Assembly (NCBI GenBank): GCA_951406725.2
Contig: OX597839.1
Coordinates: 12,896,001-12,960,000 of the forward strand
From: Octopus vulgaris
Taxonomy: Eukaryota
DNA: 64,000 bases
Direction of reading: 5' to 3'
In this document: piece by piece, positions 1 through 64,000 of the stretch
Position numbering within the stretch: position 1 is the first letter of the stretch
Layout: every line of letters starts with the position of its first letter
Translations under genes and position numbers: made by a program
Notes under the pieces: model-generated
Databases searched by the model: none
What the model was told of the DNA's origin: nothing
What the model saw: only the letters and a program-made list of their open reading frames with translations

Positions 1-268
1 GATTTTTTAATGTCCTTACCCCCAAACTTTTGTGAGTTGAATTAGGCAAACGCTATATATGAGAGAGATTTTCTTTAAGTATTAGAAATAGCTTTAAAAA
101 AGTTTTTTAGCTGCTATTTCTAATGAGTTCAGTATGCGGCGAAGTAATTTATTTTACTAAGCCCTTTTATATAATGTAATAATTTGAATTCGCCTTAAAT
201 GGTCCCTTTGCATACTGAACACTTGGTGAAATTGATTAATAATTAATTAATTTTACCCTCAATTGTTG

Positions 269-300
<32 letters not shown>

Positions 301-589
301 CAATAAGAAAATGGAGGGGATCAATAGGTGGTTCATCAACTTTTAGACACTATATTATAAATAAAGAAGTTAACATAACACAATGTGATGAACCACCTCT
401 TGATCCCCTCTATTTTCTAATTGCTCTATAAATTAATGGTAAAATATCTCTTTACCTTCACCCATTTAGTACACTAGGTAAAGTAATTGCAATGCAATAA
501 AAAACACTTGTGTATTAATAATTGGGTATTCTACCAACAGTATATTGGATAAATTTTATCCCTTAGTGGGTTGCATTCATAACCTCTAA

Positions 590-1240
590 CTTTCTTGGAG
601 TTGTGGCACATAAAAAGCACCATCCGATCGTGGCCGTTTGCCAGACTCGTCTGGCACCTGTGCCGGTGGCACGTAAAAAGCACCCACTACACTCATGGAG
701 TGGTTGGTGTTAGGAAGGGCAACCAGCCGTAGAAACATTGCCAGATCAGACTGGGCCTGGTGCAGCCTTCTGGCTTCCCAGACCCCAGTTGCACCGTCCA
801 ACCCATGCCAGCATGGAAAGCGGATGCTAAACGATGATGATGATGATGATGATGATATATATTTATATATATAGGGTATAAGTAGGGGCTCATCAAGGAT
901 CATTCTTCAGCCCCCTCTTGTTTATCATAGTCCTTCAGGCAATAACAAAGGAATTTAGTACAGGCTGCCCCAGGGAGCCATGTTTGAGAAGACATTCCAA
1001 GAAAAGTGGAATCGTAGTTGTGGCTGATGCTGGTGTCATGTAACAGGCCCCTGTACCAGTGACATGTAAAAAGCACCCTTCACAAAGAGTGTTAATCTCT
1101 AACTGTGGAGGGAGCCTGTGGAAGAGGTTGACTAAGACCTTTTGTGATACACTGTTATTCAGAAAACTGAGACCTTTGGTGATATGCTATGCTTCAGAAG
1201 ACCTGTCAAGCCAAATGAAATCATAGCTGTGGCCAATGCC
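590..1240 (+). mobile_element. RTE-LINE 3' tail with (GAT)n end plus rearranged RTE fragments (duplicated at about 21085-21745)
   Basis: ccaacccatgccagcatggaaagcggatgctaaacgatgatgat tail; following sequence matches RT and 3' parts of the RTE at 23469-26750. Confidence 0.75.
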
Positions 1241-1649
1241 TATTTTTTACATTATATATATTGTTCTACTTTGCATAAAACTTTAGCTATATTGGTATTT
1301 CTGGCTCTCATTTTTTAAGTATTCTTGTGTGTCAATATTTTAACAAAATGATGGTGCCTTTTCGTAATTAATGTTACTTTGTAAATTAAAATCAAATAAT
1401 TCTTAATATTCAAATTTTAAATAAAAATTTTCTTCTTCTGTACTTTATCAGATGAAATAAGTTGTCCTGGACTTTTCCAGGTGTAATAACTTGTCCTGTA
1501 ATTTTCCACATTTATAATCTTAAGAATATTATTTCTCTTGCTCGCATTTTTCCATGTAATCCATGTTTTTTCCAGGCTATTCTATTATGCTAATTAATAA
1601 TGTGTCAAATGCATCAATTAGCAGTATTGTTGATAATTCTTGATAATTC

Positions 1650-2030
1650 TCATCGGAGCATGCTGGCTTCATTTCTTGCGAGGTTATGCATGTCCTCAGC
1701 AGTCACGGCCCATGTTTCACTGCTATGTAGCATGGCTGTTTGTACGCATGCGTCGCACAGTCTACCTTTTACTCTGAGTAAAAGGCCCTTTGTCACCAGC
1801 AGGGGTAAGAGCTCTCTGAACTTAGCTCAGTCTATTCTTATTCTAGTAGCTACACTTTCAACAAACCCTCCCCTGCTACTGACTTGGTCACCTAGGTAAT
1901 GGAAGCTATCAACTACTTCTAGTTTTTCTCCCTGGAATGTAGCAGAAGTTATTCTCTGCACATTTTCAATGTTATTTATAGCGCCTGAGCATCTGCCACA
2001 TACAAAAACTATCCTCCCAGTTAGCCTTCC
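1650..2030 (-). mobile_element. RTE LINE internal fragment
   Basis: GRLTGRIVFVCGRCSGAIN...EKLEVVDSFHYLGDQVS matches 25750-26100. Confidence 0.8.
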
Positions 2031-2111
2031 TCTATATATATATACATACATACATATACATATATACATATATATATATATCTGTAAATGTAATATGTGA
2101 CAATTATTCAG

Positions 2112-2185
2112 TAGCCATGATAAAACTCTGAGTTTTGGATGCCGAAGTGGAAACCCACGCCGCCATCTTCTCAGTTATATGGCCA
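2112..2185 (-). ncRNA. Possible degenerate type I hammerhead ribozyme motif (Penelope-like fragment)
   Basis: Minus strand: gccatataa-CTGAGAA-GATG...CATC-CAAAAC-tcagagtttta-tcatggc. Stems I-III can be drawn but the core is mutated. Confidence 0.3.
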
Positions 2186-2499
2186 TCGGAAAAATGCTAT
2201 GAAAAATGACCATTATACCAAGGGAAATTACTGTGTAATTGACCGTTATTAAGACAAAAGAGCTACTTGAATGACCACTAAGTGAGGGAAGGGAGTAAGA
2301 GTAAGGGGATAAAAAGTTCATAGTATTCACGTAAGCACACATGTTCATACCTATACATGTGCGCCCACACACCCACGTGTGTGCACCTAAAAGTATACAT
2401 TCATCTAAGGTATGTGTAGGTATGAATATGTGGAAAAAATATGTGGCTTATTTAAATTTAAGTGACTTCCCTTCATGTAAAAGTGGCTCCTTCCATATT

Positions 2500-3110
2500 T
2501 CAACAAATAATGGATAAAATGCTGGTGGACTGTGATTTTAATATATCCTATTCAGATAATATCCTAATAAAAAGTGAGTGACATAAACAACATAGAAAAT
2601 ATGTTATACTTAGTAGAAGGAAGAAAATGAGTATACAAGAGACACATAAATCAACTAAAAGATTCGTTGAGTGTGAACCCAAGAGAATGGAAGAACCAAT
2701 GGAATGGTTATATGACATTTTTCAAGTGCCAATGCCAATACAAATAACCCAGATGCACAAGAAAAAGAAAATATATATAGTTCCAGGAAGTGGATGCCAA
2801 ACGAAAAATATATTAAACTTGTAACTGTATGGAAAAAACCCCACTTAAGTTGGATGATGTAAAAGTTATTGTTAATAAAAAGAAATGAAATTACACTCCT
2901 TAAGAAAAAAAACTTAAAATTGAGATGTTATGGGGATAATAATAATAATGGAACACCCCTCCCTTGAGACAAGTGGTATGTGCTAGTCATTACAAATACT
3001 GTGACATAAGAAGTTGGAGAAGTCAATCATAGATAGTCAAGTCTTACTTGTCTAACTAATTATACTGCTATCCCAGAGTGGATGGTACAACAGTCTGACA
3101 TTGGATTACA
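2500..3110 (+). mobile_element. Gypsy LTR retrotransposon remnant: integrase C-terminus, PPT and start of 3' LTR (second copy about 21830-22380)
   Basis: KMLYLVDGRKWVYKRHINQLK (integrase C-terminal RH.NQLK motif); purine tract aaaagggaga followed by TGTT in copy 2. Confidence 0.6.
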
Positions 3111-3522
3111 ACAGGATCAATAAAATAAGTACCAATTGAACACTGTGGTTGATTTAATCGACTTCGTCCTTTCCCCAAAACTGATGACCTTATGCCAAAA
3201 TTTGAAACCAATATAAAGAATAAATTAATTTGATAAATAATATCAGTTCAATTTTACTTCTGTAAAACAAAAACTTATGAATCTGTTGTTCAACACTGAA
3301 AAATGACTATGACAAAGACTTCACCTTTCAACTAAGAAAATGTATTTTGTATGTAGTTTATTTTAAGATATTTTTGTTTCTTCTCACTCTCCATAACTAC
3401 ATTTCCTGACCACTCCTTTTCCACCTCCAACTGTGTAATATATTTACACATAAATGTATACATGTATGTTTGTGGAATGAACTCATAATGGATATTTTAT
3501 TTATCTTTCATTTCCATTCCAG

Positions 3523-3896
3523 CAAAGACAAAACTTTACCAGCCAACACTTATAAAACCAATTCAAAAACTGTAACGTCCAGCAGTAACTCTGATGCATT
3601 ACTCAGTAGTGAAGATGTAAAAGGAAACAATAATGCAGTACCCAAGCCTACAGGAGAAGGTAATGATAAAATAAGAGAAATACCCAAATCTAATGAAACT
3701 AACGCACTACCTCCACTTTGTAACAATTTCAGCAAGAATACTTGCATTGTGCTTCCTGTTAGAGGAGCTAGTAGCTCTTATGCTCAAGAAGCAGCATGCC
3801 TTCCTATTGAGGAATCTAAAACAAAATCCCTTTCCATTAATTCCCCAAACAACCAGCTAAACTCTGCAAATGTACCCCAAATGTTTCCACAAGGCT
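3523..3896 (+). CDS. Death-domain adaptor (IMD/RIP-like) paralogue 1, internal coding exon (low-complexity N-terminal region)
   Basis: Acceptor tttcatttccattccAG at 3521-3522 and donor GTAAG at 3897. Open frame KDKTLPANTYK...QMFPQG lies within ORF 3470-3931. Phase 2 start, phase 1 end. Homologous to 22788-23167. Confidence 0.85.
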
Positions 3897-4400
3897 GTAA
3901 GCACCATTCTTTTTTATATTTTCTTAGATAACCTCACCATCATTACTTTATTATCATTGCTTAATAATCATTACTCATTATGTTGCCATCACTACTTTCC
4001 CATCATTTCTTTATTATCATTACTTTCTCATTAAAAAAAAAAAATTTTATGTGCCCTTTTCAACCCTAGCCAGGTTCATGGGCCCGTTTTCCTAGTTTCT
4101 GTGGTGTATGTGTTCCCCCTAGCTGGATGGGATGCCAGTCCATTGCAGCCTTACTCAAGAAGCAGGAAGAAAGAGTGAGAGAAAGTTGGGGTAAAAGAGA
4201 ACAACAGGGGTCACTACCAGCCCTGCAGGAGCCTTGCATCCTTTTGTTTATTGAAGACCAGCAGTCACTCATGCATACCAGCCTCCCCTCTCCATGTCAG
4301 CGGAATTTTAACTCAGAACATGAAGACAGACAAAATACTGCTAAGCATTTTGCCCAACATGCTAATGGTTCTGTCAGCTCACCTCCTTAAAACTGTTTTA

Positions 4401-4431
<31 letters not shown>

Positions 4432-4651
4432 TCTTGCAAACAACTTGCACATGCAAGTGCTACCAGTTAAAAGCTCCGTATACCAGAAGCTAGCAAGTGT
4501 ATGAGGTCATCAGGAGAGAATGCGTGCAATTTCAGGGCCTACCTTTCGACGGCATCAATGCACACCGGCCCCCCTGACTGATATGAGGCCCTGCTTGCTA
4601 GATCAGCTGGTTATGAAGTTAAACTCAATATACTTCTAGCCATCGCTCATC

Positions 4652-4699
<48 letters not shown>

Positions 4700-5174
4700 T
4701 ATAATAATAATAATTATAATGATAATAGTAATAAAGATGATGATGATTTCAAATTTTGGCTCAAGGCCAGCATTTTAGGTGGAAGGGATGAATTGATTAC
4801 ATTGACCATAGTGTTTAACTGGTACTTACTTCATCAACTCTGAAAGGATGAAAGGCAAAGTCATAATCAGCACACACACACAGGGGACAATTACCCCCTC
4901 TCCAATATATTAGGAAGTTTTAAATGAACATCTGTTGTCCTTAGGGGTAATTTTCGTTGGGGTGGGGGTGTAAATGTCTTACACTCAATATATACGACAG
5001 GCTTCTTTAAGTTTCCATCTATCAAATCCACTCAGTTGTGGTTTGCCTAAGGATATATTAGAAGACACTTGGTCCAAGATGTCACTTTGAGAAGCAAACT
5101 TTTTAACACACATGTATCTATGTATTATATTCTCAAAAATTTATGATCTTGATGCTATGTTATAAATTTTATAG

Positions 5175-5312
5175 TTATTCCTGCAACTATTAGAAATGGA
5201 AAGAATGTTGCAGTTGGGGGTGACTCTAATGTTACAAATAGGAAAACCGCAGAACCTGAGAAGAAAAAATGTGAGACTGATAAAGATGAAGTGAAATTCA
5301 GCAAGTATCTCA
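5175..5312 (+). CDS. Death-domain adaptor paralogue 1, coding exon with RHIM-like motif
   Basis: ttttatAG acceptor and GTAAGT donor; 138 nt, phase 1-1. Translates FIPATIRNGKNVAVGGDSNVTNRKTAEPEKKKCETDKDEVKFSKYL in frame with both neighbouring exons. Confidence 0.82.
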
Positions 5313-5487
5313 GTAAGTAAAAGTAGTTTCCATTTGTTTACTCTTTTTACTCTTTTACTTGTTTCAGTCATTTGATTGCAGATCAAAGCAAGATGAAATG
5401 TTTTGCTCAAGAATACATCAAAACACTTGATCCAGGAATGAAACCCACAATCTGGCAATTGTGAGTGGGAAACCCTATCACTGGACC

Positions 5488-5965
<478 letters not shown>

Positions 5966-6037
5966 GTTTAACATCCGCTTTCCATGCTAGCATGGGTTGG
6001 ACGGTTCAACTGGGGTCAGGGAAGCCCGAAGATATCA

Positions 6038-6071
<34 letters not shown>

Positions 6072-6079
6072 AAATACAT

Positions 6080-6632
6080 ATATTGGGTTATCCCTGTAAA
6101 AAATGCATTTTTTATACTTCTTTTATTTTCCAAAATTAAGAAAAGTTCTTTTCTAATCTAAATTCTACTCTCCTTCATTTTCTACAATGCTCTTCTGTTT
6201 ATCTGGTAGACTTGCAAGGCCCCTCTTCCAAAATTCTCTTGTCTGTGATGAAAAATACTCCTCCAGTATTGTTCTGACCTTCTCTACAGAATTCATATTT
6301 ATTTCGTCCAAATGATTTTGAAGACTGTGGAATAAATGATGGGACAATGTCCAGCAAATATGGTGGGTGAGGCAAAAAAGGTTCATTCATGAGATGTGAC
6401 AGCAAAGAAGATGTGACGCAGCACGTGATTAGACTTGGAAAGCTTGTGAGCAACCCATTGACCCAATTTGCTTACTTTTCCGATGGCACACAGGTGTCGA
6501 TGAATCCAAGCTTTTCTGCTAGTTCCTCAACACTTACAATAGGATTTTGTTCCACCAGGGTTTGCAGGATGTCCTAGTTGAGCTCCACAGATCTTCCAGG
6601 ACGAGGCTCATCTTCTAGTCTGTAGTTTCCAG
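6080..6632 (-). mobile_element. Degenerate mariner transposon fragment (second copy about 34515-35080)
   Basis: PHPPY(S/L)LDIVPS, SLQNHL and FWKRGLASLPD.QKSIVENEGE resemble the mariner transposase C-terminus; starts at TA. Confidence 0.8.
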
Positions 6633-7734
6633 CTTGTGTATATATTAAATAAGATTTATCTCTCCCCAGATAGAGTACTTTTTTGTAGATCTTACCAACC
6701 TGAAACAATACACTCTATGTGGTCAGTTGATGGTGGAGGACAAGAGAGAGACTTATGGAATTGGGAGAAGATGATAAGTAAGGATGGGGGACAAGAGAGA
6801 GATGTTTGGAATTGGGAGCAGATGATAAGTGAGCATGGCATCAGCAACACTTACATTATTTGGAAAATGTAATGGAAAGAGTACAGTGAAATTGCCTTGA
6901 AGAGTGGAATGTCTAAAGTTTCCAAAAATGGATAGTCCCGTGGGGTGTTTACAAAAATACTTATAGAGTTACAATTATGTAAAATATTGTCATGCTGCTT
7001 AGAAAAATAACATAACAGGGAATCTCTTTTACGATATAAATTAAATCAAAATTTCAACTAAATATATAACTAATATAACTATTCGTTGAAATTTAAATTA
7101 TAATAAATTTATTGCAAAAACTTATGTTGCAAATTGTAGGTGAAACACCCCAATACAATAACAGAGAAAAGTTTCAGTCATCAAAAATAGCCACAATATA
7201 TTTCTTATGAGTTGAAATGGAAAGCAAAATCAATGTGAGCTGATTATGAAGGCAATGCTGAAAAGTTCCATAAGGCCAGGCTGGAGGTTGAATATTTTGA
7301 GCTCTTTTACAGGTCTTAGAAAAACTGTCACACTGTTGCAATAAATGTGTGAATCTGAGAGAAGATGTTGAATAACATCATAAATAAACTGATTCTCCAG
7401 TAATTTTTTTTTTTTACTCAAAGCCAGGAACTTTTCAGTATTCCCTAATATATAGCCAGTACTGTTCACTCAGATTCCCCACCAGTTGATGTCAAAGTGA
7501 CATCTGCCTTCCACAACAACTGAGCTACAGTGGCACAACACAACATGTTACACACCCTCACTTAGTCAGAAAGGTAGTGGGAAGGAGCAAAATAAAACAA
7601 GTTGCCAACTAAGGATTGCAAGCATTTAAAAAATTGGGGGATGACAAAACACCCCATGTGACTAACACAGGGTTAAGATAGAGTGTGAAATTTGATGGTG
7701 ATTTGGCTGTTATTTCTAAACAAAAAGTAAATAT

Positions 7735-8010
7735 GAAACATTTCAATAGGGTTGCTGAACCATCGAACAAACTGCCGGCATCAGTTGTTAGTTGTCGGAG
7801 CACTGCATCCTTCAAAACTTCCATGCTTCCTGAGATTCGCCAACACTACACTTGATTTTCTCCCCTCCATACACACACAAGCATGTATCTGACTCATACA
7901 TTGTTCGCTTTTTAGACATTTCTACATTACTGCATGTACTTTATATGCACTTTCTGACAAGTTGTGGTGCACCTGAGCACTGTATACAATTAATTTCATT
8001 ATTATTATTA
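7735..8010 (+). mobile_element. LINE (CR1/L2-like) 3' end with (TTA)n tail (second copy about 36130-36408)
   Basis: RVAEP.NKLPASVV..FK-like ORF2 end followed by a ttattattatta tail. Confidence 0.55.
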
Positions 8011-8044
8011 TAAATTCTTAAGAATCATGGAAATATTTTTGCAG

Positions 8045-8119
8045 AGTCTAATACAAAACTGACTCAGAAAAGCCTCAACGAAATATCCAAATACTTAGGG
8101 AATAAATGGAAGTCTGTTG
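8045..8119 (+). CDS. Death-domain adaptor paralogue 1, exon encoding Death domain helices 1-2
   Basis: tttttgcAG acceptor and GTAAGT donor; 75 nt. KSNTKLTQKSLNEISKYLGNKWKSV(G) fits the Death-fold L..I...LG..W...GR.L pattern. Confidence 0.88.
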
Positions 8120-8769
8120 GTAAGTATAAAATATACATTGCTTTAGATGTTTTGCTTCTATCATATCTTTATGTGTTTTTACTTGCTTCAGCCATTATGT
8201 TGTTGCCATGCTGGGGCAGCACCTCAAAGAATTTTTAGTCGGATGAATCCAATACTTTATTTTCTTTTTTTTTAAGCCCAGTGCTTATTCTATCAGTCAC
8301 TTTTGCTGAACTGCTAAGTTACAAAGATGCAAACACACCAACCCTGGATGTCAAGCAGTGGTGGAAACATACACAGACACAAACATGCACACACACGTGT
8401 GACAGGCTTCTTTCAGTTTCCATCTACCAAATGCACTCACAAGGTTTTGGTTGGGCTGGGGCTATAGTAGAAGACACTTGGCCAAGGTCCCATGCAGTGG
8501 GAATGAACCTGGAATCATGCAGTTGGGAAGCAAATCTTCTTACCACCCAGCCACCCCTACGCTTATCTAACTACAAAATAATGTTTAGTGAGTGATACGA
8601 TACTTAATGTGATGAAGAAAAAATTTCAGTTAAAGTTGTTCTTGCTAGGAGGAGAAGAAAAGAATCTTCACCCTTTTGCTACCATACTTTTGTTGGAACA
8701 CTTCTTTTGTTGTAATTAATGTTGAAAATAATGAATTTATGAATATAACTGTTTTGAGATTAAGCTAGT

Positions 8770-9290
8770 CATCATCATCATCATCATTTAACGTCTGCTT
8801 TCCATGCTAGCATGGGTTGGACGATTTGACTGAGCGCTGGTGAACCAGATGGCTCTACCAGGCTCCAATCTTGATCTGGCAGAGTTTCTACAGCTGGATG
8901 CCCTTCCTAACACCAACCACTCCGAGAGTGTAGTATGTGCTTTTATGTGCCACCGGCACGGGGGCCAGTCAGGCAGTACTGGCAACGACCTCGCTCGAAT
9001 CTTTTTACACATGCCACCGGCTCAGGTGACAGTAAGGCGATGCTGGTAACGATCCCACTCAAATGGTGCCTTTTACATGCCACCGGCACAGAAGCCAGTT
9101 AGTCGCTCTAGCGACGATCATGCTCGTATGGTGCTCTTAGCACCCTACTAGCACAGGGCTCAAGTGCCAGTAAGGTGACGCTGGTAACGATTACACTCGA
9201 ATGGTGCCTTTTATGTGCCACTGGCACTGAAGCCCGTTAGCTACTCTGTCAGCGATCACACTCGTATGGTGCTCTTTGCCAGTCATTGAA
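8770..9290 (-). mobile_element. RTE-related 3' tail element with internal repeats
   Basis: (CAT)n tail followed by the conserved tttccatgctagcatgggttggacg sequence. Confidence 0.75.
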
Positions 9291-9534
9291 CTTGATTTTG
9301 ATTTAAATTAACATAAAATTTGGATTCAAGATTTTAATTTAAATCACTTTAAAAACAAGAAATTTGTATCATAGAACCAAAGTCAGTATTAAAAATTTAG
9401 TGTTAACAGTTGACAACTGTTTCAGGCCACCATTTTTCCCTATCGTAAATTTTTTCATTATGTATCCCTTGAAATTTATAAATCATTTACTATTATTATT
9501 GTTGTTGTCAATGATATAATATTTTTATTTTCAG

Positions 9535-9740
9535 GTCGAAATTTAGACATTCAAGATGTTTTCCTGGGTAATATTCAATCTGACAACCCAGGGAATACTG
9601 AAGAACAGTGTTTTCAAATGTTGAAGAAATGGTCGGAAATATCTGAGCCAGGGATGTGTACAACAGGCAAATTAGCTAAGGCTCTCATTGATGCTGAGTG
9701 TTATGGTGTGATTCCATATTTACCATTAGATGAGGAGTGA
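9535..9740 (+). CDS. Death-domain adaptor paralogue 1, terminal coding exon (rest of Death domain)
   Basis: tttttattttcAG acceptor. GRNLDIQDVFLGNIQSDNPGNTEEQCFQMLKKWSEISEPGMCTTGKLAKALIDAECYGVIPYLPLDEE*. EQ..QML..W and T...L..AL are Death domain signatures. AATAAA signals at about 10004-10020. Confidence 0.9.
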
Positions 9741-9781
9741 TTAGCAGAAAAAAATTTATCCACCATGGTATATGTTTTGAA

Positions 9782-9935
9782 TAAGAAGAGCATTATTATA
9801 TCATGTAATTTCTAAATATCTATTGATATGACATATATTGAAGTACCAAAATATTTTAAGAAGAGCATTATTATATCATGTAATTTCTAAATATCTATTG
9901 ATATGACATATATTGAAGTACCAAAATATTTTAAG
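9782..9935 (+). repeat. 75-bp tandem duplication in the 3' UTR (also at about 38046-38200)
   Basis: taagaagagcattattatatcatg...ccaaaatattt occurs twice. Confidence 0.9.
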
Positions 9936-10446
9936 TGGTTTGGGCCTGCATCTATGGGTCTTAATCCTGTCTACATACATATGTTATTCAAAATATGAAC
10001 AATAATAAACCATAAAATAAATTTTTATTTTTCAAGATGAAACAAAATTAACAATAAGATGGAAATTGTTTGTTTTTGTATACTTCTATTTTCTTTATTT
10101 TGGAAAAGTTTTCTCCTACTTTTTTTTAATTGCAAAGTCTTTGATCATATCCCTAAAATTAATTTTATGTAACACGTCTGCTTCTCTAATAAATAAGGTA
10201 TCCTCAATATTATTTTACCAAGTTTAAAATGATTTCTTTTTTGCCATAAACCATTTACCAATTCTCTGATTCCCTGCTTCCCTTGATGCCCTAAGCATGT
10301 ATTTATTTTGTATAATGATTAATCCAGTGTTGTATGTAGGTATTCAGGATGTTCATCAGTTTTTAGCTGAAAACTTTACTGTTTTAAGGTGGTCTAAATA
10401 AAAATCCCCTATAAAATTTCCATGTTAATTTATATTCTAAACAAAA

Positions 10447-10660
10447 GGTGGCGAGCTGGTAGAAACATTAGCATGCCAGGTGAAATGCTTAGCAGTATTT
10501 CGTCTGTCTCTAAGTTCTGAGTTCAAATTCCGCCAAGGTTGATTTTTGCCTTTCATCCTTTCGGGGTCGATAAATTAAGTACCAGTTGCATATTGGAGTC
10601 AATCTAATCGACCAGCCTCTTTCCAAAGATTTTGGGCCTTGTGCCTAGAGTAGAAAAGAA
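10447..10660 (+). mobile_element. tRNA-derived SINE (Meta-core-like); family copies also at about 27154-27372(+), 38710-38922(+), 45660-45886(-), 57260-57470(+), 62715-62920(+), 63001-63378(-)
   Basis: ggtggcgagctggtagaaac A-box-like head, gagttcaaattcc B-box and gcctttcatcctttcggggtcgataaattaagtaccag core. Confidence 0.8.
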
Positions 10661-11084
10661 TTTATTTTCTAAACTTGCTTAATAATGGTTTCAAATTTTA
10701 GCTCAAGGTCAATGAGTCAGTGGGAGGGAGTAAGTCAATTACATCAACCCCAGTGCTCAACTAGCACTTTATTGACCCCAAAAGGATGAAAGGTAAAGCT
10801 GACCTCAGCAGGTTTTGAACTCAGTATGTAAAGAGAGATGAAATGCCACTAAGCGTTTTGTCTGGCATGCTAACAATTCTGCTAGCTTGCCATCTTGCAC
10901 TTGCTTATTAATGACGAAATATATCTTAATAGATTCTTTGTTATTTTCAACATAAATTAAAGCAAAAACATTGTATTTCAACAGTATTATGGTAACAGAA
11001 GGGTTAATACATAAATTCATCAGTCATTTAATTGTGAGAGGACAGACTACTTCTGCCCGAAATTCATTCAACTCGCAGAGCCAG

Positions 11085-11118
<34 letters not shown>

Positions 11119-11564
11119 TCATCACCACCACCACCGTCACCGCCGCCACCGCCACCACCACCACCATTATTATCATCATCATCATCACCATCATCACCAT
11201 CATCACTATTATCACCACCACCACCATTATTATCATCATCATCATCGTTTAACGTCCGTTTTCCACGCTTGCATGGGTTGGACGGTTCGACCGTGGTCCG
11301 GGAAGCCAGGAGGCTGCACCAGGCTCCGGTCTGATCTGGCAGTGTTTCTACAGCTGGATGCCCTTCCTAACGCCAACCACTTCGTGAGTGTAGTGGGTGC
11401 TTTTTACATGCCACCAGCACATGAGCCAGAGGTGGCTGGCAAACGGCCATGATCGATTGGTGTTTTTTACATGTCATACTTTTACTAATTACAGGGAGAC
11501 AGCAATAAGCAGTGGCGTGTATAAATAGAAGGTTATTAGTATATGATTTAATAGAGTAATCCTA

Positions 11565-13048
11565 TGCCTGTTGAGTGGATTGGAGGGTTAATGTGAAAGG
11601 AAGTATATGACTTAATAGAGTAATCCTATTGACTCATATGTCCAGTTTCCAGGTTTCTCTGACCTATATATATTTTCTCCTGGATGGGATGGGACGGTGG
11701 TCCATCACAGGATTTCTCATTATTGCCTGTTGAGTGAATTGGAGGGTTAATGTGAAAGGAAGTATGTGACTTAATAGAGTAATCCTATTGACTCATATGG
11801 CCAGTTTCCAGGTTTCTCTGACCTATATATATTTTCTCCTGGATGGGATTGGACGGTGGTCCATCACAGGATTTCTCATTATTGCCTGTTGATTGGAATT
11901 GGAGGGTTAATGTGAAAGGAAGTATATGACTTAATAGAGTAATCCTATTGACTCATATGGCCAGTTTCCAGGTTTCTCTGTCCCATATATATATTTTCTC
12001 CTGGATGGGATGGGACGGTGGTCCATCACAGGATTTCTCATTATTGCCTGTTGAGTGGATTGGAGGGTTAATGTGAAAGGAAGTATGTGACTTAATAGAG
12101 TAATCCTATTGACTCATATGGCCAGTTTCCAGGTTTCTCTGACCTATATATATTTTCTCCTGGATGGGATGGGACGGTGGTCCATCACAGGATTTCTCAT
12201 TATTGCCTGTTGAGTGGATTGGAGGGTTAATGTGAAAGGAAGTATATGACTTAATAGAGTAATCCTATTGACTCATATGGCCAGTTTCCAGGTTTCTCTG
12301 CTATATATATTTTCTCCTGGATGGGTGGGACGGTGGTCCATCAAATTTCTCATTATTGCCTGTGAGTGGATTGGAGGGTTAATGTGAAAGGAAGTATTGA
12401 CTTAATAGAGTAATCCTATTGACTCATATGGCCAGTTTCCAGGTTTATCTGACCTATATATATTTTCTCCTGGATGGGATGGGACGGTGGTCCATCACGA
12501 ATTTCTCATTATTGCCAGCTGAGTGGAATTGGAGGGTTAATGTGAAAGGAAGTATATGACTTAATAGAGTAATCCTATTGACTCATATGGCCAGTTTCCA
12601 GGTTTCTCTGTCCCATATATATATTTTCTCCTGGATGGGTTGGGACGGTGGTCCATCATGAATTTCTCATTATTGCCAGCTGAGTGGAATTGGAGGGTTA
12701 ATGTGAAAGGAAGTATATGACTTAATAGAGTAATCCTATTGACTCATATGGCCAGTTTCCAGGTTTCTCTGACCTTTATATATTTTCTCCTGGATGGGAT
12801 GGGGCGGTGGTCCATCACAGGATTTCTCATTATTGCCTGTTGAGTAGATTGGAGGGTTAATGTGAAAGGAAGTATATGACTTAATAGAGTAATCCTATTG
12901 ACTAGTATGGCCAGTTTCCAGGTTTATCTGACCTATATATATTTTCTCCTGGATGGGATGGGATGGTGGTACATCGCAGGATTTCTCATTATTGCCTGCT
13001 GAGTGGATTGGAGGGTTAATGTGAAAGGAAGTATATGACTTAATAGAG
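11565..13048 (+). repeat. Minisatellite, about 160-bp unit, about 9 full copies
   Basis: ggagggttaatgtgaaaggaagt recurs at about 11582, 11741, 11901, 12062, 12221, 12373, 12531, 12692, 12851 and 13010. Confidence 0.95.
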
Positions 13049-13439
13049 CTGTTGCTGTTTAGTTATGTATTTAGGAGTGGTTGTAATTTACTTAGGGAAT
13101 TTATGATATCTGAGGGGCAGCTGATGATGGAGAGATTTTGGATTATTCCAGCAGTTGTTGGAACTGTAGAAGCAACAGCAACTGTTAGTACAACGGCTAC
13201 AGAAGAAAACAGAAAATATATCAAAACGATGTGTTATAATACTATTCCACAGCCATACCAACAATCCAGGGATCGAAACCACAATCTTACAATCACGAGT
13301 CCAACACTTTAACTACTTAGCCACATGCCTCCACACTGCATCTTATGAAGTTCTCCATGTAATATCTATGTACCTTTAGTGCCATTTTCTGTATGACGTA
13401 TCTATGTTTAAGTCATTTAGCTTATGTGCTTGTCCACAT

Positions 13440-13765
13440 CACTTATAATCATTTCAGTATCACTAATTATTATCTTGATTCTTTCTATTTTCAGTCCCCA
13501 GAGTGGTTATTAAAAAACAAATGTTCTCCACCATGGTGTATGTTTTGAATAAGAAGAGCATTACTACATCATTTAATATCTAAATATCTGCTTATATCAG
13601 TATTAATATCTGCTTATACCAATATTAATATGATCTTTATTTAAGCACTAAAATCTTTTAAGTGCTTAGGGCCTCTATAGGTCTTAATCCAGCCCTGTCT
13701 ACATATATATGTAGTTCAAAATATAAAGAAAAATAAACCATGAAATAAATTTTTATTTTTCAAAA
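13440..13765 (+). pseudogene. Diverged relic of the adaptor gene's terminal exon and 3' UTR, Death-domain coding part missing
   Basis: ttttcAG at 13493-13494, then tccaccatggtgtatgttttgaataagaagagcatta...aataaaccatgaaataaatttttattttt. Clearly homologous to the 3' UTR at 9740-10035. Confidence 0.6.
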
Positions 13766-13766
13766 T

Positions 13767-15745
13767 TGTTGTGGAAGGATCCTGAACACCTCCATGTGAC
13801 AAAAAAACGGACTAACGGATTTTCAATAAATAAAGAACTGTGAGAACTATCAGAAAGTTGATAGCATTGATTGTCCATATTGGTTACTGTGTTAGTTTAA
13901 TATCATAGCTAGGTTTGGAGTAGTACGGAGTGCATTCTGTGTTAACGTAATAATTCTGTGATAGGTTATTCTAGATAACCATATCCAAGTAATTATTTGG
14001 GTAATACTATTCTTACACACATGTCATAATATTTTTGGTGATGAGGATATTCGAACCCATGCTGGACAGGTTATTGTTTGAACATGGAAGATTTACTAGC
14101 TCTGGTAATTCAATTACAGAAACAGCAGCAATACCAGCAGTTGTTGGAATTGCAGAAGCAACAGCAACTGTTAGTACAATGGCTACAGAAGAAAACAGAA
14201 AATATATCAAAAGGATGTGTTATAATACTATTCCACAGTCATACCAACAATCCAATAATACTAATCCATGTATACAAAAACAGCCATACCAATAATCCAA
14301 CATATCCCCATCATCAGCTGCCCATCAGATATCATTATGGTTTTAACACCTGGGCAGTACCATTCAATCTGGCAGTGTCAACAGCACTAAAATAAGTGTT
14401 GTTTGGGAACAAGTAAACCAAAGAAACCACAACTTTCAAACACATTTACCCAATGTACAAACATATCGATAAATACATTCCATAAGTAAATTACAACCAC
14501 TCCTAATTACATAACTAAACAGCGACAGCTCTGTTAAGTCATACAAAAATTGTAATCCCAACCGTCTTCTGTAGTATAATATAAAGGTAAAAGCTTAATG
14601 ACAACTTATTTCAATCAATCAATATATAGGCAGAATGTGTAGTTCATTCTGACATGGTCGCAAACTCCATCTGAGAGTTTGTATATAACCCAGAGGAGGG
14701 TACTACTTTTCCTTCTTACTTTAGAGGGTATGAAGAAATTTTTAAAGAAGAGTGCTCTGACTAGCAAGACGATAAATCAAACCTGACTTTTGTTGAGAAA
14801 GTTGGCATCAGCCAAGCATGAGAAATATTGAAATTACATATTACCAAAGAGATCAGGTAAAGTCTGTTTTGAAGAAAATGTGAATATTCTGTCTAAGATT
14901 TTCAGCGAAAAAGCTCTTTATTTAATATGCATTGGCAATGCATGAATATTACAGAAAAATAAGATGAATATTTTATTACATATACTGGAATTGTTAATAG
15001 GGATAGAGAATGTGAGAGATTTAAAAGTAATGAGCTATATGTTTAAATATTTAATTTTCGTGAAAAGTTTAATAGCAAAGAAAATGTGGAAATTCGGAAC
15101 CAAATTCTGACTAAATTAGAGCAGAATCAGAAGCTAATATTACAAGATATATCTAAAATATCTGAGGAATGCCGATCACATATACAATTGGTGTGACCAA
15201 AGGTAAGTAATGAAAAGGAGAATATTAACCCATGTTTTAGATGTGGAGAATTACACTACAAATTTGACTGTCCTTATAAAAATTGAAAATGCTTCAAGTG
15301 TAGTAAGATAGGTCATAAAAAATCACACTTTTAAACAAAATCTAGAAAATGGTTCAACAGAAAAAAATCACGTAAACTGTTTATCAGTGACAAGAAATAA
15401 AGATGAGACTTAAAAGAAATTTATGTATGTAAAATTTAATAATACAAATGTAAAATTACAGTTAGACACAGGTAGGGACATTATTTTAATTAATGAAAAC
15501 ACATGGAAAAAAAATCAGGAAACCTTCACTACAGAAAACCTCAAAGCTTGCTCGTGGAGTCTTGAGGATTAAATTAATTTTTGAAGGTGAAATTATTTGC
15601 AATGTTACATTTCATTGTAAAACTATAAAAGCAAAAGCTTATGTATTACAAAATACAAGCATTCATTTTGAAATTGACTGGTTGTAACTGTTCAACTTTT
15701 AGCATGCCCTGCAACCCCATAACAGCTATTTGCAATAAAGAAGAA
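13767..15745 (+). mobile_element. Decayed Gypsy LTR retrotransposon: 5' LTR, PBS, gag with CCHC knuckles, aspartic protease
   Basis: TGTTGT start; PBS-like tggtgatgagga at about 14036; Q-rich gag start MEDLLALVIQLQKQQQ; CFRCGELHYKFDC and CFKCSKIGHKKSH knuckles; LQLDTG protease motif; many stops. Confidence 0.8.
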
Positions 15746-15747
15746 GT

Positions 15748-16938
15748 TTCAGGTGTGGAAGCAAGTCAGTCTAGCAAAATCTAAAGTCTTAGTAAATAGG
15801 AAGGCAGACAAATCACAATTCCCTTCAGGTAGATGGCCCTGTTTGATCTGAAGAAAAGGCATAGTTAGAAACTCCATAAGATGTACCCGATGTAAGTTAT
15901 GGACACCTAAAAGGTATAGCAATATCAAAGAAAGGTTAACGGGGAATATAGGTTTTGTGTGTGGCAGATGCACAGGAGCAATAAACACCTAAGATGTACA
16001 GAAAATAGATTCCATCACATGCCAGGGGGAAAAACTAGAAATAGTTGATAGCTTCTGTTACCTAGTTGACCAAGTCAGTAGTTGGGGTGGATGCTCTGAG
16101 AGTGTAGCTGCTACAATAAGAATAGCCTGGGTAAAGTTCAGAGAGTTCCTACATCTGCTGGTAACAAAGAGCCTCTTGCTCAGAGTGAAAGGTAGACTGT
16201 ATGATGCATGTGTGTGACCAACCATGTTATACAGGGCTGTGACTGTTGAGGACATGCACAGGCTTGAAAGAAATGAAGCTAGTATGCTCTGCTGGATGTG
16301 TAATGTCAGTGTGCATACATGACAGAGTGTAAGCGCTCTGAGAAAAAAGTTGGACATAAAAAGCATGAGATGTGGTGTGCAAGAGAGACAACTGTGCTGG
16401 TATGGTCATGTGTTGCATATGGATGCGGAGGGCTGCATGAAGAAGAGTCACACCCTAACTGTGGAAGAGGTAGACCCAGGAAGACATGGGATGAAGTGGT
16501 GAAGCATGACCTTTGAATGTTGGGCCTTACAGAGTCAATGACAAGTAACCGAGACTTTTGGTGATATGCTGTGCTTGAGAAGATCTGGCAAGCTTGTGAG
16601 ATCATAACCATGGCCAATGCCAGTGTTGTACAACCAGCCTGTTTAAAAGTACCCTTTATTCGTCAGGCAATATACTGTGCTTGTAAAGATTTGTTGAAAG
16701 ACGTGAAATTGTTGCCGTGACAGATGCCAGTGCCTCCTGACTAGCACCCGTGCCAATGGCATGTAAAAGACATCCTCTACACTCTTTGAGTGGTTGATGT
16801 TAGGAAGGGTATCCAACTGTAGAAACCTTGCCAGAATAGAGTGGAGCCTGGTGCAGTCTCCCGGCTTGCCAGTCTTCAGTCAAACCATCCAACCCATACT
16901 AGCATAGAAAATGGACGTTAAGCGATGATGATGATGAT
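15748..16938 (+). mobile_element. 5'-truncated RTE LINE with (GAT)n tail
   Basis: Colinear with 25545-26750; GRGRPRKTW motif; ends in gatgatgat. Confidence 0.85.
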
Positions 16939-17759
16939 ATATATAAGCATAAATATACATATAAACGTCTTCTTTCAGTTTCCATCTACCAAATCTACTC
17001 ACAAGGATTTGGTTGGTCCTATTTTATAGTAGAAGTCTATATTAATATAAATACATACACACAAACACACACACACATATACATATATATATGTATGTAT
17101 GTATATATATGTGTGTATATATATAGATATATATGTATATGTATGTATATATATATGTGTGCATATTTATATATATGTGTGTGTATATATATATATATAC
17201 AGAAGTGTATATATACACACACACGCATATATATATATATCATCAACATCATTCAACATCCACTCTCCATGCTGGCACGGGTTAGACAGTTTGATTGGAG
17301 TTGATATGCTGGAGAGCTGCAAGAGGTTCCACTTTGATTTGGCATGGCGTCTAAGGCTGGATGCCCTTCTTAATGCTAACCACTCCAGGAGTTTAATTGG
17401 TACTTTTATGTGCCACCACCACAGATGCTATTTACAGACACCAGCAACGATCACAATCACAATTCAGAGGTGCTATATACAGGTCACCAGCAACGACGGG
17501 TGCCATTCCACTTTGTTTTTTTGTAGTTTTTTGGTGGCCGAGTGTTAAAGTAAATATCAACCTTTTATATTTTTGGTATATATTTTAGCCTGTGTCCAGA
17601 AATCTGGAAAATCCAGAATTCTGGACCATCTCTGGTCACAAGATTGCTGGATATGAGGTTCAGTGCCTGTATATATATACGTGAGCAAATAGATATCTTT
17701 GTGAGTTTGTTGTACATTGGTATGTCCACTGATACTGACTGTCACTCGATCATGACCTT

Positions 17760-18890
17760 TATCAATATATTTGCTAGTATATTTATCTGATTTTACAGAT
17801 GCACATATCTCTACATTAAAATGACCTCCTTTTTTGACTAAAAAGAAGTGAGGAATATGGTACTACTGAACGATTATCTAATTCAATATTCGACTTTGTA
17901 AATGTAAAAACCATTATTTCGACATCGCTAAAGTGGATAGCCATTATACCTGTGTAATGTATTTTCCTGAAAGTCTTTAGGGAAATGTTCCTTACATTTC
18001 CCATCAACCATACATGTTGCATTGGATTTATCTCTCCCACATGAAGCATCTAGCATGTTGTTGGTGACATGTCGAAACAGAATTGGCTGTGTTTGTGGAT
18101 TGGAAGTTCTGCATAAACGAATTTATCATAATGTTCTGGATCTCTTTTTAATACAAACAACATATGACAATGGAGTAGCACATGCTTTTGAAACTCTATA
18201 GTCCACATGTACCCTGCAACCTCTCCCACATGTAACCTACAACCTCTTCCACATGTATTCTGTAATCTCTTCCACATGTACCCTACAACCTCTTCCACGT
18301 GTATTCTGTAACCTCTCCCACATGTACCCTGCAACCTCTCCCACATGTACCCTGCAACCTCTTCCACGTGTATTCTGTAACCTCTTCCACATGTACCCTA
18401 CAACTTCTCCCACATGTACCCTGCAACCTCTCCCACATGTACCCTGCAACCTCTCCCACATGTACCCTACAACCTCTTCCACGTGTATTCTGTAACCTCT
18501 TCCACATGTACCCTACAACTTCTCCCACATGTACTCTGCAACCTCTCCCACATGTACCCTGCAACCTCTTCCCCATGCACCCTGCAACCTCTCCCACATG
18601 TACCCTGCAATCACTCCCACATGTTCTCTGCAACCTCTCCCAAAACATTCTTCTCCAAAACATCATGCAAGAGTTCCCAAACTTTCATATTAAATATTCT
18701 GTCAGTTAACTCTGGTCTGTCTGCTAGTGTCTGTCCTGGATAAACTTCATCTGTGATACTGGTCGAGCGACAAAAATTCTGACACGAAATGAAAATTAAA
18801 TTACGGCGATGTACTTACGTAGAAAGTACTTTGATCTGTGATCATGTGCTGAAACAATATCAGTTGCGGCGTGGAAGATGATTATCAGCC
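17760..18890 (-). mobile_element. Helitron Rep (RepHel) coding fragment, degenerate
   Basis: In order: GQTLADRPELTDRIFNMK, IEFQKHVLLHCHML (compare EFQKRGLPHAH, HUH motif), AELP, GEINP, DNRSVVPY. Confidence 0.75.
18203..18640. repeat. Tandem repeat with about 22-bp unit (cacatgtaccctgcaacctctcc), about 20 copies
   Basis: Direct inspection; source of the repetitive ORFs in both directions. Confidence 0.92.
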
Positions 18891-19309
18891 ATTTAAGAAA
18901 ATAAACAGGGAGAGAATGATAAAAATTTGTAGAGTTCAGCAGTCCAACATGGTGAACATATGTATGTATCTGTGTGTCTGTGTCCCCACCACCATCGCTT
19001 GTCAACAGATGTTGGTGTGTTTACATCCCTGTAACTTAGCAGTTTGGCAAAAGAGTCTGATAGAATAAGTACTAGGCTTACAAAGAATAACTCCTGGGGT
19101 TGATTTGTTCAACTAAAGGCAATGCTCCAGCATGGCTGCAGTGAACTGACTGAAACAGGTAAATGAATAATTGTGTGCATGCATGAGAGAGAGAGAAACT
19201 GATGACCTAAATACAATTATGTAATTGAAATCATCTCTTGTATCAGTGACTGCCACTACTACCCACTCCCACTCTGTCATTCACTTTTTTTCCTCACCTG
19301 CGTGAACAG

Positions 19310-19391
19310 CTACATATATAAGCTATATATTGTATTTCTTGTGCTGTAGCTTCTTGTTGAACGTCATTCACAGAAAATAGTTGGGACCACC
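19310..19391 (+). promoter_or_regulatory. Putative core promoter (TATA-like TATATAAG) and 5' UTR of paralogue 2
   Basis: TATATAAG at about 19315-19322, roughly 70 nt upstream of the Kozak ATG. Inferred from position only. Confidence 0.35.
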
Positions 19392-19417
19392 ATGGATGAA
19401 TCCAGAGAAATGCATCG
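19392..19417 (+). CDS. Death-domain adaptor paralogue 2, first coding exon (MDESREMH-R)
   Basis: Strong Kozak context ACCACCATGG. Donor CG/GTTAGT gives phase 2, matching the phase-2 start of exon 22788. Confidence 0.7.
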
Positions 19418-19538
19418 GTTAGTTAACTTTTCAAATAAGTTTTAGTTTTAAATAACCTCATTCTTTTTGTTAGTTTATATTCTGTGCCTGTTAGATCTCT
19501 ATCGAATCCTGAAACTTTCTTATCTTAAAATGAACTAT

Positions 19539-20012
19539 CTTAATACTGTACTGCCAACCAGGAAGTACCAGCACTCCATATAACTTATAACTTTTTGATT
19601 TTTTTGGAATTTTCTGAAAATTTTAGTGATCTTGTGTTCTATACATGGGAATTCATATGTGTTCTATACACAGGAATTCAAATGATTATGAAAACTTAAT
19701 ACTGTACTGCCAACCAGGAAGTACCAGCACTCCATAAAACCACTTATAACTTTTTGATTTTTTGGAATTTTCTGAAAATTTTAGTGATCTTGTGTTCTAT
19801 ACATGGGAATTCATATGTGTTCTATACACAGGAATTCATATGTGTTCTATACACAGGAATCCAAATGATTATGAAAACTTAATACTGTACTGCCAACCAG
19901 GAAGTACCAGCACTCCATAAAACCTCTTATAACTTTTTGATTTTTTGGAATTTTCAGAAAATTTTTGTGTGTTTGTGTTCTATACATAGGAATTCTTATG
20001 TTTATGAAAACT
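19539..20012 (+). repeat. Three tandem copies of a 155-180-bp unit in intron 1 of paralogue 2
   Basis: cttaatactgtactgccaaccaggaagtaccagcactccat at about 19539, 19696 and 19877. Confidence 0.9.
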
Positions 20013-20754
20013 AAAACATTTGGTGTGTGCGTTTAAGGCAATATAACTTTATTTTAGCACAGCTCACTAATACCTCATGTCTTCCTTGCACTGACATTTA
20101 TTGATGTTTTTCAACGTTTTTCTCCCCATAAACACATTTAATGGAATGATGATGCACTCAAGGGTGGTTAATTGCTGGAATTTATTAATAAGAAAAAAAA
20201 TTGAAAAAGTTTCAACTTTTAGGAGTAGAGTTAAAAAAAATTAAGAAAAGAAAATTTTTTTTCATAATCATATATGGAGGCATGGCTGTGTGGTGAGAAG
20301 CATAGTTCGCAACCACATGGTTCTGGGTTCAGTCCCATTACATGGCACCTCAAGTAAGTGTTTTCTATTATATTCTCAGGCCAACCAAAGACTCAAGAAT
20401 GGATTTGGTAGATGGAAACTGAAAGAAGCCCACATATATATGGCTATTTATATACATGTATATATAAATGTAGCCATGTGTGTGTGTCTTTATGTCTATG
20501 ATTGTCCACCCGTCATCACTTGACAACTGGTATTGGTGTGATTATGTCACTGTAACTTTGCAGTCCAGCAAAAGTGACTGATAGAATAAATGCCAGGCTT
20601 AAAAATAAGCACTGGAATTGATTTGTGACCCCTTCAAGGTGATACTGTAGTATGGGCTCAATCAAATGACTGAAACAACTAAAAAAAATAAGGAACAAAT
20701 TCATCATTCCATTAAAAGTCCCATCATTATACGTTGGGGCCCACACTGTAAGCA

Positions 20755-20793
<39 letters not shown>

Positions 20794-21345
20794 CAATAAG
20801 AAAATGGAGGGGATCAATAGGTGGTTCATCAACTTTTAGACACTATATTATAAATAAAGAAGTTAACATAACACAATGTGATGAACCACCTCTTGATCCC
20901 CTCTATTTTCTAATTGCTCTATAAATTAATGGTAAAATATCTCTTTACCTTCACCCATTTAGTACACTAGGTAAAGTAATTGCAATGCAATAAAAAACAC
21001 TTGTGTATTAATAATTGGGTATTCTACCAACAGTATATTGGATAAATTTTATCCATTAGTGGGTTGCATTCATAACCTCTAACTTTCTTGGAGTTGTGGC
21101 ACATAAAAAGCACCATCCGATCGTGGCCGTTTGCCAGACTCGTCTGGCACCTGTGCCGGTGGCACGTAAAAAGCACCCACTACACTCATGGAGTGGTTGG
21201 TGTTAGGAAGGGCAACCAGCCGTAGAAACATTGCCAGATCAGACTGGGCCTGGTGCAGCCTTCTGGCTTCCCAGACCCCAGTTGCACCGTCCAACCCATG
21301 CCAGCATGGAAAGCGGATGCTAAACGATGATGATGATGATGATGA

Positions 21346-21381
<36 letters not shown>

Positions 21382-22787
21382 CAAGTAGGGGCTCATCAAG
21401 GATCATTCTTCAGCCCCCTCTTGTTTATCATAGTCCTTCAGGCAATAACAAAGGAATTTAGGACAGGCTGCCCCAGGGAGCCATGTTTGAGAAGACCTGC
21501 CAAGAATAGTGGAATCGTAGTTATGGCTGATGCTGGTGTCATGTAACAGGCCCCTGTACCAGTGACATGTAAAAAGCACCCTTCACAGAGAGTGTTAATC
21601 TCTAACTGTGGAGGGAGCCTGTGGAAGAGGTTGACTAAGACCATTTGTGATACACTGTTATTCAGAAAACTGAAACCTTCGGTGATATGCTATGTTTTCA
21701 GAAGACCTGTCAAGCCAAATGAAATCATAGCTGTGGCCAATGCCTATTTTTTACATAATGAATTTGCCTACCAATATATATTGTTCTACTTTGTACAAAA
21801 CTTTAGCTATATTGGTATTTCTGGCTTGATTACTAAACGCATAGAAAAGATGTTATACTTAGTAGATGGAAGAAAATGGGTATACAAGAGACACATAAAT
21901 CAACTAAAAGATTCGTTGAGTGTGAACCCAAGAGAATGGAAGAACCAATGGAATGGTTATATGACATTTTTCAAGTGCCAATGCCAATACAAATAACCCA
22001 GATGCACAAGAAAAAGAAAATATATATAGTTCCAGGAAGTGGATGCCAAACGAAAAATATATTAAACTTGTAACTGTATGGAAAAAAACCCACTCAAGTT
22101 GGATGATGTAAAAATTATTGTTAATAAAAAGAAATGAAATTACTCTCCTTAAGAAAAAAAACTTAAAAGGGAGATGTTACGGGAATAATAATAATAATGG
22201 AACACGCCTCCCATGAGATAAGTGGTATGTGCAAGTCGTTACAAATACTGTGACATAAGAAGTCAAGTCATCAAGAAGTTGGAGAAGTCAGTCATAGATA
22301 GTCAAGTCTTACTTGTCTAACTAATTATACTGCTATCCCAGAGTGGATGTTACAACAGTCTGACATATGATTACAACAGGATCAATAAAATAAGTACCAA
22401 TTGAACACTGTGGTTGATTTAATCGACTTCGTCCTTTCCCCAAAACTGATGACCTTATGCCAAAATTTGAAACCAATATAAAGAATAAATTAATTTGATA
22501 AATAATATCAGTTCAATTTTACTTCTGTAAAACAAAAACTTATGAATCTGTTGTTCAACACTGAAAAATGACTATGACAAAGACTTCACCTTTCAACTAA
22601 GAAAATGTATTTTGTATGTAGTTTATTTTAAGATATTTTTGTTTCTTCTCACTCTCCATAACTACATTTCCTGACCACTCCTTTTCCACCTCCAACTGTG
22701 TAATATATTTACACATAAATGTATACATGTATGTTTGTGGAATGAACTCATAATGGATATTTTATTTATCTTTCATTTCCATTCCAG

Positions 22788-23167
22788 CAAAGACGAAACT
22801 TTACCAGCCAATTCAAAAACTGTAATGTCCAGTAGTAACTCTGATACATTACTCAGTAGTGAAGATGTAAAAGGGAACAATAATGTAGTACCCAAGCCTA
22901 CAGAAGAAGGCAACGATAAAATAAGAGAAATACCCAAATCTAATGAAGCTAGTCGCATTGAAACTGACGCGCTACCTGTACCTTGTAACAATTCCAGCAA
23001 GAATACTTGCAATGAGCTTTCCAATAGAGGAGCTTGTAGTGCTAATGTTCAAGAAGTAACAGACATTGATACTGATATGAAGAACGTTTCCGTTAATTCC
23101 CCAAACGACTCTTTTAATACCATTCAACCTTCAATTAAAAATACATCCCAAATATTTCATCAAGGCT
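22788..23167 (+). CDS. Death-domain adaptor paralogue 2, coding exon 2 (contains IETD/ALPV)
   Basis: Same acceptor and donor as 3523-3896; 380 nt, within ORF 22735-23262. KDETLPANSK...SRIETDALPVPC...QIFHQG. Confidence 0.85.
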
Positions 23168-23468
23168 GTAAGCACCATTCTTTTTATATTTTCTTAGATA
23201 ACTTCACCATCATTACTTTGCTATCATTACTTTGTTGTTGCTTCCCTATCATCATTACTTAATAATCATTACTCATTATGTTGTCATCACTACTTTTCCA
23301 TCATTTCTTTATTATCATTACTTTGTAATTATTACCATTTTTACTTTGTTAGTAATACTTTGGCCATTTTTGCTAAACTGCTAAGTTTGGGGACATCAGT
23401 TGTCAGGTGATGGTGGCGGGACAAACATAAGCACAACCATATACATACATACATACATTTATATATAT

Positions 23469-26400
23469 GAGATCGTCGAGATGCTTGAATGGAGATGTGT
23501 TGATATATGTTGCATCCAAGAGGTAAGGTGGAGAGGAGGCTCTGCTAGGTTCCTCACAGGCAAAGAACACAGGTACAAGATTTTCTGGGCAGGGAACACT
23601 GACAGGGTTGGGGGTGTGGGTATACTTCTCACTGAAAAATGGGTAGATAAGGTAATTGAGGTAATTAGAGTATGTGACAGAATACTTAAGATTAGATTAG
23701 TGCTTCATCATGGATTAGCAACCATTATATCGGCCTATGCCCCTCAGCTGGGGCTACCTGATGGACAGAAAGACCGATTCTATGACACCCTACTGCAGAC
23801 TACCTCGTTGACGAACGACAGAGACCTCCTTGTAGCTGGTGACTTCAATGGGCATGCTGGACAACATGCTGAGGGCTTCCATGGTGTACATGGAGGCTAT
23901 GGTTATGGTTCCCGCAACAAGGAGGGAACCAGGTTGCTGGAGTTCTGTGGTGCAAATGATCTTATGGTTTGCAACACAAACTTCAGGAAACCTACCAGCC
24001 ACCTAGTCACCTACCGATCGGGCCGACATTCTAGCCAAATTGACTACATCCTTGCCAGGAAAAGGGAAAGATGGTTGCTTATAAATGCCAAAACCTTCCC
24101 GGACAAAGAATGTACCCCACAACATAGACTGGTAGTTAGTGACTTTAGGATCAGGACTAAGAGGACAACCAGAAGACGACCAACATAGAGAAGAAGGATC
24201 TGGAAGCTTAAAGATCCTGTGAATGGACAGAGATTTAGGGACATATTACTTGAAGCCTTTGACGAAGTAGAAGGGGATATAGCTTCACATGAGGTAGAAG
24301 ACAACTGGAAGTTTCTATGAGACAACCTGCTGAGAGCCACTGACCAGATCTGTGGTTGGTGCAAAGTCCCCTCACGACCCAAAATAACGTGGTGGTAGAA
24401 CAATGCTGTAGACAGAGCTATTAGAGAAAAGAGACAGGCTTTGAAGGACTGGAAGAATGGTGGTAGCAGGGAATTGTATCAGACTGCCAAAAAAGAAGCT
24501 AGGAGACAGGTCTATTTAGCCAGAGGGGAAGCAGATAAGAAAAAATTTGCCAATGTTCTGCTCCATGAGGACAAAAGACAAAGTATTTCGTGTTGCAAGA
24601 CAGTGTGTGAGAGAGAATTGTGATGAGGTAGGAGAGAAATGTGTTCGCATGGATGATGGTTCACTTGTGCTAAATGAGGATGCAAAGAGAGAGGTTTGGA
24701 GACGCCACTATGAAAGGTTGCTGAATAAAGAAAATGAATGGGATAAAGAGAGTCTGCCGAATGTCGACCCAACAGAGGGATCAGCTATCGGAGTTGACAG
24801 TTCCTTGGTAGTTAAGGCAATTAGAAGCATGAAGACAGGGAAAGCCCCAGGCTCATCAGGAATTACTGCAGAGATGCTCAAAATATCTGGTAGTGTCGGC
24901 TATAGCCTTGTCACCCGTATAGTTAACCAGGTGATACACAAAGGAGTCATACCCAATGACTGGTGTAGCAGCATAATAGTCAACTGCTACAAAGGTAAAG
25001 GTGACGCCCTAGATACAAATAATTACAGAAGTATCAAGCTGTTGGATCAGGTAATGAAAGTTACGGAGAGGGTCATAGCTCAACTAATTAGAGAGAGAGT
25101 TAGTTTAGATGAGATGCAGTTTGGTTTTGTGCCAGGGAAAAGTACCACTGATGCTATATTCCTGGTAAGACAGCTGCAGGAGAAATACCTAGCCAAAGAT
25201 AAGCCTCTGTACCTGGCTTTTGTTGACATGGAGAAAGCCTTCGACAGGGTCCCCCGATCCCTTATCTGGTGGTCAATGAGGAAACTAGGGATAGATGAAT
25301 GGTTAGTGAGAGCTATGCAAGCCACGTACAGGGATGCTGCTAGTAAGGTGAGGCTTGGCAACGAGTACAGTGAAGAATTCCGGGTAGAGGTAGGGGTCCA
25401 CCAAGGTTCAGTCCTCAGCCCCCTCCTATTTATCATAGTCCTCCAGGCAATAACGGAGGAATTCAAGACAGGATGCCCCTGGAAGCTCCTCTATGCTGAT
25501 GACCTTGCTCTAATTGCAGAGTCACTATCCACAACTAGAGGAGAAGTTTCAGGTGTGGAAGCAAGGATTAGAATTGAAGGGCCTTAGAGTCAACCTAGCT
25601 AAAACCAAAGTCCTAATAAGGAGGAAAGTAGACAAATCACAAACACCTTCAGGTAGATGGCCTTGCTCAATCTGTAGATAAGGCGTAGGTAGAAACCCTA
25701 TAAGATGCACCAAGTGTAAGCTATGGACACATAAGAGGTGCAGCAATGTCAAAGGAAGGCTAACTAGGAAGATAGTTTTTGTATGTGGCAGATGCTCAGG
25801 AGCAATAAACACTGAAAATGCGCAGAGATCAACTTCCGCCACATTTCAGGGAGAAAAACTAGAAATAGTTGATAGTTTCCGTTACCTAGGTGACCAAGTC
25901 AGTAGCGGGTGTGCTGAAAGTGTAACTGCTAGAGTAAGAATAGCCTGGGCAAAGTTCAGAGAGCTCTTACCTCTGCTGGTGACAAAAGTCCTCTCGCTCA
26001 GAATAAAAGGCAGACTGTATGACGCATGTGTACGAACAGCCATGTTACATGGCAGTGATACATCGGCCGTGACTGCTGCGGATATGCGTAAGCTCGCAAG
26101 AAATGAAGCCAGTATGCCCCGATGGATGTGTAATGTCAGTGTTCATACTCGACAGAGTGTAAGTACCTTCAGAGAAAAGTTGGACCTAAGAAGCATCAGT
26201 TGTGGTGTGCAAGAGAGACGTTTGCACTGGTATGGTCATGTGGGAAAAAAGAATGAAGATAGTTGTGTGAAAAAGTGCCACACCCTAGCGGTTGAGGGAA
26301 CCTGTGGAAGAGGGAGACCCAGGAAAACCTGGGACGAGATGGTGAAGCATGACCTTCGAAATTTAGGTCTCACCGAGGAAATGACTAGAGACCGAGACCT

Positions 26401-26750
26401 TTAGAACTATGCTGTGCGTGAGAAGACACAGCAAGACAAGTGAGACCATAACCCGTGGCCTCTACCTGGGATGTAGCCAGTCCACTTATGCATACCTTTT
26501 CTTCTTGGGACACAAAACTCTACTTGTGAAGACCTGTTGAGGCAAGTGAAAATCAAAATCAATATTGAAATCGATCAACATCAATGGAAATTGTAGCTGT
26601 GATACCAGTGCCGGTGGTACATAAAAGAACCATCCGAACATGGCCGTTGCCAGCGCTGCCCGACTGGCCTCCGTGCCGGTGGCACGTAAAAAGCACCCAC
26701 TACACTCACGGAGTGGTTGGCGTTAGGAAGGGCATCCAGCTGTAGAAACT
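23469..26750 (+). mobile_element. Near full-length RTE-clade LINE (APE endonuclease, reverse transcriptase, Cys-rich insert), inactivated
   Basis: ORF 23400-24188 has DICCIQEVRW, AGDFNGH, SQIDYIL and TPQHRLV. ORF 24547-25587 has QFGF, FVDMEKAFD, GVHQGSVLSP and LYADD. Premature stops and frameshifts present. Confidence 0.93.
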
Positions 26751-28229
26751 ATTGTTCGCCATGTCTCAGCCCCATACAATAGCACTGCTTTTACGTTAGT
26801 GTTAAAAATTCTCATTTTGTTCTTTATTGAAATTACACTTGCGCTCCATACTTTCTTTAACAAAGCCCAACCCCTTGTCCTCGTTGTGAGAGATGGAAAC
26901 AGATAAAGCTGGCCAACGGGACTCTGGTGAAGTTGAATGGGCTAATCACCCGTGCAATGGATTTTCACATTGATTACGAAAATAATTCACATTCACCATA
27001 CTGCATCCCATAACTTCAGTGTACCCTGGCTCAGGTAGTTTCATGCTATTTAGCCCTTATCTGGGACTCTCTGGTATTCAAGTCAGAGTAGACTTGGGAA
27101 ATACAGTGGCTATGAGGTGGATTTGGTAGACAGAAACTGTATGAACTGTATTAAGGCAGCGAGCTGGCAGAAACGTTAACACGAAGGGCGAAATGCTTAG
27201 CAGTATTTCATTTGCTGTTATGTTCTGAGTTCAAATTCCGCCGAGGTCGACTTTCCCTTTCATCCTTTCAGGGTCAATAAATTAAGTACCAGTTACGCGC
27301 TGAGATCGATGTAATCGACTTTATCCCTTTGTCTGTCCCTTGTTTAGCCCCTTGTGGGCAGTAAAGAAATAAGAAACTGTATGAAGCCATTTACACACAT
27401 GCACACACACAAATAGTGGTTAGAGCATCGGGCTTACAATCATGTGGTTGTAATTTTGATTCCTGGACTGGGATATGCTGTGTTCTTAAGCAAGAAACTT
27501 AATTTCACGTTACTCCAGTTCACTCAGCTGTAGAAATGAGTTGCAATGTCACAGGTGCCAAGCTGTATCAGCCTTTGCCCTCGCTTTGGATAACCGGTGG
27601 CATGGAGAGGGGAGGCTGGTATGTATGAGTGATTGCTGGTCTTCAATAAACAGTCTTGCCCATGCTTGTACCAAGGAGGGGAACTTACTGGTACAATCCC
27701 ATGGTCATTTCTGACCGAAGGGGGTCTTTAAACACACATATACACACACATTCACAAACTCTCTCTCTCTCTCTAACACACACACATGCACGCACACATA
27801 TACATATAATCATTATTGTTGGTATTTAATGCGGTGAAACTGGCCTTTTTACATATCTGCAATGCAGCCACCCATTCCTACCCCACCACCTATACAAGAA
27901 TCCCTTACAAGGCCCCTGCCTCATCTATGTACCAGCAACCATCCACACTGCTAGGTGTGCCAAAAAGAGATGCATACTTAGTAAATTAACAAACCGCCTA
28001 CTCCTTTCTCCCTATATGTAATGAACCAATAGCTGCTTATTTACTTAATTTAAACATTGATCCATTTATGTTTGCAGCAATAATGCTTAAATTTAACATG
28101 ATTGAATGATGGTAGGTTAAAGTGAGAACAACTGATGTGATATGTCTGTTATCAAATGTCCATTGAAATCTTCATTTCAGGTGCTGGATACCATCTCTCC
28201 TTCCCTTGTTCCTTCCCATGTCCCTTTCC

Positions 28230-30300
28230 TAGTTCTTGGAGTTGGTACTGTCAATGTAGGCACATTGAAAGTTAGGTCTAGTGAGATTGTTGAGATGCTT
28301 CAATGGAGGTGTGTTTATGTATGTTGCATTCAAGAGAAGAGCTTCATCCACGTCCCACACAGGCGAGACACATAGGTATGAAATCTTCTGGTAAGGTAAC
28401 AGCGACGGGGTAGGTGGTCAGGGCACACTTCTTGCAGAGAAATGGGTGGATAAGGCCACAGAGTGTGTGATAAAGTAATTAAGCTCAGGTTAGTTTTGCA
28501 GAATAATATAGTGACAATTATCTTTGCCTTCACCCACCAAGTGGGTCTACCAAATAAACAAATGATCACTTTTATGATATTCTTCTACTGGTTACCTCAC
28601 TGAACGACAATGATCTCCTCTTTGTGGCTGAGGACTTCAATGGGCATGTCAGGCAGCAGCCCGGTATCTTCCATGGTGTACATAGTGACCATGGAATTGG
28701 TTCCTGAAACGAAGAGGGAACAAGGCTACTGGAGTTCTGTGATGTGAATAACCTATTGATCTGCAACAACCACTTCAGGAAGCCAACAAACCACCTGATA
28801 ACCTACCAATCAGGTGACTATGCTGGCCAGATTGATTACATTCTCACCAGACAGTGGGATGCATAGTTGCTTCTAAATACAAAAACCTTCCCCGGTGAAG
28901 ACTGTGCACCCCAGCTTAGACTAGTTATTACTGACTTTAGACTTCAGGCCAGAAGGATCCCAAGAAGTAGATCAATCTGGAAAAGAAGGATTTGGAAGCT
29001 TAAGGACCCTTTATATGATCAGAGATTTAGGGAGCCCTAATTGAGAAAATTGACAAGAGGGAGGAGAAACTACAGACTTTTAACATGGAGGGCAACTGGG
29101 AATTCCTGTAGGACAACTTGCTAGGTGCCACAGACCAAACCTGCGGCTGATGTAAAGTCTCATCCAGACCTTGAGCAATGTGGTGGTAGAACAATGCTGT
29201 AGACAAGGCTATAAGAGCAAATCAATGGGCCTGGAAGGACTGGAAGCATAGGGATAGCAGGAAACTGTATCAGATAGCCAGAAGGGAAGTTAGGAAACAA
29301 GTATATCTAGCCAGGGAAGAAGCAAAAAAGAAGTTTGCCAAGTGAAGACTAAAAGTGTTTTGGATTGCAAGACAGTGTGTAAGAGAAAATTGTGATACCA
29401 TAGGATAGAAATGTGTCCAAATGGACGATGGTGTGAGAATAAGAATAGGCTGGGCAAAGTTCAGAGAGTTCCTACCTCTGCTGGTAATAAAAGGCCTCTC
29501 CCTCAGAGTGAGAGGCAGACTGTATAATGCCTGTGTGTGAACAGCTGTGCTACACAGCAGTGAAACATGGGCTGTCACAGCCCAAGACATGCATTGGCTT
29601 AAAAGAAATTAAACCAGTATGCTTCACCGGACATGCAGTACCAGCATGCATATAGGAGAGAGTGTAAGCATCTTAAAAGAAAAGTTGGGCATAAGAGGCA
29701 TCAGATGTAGTGTGCAAGAGAGATGACTGTGCTGGTATGGTAATGTGATGCATATGGATGAGGACAGATATGTAAAGAGACAGACCCAACCCAGGAAGAC
29801 ATATCACAAGGTGGTGAAGTGTGATCTTTGAACATTGGGCCTTAAGGAGGCAATGACTAGCGACTGAGATCTTTGGCGATGTGGTGTACTTGAGAGAACC
29901 TGTCAAGCCAAGTGAAATTATAGTTGTTACTGATGCTGGTGTCATGTAATTGGCACTTGTGCCGGTGGCATGTAAAAAGCACCTTTTAAGAGTTGGGCAT
30001 CATGGAGGCAATGACAAATGACTGAGACCCTTGGCATTATGCTGTGCTTGAGAAGAAGACCCATCAAGCCAAGTGAAATTGTAGTCTTGGTGTACTGGTG
30101 TTACACAACTGGCACCCATGCTGATGGCACGTAAAGGCACTCATTACACTCTCAGACTGGTTGGTGTTAGGATAGGCATCCAGCTGTAGAAACCATACCA
30201 AATCAGACTGGAGTCTGGTAAGCCCCTCGATTTGCCAGCCCTGGTCAAACTGTCCAACCCATGCCAGCATGGACAATGGATGTTAAATGATGATGATGAT
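28230..30300 (+). mobile_element. Older RTE LINE with internal deletion of most of RT
   Basis: Endonuclease motifs (GTVNVGTL, CCIQE, DFNGH, QIDYIL) joined at about 29432 to the post-RT region; (GAT)n tail at about 30290. Confidence 0.85.
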
Positions 30301-30650
30301 ATATATGAATCAGGACAGTTAACCCCCTAGGACAATTACCCCACCCCACAAGACAATTACCCCCCTCTCCAATATATTAAGAAGTTTTAAATGAACATCT
30401 GTTGTCCTTAGGGCTAATTTTCGTTGGGGTGGGGGTGTAAATGTCTTACACTCAATATATACAACAGGCTTCTTTAAGTTTCCATCTATCAAATCCACTC
30501 AGTTGTGGTTTGCCTAAGGATATATTAGAAGACACTTGGTCCAAGATGTCACTTTGAGAAGCAAACTTTTTAACACACATGTATCTATGTATTATATTCT
30601 CAAAAATTTATGATCTTGATGCTATGTTATAAATTTTATATTTATTCCAG

Positions 30651-30776
30651 CAAATGTTAACATTAATAATGTAGTCTGCGATACCTATGTTGCCTCAAAT
30701 AATAATAATACCGCAGAACCTGAGAAGAAAAAATGTGAGGCTGATAAAGATGAAGTGAATTTCAGCAGGTATCTCA
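30651..30776 (+). CDS. Death-domain adaptor paralogue 2, coding exon 3
   Basis: tttattccAG acceptor and GTAAGT donor; 126 nt. SNVNINNVVCDTYVASNNNNTAEPEKKKCEADKDEVNFSRYL; 3' half homologous to 5175-5312. Confidence 0.8.
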
Positions 30777-33482
30777 GTAAGTAAAAGTAGTTTCTATATG
30801 TTTACTCTTTCTACTCTTTTACTTGTTTCAGTCATTTGACTGTGGCCATGTTGGAGCATTGCCGTTAGTTGAGCAAATTGACCCCAGGACTTATTCTTTG
30901 TAAGCCTAGTACTTATTGTATTGGTTTCTTTTGCCGAACCACTAAATTACGGGAACGTAAACACACCAGCATCAGTTGTCAAGCGATGTTGGGGGTGGGA
31001 CAAGCACAGACACACAAATACACACAAACATATATACATATACATATATACGACAGGCTTCTTTCAGTTTCCGTCTACCAAATCCACTCACAAGGCTTTG
31101 GTTGGCCCAAGACTATAGTAGAATACACTTGCCCAATGTGCCACATATGTGGTTGGTAAGCAAGCTACTTACCACACAACCACTCCAACCTTTTACTTGT
31201 ATCAGTCATTAGAAGGTGGCCGTGCTGGGGCACTGCCTTGAGGGACTTTAATCGAACTATTCAACCCCAGTACTTATTTCCTTTTCAATAGACTGGGGGA
31301 CAGAAATACAGGCACAAATACAAACACGCACATAGATACACACATACACAAATATACAATGGTCTTCTTTCAGTTTCCATTTACCAAATCCACTCATAAG
31401 ACTTTGGTCAGCCTGAGGCTATAGTAGAAGATGTTTGATCAAGGTGCCACGCAATGAGACTGAACCCAAAACCATATGGTTGGGAAGCAAATGTCTTACC
31501 ACACAGCCACACCTGCAATTTTTTTATTTTTCATAAGTTTTTATTTAGCAGCATATTTTTATTGGAAGAAAATAAATAAAAAAATAAATAAACATTAAAA
31601 GTATAATAGAATAAAGAAAAGTAAAAAAATGGGTTGGGTTGGAATGAAGCAGCAAAAAATGGCGGGGAGAAGGGTGTAAGAGTTTGTACATCACAGACCA
31701 AATTGTGTGTTCAATCACACCTCACAGACATAATTACACAGGTGTTGCTACAGAATGGCCAGTGGTACTTACTGCAACAGCTACCCCGTCTTGTAGGACT
31801 CATTTCTCAGACCGGCTGATGTTATCCCAATTTTGTGCAGGAAATCAACAGTGGGATTTGAAAATGCCTGAGTTAGACATATTCAGTAGGCAAATCCTTA
31901 GCTCACTACATTCTTAATAAGGAAAATGAGAAAGCATCAATATCTTGAATTCAAACCAATAATTTAGGGTAAACACTTGTGTACTAAGTCTGTTCCTGTA
32001 TTCTGTCTCTGAATCCAGGAGTTGCTGTCTCATCGGGTGATGAAGTAGCTTTGTACTTGCTTTGGTCTCTTCCAATGTATTACAAGAGCTGCCTGAGGCT
32101 ACCAGCAATGTAGGCAATAAAACTCCCCCACAGTAGTATGAGCTTTGTTAACTGTCTATGTACTGTTGTATTTGCTGCCTGTGAGTTTTCTCCCTTGCAG
32201 CTGCATGTACATTTTGTCACCTTGAGAGGAGTGCTTAAGATAAACACATCCCCTAATTTTATTTTCAGTATTTTACGGTGTAAACAGGCTACCTTCGATT
32301 CAGAATGAGGCTACACTTCTGTTTCCTAATGCCTTTTTCATTGTTTATACACTAACCACGAGGTGTTCTAGCTTTGAAATTGAACTTAATTCTTTGGATT
32401 TTTTTACTGAACAAAAATGGCTTTCTGGAAGAAATCTTGTTTGATTCTAAATCAGATGATGATTTTGAAGGATTTACTCAGGTAGATATCAACGGTAAAA
32501 TTATTTGAGGTGGTGATAAGAATGTAGACTGTTCTTACAGTTATATTGAGAATGATGTACTGCGTGGATACTATTATCTATGGCTGGCTGATTTAAGGAA
32601 AGTCTTGGACCCAAGGAGGTGCATTTCTGAGGGACACCTCTTCCGTCTATTCCTTAATACTTTATATAAAAATATTTATCCATTCCTATATTAGTATACA
32701 AAAAAAAAATCAAGTCTGTACATGCAATACAATGGAAGTTATAAGAATTTTAAAACAGTAGGCTCTCATGTTTTTTGTTCCCTCAAAAATAATGCAGTGG
32801 CAGGTGAAACTATTTTAGGGGCAAATCGGTGTGCTAAAGATTAAATCAGATGTGACCCTGGGCCAGCTGTTTCTACCATTCCCACTGCTTATTTTTGCTG
32901 CACCACTCTTGAGCCAGGTCTAAAGGTTTGCTTTCTCAGCAGCACCAAACAATTTTCTGTCAGCATCTTTTGTTCTCTTCACACTTACTCCAAGTCTCCT
33001 GAGCATGGAGTGAACTCTTGTTCCAACAAATCCTCTAACTACTGTCTCTTTCATTAGTACCATTTTTCTTGTGCCAAGAGACTTAAAATGTTCATCTTTA
33101 TAAGTTTATACCTAACAACAACATATTAGGATTATAGATTACCAAATTACTAAGTTCATTTTAGAGTATACTACACAGTTATAAATGAGCATTATTAGAT
33201 ATTGAAGTGGTTTGGTTATTTCACTTATAATTGTAAGGTCATAAGTTCAATTCCTGATAGTACATTATGTCTTTGAGCAATACTCTTTATTTCAGATCAT
33301 TCCAGTCCGTGCAGCTTGCAAAGATTAGCTGCAACTGTACTTCAAAAGACCAGCCTTGTTATATGCTCTATCATGCTGAATCTTCCTGAGAACTATGTCA
33401 AGGTTATATGCACTTCATTCCCTTAACTATGTTAAGGGTAGGGAGTGCTCAGACACTTGCATGTTAACTTTACAAACAGAGG

Positions 33483-33870
33483 AGCAGGAGTGGCTGTGTG
33501 TTAAGTAACTTGCTTACCAACCACATGGTTCTGGGTTCAGTCCCACTGCGTGGCATCTTGGGCAAATGTCTTCTACTATAGCCTCAGGCCGACCAAAGTC
33601 TTGTGTGTGGATTTAGTAGACGGAAACCGAAAGAAGCCCATCGTATATATGTATGTGTGTGTATATGTTGTGTATCTGTGTTTGTCCCCAACAACATCGC
33701 TTGACAACCAATGCTGGTGTTTACATCCCTGTAACTTAGTGGTTCAGCAAAAGAGACCGATAGAATAAGTACTTGGCTTACAAAGAATAAGTCATGGGGT
33801 CAATTTGGTTCAACTAAAGGCTGTGCTCCAGCATGGCAGCAGTCAAATGACTGAAACAAGTAAGTAAAAG
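33483..33870 (+). mobile_element. tRNA-derived SINE with internal (TA/TG) tract; family copies at about 8180-8560(-), 20275-20690(+), 30800-31190(-), 41810-42110(+), 49110-49480(-), 59610-59995(-), 60097-60455(+), 61803-62215(+)
   Basis: gcaggagtggctgtgtggtaag head, gggttcagtccc B-box, ttgggcaa(a/g)tgtcttctactatagcc core and gcagtcaaatgactgaaacaagtaa tail. Confidence 0.85.
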
Positions 33871-34440
33871 ACTGTTCCATTGATTGGATCAACTGGAATG
33901 CTTGTCACTGTAATTGATGGAATGCCAGTTAAGTTGATCTCATCTTTGATGAGAGAAGTTATTTTAATATACATGTATATATAAGAATATATGTAAATAT
34001 ATATGTATGTATACATACATATTCTTGGTAGTTTCTCAAATTCAGTTAAAAGGAGGTTCTGCAATTTCTTGCTGAATGATTTACACAGAGGATTTGTTTA
34101 CAGTGATCAAATGTTTGTGCTGCACAATTAGCTCATTCCTTCCATCAAATCGACATTGCCTGTACAGGTGCATGGTATGCCACTAATCCAATTGATTGCA
34201 GAGCAATGCAAGATGAAATGTTTTGCTCAAGAATACATCACAGCACTTGATCCAGGGATGAAACCCACAATCTGGCAATTTTGAGTGTAAAACCACTGGA
34301 CCTCTCACACACACATGTATATATGCATGTATGTATATATATGCACATATCATGCATCCTCTCACACACATACACTTATGTATACACATATATAAATATA
34401 TCTGTCTATTTACCTATCTATCTGTCTGTCTGTTTGTCTG

Positions 34441-34505
<65 letters not shown>

Positions 34506-36441
34506 AAATATATATATTGGGTTATCTCTGTAAATAATGCGTTTTTTATACTTCTTTTATTTTCCAAAATTAAGATAAACAAAGTTCTTTTCTAATCTGA
34601 AATCTACTCTCCTTCATTTTCTACAATGCTCTTCTGTCTATCTGGTAGACTTGCAAGGCCCCTCTTCCAAAATTCTCTTGTCCGTGATGAAAAATACTTC
34701 TCCAGTATTGTTCTGACCTTCTCTACAGAATTCATATTTATTTCGTCCAAATGATTTTGAAGACTGCGGAATAAATGATGGGACAATGTCCAGTGAATAT
34801 GGTGGGTGAGGCAAAAATGGTTTATTCATGAGATGTGACAGCAAAGAAGAGCACACATTCACTCGCAGCACGTGATTAGACTTGGAAAGCTTGTGAGCAA
34901 CCCATTGACCCAATTTGCTTACTTTTCTGATGGCACACAGGTGTCGATGAATCCAAGCTTTTCTGCTAGTTCCTCAACACTTACAATAGGATTTTGTTCC
35001 ACCAGGGTTTGCAGGATGTCCTAGTTGAGCTCCACAGATCTTCCAGGACGAGGCTCATCTTCTAGTCTGTAGTTTCCAGCTTGTGTATATATTAAATAAA
35101 ATTTATCTCTCCCTAGATAGAGTACTTTTTTGTGGATCTTACCAACCTGAAACAATACACTCTATGTGGTCAGTTGATGGTGGAGGACAAGAGAGAGACT
35201 TATGGAATTGGGAGAAGATGATAAGTGAGCATGGCATCAGCAACACTTACATTATTTGGAAAATGTAATGGAAAGAGTACAGTGAAATTGCCTTGAAGAG
35301 TGGAATGTCTAAAGTTTCCAAAAATGGATAGTCCCGTGGGGTGTTTACAAAAATACTTATAGAGTTACAATTATGTAAAATATTGTCATGCTGCTTAGAA
35401 AAATAACATAACAGGGAATCTCTTTTACGATATAAATTAAATCAAAATTTCAACTAAATATATAACTAATATAACTATTCGTTGAAATTTAAATTATAAT
35501 AAATTTATTGCAAAAACTTATGTTGCAAATTGTAGGTGAAACACCCCAATACAATAACAGAGAAAAGTTTCAGTCATCAAAAATAGCCACAATATATTTC
35601 TTATGAGTTGAAATGGAAAGCAAAATCAATGTGAGCTGATTATGAAGGCAATGCTGAAAAGTTCCATAAGGCCAGGCTGGAGGTTGAATATTTTGAGCTC
35701 TTTTACAGGTCTTAGAAAAACTGTCACACTGTTGCAATAAATGTGTGAATCTGAGAGAAGATGTTGAATAACATCATAAATAAACTGATTCTCCAGTAAT
35801 TTTTTTTTTTTACTCAAAGCCAGGAACTTTTCAGTATTCCCTAATATATAGCCAGTACTGTTCACTCAGATTCCCCACCAGTTGATGTCAAAGCGACATC
35901 TGCCTCCCACAACAACTGAGCTACAGTGGCACCACACAACATGCTACACACCCTCACTTAGTCAGAAAGGTAGTGGGAAGGAGCAAAATAAAACAAGTTG
36001 CCAACTAAGGATTGCAAGCATTTAAAAAATTGGGGGATGACAAAACACCCCATGTGACTAACACAGGGTTAAGATAGAGTGTGAAATTTGATGGTGATTT
36101 GGCTGTTATTTCTAAACAAAAAAGTAAATATGAAACATTTCAATAGGGTTGCTGAACCATCGAACAAACTGCCGGCATCAGTTGTTAGTTGTCGGAGCAC
36201 TGCATCCTTCAAAACTTCCATGCTTCCTGAGATTCGCCAACACTACACTTGATTTTCTCCCCTCCATACACACACAAGCATGTATCTGACTCATACATTG
36301 TTCGCTTTCCAGACATTTCTACATTACTGCATGTACTTTATATGCACTTTCTGACAAGTTGTGGTGCACCTGAGCACTGTATACAATTAATTTCATTATT
36401 ATTATTATAAATTCTTAAGAATCATGGAAATATTTTTGCAG

Positions 36442-36516
36442 AGTCTAATACAAAACTGACTCAGAAACGCCTCAACAAAATAGCCGTATACCTAGGGAAT
36501 AAATGGAAGTCTGTTG
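36442..36516 (+). CDS. Death-domain adaptor paralogue 2, coding exon 4 (Death domain start)
   Basis: AG/GT flanks; 75 nt. KSNTKLTQKRLNKIAVYLGNKWKSV(G). Confidence 0.88.
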
Positions 36517-37798
36517 GTAAGTATAAAATATACATTGCTTTAGATGTTTTGCTTCTATCATATCTTTATGTGTTTTTTACTTGCTTCAGTCATTATGTTG
36601 TTGCCATGCTGGGGCAGCACCTCAAAGAATTTTTAGTCGGATGAATCCAATACTTTATTTTCTTTGTTTTTAAAGCCCAGTGCTTATTCTATCAGTCACT
36701 TTTGCTGAACTGCTAAGTTACAGAGATGCAAACACACCAACCCTGGATGTTAAGCAGTGGTGGAAACATACACAGACACAAACATGCACACACATGTGTG
36801 ACAGGCTTCTTTCAGTTTCCATCTACCAAATCCACTCACAAGGTTTTGGTTGGGCTGGGGCTATAGTAGAAGACTCTTGGCCAAGGTCCCATGCAGTGGG
36901 AATGAACCTGGAATCATGCAGTTGGGAAGCAAATCTTCTTGCCACCCAGCCACCCCTATGCCTATCTAACTACAAAATAATGTTTAGTGAGTGCTACGAT
37001 ACTTAATGTGATGAAGAAAAAATTTCAGTTAAAGTTGTTCTTGCTAGGAGGAGAAGAAAAGAATCTTCACCCTTTTGCTACCATACTTTTGTTGGAACAC
37101 TTCTTTTGTTGTAATTAATGTTGAAAATAATGAATTTATGAATATAACTGTTTTGAGATTAAGCTAGTCATCATCATCATCATTTAACGTCCGCTTTCCA
37201 TGCTAGCATGGGTTGGACGATTTGACTGAGCGCTGGTGAACCAGATGGCTCTACCAGGCTCCAATCTTGATCTGGCAGAGTTTCTACAGCTGGATGCCCT
37301 TCCTAACACCAACCACTCCGAGAGTGTAGTATGTGCTTTTATGTGCCACCGGCACGGGGGCCAGTCAGGCGGTACTGGCAACGACCTCGCTCGAATCTTT
37401 TTACACATGCCACCGGCTCAGGTGCCAGTAAGGTGACGCTGGTAACGATTACACTCGAATGGTGCCTTTTATGTGCCACTGGCACTGAAGCCGGTTAGCT
37501 ACTCTGTCAGCGATCACACTCGTATGGTGCTCTTTGCCAGTCATTGAACTTGATTTTGATTTTGATTTAAATTAACATAAAATTTGGATTCAAGATTTTA
37601 ATTTAAATCACTTTAAAAACAAGAAATTTGTATCATAGAACCAAAGTCAGTATTAAAAATTTAGTGTTAACAGTTGACAACTGTTTCAGGCCACCATTTT
37701 TCCCTATCGTAAATTTTTTCATTATGTATCCCTTGAAATTTATAAATCATTTACTATTATTATTGTTGTTGTCAATGATATAATATTTTTATTTTCAG

Positions 37799-38004
37799 GT
37801 CGAAATTTAGACATTCAAGATGTTTTCCTGGGTAATATTCAATCTGACAACCCAGGGAATACTGAAGAACAGTGTTTTCAAATGTTGAAGAAATGGTTGG
37901 AAATATCTGAGACAGGGATGTGTACAACAGGCAAATTAGCTAAGGCTCTCATTGATGCTGAGTGTTATGGTGCGATTCCACATTTACCATTAGATGAGGA
38001 GTGA
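37799..38004 (+). CDS. Death-domain adaptor paralogue 2, terminal coding exon
   Basis: ttttcAG acceptor. GRNLDIQDVFLGNIQSDNPGNTEEQCFQMLKKWLEISETGMCTTGKLAKALIDAECYGAIPHLPLDEE*. Confidence 0.9.
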
Positions 38005-39338
38005 TTAGCAGAAAAAAATTTATCCACCATGGTATATGTTTTGAATAAGAAGAGCATTATTATATCATGTAATTTCTAAATATCTATTGATATGACATAT
38101 ATTGAAGTACCAAAATATTTTAAGAAGAGCATTATTATATCATGTAATTTCTAAATATCTATTGATATGACATATATTGAAGTACCAAAATATTTTAAGT
38201 GGTTTGGACCTGCATCTATGGGTCTTAATCCTGTCTACATACATATGTTATTCAAAATATGAACAATAATAAACCATAAAATAAATTTTTATTTTTCAAG
38301 ATGAAACAAAATTAACAATATGTTGGAAATTGTTTATTTTTGTATACTTCTATTTTCTTTATTTTGGAAAAGTTTTCTCCTACTTTTTTTTAATTACAAA
38401 GTCTTTGATCATATCCCTAAAATTAATTTTATGTAACACGTCTTCTTCTCTAATAAATAAGGTATCCTCAATATTATTTTACCAAGTTTAAAATGATTTC
38501 TTTTTTGCCATAAACCATTCACCAATTCTCTGATTCCCTGCTTCCCTTGATGCTCTAAGCATGTATTTATTTTGTATAATGATTAATCCAGTGTTGTATG
38601 TAGGTATTCAGGATGTTCATCAGTTTTTAGCTGAAAACTTTACTGTTTTAAGGTGGTCTAAATAAAAATCCCCTATAAAATTTCCATGTTAATTTATATT
38701 CTAAACAAAAGGTGGTGAGCTGGTAGAAACATTAGCATGCCAGGTGAAATGCTTAGCAGTATTTCGTCTGTCTCTAAGTTCTGAGTTCAAATTCCGCCAA
38801 GGTTGATTTTTGCCTTTCATCCTTTCGGGGTCGATAAATTAAGTACCAGTTGCATATTGGAGTCAATCTAATCGACCAGCCCCTTTCCAAAGATTTTGGG
38901 CCTTGTGCCTAGAGTAGAAAAGAATTTATATTCTAAACTTGCTTAATAATTTTAGCTCAAGGTCAATAAGTTAGTGGGAGGGAGTAAGTCAATTACATCA
39001 ACCCCAGTGCTCAACTAGCACTTTATTGACCCCAAAAGGATGAAAGGTAAAGCTGACCTCAGCAGGTTTTGAACTCAGTATGTAAAGAGAGATGAAATGC
39101 CACTAAGCGTTTTGTCTGGCATGCTAACAATTCTGCTAGCTTGCCATCTTGCACTTGCTTATTAATGACGAAATATATCTTAATAGATTCTTTGTTATTT
39201 TCAACATAAATTAAAGCAAAAACATTGTATTTCAACAGCATTATGGTAACAAAAGGGTTAATACATAAATTCATCAGTCATTTAATTGTGAGAGGACAGA
39301 CTACTTCTGCCCGAAATTCATTCAACTCACAGAGCCAT

Positions 39339-39385
<47 letters not shown>

Positions 39386-40142
39386 CCACCACCACCGTCA
39401 CCGCCACCACCACCACCATTATTATCATCATTATCATCACCATCATCACCATCATCACTATTATCACCACCACCACCATCATTATCATCATTATCATCGT
39501 TTAACGTCCGTTTTCCACGCTTGCATGGGTTGGACGGTTTGACCGTGGTCCGGGAAGCCAGGAGGCTGCACCAGGCTCCGGTCTGATCTGGCAGTGTTTC
39601 TACAGCTGGATGCCCTTCCTAACGCCAACCACTCCATGAGTGTAGTGAGTGCTTTTTACGTGCCACCTGCACAGGAGCCAGAGGAGGCTGGCAAACGGTC
39701 ACGATCGATTGGTGTTTTTTACGTGTCATACTTTTACTAATTACAGGGTGACAGCAATAAACAGTGGCGTGTATAAATAGAAGGTTATTAGCAGCTCAAA
39801 TATGCTAGGAGCACATTCAAAACCGTAGAAATGTCTTTCCCTGTGTTTTTGCCATTTAGAAAATTTCTTGCTATGGTGTAAATACACTAACATCAGCTCC
39901 CAGCATCACAAAACACAGTGAATTGCTTTCTTACTGGTTCAAATATGTCTCAAGCATATTTGAACTGGTAATAACCTTGGACTTGCACTAATGTCCACTG
40001 AAACGGGGTATCAACTAAAAATGAACATTTGTCTTCGAGAAACCACAAGAGGAAGCTAAAAGAACATAGTGGAACGAGGGAAAAGAGAGTTGTGTCCCTT
40101 TGACCTCTTCCAATTGTAGAACGTTTTCTTTGAGGACATTTT

Positions 40143-40552
40143 GGATCTTTTCGGTTTGAACGGCAGTTTTTTCTAGCGGTGTCATATGAAATTGTCACCC
40201 ACAATTATGACCCTAGTATCGATCTATTGCATTTCAATCAGTTTTTGGGTTAGGGGTGGGTGGAAGGGTATCTTTTTTCCTTCACAAACGTAAATAAACC
40301 CAATCTGTTTCTTAAACGAGGGACATATTCATACGGCACAGAATGGTTTATAACTCAATAGACGTCAGTGATTGGTTGAAATTGCAGAAATTGAAGAAAA
40401 AAACAACAAATATCTTACAAACTATAGAATTTTCTCAATAAAGCCAAGAGAAAAAGATGTTTTATAAACACATTCTACCAGTATACGAAGTTTAAAATTT
40501 TTTAGTTACCTAGAAATTATGTTAAAAACTGCTGTTGAAACCGAAAAGATCC
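40143..40552 (+). mobile_element. MITE with GGATCTTTTCGGTTT TIRs and 8-bp TSD (GACATTTT)
   Basis: TIRs at both ends; perfect TSD at 40135-40142 and 40553-40560. Confidence 0.88.
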
Positions 40553-40559
40553 GACATTT

Positions 40560-41590
40560 TTTCAAGTTACAAGGAGTAGCATCGGGTGAATGGGGGTGGT
40601 GAGGGTAAGTGGAGTCATGCCATTTTTGGTCCCAAACTGTCTTACACTCCAGACAGTGCGCGCAGGTGCATTGTCGTAATAAAACCACCACTCTCCACTT
40701 CGCCACAGGTCATGCATTTTCATCTCACCACGTCTTGCAAATGCTTCAGAACTGCCAAGTAAAATGTCTGGTTAACAGTTTGGCCAGGAGGAATAAATTC
40801 TGTGTGGGCAATTCCTTTTGCATTGATGAAACAAACGAGCATCGTTTTGACATTGGACTTCACTTGACGCACTTTTTGGGGTTGTGGTGACATTGAATGC
40901 TCCCATTGACTTGATTGCTGCTCTGTTTCTGGGTCGTAGCCACAGCAGCAGCTTTCCTCACCAGTGATGACCTTCAAAAGTAAGGTCTGGATCAACTTCC
41001 AGCTGTTCTTTCATGACATGCATTCAGTCGTGACTGCAAGGCACAAATTTTGCTGCGACTCTTTTCATTCGCAATGCCTCCCTCAAAATTCATTGACAGG
41101 AGCTCCAGGACACACCAGTCATATCAACAAGTTCATCAATTGTTTGGCAATGTTCCTCCAAAGTCAGTTCATGAATTTTCATGATGTTTTCATTCGTTCA
41201 GGAAGTCGACAGTTACTCTGAACGAGGTTGGTCTTCAAGCAACAAGCGACGGTTCCTAAAGCATGAAAACCTCCCATAAACTTGTGCTTTGCTCATAGCA
41301 GTGTCCTTGTAACGTGTTTGAAGTATGACAACTGTTTTGGTCACCGTTTTCCTCATCAGAAAACAGAATTTCACGGAAGCACTCTGTTCCTTTGTCTCAG
41401 CCATTGCAAAAACTGGCAAATAGAGGAGAAGCACTACAAAACAAAGACACATCACGTGACAATACAACATCACACAATACCACTGGTTGGCAGACAGATG
41501 CCTGTGGGTTGCATCAAATGGCTTCTAGTGGCAGAATCGTGAACTATAACGGGTTTTCCTCACAGAGAACATTTCTGGTTACTTTAGGGT
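40560..41590 (-). mobile_element. Degenerate mariner transposase gene
   Basis: EQSASVKFCF HTH start, VITGEESCCCGYDPETEQQSSQW (first catalytic D region) and HHPHSPDATPCN (YSPDLAP region). Confidence 0.85.
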
Positions 41591-41596
41591 AACTCC

Positions 41597-41639
<43 letters not shown>

Positions 41640-41721
41640 ATCCAAACAAGAAAGCACAAAAAAAACACAACAACGCGAGGACGTGGAACAAATATAGTAT
41701 TATTGGACGCTCAGGAAAGAA

Positions 41722-41766
41722 GGAGAGTTTAACGTTCCGAGCGGAGCTCTTCATCGGAAACATAGG
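41722..41766 (-). ncRNA. Degenerate minimal hammerhead ribozyme motif in a Penelope-like fragment next to (TA)n
   Basis: Minus strand reads CCGATGA-A-GAGC-TCC-GCTC-GGAAC, i.e. CUGAUGA / stem II / GAAAC with two core substitutions. Confidence 0.45.
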
Positions 41767-42819
41767 AGAAGGGAAGACAGGAAAAAAATCGCCAATATAC
41801 ATAGGATCAGATATGGCTGTGTAATAAGAAACTTGCTTCCCAACCAAATGATTCTGTGTTCAGTCCCACTGCAAGTGTCTTCTACTATAGCCTCGGGCTG
41901 ACCAAAGCTTTCTGAGTAGATTTGTTTGACAGAAACTGAAAGAAGCCTGTTGTATCTATATCTATATCTATATCTGTGTGTGTGTGTGTGTCTTTGTGTC
42001 TATGTTTGTTCTACCACCACTGCTTGGCAACAGGTGTTGGTGTGTTTATGCCCCATAACTTCTTAGTGGTTTGCCAAAACAGACTGGTAGAATAATTACT
42101 AAGTTTAAAAAAATGAAATGACCTGGAAGTTGGAGATGTACATCCTAAACAGCGCAGTACTTAGAATGTTGCCTATGTGGGAAAGAGTAATGGCTTAGAA
42201 GATAAACAGGAAAATTTAGAAATCACCTCTAGTGAAACTGATGTGGGTACTACTAATGGAAGTAGTAGAACTCTCAAATGCAATTTTGCTTAACTGTAAT
42301 TGTAGGTAGGAAAATATACACAAATGTAAGGTTCCCACAGAATGGAAAGTACTTCTAAAGAGGAGCTAGCTCATGTAATATTAAGCAAAGAATTGCCAAT
42401 CATTTAAATTACGTTTAGAAATAGGAACAAAATGAATACTACTTGCCTTAGTAAACTAATTTGGATATTAAAAGATAATAACAAAGTATATTTGATTGCC
42501 GAGTGTCCGAGGCAGCCGGTACGTTCACTGTGAAAAAATTAGAGTGCTCAGAGTGAGCCCCGCCGGCTTGCATACGAAAAGCATGGAATGATGGAATAGG
42601 TAATCATCCAGCTAAGGTAGCAGTTGAATAATATTCTTAAGGCTGCAATTTACTCACATGCAGCATCTTTCAGTTTTTATCCAAACTGGAAAACCATTAA
42701 GATTTTTGAAGAGAACTGGTCCCAAGCTACAGTTTGGCATAAAAAATTGAGATTTGGTCCAGTAGAAAAAAGTTTACATCAAAATTTGTAAAAACATTAT
42801 AGGTGAATATGTACTGGCA

Positions 42820-44640
42820 GAGGAATTTTGCCCCACCTAGCTAGGATTGGGCACCAAATTGGGATGTGAAGCTGCTGCCCACGCTACCTGAGGCTTCACC
42901 AACTTGCCCTCCTTATCACCCAAGGTCACCCTCAAACTTGACCTCAGGAATGCATTCAACTCCGTCAGCCACGATGCTGTCCTCAGCTCAGTAAGAGAGG
43001 AAGTCACACAATTCTACTGCTTGGCATGGCAAGCTTATTGGGAGCCCTCCTACCTCTCTTTCGGTAACCAAATCATCATCTCTGCCTCAGGGGGCCAACA
43101 GGGTGACCCATTCAGGCCTGCTCTGTTCCCACTGGGCATTGATGACATCACTAAGATGGGGTCAAGCTAGACCTCAATATCTTGTATCTCGATGATGCTT
43201 GTTTGGGGGGACCTCCTGACAGGGTCTTGCCATTGCAAACAAGATGATTGAGGAGCTTGGTTGTCAGGGTCCCCAAGCTCTGGATCCTCAACCACCTGGC
43301 TTCTCAACATCAACAAACTATAGGCCTATTTGTAGAGTCCTTCCCTTCCATTGCAGTTCCTCTCTCATCTGTGTGGTGCTCCTTAGGAGCCCCAATTACT
43401 AACTTTGTCTTTGAGTCCATTTTCCAGTCAAAGGTGGCTGCCCTTGAGCAATTGGTGAAGAATATTGAAGCAGTCAAGCCCTGTCAAGTTTTCTTCATAC
43501 TTAGAAATTACATTTTGACTCCTAAGCTTCTGTATTTGCTTAGAGTAAGCTCTTCTCACTAATATCTCATCTTGCCTTCATGGCTTCGACAACCTAATCT
43601 TTGAGAGACTTGAATGCTTGGTCAATGTCAGGCTCTCTCCAACATGCCATGATCAGGCTGCATTGTCCAAGTAATTTGGGTGTCTTGGTCTTCGTAAGTG
43701 TTCATCCTTCCCTCTCTCCTGCTTCCTTTCCTCCACTTATGCCTGTTCCATCCTGGTGAGCAACATCTCCTCTCCAACATGGACCAGTTCCAACAGGGAG
43801 TTGGATGAAGCTCTCCAACACAGGAATGTATTGGGCTTCGACTCACAGTTTTCAAGGTGCTGCTTACTGTCTGCTTGCACCAAAATACTCAAGGGACTAA
43901 CATTGGTGGCCTACTCAGCTTGGATGAACTTTGTGTTTCCATTGCCCTCAGAGTGGGAGCTGACGTCTGCATGAGTTTCAGTTATTGCTGTGTCAAGCTC
44001 CACAGGCCTCCATGGTTTTTCTTACCACCTGAATGCTGGTCACTTCAAGCGTCATACAGAATTAAACCTTACACTCAAGAGGAGTTTGGCCTGGGAAAAC
44101 ATCCCCTCCATCTGGGTTGTCCACATGTGATGGGAAAAGGCCTGACAGCCTCACCCTCTGCCCCTCATCGAGAGGCAGATGCTTTGTTTTGTAACATCAC
44201 AGTTAGTGACACCTTTGCTTCTTCTCACATCCTAGATGCTGTGGCCAGGGCAAGATCCACAACTTCTGTGGCTGAGTGGAACAAAATCCCAAAGTACTAC
44301 GATCTGTCAGCCAACTACATTTTCCATCGTGTGGCGTTTGAGACTTTTGGTGTGGTCGGACCACTGACTGCGAGATTCCTGTCTTCACTGGCAGATCTCC
44401 AAGCAGAGGTAACTGGTGAAGCTCTTGAGGCTGCTTGGTTGTTCCAGCGCATCAGCCTCGCCATCACCCGCGGCAATGCTGCAAGTGTGCTGATGTGTTT
44501 CAATAGCCATTAAAGAAATTTTCCCAGCACCCCAAAATTTTTAACCTAAGGGGTTGAATTGTTTTTGTTTTTTGTGTTGTTGTTTTTCTTCTTCTCACTC
44601 TTATGTATATATTTAAGTTTAATATAATAAATGGTTTACA
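42820..44640 (+). mobile_element. Degenerate CRE-like non-LTR retrotransposon (RT plus restriction-like endonuclease)
   Basis: RT motifs KLDLRNAFNSV, SASGGQQGDP and YLDD. RLE C-terminus VSDTFA..AE.NK..KY..F..VAFETFG..G...FQRISLAITRGNA. Confidence 0.8.
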
Positions 44641-44943
44641 AACCATGTAATATATCTTTAAATAAGCATTACATTTGACAGAGTAATCTGAACGTTAAAG
44701 TGTCAATAGTTTAGTATTTAAATCTGCCATAGCTGGTCCAGATATCCTATCAGTTTTATGTTTAAATCAGCCACATCTAGCTATTTGTACCCACCCTCCA
44801 ATATCATTCTAAAAATAAACATAATTAAAAATCTTGAAGACTCACGTGCATGCACACACTCACACCCACACACGTGCATGCACACTTGGACACGCACACA
44901 AACACACACACACACACCTCAGACTTTGGTTAGCTGGAATCAG

Positions 44944-45621
44944 GGATCTTTTCCTTTTGAATGGCACTTTGTAACATAATTTCTAGGTAACTAAAAAGTT
45001 TTAAACTTCGTATACTGGTAGAATGTGTTTATAAAACATCATTTTCTCTTGGCTTTATTGAGAAAATTCTATATGTTGTAACATATTTCGTCTTTAATTT
45101 CGAGCATTTCGGCAGTTTTAACCAATCGCTGACCTCCATTTAGGTAAATAACATTCTGTGCATAATGAATATGTCCCTCTTTTAAGAAACAGAATGGGTT
45201 TATTTACATTTGTGAAAGAAAAAAGATACCCTTCCCCAACCCCTAACATTAACCCTAACTAACCCTAAATCTAAAATAGATTGAAATGCAATAGATCGAT
45301 ATTAGGGCCATAATTATGGGTGACATTTTCATTTGACACCGCTAGAAAAAAATCCCATTTTCCGTAGCGGTGTCGTATGAAATTATCACCCATAATTATA
45401 ACCCTAGTATCGATCTATTGCATTTCAATCTGTTTTAGGGTTAGGGTTGGGGGTGGATTGAAGAAAAAAAACTATAAATATCTTACAAACTATAGAATTT
45501 TCTCAATAAAGCCAAGAGAAAAAGATGTTTTATAAACACATTCTACCAGTATACGAAGTTTAAAAGTGTTTAGTTACGTGGAAATTATATTAAAAAACTG
45601 CCGTTCAAACCGAAAAGATCC
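44944..45621. mobile_element. Two fused, oppositely oriented copies of the GGATC-TIR MITE
   Basis: Reverse copy at 44944-45350 joined to a partly deleted forward copy at 45360-45621. Confidence 0.75.
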
Positions 45622-46147
45622 AGTTTCATACTTTGGTCACAAATATTGTATTAATATATTTCTTTACTGCCCAGAAGAGGCTAAACATAGAGGGGACAAA
45701 CAAGGACAGACGAAGGGATTGAGTCGCTGATATCGCCCCCAGTGCGAAACTGGTACTTTATTTAACGACCCCGAAAGGATGAAAGGCAAAGTTGACCTCG
45801 GCGGAATTTGAACTCAGAACGTAACGACAGACGAAATACCGCTAAGCATTTCGCCCGGCGCGCTAACGTTTCTGCCAGCTCGCCGTATAATATAATATAT
45901 TCCTTATATGTAAAATAAGGGAGGTCACTCTTGAGAGAGAGAGCGAATTTGTAAGGGAAATAACTCGAACTTCTGGACGAGAGAGCAAAAGATAAACGTC
46001 TTACGAGATTAATTGCTAAGAAAATTAAGCAAGAGTAAGGCCATCATACTGGCATTGGTACGAATTCTTCTATACTAATAATTCACGTATTTACTCACAG
46101 CTTGTAAATTTAGAGTTGATACTAAGCAAAAATTCCATTGCTAAGAT

Positions 46148-46816
46148 CATTGGTTCTCAACTGGGGACGATATGACTATTGGGTCTCTATATATGATTTT
46201 GTTGTTTATGTGCAAAGAAACTGGTTGGGATCTTTTCTGTTTGAACGGCAGTTTTTTTTAATAATTTCCACGTAACTAAACACTTTTAAACTTCGTAAAC
46301 TGGTAGAATGTATTTATAAAACATCTTTTTCTCTTGGCTTTATTGAGAAAATTCTATAGTTTGTAAGATATTTGTTGGTTTTTTTCTTCAATTTCTGCAA
46401 TTTCAACCAATCACTGACGTCTGTTGAGGTAAAAAAACATTCGGTGCCGTATGAATATGTCCCTCGTTTAAGAAACAGATTGGGTTTATTTACATTTGTG
46501 AAGAAAAAAAGATACTCTTCCCCCCACCCCTAACCCTAAAATAGATTGAAATGCAATAGATCGATACTAGGGTCATAATTATGGGTGACAATTTCATATG
46601 ACACCGCTAGAAAAAACTGCCGTTCAAACCAAAAAGATCCACTGGTAGTATTTCTACAATACTCAAAATATTTTAATTTTTTCCTACAATTCCTAATAAT
46701 AATTAGTTATAAAATATATTAGTAGGATATTTTAAATGTTGAATGGCTATACAGGTCCACCCATGCAAAATAGGAATCAAAGTGGTCCACAGGTAAAAAA
46801 CGGTTGAGAACCACTG
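46148..46816. mobile_element. hAT-like non-autonomous element (CA(G/T)TGGTTCTCAAC TIRs) containing a nested GGATC-TIR MITE at 46228-46640
   Basis: cattggttctcaac...gttgagaaccactg. The nested MITE is flanked by actggttg and actggtag. Confidence 0.75.
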
Positions 46817-47529
46817 GTCTAGATTAATCGCAGTACCATGCAAATTATATTACCAAACAAGAACCCTGAAAGTATGAAAGGCAAATTCGATGGCAGTGGA
46901 ATTTGAGCTCAGACCATGAAGATGGACAAAAAAACTGCTAAGCATTTTACCCGGTACAATAATGATTCTATATACCATTCAATATCCTGTACTGAGTCTG
47001 CCGAGGTCGACTTTCCTTTTCATCCTTTCAGGGTCGATAAATTAAGTACCAGTTGCGTGCTGGAGTCGATCTAATCGACTGGCCCCCTCCCCCAAAATTT
47101 TGGGCCGTGTGAAAAGAATATCCTGTATTGAGTAACAGACCCTGTTTTTGAATGTGGTTAGTTTGTATATAGTGTATCTCTTATATAAAATCCGTTCTGT
47201 CTGCCTGTCTGTGTGTGTTGCTTCTAGGATCTCAGGCATCCTCCATCCGATTGCGCTCAAATTTGATATGTAGATACCGACGGTATCAGGGCGTGTATAA
47301 GTCTTGAAAAAATTACAAAAATCGATTCCAGGTGAGAATGCGATCAATAAAGCCGTGGGAAATCGTTTTTCTTTTGCTGGTGTCTCAAATTTAGGTTAAA
47401 TCAGTGTTTCTCAAAGGGGAGGCTTATGGGACGGTTGGACAAGTTGTTTTGAGAATATATATATATATAAATTTATATAAATATGGATAAGATCGTTATT
47501 TAAATATCGATCTTATCAAGTGGCCAGCA

Positions 47530-47900
47530 TGGGAATAAAAACCTTCAAAGGTAATAATTATTATTAAAATTATAATTGAGGTGGTTTCATGGCAAAGAAT
47601 TCATCAAGGTATCTTTTTATGTCATCCAAGGAATTGAAATTTTTACTATTAAGACTATTCTGCTGGGACCTGAATAAGTGGAAATCCGAAGGAGCAATAT
47701 CTGGTGAATATGGAGGGTGGGATAACACATCCCTGCCGAGCTGCAGCAATTTTTGTCTGGTTCCCAAAGCATCAAGTGCTGAAAATGAACTTTCTTATCT
47801 TCCATTTTAAAGGGTTACAGAATTAACACAGGAACATAAATCTTCTTCCACGAAAAGATAGCTTAAACTGTGCTCTAAATTGGTGTAGTCAAATCCTATT
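47530..47900 (-). mobile_element. Mariner fragment
   Basis: LSHPPYSPDIAPSDFHLFRS motif. Confidence 0.85.
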
Positions 47901-49346
47901 TTATGGATTTAAGACTATCAAACCTTAGATTAGCTCTTACTCTCATGTACAGTTCTCTGTGTTTTAACTCCTTGTTCATAGAAGGATTGGCAAAAGAGAC
48001 TTAAAACTATGTTTAGAATGTAATAACTTTAAGGAAGCCTTCTGTGTGCATGGATGATCTTGCAGTGTTACAGGTCATATCCTGTGCAACCCGTTTGTGT
48101 ACCTAGTGAGGAAGCATGTTTTCAAGCGGTTCATGAATGAGTGCCTACTGCAGATTGGAGTGGTCTATGATGTTAAGAGTTAAACAACAACAGGTTATAT
48201 AATGAAATATGCTGAACAGTTGAGCTAGTGAATGTTCCTGCACTCACACTGTACCCAACAAGACAAACCTGTAGTGACGCTACTGTGGAAGTTTCAGAAC
48301 GCATGCGCAGAATTGGATTACTTCTGGTAGGACGCCGGAAGTTCCCCCATGCGCATGCACAGGAACTGCAACCTGAAAGTGTACCTGCTAAATCGGTCCT
48401 TTTTGGAAGAGCAGCCCTAACAAGCGCACATGGCTAAAACTTCTCTCAGGGAAAACCCTACACATAGAGAAGTTCTCTCTTCAAAGTGGGAACGAACACC
48501 GTATCTTCTTGGCTCACCCGAGTGAACATTTGCAAACAGTCCTGTGGACTTGGCTGCTGGTTCGCCCATAAGAAATATATATATGTATATATTTTACCTG
48601 TGAACCCCGAAGAATAAAGTACTATTTATTGTTATTGAAGACAGCTGGATTTTTGGTTACTTCTCTTCGACTTGTATGTGACAAGATAGGACCAGACACC
48701 CCTCCAGTGTTCCTGAAACTCTCATCTTGTTGCAAACCGCAGCATGTCAAATTGACTGGTGTAGTTATCAACCTGCCATAGAGTGGCTGACTACCTATCT
48801 GCCATAATAATCTGCTGGGTCATACAACAATAACAACAGCATCAACAACAACAACAATAATGATGATGACAATGATAAATAAAACCACTTTGTGTGTATA
48901 ACAGAGTTTATAAAATCATTTATTTATTATCAGATTAAAATTTAAATTTAAATATTCATGTTGAATAACAATTCTTTTTTCACAAACCTAATAATAATGA
49001 CTTGTTATTTATATACATACTTGCATGTGTGTTTATATATATATACAAATATATACATATACATAACTATATAAATATGCATACATACATACATACATAC
49101 ATACATACATTCTTTTACTCTTTACTCCTTTACTTGTTTCAGTCATTTGACTGTGGCCATTGCTGGAGCCAAACCTTTAGTCAAGCAAATCGACCCCAGA
49201 ACTTATTTTTTGTAAGCCTGGTACTTATTCTATCAGTCTTTTGCTGAACCACTAAGTTACAGGGATGTAAACACACCAACATCAGTTGTCAAACGATGTT
49301 GGGGGTACAAACACAGGCACACAAACATATACACACACATATATAT

Positions 49347-49407
<61 letters not shown>

Positions 49408-49780
49408 CGGGCTTCTTTCAGTTTCCGTCTACCAAATCCACTCAAGGCTTTGGTCGGCCCGTGGCTATAGTAGAAGATCCTTGCCTATAAATATATATAT
49501 ATATATATATATAATATATTAAATTAGAGACAAAACCACTATTATGCAAATCAAGCAAAGAAAGACTTAAGCCAATACATAAATTAATTTATATAAATTT
49601 AGAAATTTAACAATAATATTTCTAAATTTATATAAATTAATTTATGTATTGGCTTAAGTCTTTGTTTGATTTCCATAATAGTGGTTTTGTCTCTAATTTA
49701 ATATAATATATTTTACTATAAAATTGGATTCAATCCTAAATCTGATTTTTCCCTGTAAATTTGGATTTATTCCCTAATAT

Positions 49781-49840
<60 letters not shown>

Positions 49841-49845
<5 letters not shown>

Positions 49846-50245
49846 TGCCTCCTTCTGGCTGAAACATTTTTAAGGATCTATATATATACATGTTTGTGTG
49901 TGTGTACAAGGGGGTGCCGAGATATCCCCGGCTAAGGGTAAAAGAAAATACAGGAGGATCAGTTAATTATGATTTTATTCAACATATCCCCTTCTCAGAT
50001 TCACACACCTGTTGCAGCGGTCCTTCAGTTTTTCTAGGTTCTGTGTACATATCTGGTCTAAAATGACATCTATGATCCCACAAGAACAATATTAAACCCT
50101 GATATCATCATTTTATGCAAGAAAATACTCTTCAGTGTGTTATTTTTGTCAAAAGGTGTGTAAATCTTCTGGAGGCCTAAAGAGACACCCAAACATGCAC
50201 AGAAACCACAATGGAATAACAGATTCAGAACCAAGACACATTTGC

Positions 50246-50296
<51 letters not shown>

Positions 50297-50368
50297 TACA
50301 TATATACATATATATATATACACATATATATATATACACACACATATATATATATATACACAATATAT

Positions 50369-50402
<34 letters not shown>

Positions 50403-51190
50403 TTGTGATCAGCAACGGGGGAAACTCAGAGAGTAAACTGTAATTTTATGATATTGCAAACAAATACACACATACACACACACACATGTAGTCGACATAA
50501 TAGGCATAATAAAAAAATATTCAGTTTTAGATGAAATGTGTGATGTAGCTGACGGGAGCAGAGTTGTAATCTTATACTAAGGGTAGTCATATTAAGGTGA
50601 TACTAGTGTTAGGCTTACTGATTAGATAATTAGCAAGTTAAAGGTGCGAAATTGTAATGTCTTTTGGACATTGACTGATGAAGAGTTAGCTAGATATTTT
50701 GTGTTTGAAAAATGTTCTCTTTGTTGTGCTTTTATTAAATTTTTGAAAAAAAAAAAAATACAACAGTGGTGCCCCAGCATGGCTGCCTCCTTCTGGCTGA
50801 AACATTTTTAAGGATTTATATATATACATGTTTGTGTGTGTGTGTACAAGGGGGTGCCGAGATATCCCCGGCTAAGGGTAAAAGAAAATACAGGAGGATC
50901 AGTTAATTATGATTTTATTCAACATATCCCCTTCTCAGATTCACACACCTGTTGCAGCGGTCCTTCAGTTTTTCTAGGTTCTGTGTACATATCTGGTCTA
51001 AAATGACATCTATGATCCCACAAGAACAATATTAAACCCTGATATCATCATTTTATGCAAGAAAATACTCTTCAGTGTGTTATTTTTGTCAAAAGGTGTG
51101 TAAATCTTCTGGAGGCCTAAAGAGACACCCAAACATGCACAGAAACCACAATGGAATAACAGATTCAGAACCAAGACACATTTGCGAATA
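49841..51190 (+). repeat. About 405-bp direct repeat (49841-50247 and 50779-51188)
   Basis: atggctgcctccttctggctgaaac...ccaagacacatttgcgaata occurs twice, nearly identical. Confidence 0.92.
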
Positions 51191-51658
51191 TTAGTGGAAA
51201 GATTTTAAAGAAAGTCTCTGGACTCAAAAGCATTATCTTCTCACTTGAGGAGCTAATGCTATATTTGTGCATGAAGTGGTAGAAGTGGAAGAAGATGACA
51301 AAATCATGTCTCCTGGGAGGAGCCGCTGTTTCCTCAGTCGGTGACACACATCCCACTGACAGAGGAAACAGCGGCCCCTCCGAGGAGACATGATTTTGTC
51401 ATCTTCTTCCAGAAGGGAGGGGCAATACAGGGCTACATAGAGATGCTGGATGACCAGAGGGAGGAGCCCATGCCCTGGACAGAGGATGAGGTGTGGCCTT
51501 TGCAGGTGAGTACGAAGGTCATATCGGATGTTGCTATGGTCAGGGTGATGAACACCTTCTCAAAGGACATGTTTAGACCACCTTCTGGAGCTGGAGCATT
51601 GCCTAAGGGAAGCGTACAGCTTAGTCTGGGAGGAGGGGCTTTGTGCATAGTATTTATA

Positions 51659-52053
51659 TCTTTATATATAAAAGTGAAGTTGTGTGCTGTCTGTCTCCTA
51701 CAATTTAGATTCCTAACTACTCCCACATTTTGCGGTGCAGTTTAACCAAAACCGGGTATCTTATAGTCGTGATTCATATTGAGCCCTTCTGGGTATTAGC
51801 GCGCGTCTACGATTTAAAAAAAAATTTACTATCATTTTTTTTCCATTTTAATGCATTTTTTCGATATTATATAAGGGAAGTAACTCTCTAAAAATGTCTA
51901 CAATGAGTCAATGATTGAAAAAAAAAATTTACCATAATTTTTTTTCCATTTATAATACATTATTTTTTTGCTATTTTTTGGCTATAACTCTCTAGAAATG
52001 CTTATATAGTTATTTCCCTTACAAACCTGAGCAACGCCGGGCGATACTGCTAG
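51659..52053 (+). mobile_element. Non-autonomous Helitron
   Basis: 5' TC, 3' CTAG, inserted between A and T; GC-rich subterminal gagcaacgccgggcgatactg; internal tandem duplication. Confidence 0.75.
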
Positions 52054-53124
52054 TATATTATATGTAATTATTGAACTATGTTGTTGTTTGTAATGGACTG
52101 TTAAATCCAAAAATTGAAAAGTTGTAAATGTTGTAAGAGGTCTACCCTGATGTAATCTCCAGGGATACAGGCATCCAGCAACAGGACCTCTGTAATGCTA
52201 TGATGGACCGTGAAGTCTGGCGTAGCATGGTAAATTCCATTGCCTCGACCACGGTCGAACAATGATGTTGATGATAACACCTCGTTTTGTGTTTTGGTTT
52301 TAAAGAACAATGTTTTAGAGAAGCAATAGTCGGCGGGCACTTTTCATCTTTTCCCATCCTTATCATCTTTGTTTCATTATCATTCATTTCATTAATGTCC
52401 TTGTCCAGCCCACAAAGCCTTTGTGTACTGTCTTTATGGCAAATACAATGAAATAATGAAGTGGTAAAACTTGCCTTCAGAGCAGACTGCCTTCACACAT
52501 ACATACATACACCTCAAAAGTAAATTGACAACTCTCACTGCACTGCTTTGTCTGTGCAGATACTACTTGTTACTTCAAACTTGTTAGTGTGTTATGCACA
52601 GGGCATGTTAGGATGTTGCACTCACAATTGTAAAATCGTGGTTTCAATTCCTGGACAGTTCTGTAGGGCACCCAGATCTGTGGCAGGCTGTAAAAGTGGG
52701 GAGTAAGTCAACCCTTTCATCTATAGACATGTGTGGAAACTTGGGCTAGTGCCAGTGACCCTTTAACATCTTGTACCAGGGATACAGTGAAGATGTTGGC
52801 AGCTGTATGTTGGATAACCAACAAAGTGGAAGAACCCTGGATCAATAGTTTGAAGGTTATCGGAGCCAAGAAGAAGATCTGTACCATCAGACAACAGCCA
52901 GGCATCAAATACCATGTGAGCTGCTGCTGTAGGGAAGCAGCATCATTCACCATGTTTGTTGCACTCTTGTACAAAGCTGATATCTGGCAGGGTGGGGTGG
53001 GGGGGTGGCAGCAAGGCAGTCTAGTTGTAAGACTGTGCCAGCTACCTTACTTACTTTCCAAATGCATCTTGTTCCTGAAGACAGCAGTCAAAATTGACTG
53101 GCGAAAGACACCTGACAACAATAG

Positions 53125-53630
<506 letters not shown>

Positions 53631-54506
53631 TTTAAATTATTAATTACGTTCAATATAAAAATAAATCTTAAAATAAACAGAATGACATGAATCTTTTGGA
53701 AGGAAATTTGCACATTGTGTTATGCACTTTCACTGTTTACACCTTTTCAAACACATATTATGTGGTAATATATATAGCACATATGTTAGAAAAGTTGTAA
53801 AAGGTGGAAGTGCTTACACAGTACAAAAATTTCGCGTCATTTTTGGTTTTTTTTTAACAATCTTTTTTTACATTAAGAATTTTTGATTTAAGAAAATCAT
53901 TTTTCAAATGTTGTAACTGTATTAAGAATTCTTTGCAAAACTTTTATAAATATAACATGTATGTATGTGTATGCGTGTGTGTATATATATATATATAAAA
54001 TATAAATTAGAGATAAAACCACTATTATGCAACTCAAACAGTGGTAGACATAAACCAATACATAAATATCCAATATATATATGTATAATTTATTTTTTCA
54101 CTGTTTGAGTTGCATAATGGTGGTTTTATCTCTAATTTATATTTTATATATTTATACTGTGAAATTTGATTTAATACTATATTGAATTTTCCCTGTAAAT
54201 TTGGAGTTATACTCCCTAATATTGTATATATATATATATAAATATAAATGTGTGTGTGTAGATATATATATATATTTATGTATATATATGTATACATACA
54301 CACACACATATACACATGTATATAAATGTGTATATATATATATTTATAAATTTTTTTATATATGTATTAAAAAATATTCAAGATGGTTGGGGTTACACCT
54401 TTTGAGGAAATCTGTATGCCATGTTTTTCTCTTTCTCCCTTCCACTTTTTCTCTCTTGCCTCCTTCCCTCCTCTTTCTTCGTACATTCATAAAATACATA
54501 CATACA

Positions 54507-54537
<31 letters not shown>

Positions 54538-54773
54538 GTACATATGTATGTGTGTATGTATATATATATATATATTTGTCTCTCTCACAACTATAAGTGA
54601 AAGTTCATTGAGATTTCTTGTATTTGATTTATCAACAAATTTTATGTTCGATGAGCGTAATATACTTGGAAACTGCTTCTGTCCAATATAAGCTAAGCTT
54701 CCCCATGTAGTCCGACACAAAACACTTCGAGACACATAAGACAGACAGATGGAAGACATCAGATCAATATTAA

Positions 54774-56711
54774 TCAAGGGTAATAGCCTAACGATTTCTC
54801 AAAGTTCATGTTATCATGTCGATTGTAGTTTGACTGTATGTGTTGTCTCTCAATTTCAATATTTTGAAACATAGAAGCAATTTCTGCCTCTTTACTGCCA
54901 ATGTTTAGATGTGGGTTACTAGCAGCATACTGCTTATAATTATGACTATACTCCTGCCTTCGCATCGCATCTTCATTTGCATGTGAATGTCTGTCTTGTT
55001 CAACAGACATATCTGGTTTGTATTGCCTGTCCCTTACAGCTGGGTTGTAGTTTGGGTTCAACTGGTTAGGGTAGTGGTTTGTCTGGTATTGCCTGTAGAT
55101 GTCATTCTGTGACATTGTAGGTATTTGACTTTTGTAATAATCATTAGCTGTAGCCATTGACATAGGTCTTGGTTCACCAGCTGACAATGAAGAACGAAGG
55201 TGATTTCTGCTGCCTTCACCAGACTTTGAATCAAAGGCATAGGCATTTGAATAACGGTTGTTAGGCGTTCTATGGTCATGACTGCTATGTCTATATTGCA
55301 CAACTTCCTTATCCCAGTTGGTCTCATTGGCAGAAAGTTTGGCACTGTTATCATATTCCTGATGAGATGGTTTAGGTGAAATCGGTCTTTTAGGTAATTC
55401 AAATGCTGTTGGCAACACTTTTACTCCAGCTATTTTGTGGGGCGGTACTTTTGCAATGGGCTTGTTGCGTGCTGCTTCAAATGACTGACCAGTATCGCTT
55501 CTGTCAAACTGCTGCCGGCTTTCAAGGTTTGAGAGTGAAAACATAGGCCCAGAATGATTCAATGGCTCTGAAGTAAATGAATTTGGTTGATACTGTTGTG
55601 AGTGTGGCATTTTTGGAGAGTATGGCTCACTAGCATTTGTTTTCTGTGTCATTGCGTGTAATTCCCCTGCCTGTCTCTGTTGTTCATCATAATTTGGATA
55701 TTGTCCATAGCCTCGAATATTTTCGCTCATTGGACGACCATACTTCGAAGGAAACCTTTGGCGGTTTTCTTGATTATGAGGATAATCAGCTTGGTCTTCT
55801 CGATTGGCAGTAGGTCTTTCATAGTAAGAATGTCCTCTAGAGAGTTGCACTTGTCTGTTTTGGTGGGGTGAACCAGGGAATGGTGGTTGCTGATTATAAG
55901 GCTGTGGTTGCCCATACGGATGTTGGCTGCGGACATCAGGAAACCTGTTATTATCATCTAAGGCCCAGTCATCATGCACTTGGTGCCGGAAGTACTCATC
56001 ACGCAGTTGGTAGCGTTCATTAGGGTGAGATGGCGGGTATTGTCCAGATGCCATGGCGTTACTGCCAACAGCTTGATTTTCTGGAAGAGGGTGGAAGTTC
56101 ATTTCATTTGTTCTGGGGTCTTTGGGGTAGGCATTTTGTGAAGCAGCACCAAAGTCACCAATGTATTCTTTTTGCATGGATTTTTGTTGCATGAAATTAA
56201 AACTCTCCACAATTTTAGTAGCATCTGTCGTTGACAAAGAAAGAAAAACATGGCAGTCCAAAGCTTTTAAACCTGCCTGACGCCTTAATAAACAGACAAC
56301 AATAGGCTGATGAGAGATTTTCAGTAGATAATTGTTTTTCTTTTCCAGAGTAGAAAAGAGTTTGTCTGGAGACCTAACAATACGTTTCTCATCAAGAGGC
56401 ATAAAAGCAAACTGGGTCTTCCGTGTATTGTTCTTGTTTATCGTAAACTGAACTGCTTCCATGTAATTGATCATATTAAAATCATAATGAGTATTTTTTA
56501 AGAAGCTTCCACTACCAGATCCATTTGAAGTTAATATGTCTAATCCTTTGTAGGTGATTTGCATGTAGACTTCGGCTGGTGATTTGGTGACTTTCTTGTG
56601 GAAGTTGAAGTAATGCTCTTTCAAAGGTTTCTGTATTGATCCCAATCCGGTGGTTCCTTTCGACAAAGTAGAGCAGCCCAGGTAATGTAGGGTGTAGGTT
56701 AGATCCGACAT
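54774..56711 (-). CDS. Uncharacterised 645-aa protein: N-terminal PTB/PH-like domain and long Q/N/Y/P-rich disordered tail
   Basis: Uninterrupted 1938-nt ORF. YTLHYLG, VYMQIT..GLDI and LDCHVF.....DA..IV..F resemble PTB domains. Splice acceptor (ttttattttccAG) 6 nt upstream of the ATG, so a single coding exon starting at 56717. Confidence 0.9.
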   Translation of the reverse strand: MSDLTYTLHYLGCSTLSKGTTGLGSIQKPLKEHYFNFHKKVTKSPAEVYMQITYKGLDILTSNGSGSGSFLKNTHYDFNMINYMEAVQFTINKNNTRKTQFAFMPLDEKRIVRSPDKLFSTLEKKNNYLLKISHQPIVVCLLRRQAGLKALDCHVFLSLSTTDATKIVESFNFMQQKSMQKEYIGDFGAASQNAYPKDPRTNEMNFHPLPENQAVGSNAMASGQYPPSHPNERYQLRDEYFRHQVHDDWALDDNNRFPDVRSQHPYGQPQPYNQQPPFPGSPHQNRQVQLSRGHSYYERPTANREDQADYPHNQENRQRFPSKYGRPMSENIRGYGQYPNYDEQQRQAGELHAMTQKTNASEPYSPKMPHSQQYQPNSFTSEPLNHSGPMFSLSNLESRQQFDRSDTGQSFEAARNKPIAKVPPHKIAGVKVLPTAFELPKRPISPKPSHQEYDNSAKLSANETNWDKEVVQYRHSSHDHRTPNNRYSNAYAFDSKSGEGSRNHLRSSLSAGEPRPMSMATANDYYKSQIPTMSQNDIYRQYQTNHYPNQLNPNYNPAVRDRQYKPDMSVEQDRHSHANEDAMRRQEYSHNYKQYAASNPHLNIGSKEAEIASMFQNIEIERQHIQSNYNRHDNMNFEKSLGYYP

Positions 56712-57539
56712 TGTGCTCTGGAAAATAAAAATAAAACTGAATTAGTGACATCCATTTCTGAATATAACGAAGAAAAAAAAATAAACCATCATCAACAACA
56801 CAGGCACTGAAGATGATTACAATGGTGATGGCATTATTATGAGGATGATGACGATGATAGTGACCATGATGATGGTATCGATGATAATGATGACAACAAC
56901 TACGAGGGTGACGATAATAATGGCGTTGGGGTACTCAGTTTGATAATTTTTAAAGTACAAATGTCAAACTTTTATACGTGTGTGCATGTTTTATGTATGT
57001 GCATGTCTTGTGTGTGCATGTGGAGTGGATATTTTGCCAACTTGATAATTATTGCAGCTGTTATTGTTATTGTTGCTGTTGTTCATGTTGATATTATGTA
57101 GCCCCAGCTCAGCAGACTAATAATACCTAAGTGTTATTCAACAAGCTACTCCTAAACTAAGTATTTGTTAAGAGAAGTAGGGAATATTTTCCTCATATTT
57201 AATATCTACTATTAAATATCCTCATATTAATAACTGTTATTGGTATCTACTATTAATAAGGCAGTGAGCTGGCAGAATCATTAGCCCGATGGGTGAAATG
57301 CTTATCAGCATTTCATCTGTCTTTACATTCTGAGTTCAATTTTTGCCGGGGTCAACCTTGCCTTTCATCATTCCAGGGTCAGTAAAATAAGTACCTGTTG
57401 AGTACTGGGGTCAATGTAATCAACTAGCCCCCTTTCCCTGAACATGCTGCCTTGTGCTGAAATTTGAAATCTATTTTCTTATTTCTTTACCGACCACAAG
57501 GGGCTGCACACAGAGGGGACAAACAAGGACAGACAAACG

Positions 57540-57771
57540 CACTTTCTATGGTCATTCAAAACCTAAAAAATCAATAGAAGTGACATTTTTGTGAATTTTC
57601 TATCCAAAACCCAATCAAAATGCCCGAAACTTGATACGCCAATTGAACGCCAGCTAGCTGTATGTGATTGGTCGGAGATTTGGACAGTACTCACGTGTAT
57701 GTGCGCACACATGCGGCTGTATATGCATGCACTAGCACTATGACCTGGCGTTGCCGGGTCATAGTGCTAGT
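57540..57771 (+). mobile_element. Helitron-like 3' end with palindrome ending in CTAG
   Basis: ctagcactatgacctggcgttgccgggtcatagtgctag followed by T. Confidence 0.55.
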
Positions 57772-58008
57772 ACTATATATAACAATACAATATTGAGCTC
57801 TCATATTAGACAAATTACCAGTTGGTTTTGTATCATAAGTTGAGAACCAATTTCACCATCATCAGAAATGGGTGAAAGGAATACTAGCATGTGGGCTCTT
57901 TGTTACTAGAGCAAATGTGTGTGTGTGTATGTGTGTAGGTATATAGATATCACATGAACAACCAGACTACCGGATGTAGTTATACATCGCTGGTCACAAT
58001 ATGCTTTG

Positions 58009-58318
58009 TGGAGACACATAGCCTTGTGGTTAGAGCAGCGGACTCACGGTCGAGGGATCGCAGGTTCGAATCTCAGACCAGGCGATATGTGTGTTTATGA
58101 GTGAAATACCTAAGCTCCACGTAGCTCCGGCAGAAGGTAATGGCGAAACTTCTGCTGACTCTTTCGCCACAACTTTCTCTCACTCTTTCCTCCTGCATCT
58201 TGCAGCTCACCTGCAACGGACCAGCGTCCCGTCCAGGTGGGGAACCTATACACCAAGAAACCGGGAAACCGGCCCTTATGAGCCAGGCATGGCTTCAGAA
58301 GGAACAAACAAACAAACA
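58009..58318 (+). mobile_element. tRNA-derived SINE with (AAAC)n tail, flanked by about 120-bp direct repeats
   Basis: tagccttgtggttagagcagcggac A-box, ggttcgaatc B-box, aacaaacaaacaaac tail. Confidence 0.8.
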
Positions 58319-58907
58319 ATGTGGGCTCTTTGTTACTAGAGCAAATGTGTGTGTGTGTGTGTAGGTATATAGATATCACATGAACAACCAGACTACCTGA
58401 TGTAGTTATACATCACCTGTCACAATATGCTTTGCATTGTTTTAGCTCTTAAATTATGCCACCCAGCTGGCTAGGTGAGTAGGCTAACATTGCTCTTGAT
58501 CGTTAAGGCTAGTCCACCACAAGGTTACCCATTTACAGATGGGTGGACTGTAGCAACATGAAATGAAGTGTTTTGCTCAAGAACACAGCACACAGCCAGT
58601 AGGCCCCCATATCTACGGCCTTAAATCGCCAGGCCTGGTTGGCGTTTGTGAGAGATGCAGCATTAAGGATAAATGAAGCCAGCTCAACCCACCCTGGGTG
58701 AATGCTTTAAAAAGAAGAAGAAGACACAGCCAGTATGGAATTCAAAACTACAATCTCATGATTTTGATCGCAATACACCTAATTGCTAAGCCATGTGCCT
58801 TTACAGACAACACAGACCGACAGACATATCTCACAAAATGTAGGCCAACATGTTGCGCATGCCAATAGGGACAAATTGGCTAATAATGAGGTCAAACAAA
58901 AGAGTAT

Positions 58908-59105
58908 TAGAGAGAGGGAGAGAGAAAGAGTGAGTGAGAAAGAGTGAGTGAGAGAGTGAGTGAGAGAGAGAAAAAGAGTGAGTGAGTGAGAGAGAGAACG
59001 AAAGAGTGAGAGAGAGAACGAAAGAGTGAGTGAGAGAGAGAAAGAATGAGTGAGAGAGAGAGAGAGAACGAGAGAGAAGGGGGATAATGAATGAAAGAAA
59101 GAGAT
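58908..59105. repeat. (GA)/(GAGT)-rich simple repeat
   Basis: Direct inspection. Confidence 0.9.
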
Positions 59106-60713
59106 ACAGTAAGAAAAAAGAAATTGTGTGATTGAGACAAATTTCTTAGGTTAAAATAGAGGATAAAGTTTGCTTTTTTTTTTGTTGTATTTTGCAAGAA
59201 TGACTGCTTGTATGATGTATAAATGTTTCTTTGTTGTAACAGAAGACAGAAATTAATCCACTGAGGTTCCTATCTATAACCAGCAGTGAGTAGATATCAA
59301 CAGGCTTCTTACCAACAACTAGTGTCACCTTTGAGTGACAATTACAATCTAGGAAAGAACAAAAGCATTGTGAACATTCTAAGGAAATGTCAGTCACCCA
59401 GCCACAAAGGTGCCAAGCTAAGCCAGCCAGCCTAATGGTCAGGCCCTGTCATCCTGTGTACAGTAATGCCTTGATATGTGTGTTAATTTGTTCCTGGAGA
59501 CTATTGGTAAAGTGAAAATTCTTAAAGTAGAGCAATAATTTCCCCATAGTAAAAATGTTATATATTGTAATTCCCAGAAAAATATTTTACCTACAAAATT
59601 TGAAATACTTACTCTTTTACTTGTTTCAGTCATTTGACTGTGGCCATGCTGGAGCACCGCCTTTAGTCGAGCAAATCGACCCCAAGACTTATTCTTTGTA
59701 AGCCTAGTACTTATTCTGCCAGTTTCTTTTGCTGAACCGCTAAGTTATGGGTCGTAAACACACAACCATCGGTTGTGAAGTGATGTTGGGGGGGGGGGGA
59801 CACATATACACACATACATATATATATATATATACATATATACGGCAGGCTTCTTTCAGTTTCCGTCTACTAAATCCACTCACAAGGCTTTGGTTGGCTA
59901 TAGTAGAAGACACTTGCCCAAGGTGCCATGCAGTGGAACTGAACCCGGAACCATGTGGTTCATAAGCAAGCTGCTGACCACACAGCCACTCCTACTTGTT
60001 AATAAATGGCACTAAAACAACAGTAGAATGTAAAGAATATTTTATGTAAAGTAAAAAGAATGTCAAAGATCATTTATAATAAATAAAATATAATTTAGGT
60101 GCAGGAGTGGCTGTGTGGTAAGTAGCTTGCTTACCAACCACATGGTTCCAGGTTCAGTCCCACTGCATGACACGTTAGGCAAATGTCTTCTTCTATAGCC
60201 TTGGGCTGACCAAAGCCTTGTGAGACGGAAACTGAAAAAAGCCCATCCTATATATGTATATGTGTTTGTCCCCCCAACATCGCTTGACAACCGATGCTGG
60301 TGTGTTTATGTCCCCGTAACTTGGCAGTTCGGCAAAAAAGACCAATAGAATAAGTACTAGGCTTACAAAGAATACGTCCTGGGGTCGATTTGCTCAACTA
60401 AAGGCGTTGCTCCAGCATGGCCGCAGTCAAATGACTGAAACAAGTAAAAGAGTAAAAACAGAGTAATTATAATTGTTTTCTGAATCACATTCACTCGCAC
60501 TCGACTCATAAACAACATCACTCGCAGATGCAATCGTCGATTCACAAGGACTTGTAGACGGACTTGTAGGCTTCTTCTTTACAAAAAAAAAAGCCAATAG
60601 TTGTTCACTTAGAGGAAGCTTTTTTCACTCTCTACGAATTTCTCAGTAACATGCAGAAGCTTTTGTTATGGTAGTAGAAACTTTTGCATACACAAAATGG
60701 CTTTTTATATTTA

Positions 60714-61103
60714 TCTCTCTATATATAAAGCTGAAGTTGCCTGTGTATGGCAGGTTTGGTAGCCTTCAACTAACACTCTCCTCTGAGACCCTACGGCGCA
60801 AGTTGACCAAAATTGAGAGTATGATAGAAGAAGGCTTGCTCTTCCTTCCATAGAAGGAAAAATTCAAATTGAACCACGTTAATCCCAAAAATTATTTACA
60901 TCAAAAAGGTGCTTTTTTTCTATGAAAATCCCTATCTTTTACGATTTTTTTACAGCTGTGTCGCCAATTTTCGGTGTATTTCAACCAGAAAAATGTTTGC
61001 TTAAAGAGAATAACAAGCTACATAATACAAAATTTTTACTTTTCAAAAATTCCAATTCTAAAAGGTCGAAACAAACCCAAGCAACGCCAGGCGATACTGC
61101 TAG
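60714..61103 (+). mobile_element. Non-autonomous Helitron with the same 3' end as 51659-52053
   Basis: A/TC...gcaacgccaggcgatactgCTAG/T. Confidence 0.75.
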
Positions 61104-61533
61104 TTATAAAATAAAACTCAAAAACCTGGGATCTTGTAAATCAGGTCCTTGTAAAGTGAAGTATAACTGTATATGTATTCTCATACATATGCACAGCTAC
61201 TAACCAACAATAGCAGAGAAACAAAGAGGAAGGCTGCCCTTTAGGCTTTTAATGACTTCAAACATAAGACAAAGAAATAGCTGCATGAAATCCATTGACA
61301 TTTGCAAAACAATTGAGTCGGTCATTTTGATAGACCTCTTGGCAGTTGTGGGGGGGGGGGGAGCCATATTTATTCCGCTTTCATTTTTTTCCTTGTTATT
61401 ATTCATTTATGTGTAATGTATATAAATACTTTTGTAGTTGTGTTAATAACACTTTTCTTCAGGTTATTGAATATAACCGAAAGTACATACAAATAGATAC
61501 ACTTACATACTTAGTCACTCACTCTCTCTCTCG

Positions 61534-61569
<36 letters not shown>

Positions 61570-64000
61570 CACTCACCATACACATTTTACATTTATTTGC
61601 TTTCATTTGCCCAGTGTGTTCAGTTATACACCTTTGTTAAAATTTGTACCATGACAAAAGATATGTTCTGTAGTACATTTATGTATATTATTTGTGTTTA
61701 TCTATCTATCTGTCTGTCTGTCTGTCTGCCTGCCTGCCTGCCTGTCTGTCTGTCTGTGTACTTACCTGTGTGCTTATACATGCATACTTGTATGTATGTA
61801 TGTAGGTGCAGGAGTAGCTGTGTGGTAAGTAGCTTGCTTACCAACCACATGGTTCCGGGTTCAGTCCCACTGCGTGACACATTGGGCAAGTGTCTTCTAC
61901 TATATCCTCAGGCCGACCAAAGCGTTGTGAGTGGATTTGGTAGGCAGAAACTGAAAGAAGCCCGTCGTATATATGTATATATATATGTGTGTGTGTGTAC
62001 ATGTTTGTGTGTCTGTGTTTGTCCCCCCACCCCCTCAACATCGCTTGACAACCGATGCTGGTGTGTTTACGTCCCCGTAACTTAGTGGTTCGGCCAAAGA
62101 GACTGATAGAATAAGCACTAGGCTTACAAAGAATAAATCCCGGTGTTGAGTTGCTCGATCGACTAAAGGTGGTGCTCCAGCATGGCCACAGTCAAATGAC
62201 TGAAACAAGTAAAAGGCTATGTATGTATGTATGTGTGTATGCATGCATGGATAGATGGATGGATGGATGGATATTCATCTTCTACCTAACCATCTTTTAT
62301 ATACCATCCATCCCTTTACTGGAGAATATGATCAACCAGATCAAGCATGTGAAATAGAAAGCATTTTTCTACAACCTCGCAGATTTCAAGTATTTCAAAA
62401 TTAAGGTGTATAAAACTGTTGTGTGTGTGTGTATAAATGTATGTATGTGTACGTATGTATGTGTGTATATGTGTGTGTCTTTGTGCCTGTGTTTGTCCTC
62501 CAGCATTGCTTGACACCCGGTGTTGGTATGTTTATGGCCCCATGACTTAGTGGTTTGACAAAAAGAGACTGATAGAATAAGTACAAGGTTTAAAATTAAA
62601 AAAAAGTACTGGAGCTGATTTGTTTGACTAAAATTCTTCAAGGTGCACACACACACACACACACATTTCAATATAGCCTTGGTGTCTTCTTTTTAATATA
62701 ATATATATTAAGCCATAAGCTGGCAGAATTGTTAGCATGCCAGGTAAAATGCTTAGCAATATTTTGTCAGTCTTAATGTCTTGAGTTCAAATGCTACAGG
62801 GCTCAGCTTTGCCCTTCATCCTTTCAAGGTTGATAAAATGAGTACTAGTCGAGCACAGGGGTCATTCTAATCAACTTACCCCTTGCCTTCAAATTGTTGG
62901 CCTTGTGCCAAAATTTGAAATCTATATATATGAGGAGGAGCCCCCCCCCCCCCCTTCGGTCATGAATGACCATGGTATTGCACCTAGAAAGTTACCTTCC
63001 TATTTCTTTACTACCCACAAGAGGTTAAACACAGAGAGGACAAACAAGGACAGACAAATGGATTAAGTTAATTATATCGACCCCAAAAGGACAAAAGGCA
63101 AAGTCGACCTCGGCGGAATTTGAACTCAGAACGTAGCGGCAGACAAAATACCGATTTCTTTACTACCCACAAGGGGTTAAACACAGAGATGACAAACAAG
63201 GACAGACAAATGGATTAAGTCAATTATATCGACCCCAGTGTGTAACTGGTACTTATTTAATCGACCCCAAAAGGATGAAAGGCAAAGTTGACCTTGGAGG
63301 AATTTGAACTCAGAACGTAGCGGCAGATGAAATACGGCTACGCGTTTCGCCCGGCGTGCTAACGTTTCTGCCAGCTCGCTGAGGCACAAGTCTGGGCAAG
63401 GTTGTTTATGGAAGACCAGCAGTCACTCATGCATACCGGCCTCCCCTCTCCATGCCACCGATGTTATCCAAGGGACAGGCAAAGGCCGCTACAGCTTGGC
63501 ACAAGTGATGTCGCAGCTCGTTTCTACAGCTGAATGAACTGGAATAACGTGAAATAAAGTGTCTTGCACAAGAACACAACACACAACCCGATTTGGAAAT
63601 TGAACTCACTACCTCATGGTTGTAAGCATGACACTCTCACCACTGAGCCATGCGCCTTCACATATAGAACCCCTTCAGTCACGAATGACCATGGGATTGC
63701 ACCTAGAAAGTTACCTTCCGAGGCACAAGTCTGGGCAAGGTTGTTTATGGAAGGCCAGCAGTTGCCTATGCATACTAGCCTCCCCTCTCCACACCACTGA
63801 TGTTATCCAAAGGATAATATATATTTATATATAAACACTTGATGGTATTGGTAACTATTGAGATGATTGTTCATGGTAAGGTTAGTGGCAGTGGTGGTTG
63901 TGGTGATTATGAGTCATCAAGGTAGCCTACTGCTTGGCTTTGGAATGCTGTCAAACAAGGTGTGAAAATAACGATCTATTTATGTGTGTTTATATGTAAT

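Follow-up and report, generated by a model that had tools for sequence, protein, structure and literature searches.

Two tandem death-domain genes of Octopus vulgaris, here called copy 1 and copy 2, differ strongly in one short segment upstream of the death domain, and in copy 1 this segment resembles the amyloid-forming RHIM. Does the segment of copy 2 represent another working amyloid cassette with partners of its own, or a RHIM that has been lost, and what would either imply for the roles of the two genes? The window considered here is the whole stretch of 64,000 nucleotides that was analyzed (G000:C26:12896001-12960000, with 0 N inside).

The gene array and its death domain

The sequence-only reading treated copy 1 and copy 2 as a pair of paralogues. 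Both are indeed present, but the pair belongs to a tandem array of six copies (G1-G6) that reaches upstream of the window, copy 1 being G5 and copy 2 being G6: the RHIM exon has six genome matches, all at 12.79-12.94 Mb of C26, and the same holds for exon 2. Each gene has five coding exons, namely, a 26-nt start exon, the low-complexity exon 2, the RHIM exon, and two death-domain exons. The first coding exon of copy 1 lies 3.2 kb before the window start; the other features are as follows.

3523..3659, plus strand: short form of copy 1 exon 2, with a GT donor at its end; same donor in P0002; joined contigs X1, X2
3660..3896, plus strand: in-frame open extension that makes the long form of copy 1 exon 2; the joined contigs skip it, and the P0001 model (G3) includes it
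3695..3715, plus strand: ruined second caspase site ETN-ALPP of copy 1 (15-nt deletion and D>N relative to copy 2)
5175..5312, plus strand: copy 1 RHIM exon, with an acceptor 9 nt upstream of the ancestral one
5186..5239, plus strand: type B1 RHIM-like motif TIRNGKNVAVGGDSNVTN, core VAVG at 5207-5218, conserved in P0002
8045..8119, plus strand: copy 1 death-domain exon 1; joints 5312>8045 and 8118>9534 in X1, X2, X7, not in X12
9535..9740, plus strand: copy 1 death-domain exon 2 with the stop codon; Pfam Death match on P0001
19392..19417, plus strand: copy 2 (G6) first coding exon, MDESREMHR; same peptide in P0002, homologous MDGSSGLHR in P0116
22788..23167, plus strand: copy 2 exon 2, long form, predicted; no internal GT donor
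22957..22980, plus strand: predicted caspase site and IAP-binding motif IETD/ALPV of copy 2, homologous to type A KTD/AVP
23385..26401, plus strand: pieces of a LINE-type retroelement (endonuclease, reverse transcriptase) in copy 2 intron 2; open frames with Pfam Exo_endo_phos and RVT_1 matches
30651..30776, plus strand: copy 2 homologue of the RHIM exon, with the type C segment NVNINNVVCDTYVASNNNN; VVCD at 30671-30682 replaces the Gly core
36442..36516, plus strand: copy 2 death-domain exon 1 (predicted gene model)
37799..38004, plus strand: copy 2 death-domain exon 2 with the stop codon (predicted gene model)

Copy 1 uses the upstream acceptor because the AG of the ancestral one, at 5182-5183, reads TG. 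The GT donor at the end of its exon 2 is absent from copy 2, which has GC there, and from type A. All five exons of copy 2 are open and its splice sites canonical; the gene is known from this one genome alone, and its model is predicted from sequence. Its RHIM-homologous exon has a second in-frame AG before 30675, use of which could remove most of the type C segment.

The gene model agrees with database proteins: type A (301-302 aa) with P0116 from O. bimaculoides (302 aa) and P0123 from O. sinensis, and type B with P0002 from O. sinensis and P0001 (labelled O. vulgaris), which corresponds to G3, a near-identical relative of copy 1, except for the first exon. NCBI names these proteins RIPK1-like. 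The N-terminus MEDLLAL... of the NCBI model P0001 was rejected in favor of MDESREMHR, found once per array unit and in P0002, with a homologue in P0116.

Upstream of the window lies G1 (G000:C26:12769619-12811205; L019, L009, L010), a complete gene of type A and the orthologue of P0116 and P0123. It has two caspase/IBM-like sites and the best of the RHIM-like motif classes, and its last death-domain exon is divergent. G2 (G000:C26:12826324-12836423) is a chimera of a type A 5' part and a type B last exon; a 1-nt deletion in exon 2 breaks its frame, the RHIM Asn is changed to Lys, and it is either a pseudogene or a sequence error (the NCBI model P0005 spans its tail). G4 is without its last exon, a 100-N assembly gap (G000:C26:12891213-12891312) following directly after its first death-domain exon. 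The region also holds a tandem array of ~159-bp units between copy 1 and copy 2 (11565-13048), seen after G2 and G3 as well, a 414-bp array at C26:12846633-12856972 and 12893055-12895127, and a second degraded retroelement at 42892-44510 (RVT_1 fragment, E 4e-5). On the minus strand, a 655-codon open frame at 54777-56741 has no Pfam match at E 0.001; its start, with a Y-L-G motif, is reminiscent of a PTB-like domain.

The proteins match Pfam Death above the cut-off; among PDB structures, RIPK1 matches the death domain best (E 7.6e-7), ahead of FADD (E 0.0066), and insect IMD is among the 114 hits of the protein search. Three RIPK queries found no kinase match in the 224 kb examined, and the O. 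bimaculoides RefSeq protein P0116 begins at the same first exon, consistent with a kinase-less protein. As RIPK1 is defined by a kinase, a RHIM tetrad, and a death domain (PMC11326134), type A is not RIPK1, having no kinase; a C-terminal death domain without a kinase is what the IMD adaptor has. In a midpoint-rooted death-domain tree of 27 chosen sequences over 99 columns, the octopod genes fall among other cephalopod death domains (UFBoot 69-73) instead of joining arthropod IMD, and IMD and RIPK1 themselves are not resolved; ESM Atlas returned generic death-domain clusters only. Type A is IMD-like by anatomy, its function being predicted by analogy.

Another 46 exons related to this death domain were seen on C29, C31, C6, C7, C8, C10, and C30 (L034-L058), many of which match ankyrin/RING-like octopus proteins ("MIB2-like") whose C-terminus is a death domain; this set is a large cephalopod expansion of candidate death-domain ubiquitin ligases. 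Kinase-less relatives include P0007 and P0118 (Logan proteins) and P0006 (Argonauta), P0118 having three D/A-x-P sites and a near-canonical VQFG RHIM, and P0006, an HYVG variant.

The divergent segment and the RHIM-like motif classes

Both segments lie where the sequence-only reading had placed them: 5186-5233 of copy 1 translates to TIRNGKNVAVGGDSNV, and the copy 2 exon from 30651 encodes S-NVNINNVVCDTYVASNNNN, with Ser as a split codon and the frame running from 30653. The distance of about 30 aa to the death domain is a fair estimate, the core Gly being 26-27 aa before the F-S-K-Y-L lead-in and ~41 aa ahead of the region matched by Pfam Death (residues 208-282 of P0001). The surroundings are as near-identical as had been described (246/250 in the upstream intron, 64/67 in the rest of the exon, 57/60 in the downstream intron). 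Against these flanks (367/377, 97%), the motif has 35/56 identical nucleotides (62.5%, with 9 gap positions; Fisher p 9e-14). In 20-nt windows, the drop in identity (14, 11, 14 of 20) is confined to 5186-5251, and the remaining 21 full windows across 4886-5371 have 18-20 of 20 identical positions.

The statement that the two segments barely align was, however, too strong. The type C segment is collinear with its counterparts and falls 3 nt short of B1 in length; its identity is 62.5% with copy 1 and 69.6% with type A, and A and B1 share 62.9%. Its alignment score exceeds nucleotide shuffles (p ~0.001), but not codon shuffles (p 0.09-0.10), and thus its homology rests partly on position. Insertion from elsewhere was rejected, as no donor was found in 224 kb and the genome search, which skips common words, gave only three matches; no homologue of the segment was found in the databases searched. 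One codon alignment pairs C-D-T-Y-V of class C with G-D-S-N-V of B1, and P0004 from O. bimaculoides starts with M-G-D-S-S-I at the corresponding place, which suggests that the B-type core is old and that class C derives from it. P0004 itself is perhaps a truncated model, or else a third form that has no RHIM.

Collection of this exon from the paralogues, as the earlier reading had proposed, yielded three discrete motif classes: A, with NINIGMSNV(F/I)IGNANVTNV or a close variant (G1, G2, G4, P0123, P0116); B1, with (T/N)I(R/G)NGKNVAVGG(D/E)SNVTN (G3, G5, P0002); and C, the copy 2 segment given above (G6 only). The core of the canonical RHIM is the tetrad (V/I)-Q-(V/I/L/C)-G, and that of the cryptic RHIM is VxxG (PMC13506858). 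The canonical tetrad is absent in every copy, the corresponding letters being VAVG in copy 1, VVCD in copy 2, and VFIG, VIIG, or LSIG in type A. Copy 1 fits the cryptic form with VAVG; copy 2 does not, its segment having no Gly in either alignment and scoring at shuffle level. The Asn-x-hydrophobic strand at Gly+3 is present in type A, the Asn is replaced in copy 2, and in copy 1 an extra Gly shifts the downstream Asn by one residue; the copy 1 motif is an atypical cryptic RHIM.

The Pfam RHIM family (PF12721) matched none of the four sequences of one test and none of five named octopod proteins, type A included. As this family proved insensitive, with only one of four RIPK controls above the cut-off, two below, and one without a match (lungfish RIPK1 scored 12.4 bits, under the cut-off), we built our own profile of 19 columns from nine non-octopod segments out of the 114 hits, hand-anchored at a Gly; in leave-one-out scoring, six of the nine reach ~20 or more and three fail (-17.5, -0.7, 2.6). 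With p values taken against shuffles of the non-death-domain part of each protein, the scores are 15-20 bits for type A (p about 0.001), 13.0 bits for O. sinensis B1 (p 0.001), 5.8 ungapped (p 0.019-0.056) and 12.9 with one-residue shifts (p 0.002-0.012) for copy 1, and 1.5 (p 0.50) or, with gaps, 4.5 (p 0.40, the best window being off the motif) for copy 2.

The RHIM-like nature of the copy 1 motif is supported by its VxxG core, its profile p values of 0.002-0.056, and the conservation among homologues, VAVG being kept in O. sinensis P0002. The claim that copy 2 carries a different working amyloid cassette is not supported, as its segment is a positional homologue without the Gly and the Asn, at p 0.50 and 0.40, with no donor and no database homologue. 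Mutation of the conserved Gly blocks fibril formation in both RHIM and HET-s (Kajava et al., PMC4262963). Judged by its letters, the copy 2 segment is likely a dead RHIM rather than a swapped cassette, and it likely no longer joins a RHIM amyloid. A complex prediction for four copies of the first 32 residues of this exon scored 0.02 and carries no weight either way. Genome-wide, no upstream RHIM partner was found by the Pfam RHIM search or with the type A exon as a query, which returned only its three array copies; the one Pfam match, L059 (20.4 bits, E 2), lies in a 16-aa open frame and was taken as chance.

The predicted caspase/IAP module, copy 1 splicing, and the history of the array

Type A proteins have two predicted caspase sites, DETD/AVPL at residue 14 (DEID/AVPL in O. 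bimaculoides) and KTD/AVP near residue 92, across three Octopus species (read in G1, G4, P0123, and P0116). They resemble the cut sites LEKD/A of insect and LETD/A of dipteran IMD (PMC6626034), cleavage of which exposes an IAP-binding motif in insects (PMC9496462). The pattern [TI]DA[VLMA]P, written after the sites had been seen, has 0 occurrences in 113 other proteins (40,278 aa). The complete type A arrangement of a predicted site, a RHIM-like motif, and a death domain is conserved in the three species.

The first site is lost from all type B and C genes through a 6-nt deletion. The second is retained in copy 2 as IETD/ALPV and changed to ETN-ALPP in copy 1, so that the predicted N-terminal site with its IAP-binding motif occurs in type A and copy 2 and is absent from copy 1. 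Moreover, the GT donor at 3660 splices the ruined site out of copy 1: in contigs from two studies (X1 and X2), 3659 is followed directly by 5175 (GT..AG). For the later copy 1 introns, joints occur in X1, X2, and X7 and are missing from X12; X1, X2, and X7 are presumed to be RNA from these GT..AG joints, which X12 lacks, and among the listed runs matching 3500-3900 none is on record as RNA. The long form is covered by an X1 contig over 3665-3882 at depth 20 vs 490.9 for the joined form, depth being a weak measure. The joined product has 193 aa and no D/A-x-P site.

The reciprocity of modules that the sequence-only reading had noted (copy 1 with the motif and without the site, copy 2 with the site and an altered motif) is thus stronger than claimed, as the spliced copy 1 transcript skips the caspase site entirely. 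Of the subfunctionalized or activator/decoy pair proposed from it, the complementary modules stand; a simple two-gene split of functions does not, since intact type A genes with both modules sit upstream. The genome holds DED proteins (three matches) and BIR proteins (26 matches); a tandem cluster of BIR-domain (IAP) genes lies at G000:C2:40.77-41.03 Mb, and its products are candidates for binding the exposed motifs.

Between copy 1 and copy 2, synonymous differences amount to 5.5/10.7 in the motif, where the counts are small and alignment-dependent, and 11.5/75 in exon 2, compared with 1/68 in the rest of the exon plus the death domain and 10/619 in four intron flanks (Fisher p 1e-4 and 2e-10). 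The synonymous divergence of the motif is about that of the split between types A and B (0.17-0.45 in most segments). Its high value there, next to one close to zero in the flanks, points to old differences retained amid homogenized surroundings. Identity along the gene alternates high, low, high, low, high; one crossover could not produce this. The simplest reading is repeated gene conversion of the introns and the death domain, sparing two functional segments that selection presumably kept apart. A recent adaptive burst as the sole cause is not favored, since the motif has diverged at synonymous sites no less than at non-synonymous ones (0.52 vs 0.34). Indel lengths are multiples of three in 7/9 cases in exons and 2/13 in introns, and the two frame-breaking exon indels (11 and 4 nt) lie close together and sum to 15.

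The copy 2 tail is closest to that of O. sinensis B (UFBoot 97), a gene with the B1 motif, and at the 11 residues differing in the tail O. sinensis B matches copy 2 six times and copy 1 three times. Hence an allelic origin of B1 and C is possible, as is an uncollapsed haplotype in part of the array. G2 and G4 look chimeric, combining parts of both types, A and B, an expected product of unequal crossing-over. The first death-domain exon (8045-8119 in copy 1, and its homologues) is homogenized even across types A and B (0/15 synonymous differences between G1 and G5), and G3 and G5 differ there by six non-synonymous and one synonymous changes.

Interpretation and comparison with known systems

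The reading we prefer, at a probability of about 0.55, is that these are kinase-less, IMD/RIPK1-like death-domain genes with a complete type A ancestor, the later copies being adaptors or decoys with complementary module losses. The same island of divergence could be taken as a sign that copy 2 has an alternative amyloid cassette that works with partners of its own, A, B1, and C then being separate address codes: the classes are discrete and about equidistant (63-70%), the island coincides with the motif and outlived homogenization of both flanks, and the type C segment is still rich in N, V, and I. Yet this segment has no Gly, its conserved Asn is replaced, its score is at shuffle level, and it aligns best as a derivative (C-D-T-Y-V) of the B-type G-D-S-N-V, which recurs as G-D-S-S-I after the start Met of P0004; besides, class C was seen only once, and retention of a RHIM-dead state explains the island equally well. 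We therefore consider separate codes unlikely. Slightly less probable again is the bolder version, in which several incompatible amyloid address codes (A, B1, C), each with its own receptor, were protected from gene conversion by selection and recombined with the caspase/IAP module via unequal crossing-over and a new splice donor; if true, it would give octopuses a combinatorial set of IMD switches.

As improbable as separate codes, in our estimate, is copy 2 being a decaying duplicate with no distinct role, its motif having eroded under relaxed selection. Neutral decay would not place 37% divergence in 20 codons between 97% flanks, and the five open exons with canonical splice sites, the intact caspase site, and the frame-keeping indels (frequent in exons, rare in introns) also argue against it, even if LINE pieces inside the 7.5 kb intron, the lack of homologues for copy 2 in the databases searched, and the broken frame of the neighboring G2 would suit it. 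To an account by which one type B locus had long carried copy 1 and copy 2 as balanced alleles, made tandem by unequal crossing-over or by the assembler, with the array partly composed of uncollapsed haplotypes, we likewise assign a small probability. It draws on the presence of only two genes among the hits in two other Octopus species, the grouping of the copy 2 tail with O. sinensis B (despite the B1 motif of that gene), the 98-100% identity of G3 and G5 in 11/12 segments (90.7% in the first death-domain exon), the 100-N gap that cuts G4, and run X1, which combines the copy 1 motif exon with G3-like death-domain letters (unphased). On the other hand, the sequence from copy 1 to copy 2 is gap-free, and their long intron blocks are 95-96% identical, below the ~98% of G3 and G5; in any case, such a history would leave the motif states as they are.

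Under the preferred reading of complementary module losses, type A would behave as Drosophila IMD does: its RHIM would seed it into amyloid, its death domain would recruit FADD and caspase-8, and cutting at DETD/A (residue 14) would expose AVPL, so that the protein would bind an IAP and signal to NF-kB. For both copies in the window, a role as partial decoy or rerouted adaptor is likely. Copy 1 could enter or cap the fibril and hold FADD while being unable to recruit an IAP, so that the signal would be damped or diverted, as by a brake of the Pirk type or a switch towards death. Access to copy 2 would be by its death domain alone; it would be cut at IETD/A and bind IAPs outside the fibril, forming a RHIM-independent branch or an IAP sink; human RIPK1 without its RHIM still activates NF-kB (PMC11326134).

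The closest parallel is Drosophila and other insect IMD, which, like type A, is kinase-less and has an N-terminal caspase site (in type A, a predicted one) followed by an A-x-P IAP-binding motif (PMC6626034), a cryptic RHIM without Gln (PMC9496462, PMC13506858; in type A, a RHIM-like motif), and a C-terminal death domain, at a similar length (240-280 aa vs 301-302 aa of type A). The octopus system differs in its mollusc host, the two sites of type A, and the tandem paralogues each without one module; the death-domain tree does not group the two, and a PGRP-type partner is known only from the insect side. With vertebrate and spiralian RIPK1 the octopus genes share a RHIM shortly before the death domain and the best PDB match, but they have no kinase domain, no tetrad in any copy, and an IBM-like motif following the site. 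Among negative regulators in Drosophila, Pirk/Rudra, PGRP-LF, and rPGRP-LC, which keep a cRHIM without signaling or have no RHIM, damp IMD signaling (PMC9496462). The candidate octopus regulators, unlike these, are paralogues of the adaptor itself and retain the death domain. Fungal HET-s-related amyloid motifs fall into discrete classes, as the octopus motifs do. Viral RHIM proteins (M45, VZV ORF20) offer a likeness in decoy co-assembly, which is reported for them and proposed for the octopus genes. In contrast to both, the octopus motifs are in host-encoded paralogues, and class C is without the Gly turn conserved in the viral and fungal motifs.

An IMD-like cDNA was reportedly described in Mytilus in 2014. 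A statement of 2023 has it that the Imd adaptor was not found in molluscs (PMC9835746), and the accessible part of a report on the O. vulgaris hemocyte transcriptome lists three PGRPs and does not contain the term IMD (PMC4199593). Among the top-listed literature, which covered few subscription journals, there was no description of a cephalopod IMD/RIPK1-like RHIM, and the accessible parts of PMC8995041 and PMC9334734 contained nothing relevant; the supplementary mollusc alignments of PMC11326134 may bear on novelty.

By sequence, type A has all three hallmarks of IMD in three Octopus species under the label "RIPK1-like." The array provides natural single-module knock-outs, an amyloid motif without an IAP site and an IAP site without an amyloid motif, which make it testable whether amyloid assembly is separable from caspase/IAP licensing, and it also allows testing whether paralogue decoys tune this pathway beyond insects.

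Follow-up and report, generated by a model that had tools for sequence, protein, structure and literature searches.

IETD is the consensus cleavage sequence of caspase-8, and IAP antagonists of the Smac/Reaper type expose a new N-terminus of the form A-x-P-hydrophobic. RIPK1 is cut after its kinase domain, a cleavage that is inactivating and is not known to expose an IAP-binding motif. IMD-like sequences have reportedly been found in bivalves. In the fly, the cRHIM of the receptor has been described as seeding an IMD amyloid and the death domain of IMD as bringing in FADD and DREDD, after which the motif exposed in DREDD-cut IMD recruits DIAP2 for K63 chains and TAK1 (PMC9496462; bioRxiv 10.1101/2020.05.29.122978). 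The insect IMD sites given in PMC6626034 read LKSDA, LTTDA, LETDA and LEKDA, and the site lies at position 10-30. The existence of an IMD pathway outside arthropods was described in 2023 as unclear; according to that report the Imd adaptor had not been found in molluscs or brachiopods, and a nemertean Imd was reported by its death domain (PMC9835746). Within the portions available of the respective reports, there is no RIPK orthologue in Aplysia (PMC9334734) and no RIP homologue in Biomphalaria (PMC8995041), RIP1 transcripts occur in an oyster and a RIP-like gene in a mussel (PMC4892480), cephalopods have 8 to 11 IAPs (PMC13159474), and caspase-8 transcripts are given for O. vulgaris hemocytes with no mention of IMD (PMC4199593). 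The literature covered, largely outside subscription journals, gave no account of a caspase/IAP-binding site in any IMD-like protein from molluscs.

The window analysed here is a stretch of 64,000 nucleotides of the Octopus vulgaris genome (assembly GCA_951406725.2, contig OX597839.1, positions 12,896,001 to 12,960,000 of the forward strand, the contig being labelled G000:C26 below), in which two copies of a death-domain gene are present. Window positions 22957-22980 encode IETDALPV in frame within the spliced gene of copy 2, as residues 66-73 (the Asp being residue 69) of a kinase-less protein of 270 aa with a death domain, modelled from five coding exons. The features of the two copies are as follows.

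19392 to 19417, plus strand: first coding exon of copy 2, with the start codon, comprising 8 codons and 2 nt; joint to 22788 in runs X1 and X5
22788 to 23167, plus strand: copy 2 exon A, a low-complexity linker, predicted disordered, that bears the motif
22957 to 22980, plus strand: IETD/ALPV, predicted to be cut by a caspase (P1 D69) and to bind an IAP through the residues after the cut; its homologue in type 3 is KTD/AVP[QR]
23053 to 23076, plus strand: EVTDIDTD, an acidic stretch unique to copy 2
30651 to 30776, plus strand: copy 2 exon B, a degraded RHIM-like place (no V/I/L-x-x-G core) and the first part of the death domain; splice sites deduced from the sequence
36442 to 36516, plus strand: copy 2 exon C, death domain
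37799 to 38004, plus strand: copy 2 exon D, remaining death domain and stop
3523 to 3896, plus strand: copy 1 exon A, the first exon of copy 1 lying 3.2 kb upstream of the window
3692 to 3715, plus strand: NETNALPP of copy 1, with 15 nt deleted and Asn in place of Asp at the homologous site
5175 to 5312, plus strand: copy 1 exon B, RHIM-like core VAVG at 5207-5218
8045 to 8119, plus strand: copy 1 exon C, death domain
9535 to 9740, plus strand: copy 1 exon D, death domain and stop

The first-pass annotation had read residues 66-73 of copy 2 as IETDALPV, and this reading was borne out, in frame, in the internal exon 22788-23167. The joint from 19417 to 22788, with GT..AG ends, was present in contigs from two of four runs (X1 and X5, from two studies), and among the matches listed, contigs with 0 differences covered 22910-23024 in X1 and X6 and 22878-23101 in X18. 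The expression evidence for copy 2 is this spliced joint, none of the runs being recorded as RNA; the reads reach only 18660-23380, and the A-B, B-C and C-D junctions of copy 2 were deduced from sequence together with the NCBI models available for its sister copies. An open reading frame beginning at the ATG at 22753 was rejected as a start because this position falls inside the intron. The peptide of the first coding exon also occurs in O. sinensis model P0002. NCBI model P0001 begins instead with a Gln-rich peptide resembling window 14045-14395, not the read-supported start exon of copy 2, which is probably a mis-prediction. A second contig form with 6-7 differences over 22910-23024 was found in X1, X5 and X6 (three runs, two organisms) and is not in this assembly; it may be an allele or a paralogue missing from the assembly, and the differences listed for its X6 version include a replacement of the P1 Asp by Ala. 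At window 23385-26404, the intron that follows exon A of copy 2 contains a broken LINE-type retroelement with endonuclease and reverse-transcriptase-like frames recognised by eye.

Copy 2 is the last gene of a tandem array of six exon-A copies at 12.798-12.919 Mb, each preceded by its own start exon, consisting of three type-3 copies (one with a 1-nt frameshift and one cut by a 100-N gap), two type-1 copies with identical exon A, and the single type 2. At the homologous site the type-3 copies read SKTD/AVPQ or AVPR, and at residue 14 they carry DETD/AVPL; the six bases that encode its Asp-Ala are missing from copies 1 and 2. Type 3 thus has candidate sites at D14 and D92, and also bears ETK/AVPI and DDD/SIPK. 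The proposal that the motif occurs in paralogue 2 only consequently stands for the two copies in the window and fails in the array, where all three type-3 copies bear KTD/AVP[QR]. Copy 1, which is matched by an NCBI Octopus vulgaris protein, reads NETNALPP and lacks 15 nt that fall between two TGAA words, both as first described, and D/[AS]-x-P is absent from its exon A. Since the type-3 copies retain both the 15 nt and the Asp, the Asp is ancestral and the state of copy 1 derived by loss.

Several further observations concern the array and its surroundings. The 100-N gap at G000:C26:12891212-12891312 divides the array, and because the blocks flanking it are 98-99% alike, some copies may be haplotypes and the copy number inflated. 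The frameshifted type-3 copy (L005, G000:C26:12826325 onward) is joined to a type-1-like last exon, and NCBI model P0139 merges it with the copy upstream. Tandem repeats with units of approximately 159, 23 and 414 bases were observed at window 11565-13048 and 18202-18642 and at G000:C26:12846633-12856972, the 414-base unit lying in the first intron in a number that is very variable among gene copies. Outside the array there are at least 37 more related death-domain exons (contigs C29, C31, C1 and others; L032-L046), which resemble octopus proteins named MIB2-like (ankyrin, RING-like and death domains) and amount to a large expansion. On the minus strand, window 54774-56741 holds a 655-codon open frame of a neighbouring gene that matches no Pfam family and whose start resembles a PTB domain.

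When the copy 2 exon was shuffled 20,000 times, the pattern E-x-D/A-x-P-hydrophobic had p 0.00035 and D/A-x-P p 0.023, and across the six frames of the window these patterns gave 1 and 13 matches, respectively. Both patterns were picked after the motif was seen, so the homologues constitute the real test. A search with P0001 over 1.84 billion representatives gave 114 matches, and D/A-x-P was present in 7 of these 114 death-domain matches, with P0003 and P0007 holding five of the ten sites. O. bimaculoides P0116 carries DEID/AVPL and NKTD/AVPQ, with which O. sinensis P0137 agrees, and in the full models of type 3 and its Octopus counterparts DE[TI]D/AVPL stands at residue 14. The number of sites per protein is two in the O. 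bimaculoides protein and three in P0007, an unnamed record of 299 aa, 38% identical across the C-terminal half, in which IKID/AMPV, PKTD/ANPI and LKPD/AMPI head internal repeats that are followed by a RHIM-like motif and a death domain. None of 20,000 shuffles matched the three D/A[MN]P[VI] sites of P0007, which are not independent as they head repeats; D/A-x-P is kept at every head, the rest of the repeats differing. P0007 grouped with the octopus sequences in a quick death-domain tree, weakly supported (85). At P4-P3, type 3 has SK or NK and P0007 has residues of the IK, PK or LK type, so that P3 of type 3 is Lys, unlike the IETD consensus.

Beyond this group, P0054 (the Anabrus 'immune deficiency' protein) carries LTTD/SVPE and a beetle protein VVTD/ACPS. 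D/[AS]-x-P was found in 5 of 12 RHIM-like proteins chosen by eye versus 4 of 102 others (Fisher p 0.0005, a post hoc comparison over related rows). It is absent in four gastropod RHIM-like death-domain proteins (P0021, P0041, P0073 and P0111) and in the partial Argonauta protein P0006, the seven of 12 without it being these five, O. sinensis P0002 and an annelid kinase; in P0002, a type-1-like model, the motif region is missing altogether. Three word-indexed searches returned Octopus proteins and P0007 only, with squid, cuttlefish and bivalves outside the by-name sampling, and P0004 (116 aa), the closest O. bimaculoides paralogue of copies 1 and 2, entered the comparison without its exon A. 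The suggested conservation of xExD/AxP in cephalopods and molluscs is thus seen as D/A-x-P in other Octopus species and P0007, and is not seen in the gastropod look-alikes, in P0006 or in the exact spelling IETD. Because the type-3 copies, their O. bimaculoides and O. sinensis counterparts and P0007 share D/A-x-P, the site is ancestral, and its recurrence in sister genes and other octopus species indicates that the motif is likely an inherited, predicted cut-then-bind switch resembling that of IMD and not unique to copy 2. EVTDIDTD, which had been put forward as a second acidic site, is indeed present in copy 2 and absent in copy 1; as a second switch it was discarded, being in no other copy and having neither a small residue nor an IAP-binding motif after it.

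The Pfam Death family was above cut-off in P0001, P0002, P0116, P0137 and P0007, and the last exon of copy 2 alone gave E 0.009. The AlphaFold model of the O. bimaculoides homologue has pLDDT < 50 over almost the whole of residues 1-192, with a confident helical domain after them; against PDB sequences its death domain best matched RIPK1 (E 9e-12, versus 2e-4 for TRADD), and the top four sequence matches and top two fold matches were all RIPK1. No kinase was matched up to E 1 in the 260 kb at 12.70-12.96 Mb, and none of the octopus proteins gave a Pfam RHIM match at E 1 or lower. A home-made RHIM profile was built from eight non-octopus matches and is weak, three of these having failed leave-one-out. 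Of 2000 shuffles, 4-6 beat type 3, 1 beat type 1 and 1444 beat copy 2 with all eight rows, and 4-5, 397 and 1654, respectively, did so with four rows. The copy 2 score thus lies under most shuffles, and the [VIL]xxG core is absent from its exons A and B. The modules are distributed differently within the family, with two sites, a putative RHIM-like motif and a death domain in type 3, a putative RHIM-like motif and no site in copy 1, and one site and no RHIM-like core in copy 2, which is also without the N-terminal (residue 14) site kept by type 3. The loss in copy 2 of a RHIM-like motif kept by the other types was overlooked in the first-pass annotation.

In comparison with arthropod IMD (Drosophila LEKD/A, Tenebrio LTTD/A; PMC6626034, PMC9496462), the octopus family is likewise kinase-less and 270-300 aa long, with a disordered N-terminal half bearing D/A sites, a putative RHIM-like motif (types 1 and 3) and a C-terminal death domain, and caspase, FADD-like and IAP genes are present in the octopus genome. 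Unlike arthropod IMD, which has one site, the octopus family has two or three sites per protein and forms a tandem array in which sites and RHIM-like motif were lost separately, the sole site of copy 2 being at residue 69. The octopus proteins share with RIPK1 the death domain (best sequence and fold match) and a putative RHIM-like motif ahead of it and are named 'RIPK1-like' in databases, and differ from it in having no kinase domain. They resemble the nemertean Imd of Lineus ruber in being spiralian death-domain proteins; that Imd was identified by its death domain, and the sole passage on 'cleavage' in the available text concerns complement (PMC9835746). The predicted A-x-P-hydrophobic new N-terminus is like that of Smac/Reaper-type antagonists, and differs in that it would be bared by a caspase cut within a death-domain protein. 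A quick tree of 103 death domains, which has no resolution at such depth, did not join the octopus family to insect IMD; querying the genome with P0054 yielded a single match (E 0.84), outside this locus, and Atlas matches at 0.88-0.89 are leads only. An IMD or RIPK1 orthologue was not identified in the genome with an insect IMD or an annelid RIPK-like kinase query, searches that intron-split genes would escape; the two inspected of 34 matches resemble Mos and a ROR-type receptor kinase.

Candidate partners appear to be available. The genome contains 26 BIR matches, several with the acidic and Trp groove residues typical of IAP-binding BIRs, in grooves that look intact. Two tandem DED exons lie approximately 20 kb upstream of a caspase exon (SHG, QACQ) and a single DED is found elsewhere, the DED, caspase and BIR exons being presumed to assemble into genes. 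The caspase exon that follows the DED pair (region of G000:C22:23318865, L084) has QACQN in its genomic frame and, after it, SID/AMG, which may be a cut site in the linker.

These observations are consistent with a family of candidate IMD adaptors that most likely works like IMD, as judged from sequence and domain order. The preferred reading, with a probability of about 0.5, is that a cut at the copy 2 site is followed by IAP binding, and that copy 2 modulates signalling without initiating it. The death domain would bring in a caspase-8-like enzyme, presumably through FADD; cleavage after D69 of copy 2 is moderately probable, and binding of the new ALPV end by a BIR domain, once cut, would be highly probable, after which the cut protein would be ubiquitinated. 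The analogy to IMD drawn at the outset is supported, as is the recurrence of D/A-x-P among homologues. The type-3 copies, with every sequence element of the fly scheme, are likely to be the complete adaptor. Copy 2 may be a receptor-uncoupled modulator, entering via the death domain and competing for caspase and IAP; the loss of the RHIM-like motif makes it an unlikely main activator and a likelier modulator.

Exons A and B of copies 1 and 2 are 85-86% identical versus 98-99% for the adjacent introns, and in the four recent last (death-domain) exons 11 of 201 sites vary, all non-synonymously, compared with 4 of 350 flanking sites (Fisher p 0.005; the all-non-synonymous pattern alone has p 0.08), which suggests diversifying selection or gene conversion of introns in the array. 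An appreciable but minor possibility is that the copy 2 site is a non-functional relic in a fast-evolving repeated linker, surviving by descent while the paralogue decays or needs only its death domain. The values of dN and dS for exon A were 0.19 and 0.19 between copies 1 and 2, and 0.46 and 0.59 against type 3; as dN is near dS, there is little sign of constraint on exon A as a whole, as a relic would lead one to expect. The same reading would accommodate the loss of the site in copy 1, its absence from P0002 and the gastropod look-alikes, the Ala in one X6 contig form, and the lack in copy 2 of both the N-terminal site and the RHIM-like core. It is opposed by the retention of D/A-x-P between copy 2 and type 3 despite approximately 42% exon identity and a dS of 0.59, by its presence at each repeat head of the otherwise differing P0007 repeats, and by the splicing and open frame of copy 2.

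It is more doubtful that the protein behaves like RIPK1 or Smac, with a caspase-8 cut switching it off, or with an ALPV-death-domain fragment blocking IAPs and promoting apoptosis. The death domain is closest to that of RIPK1, and a protein with several ends of the IAP-binding type would make a fitting IAP sink; the annelid protein P0022, an Owenia kinase-RHIM-like-death domain protein, has KLD/AATE at residue 338 after the kinase domain, where RIPK1 is cut, as a candidate caspase site that would leave Ala at the new end. The octopus proteins, however, have no kinase to disable, the residue 14 site of type 3 falls at the IMD position of 10-30, and the small size and domain order are those of IMD. 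The strict version of the original proposal, in which copy 2 is the specially activatable adaptor and copy 1 its uncleavable sister, is very improbable, for although the P4-P1 residues of copy 2 come closest to the caspase-8 type, with a hydrophobic P4' at the site, and exon A of copy 1 is without D/[AS]-x-P, it is type 3 that has two sites and a RHIM-like motif, whereas the N-terminal site is gone from copy 2, as is the RHIM-like core, the fourth Gly of which is described as absolutely conserved (PMC10268257).

Returning to the IMD-like reading, a bolder form of it can be put forward tentatively, in which octopuses possess a true IMD-type adaptor whose switch was multiplied within the protein and whose modules were split among paralogues under diversifying selection, with type 3 as activator, copy 1 as an uncleavable RHIM-bearing brake and copy 2 as a cleavable RHIM-less IAP sink. 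The annotation 'RIPK1' is misleading for octopus proteins without a kinase and is corrected here. The natural loss-of-site and loss-of-RHIM paralogues serve as built-in controls and make the IMD question directly testable. The octopus family provides named proteins whose sequences bear the marks of IMD activation, in a phylum in which, according to PMC9835746, IMD had not been found. If the bolder form holds, the caspase-cut/IAP-binding switch, so far described in arthropods, would date to the protostome ancestor.
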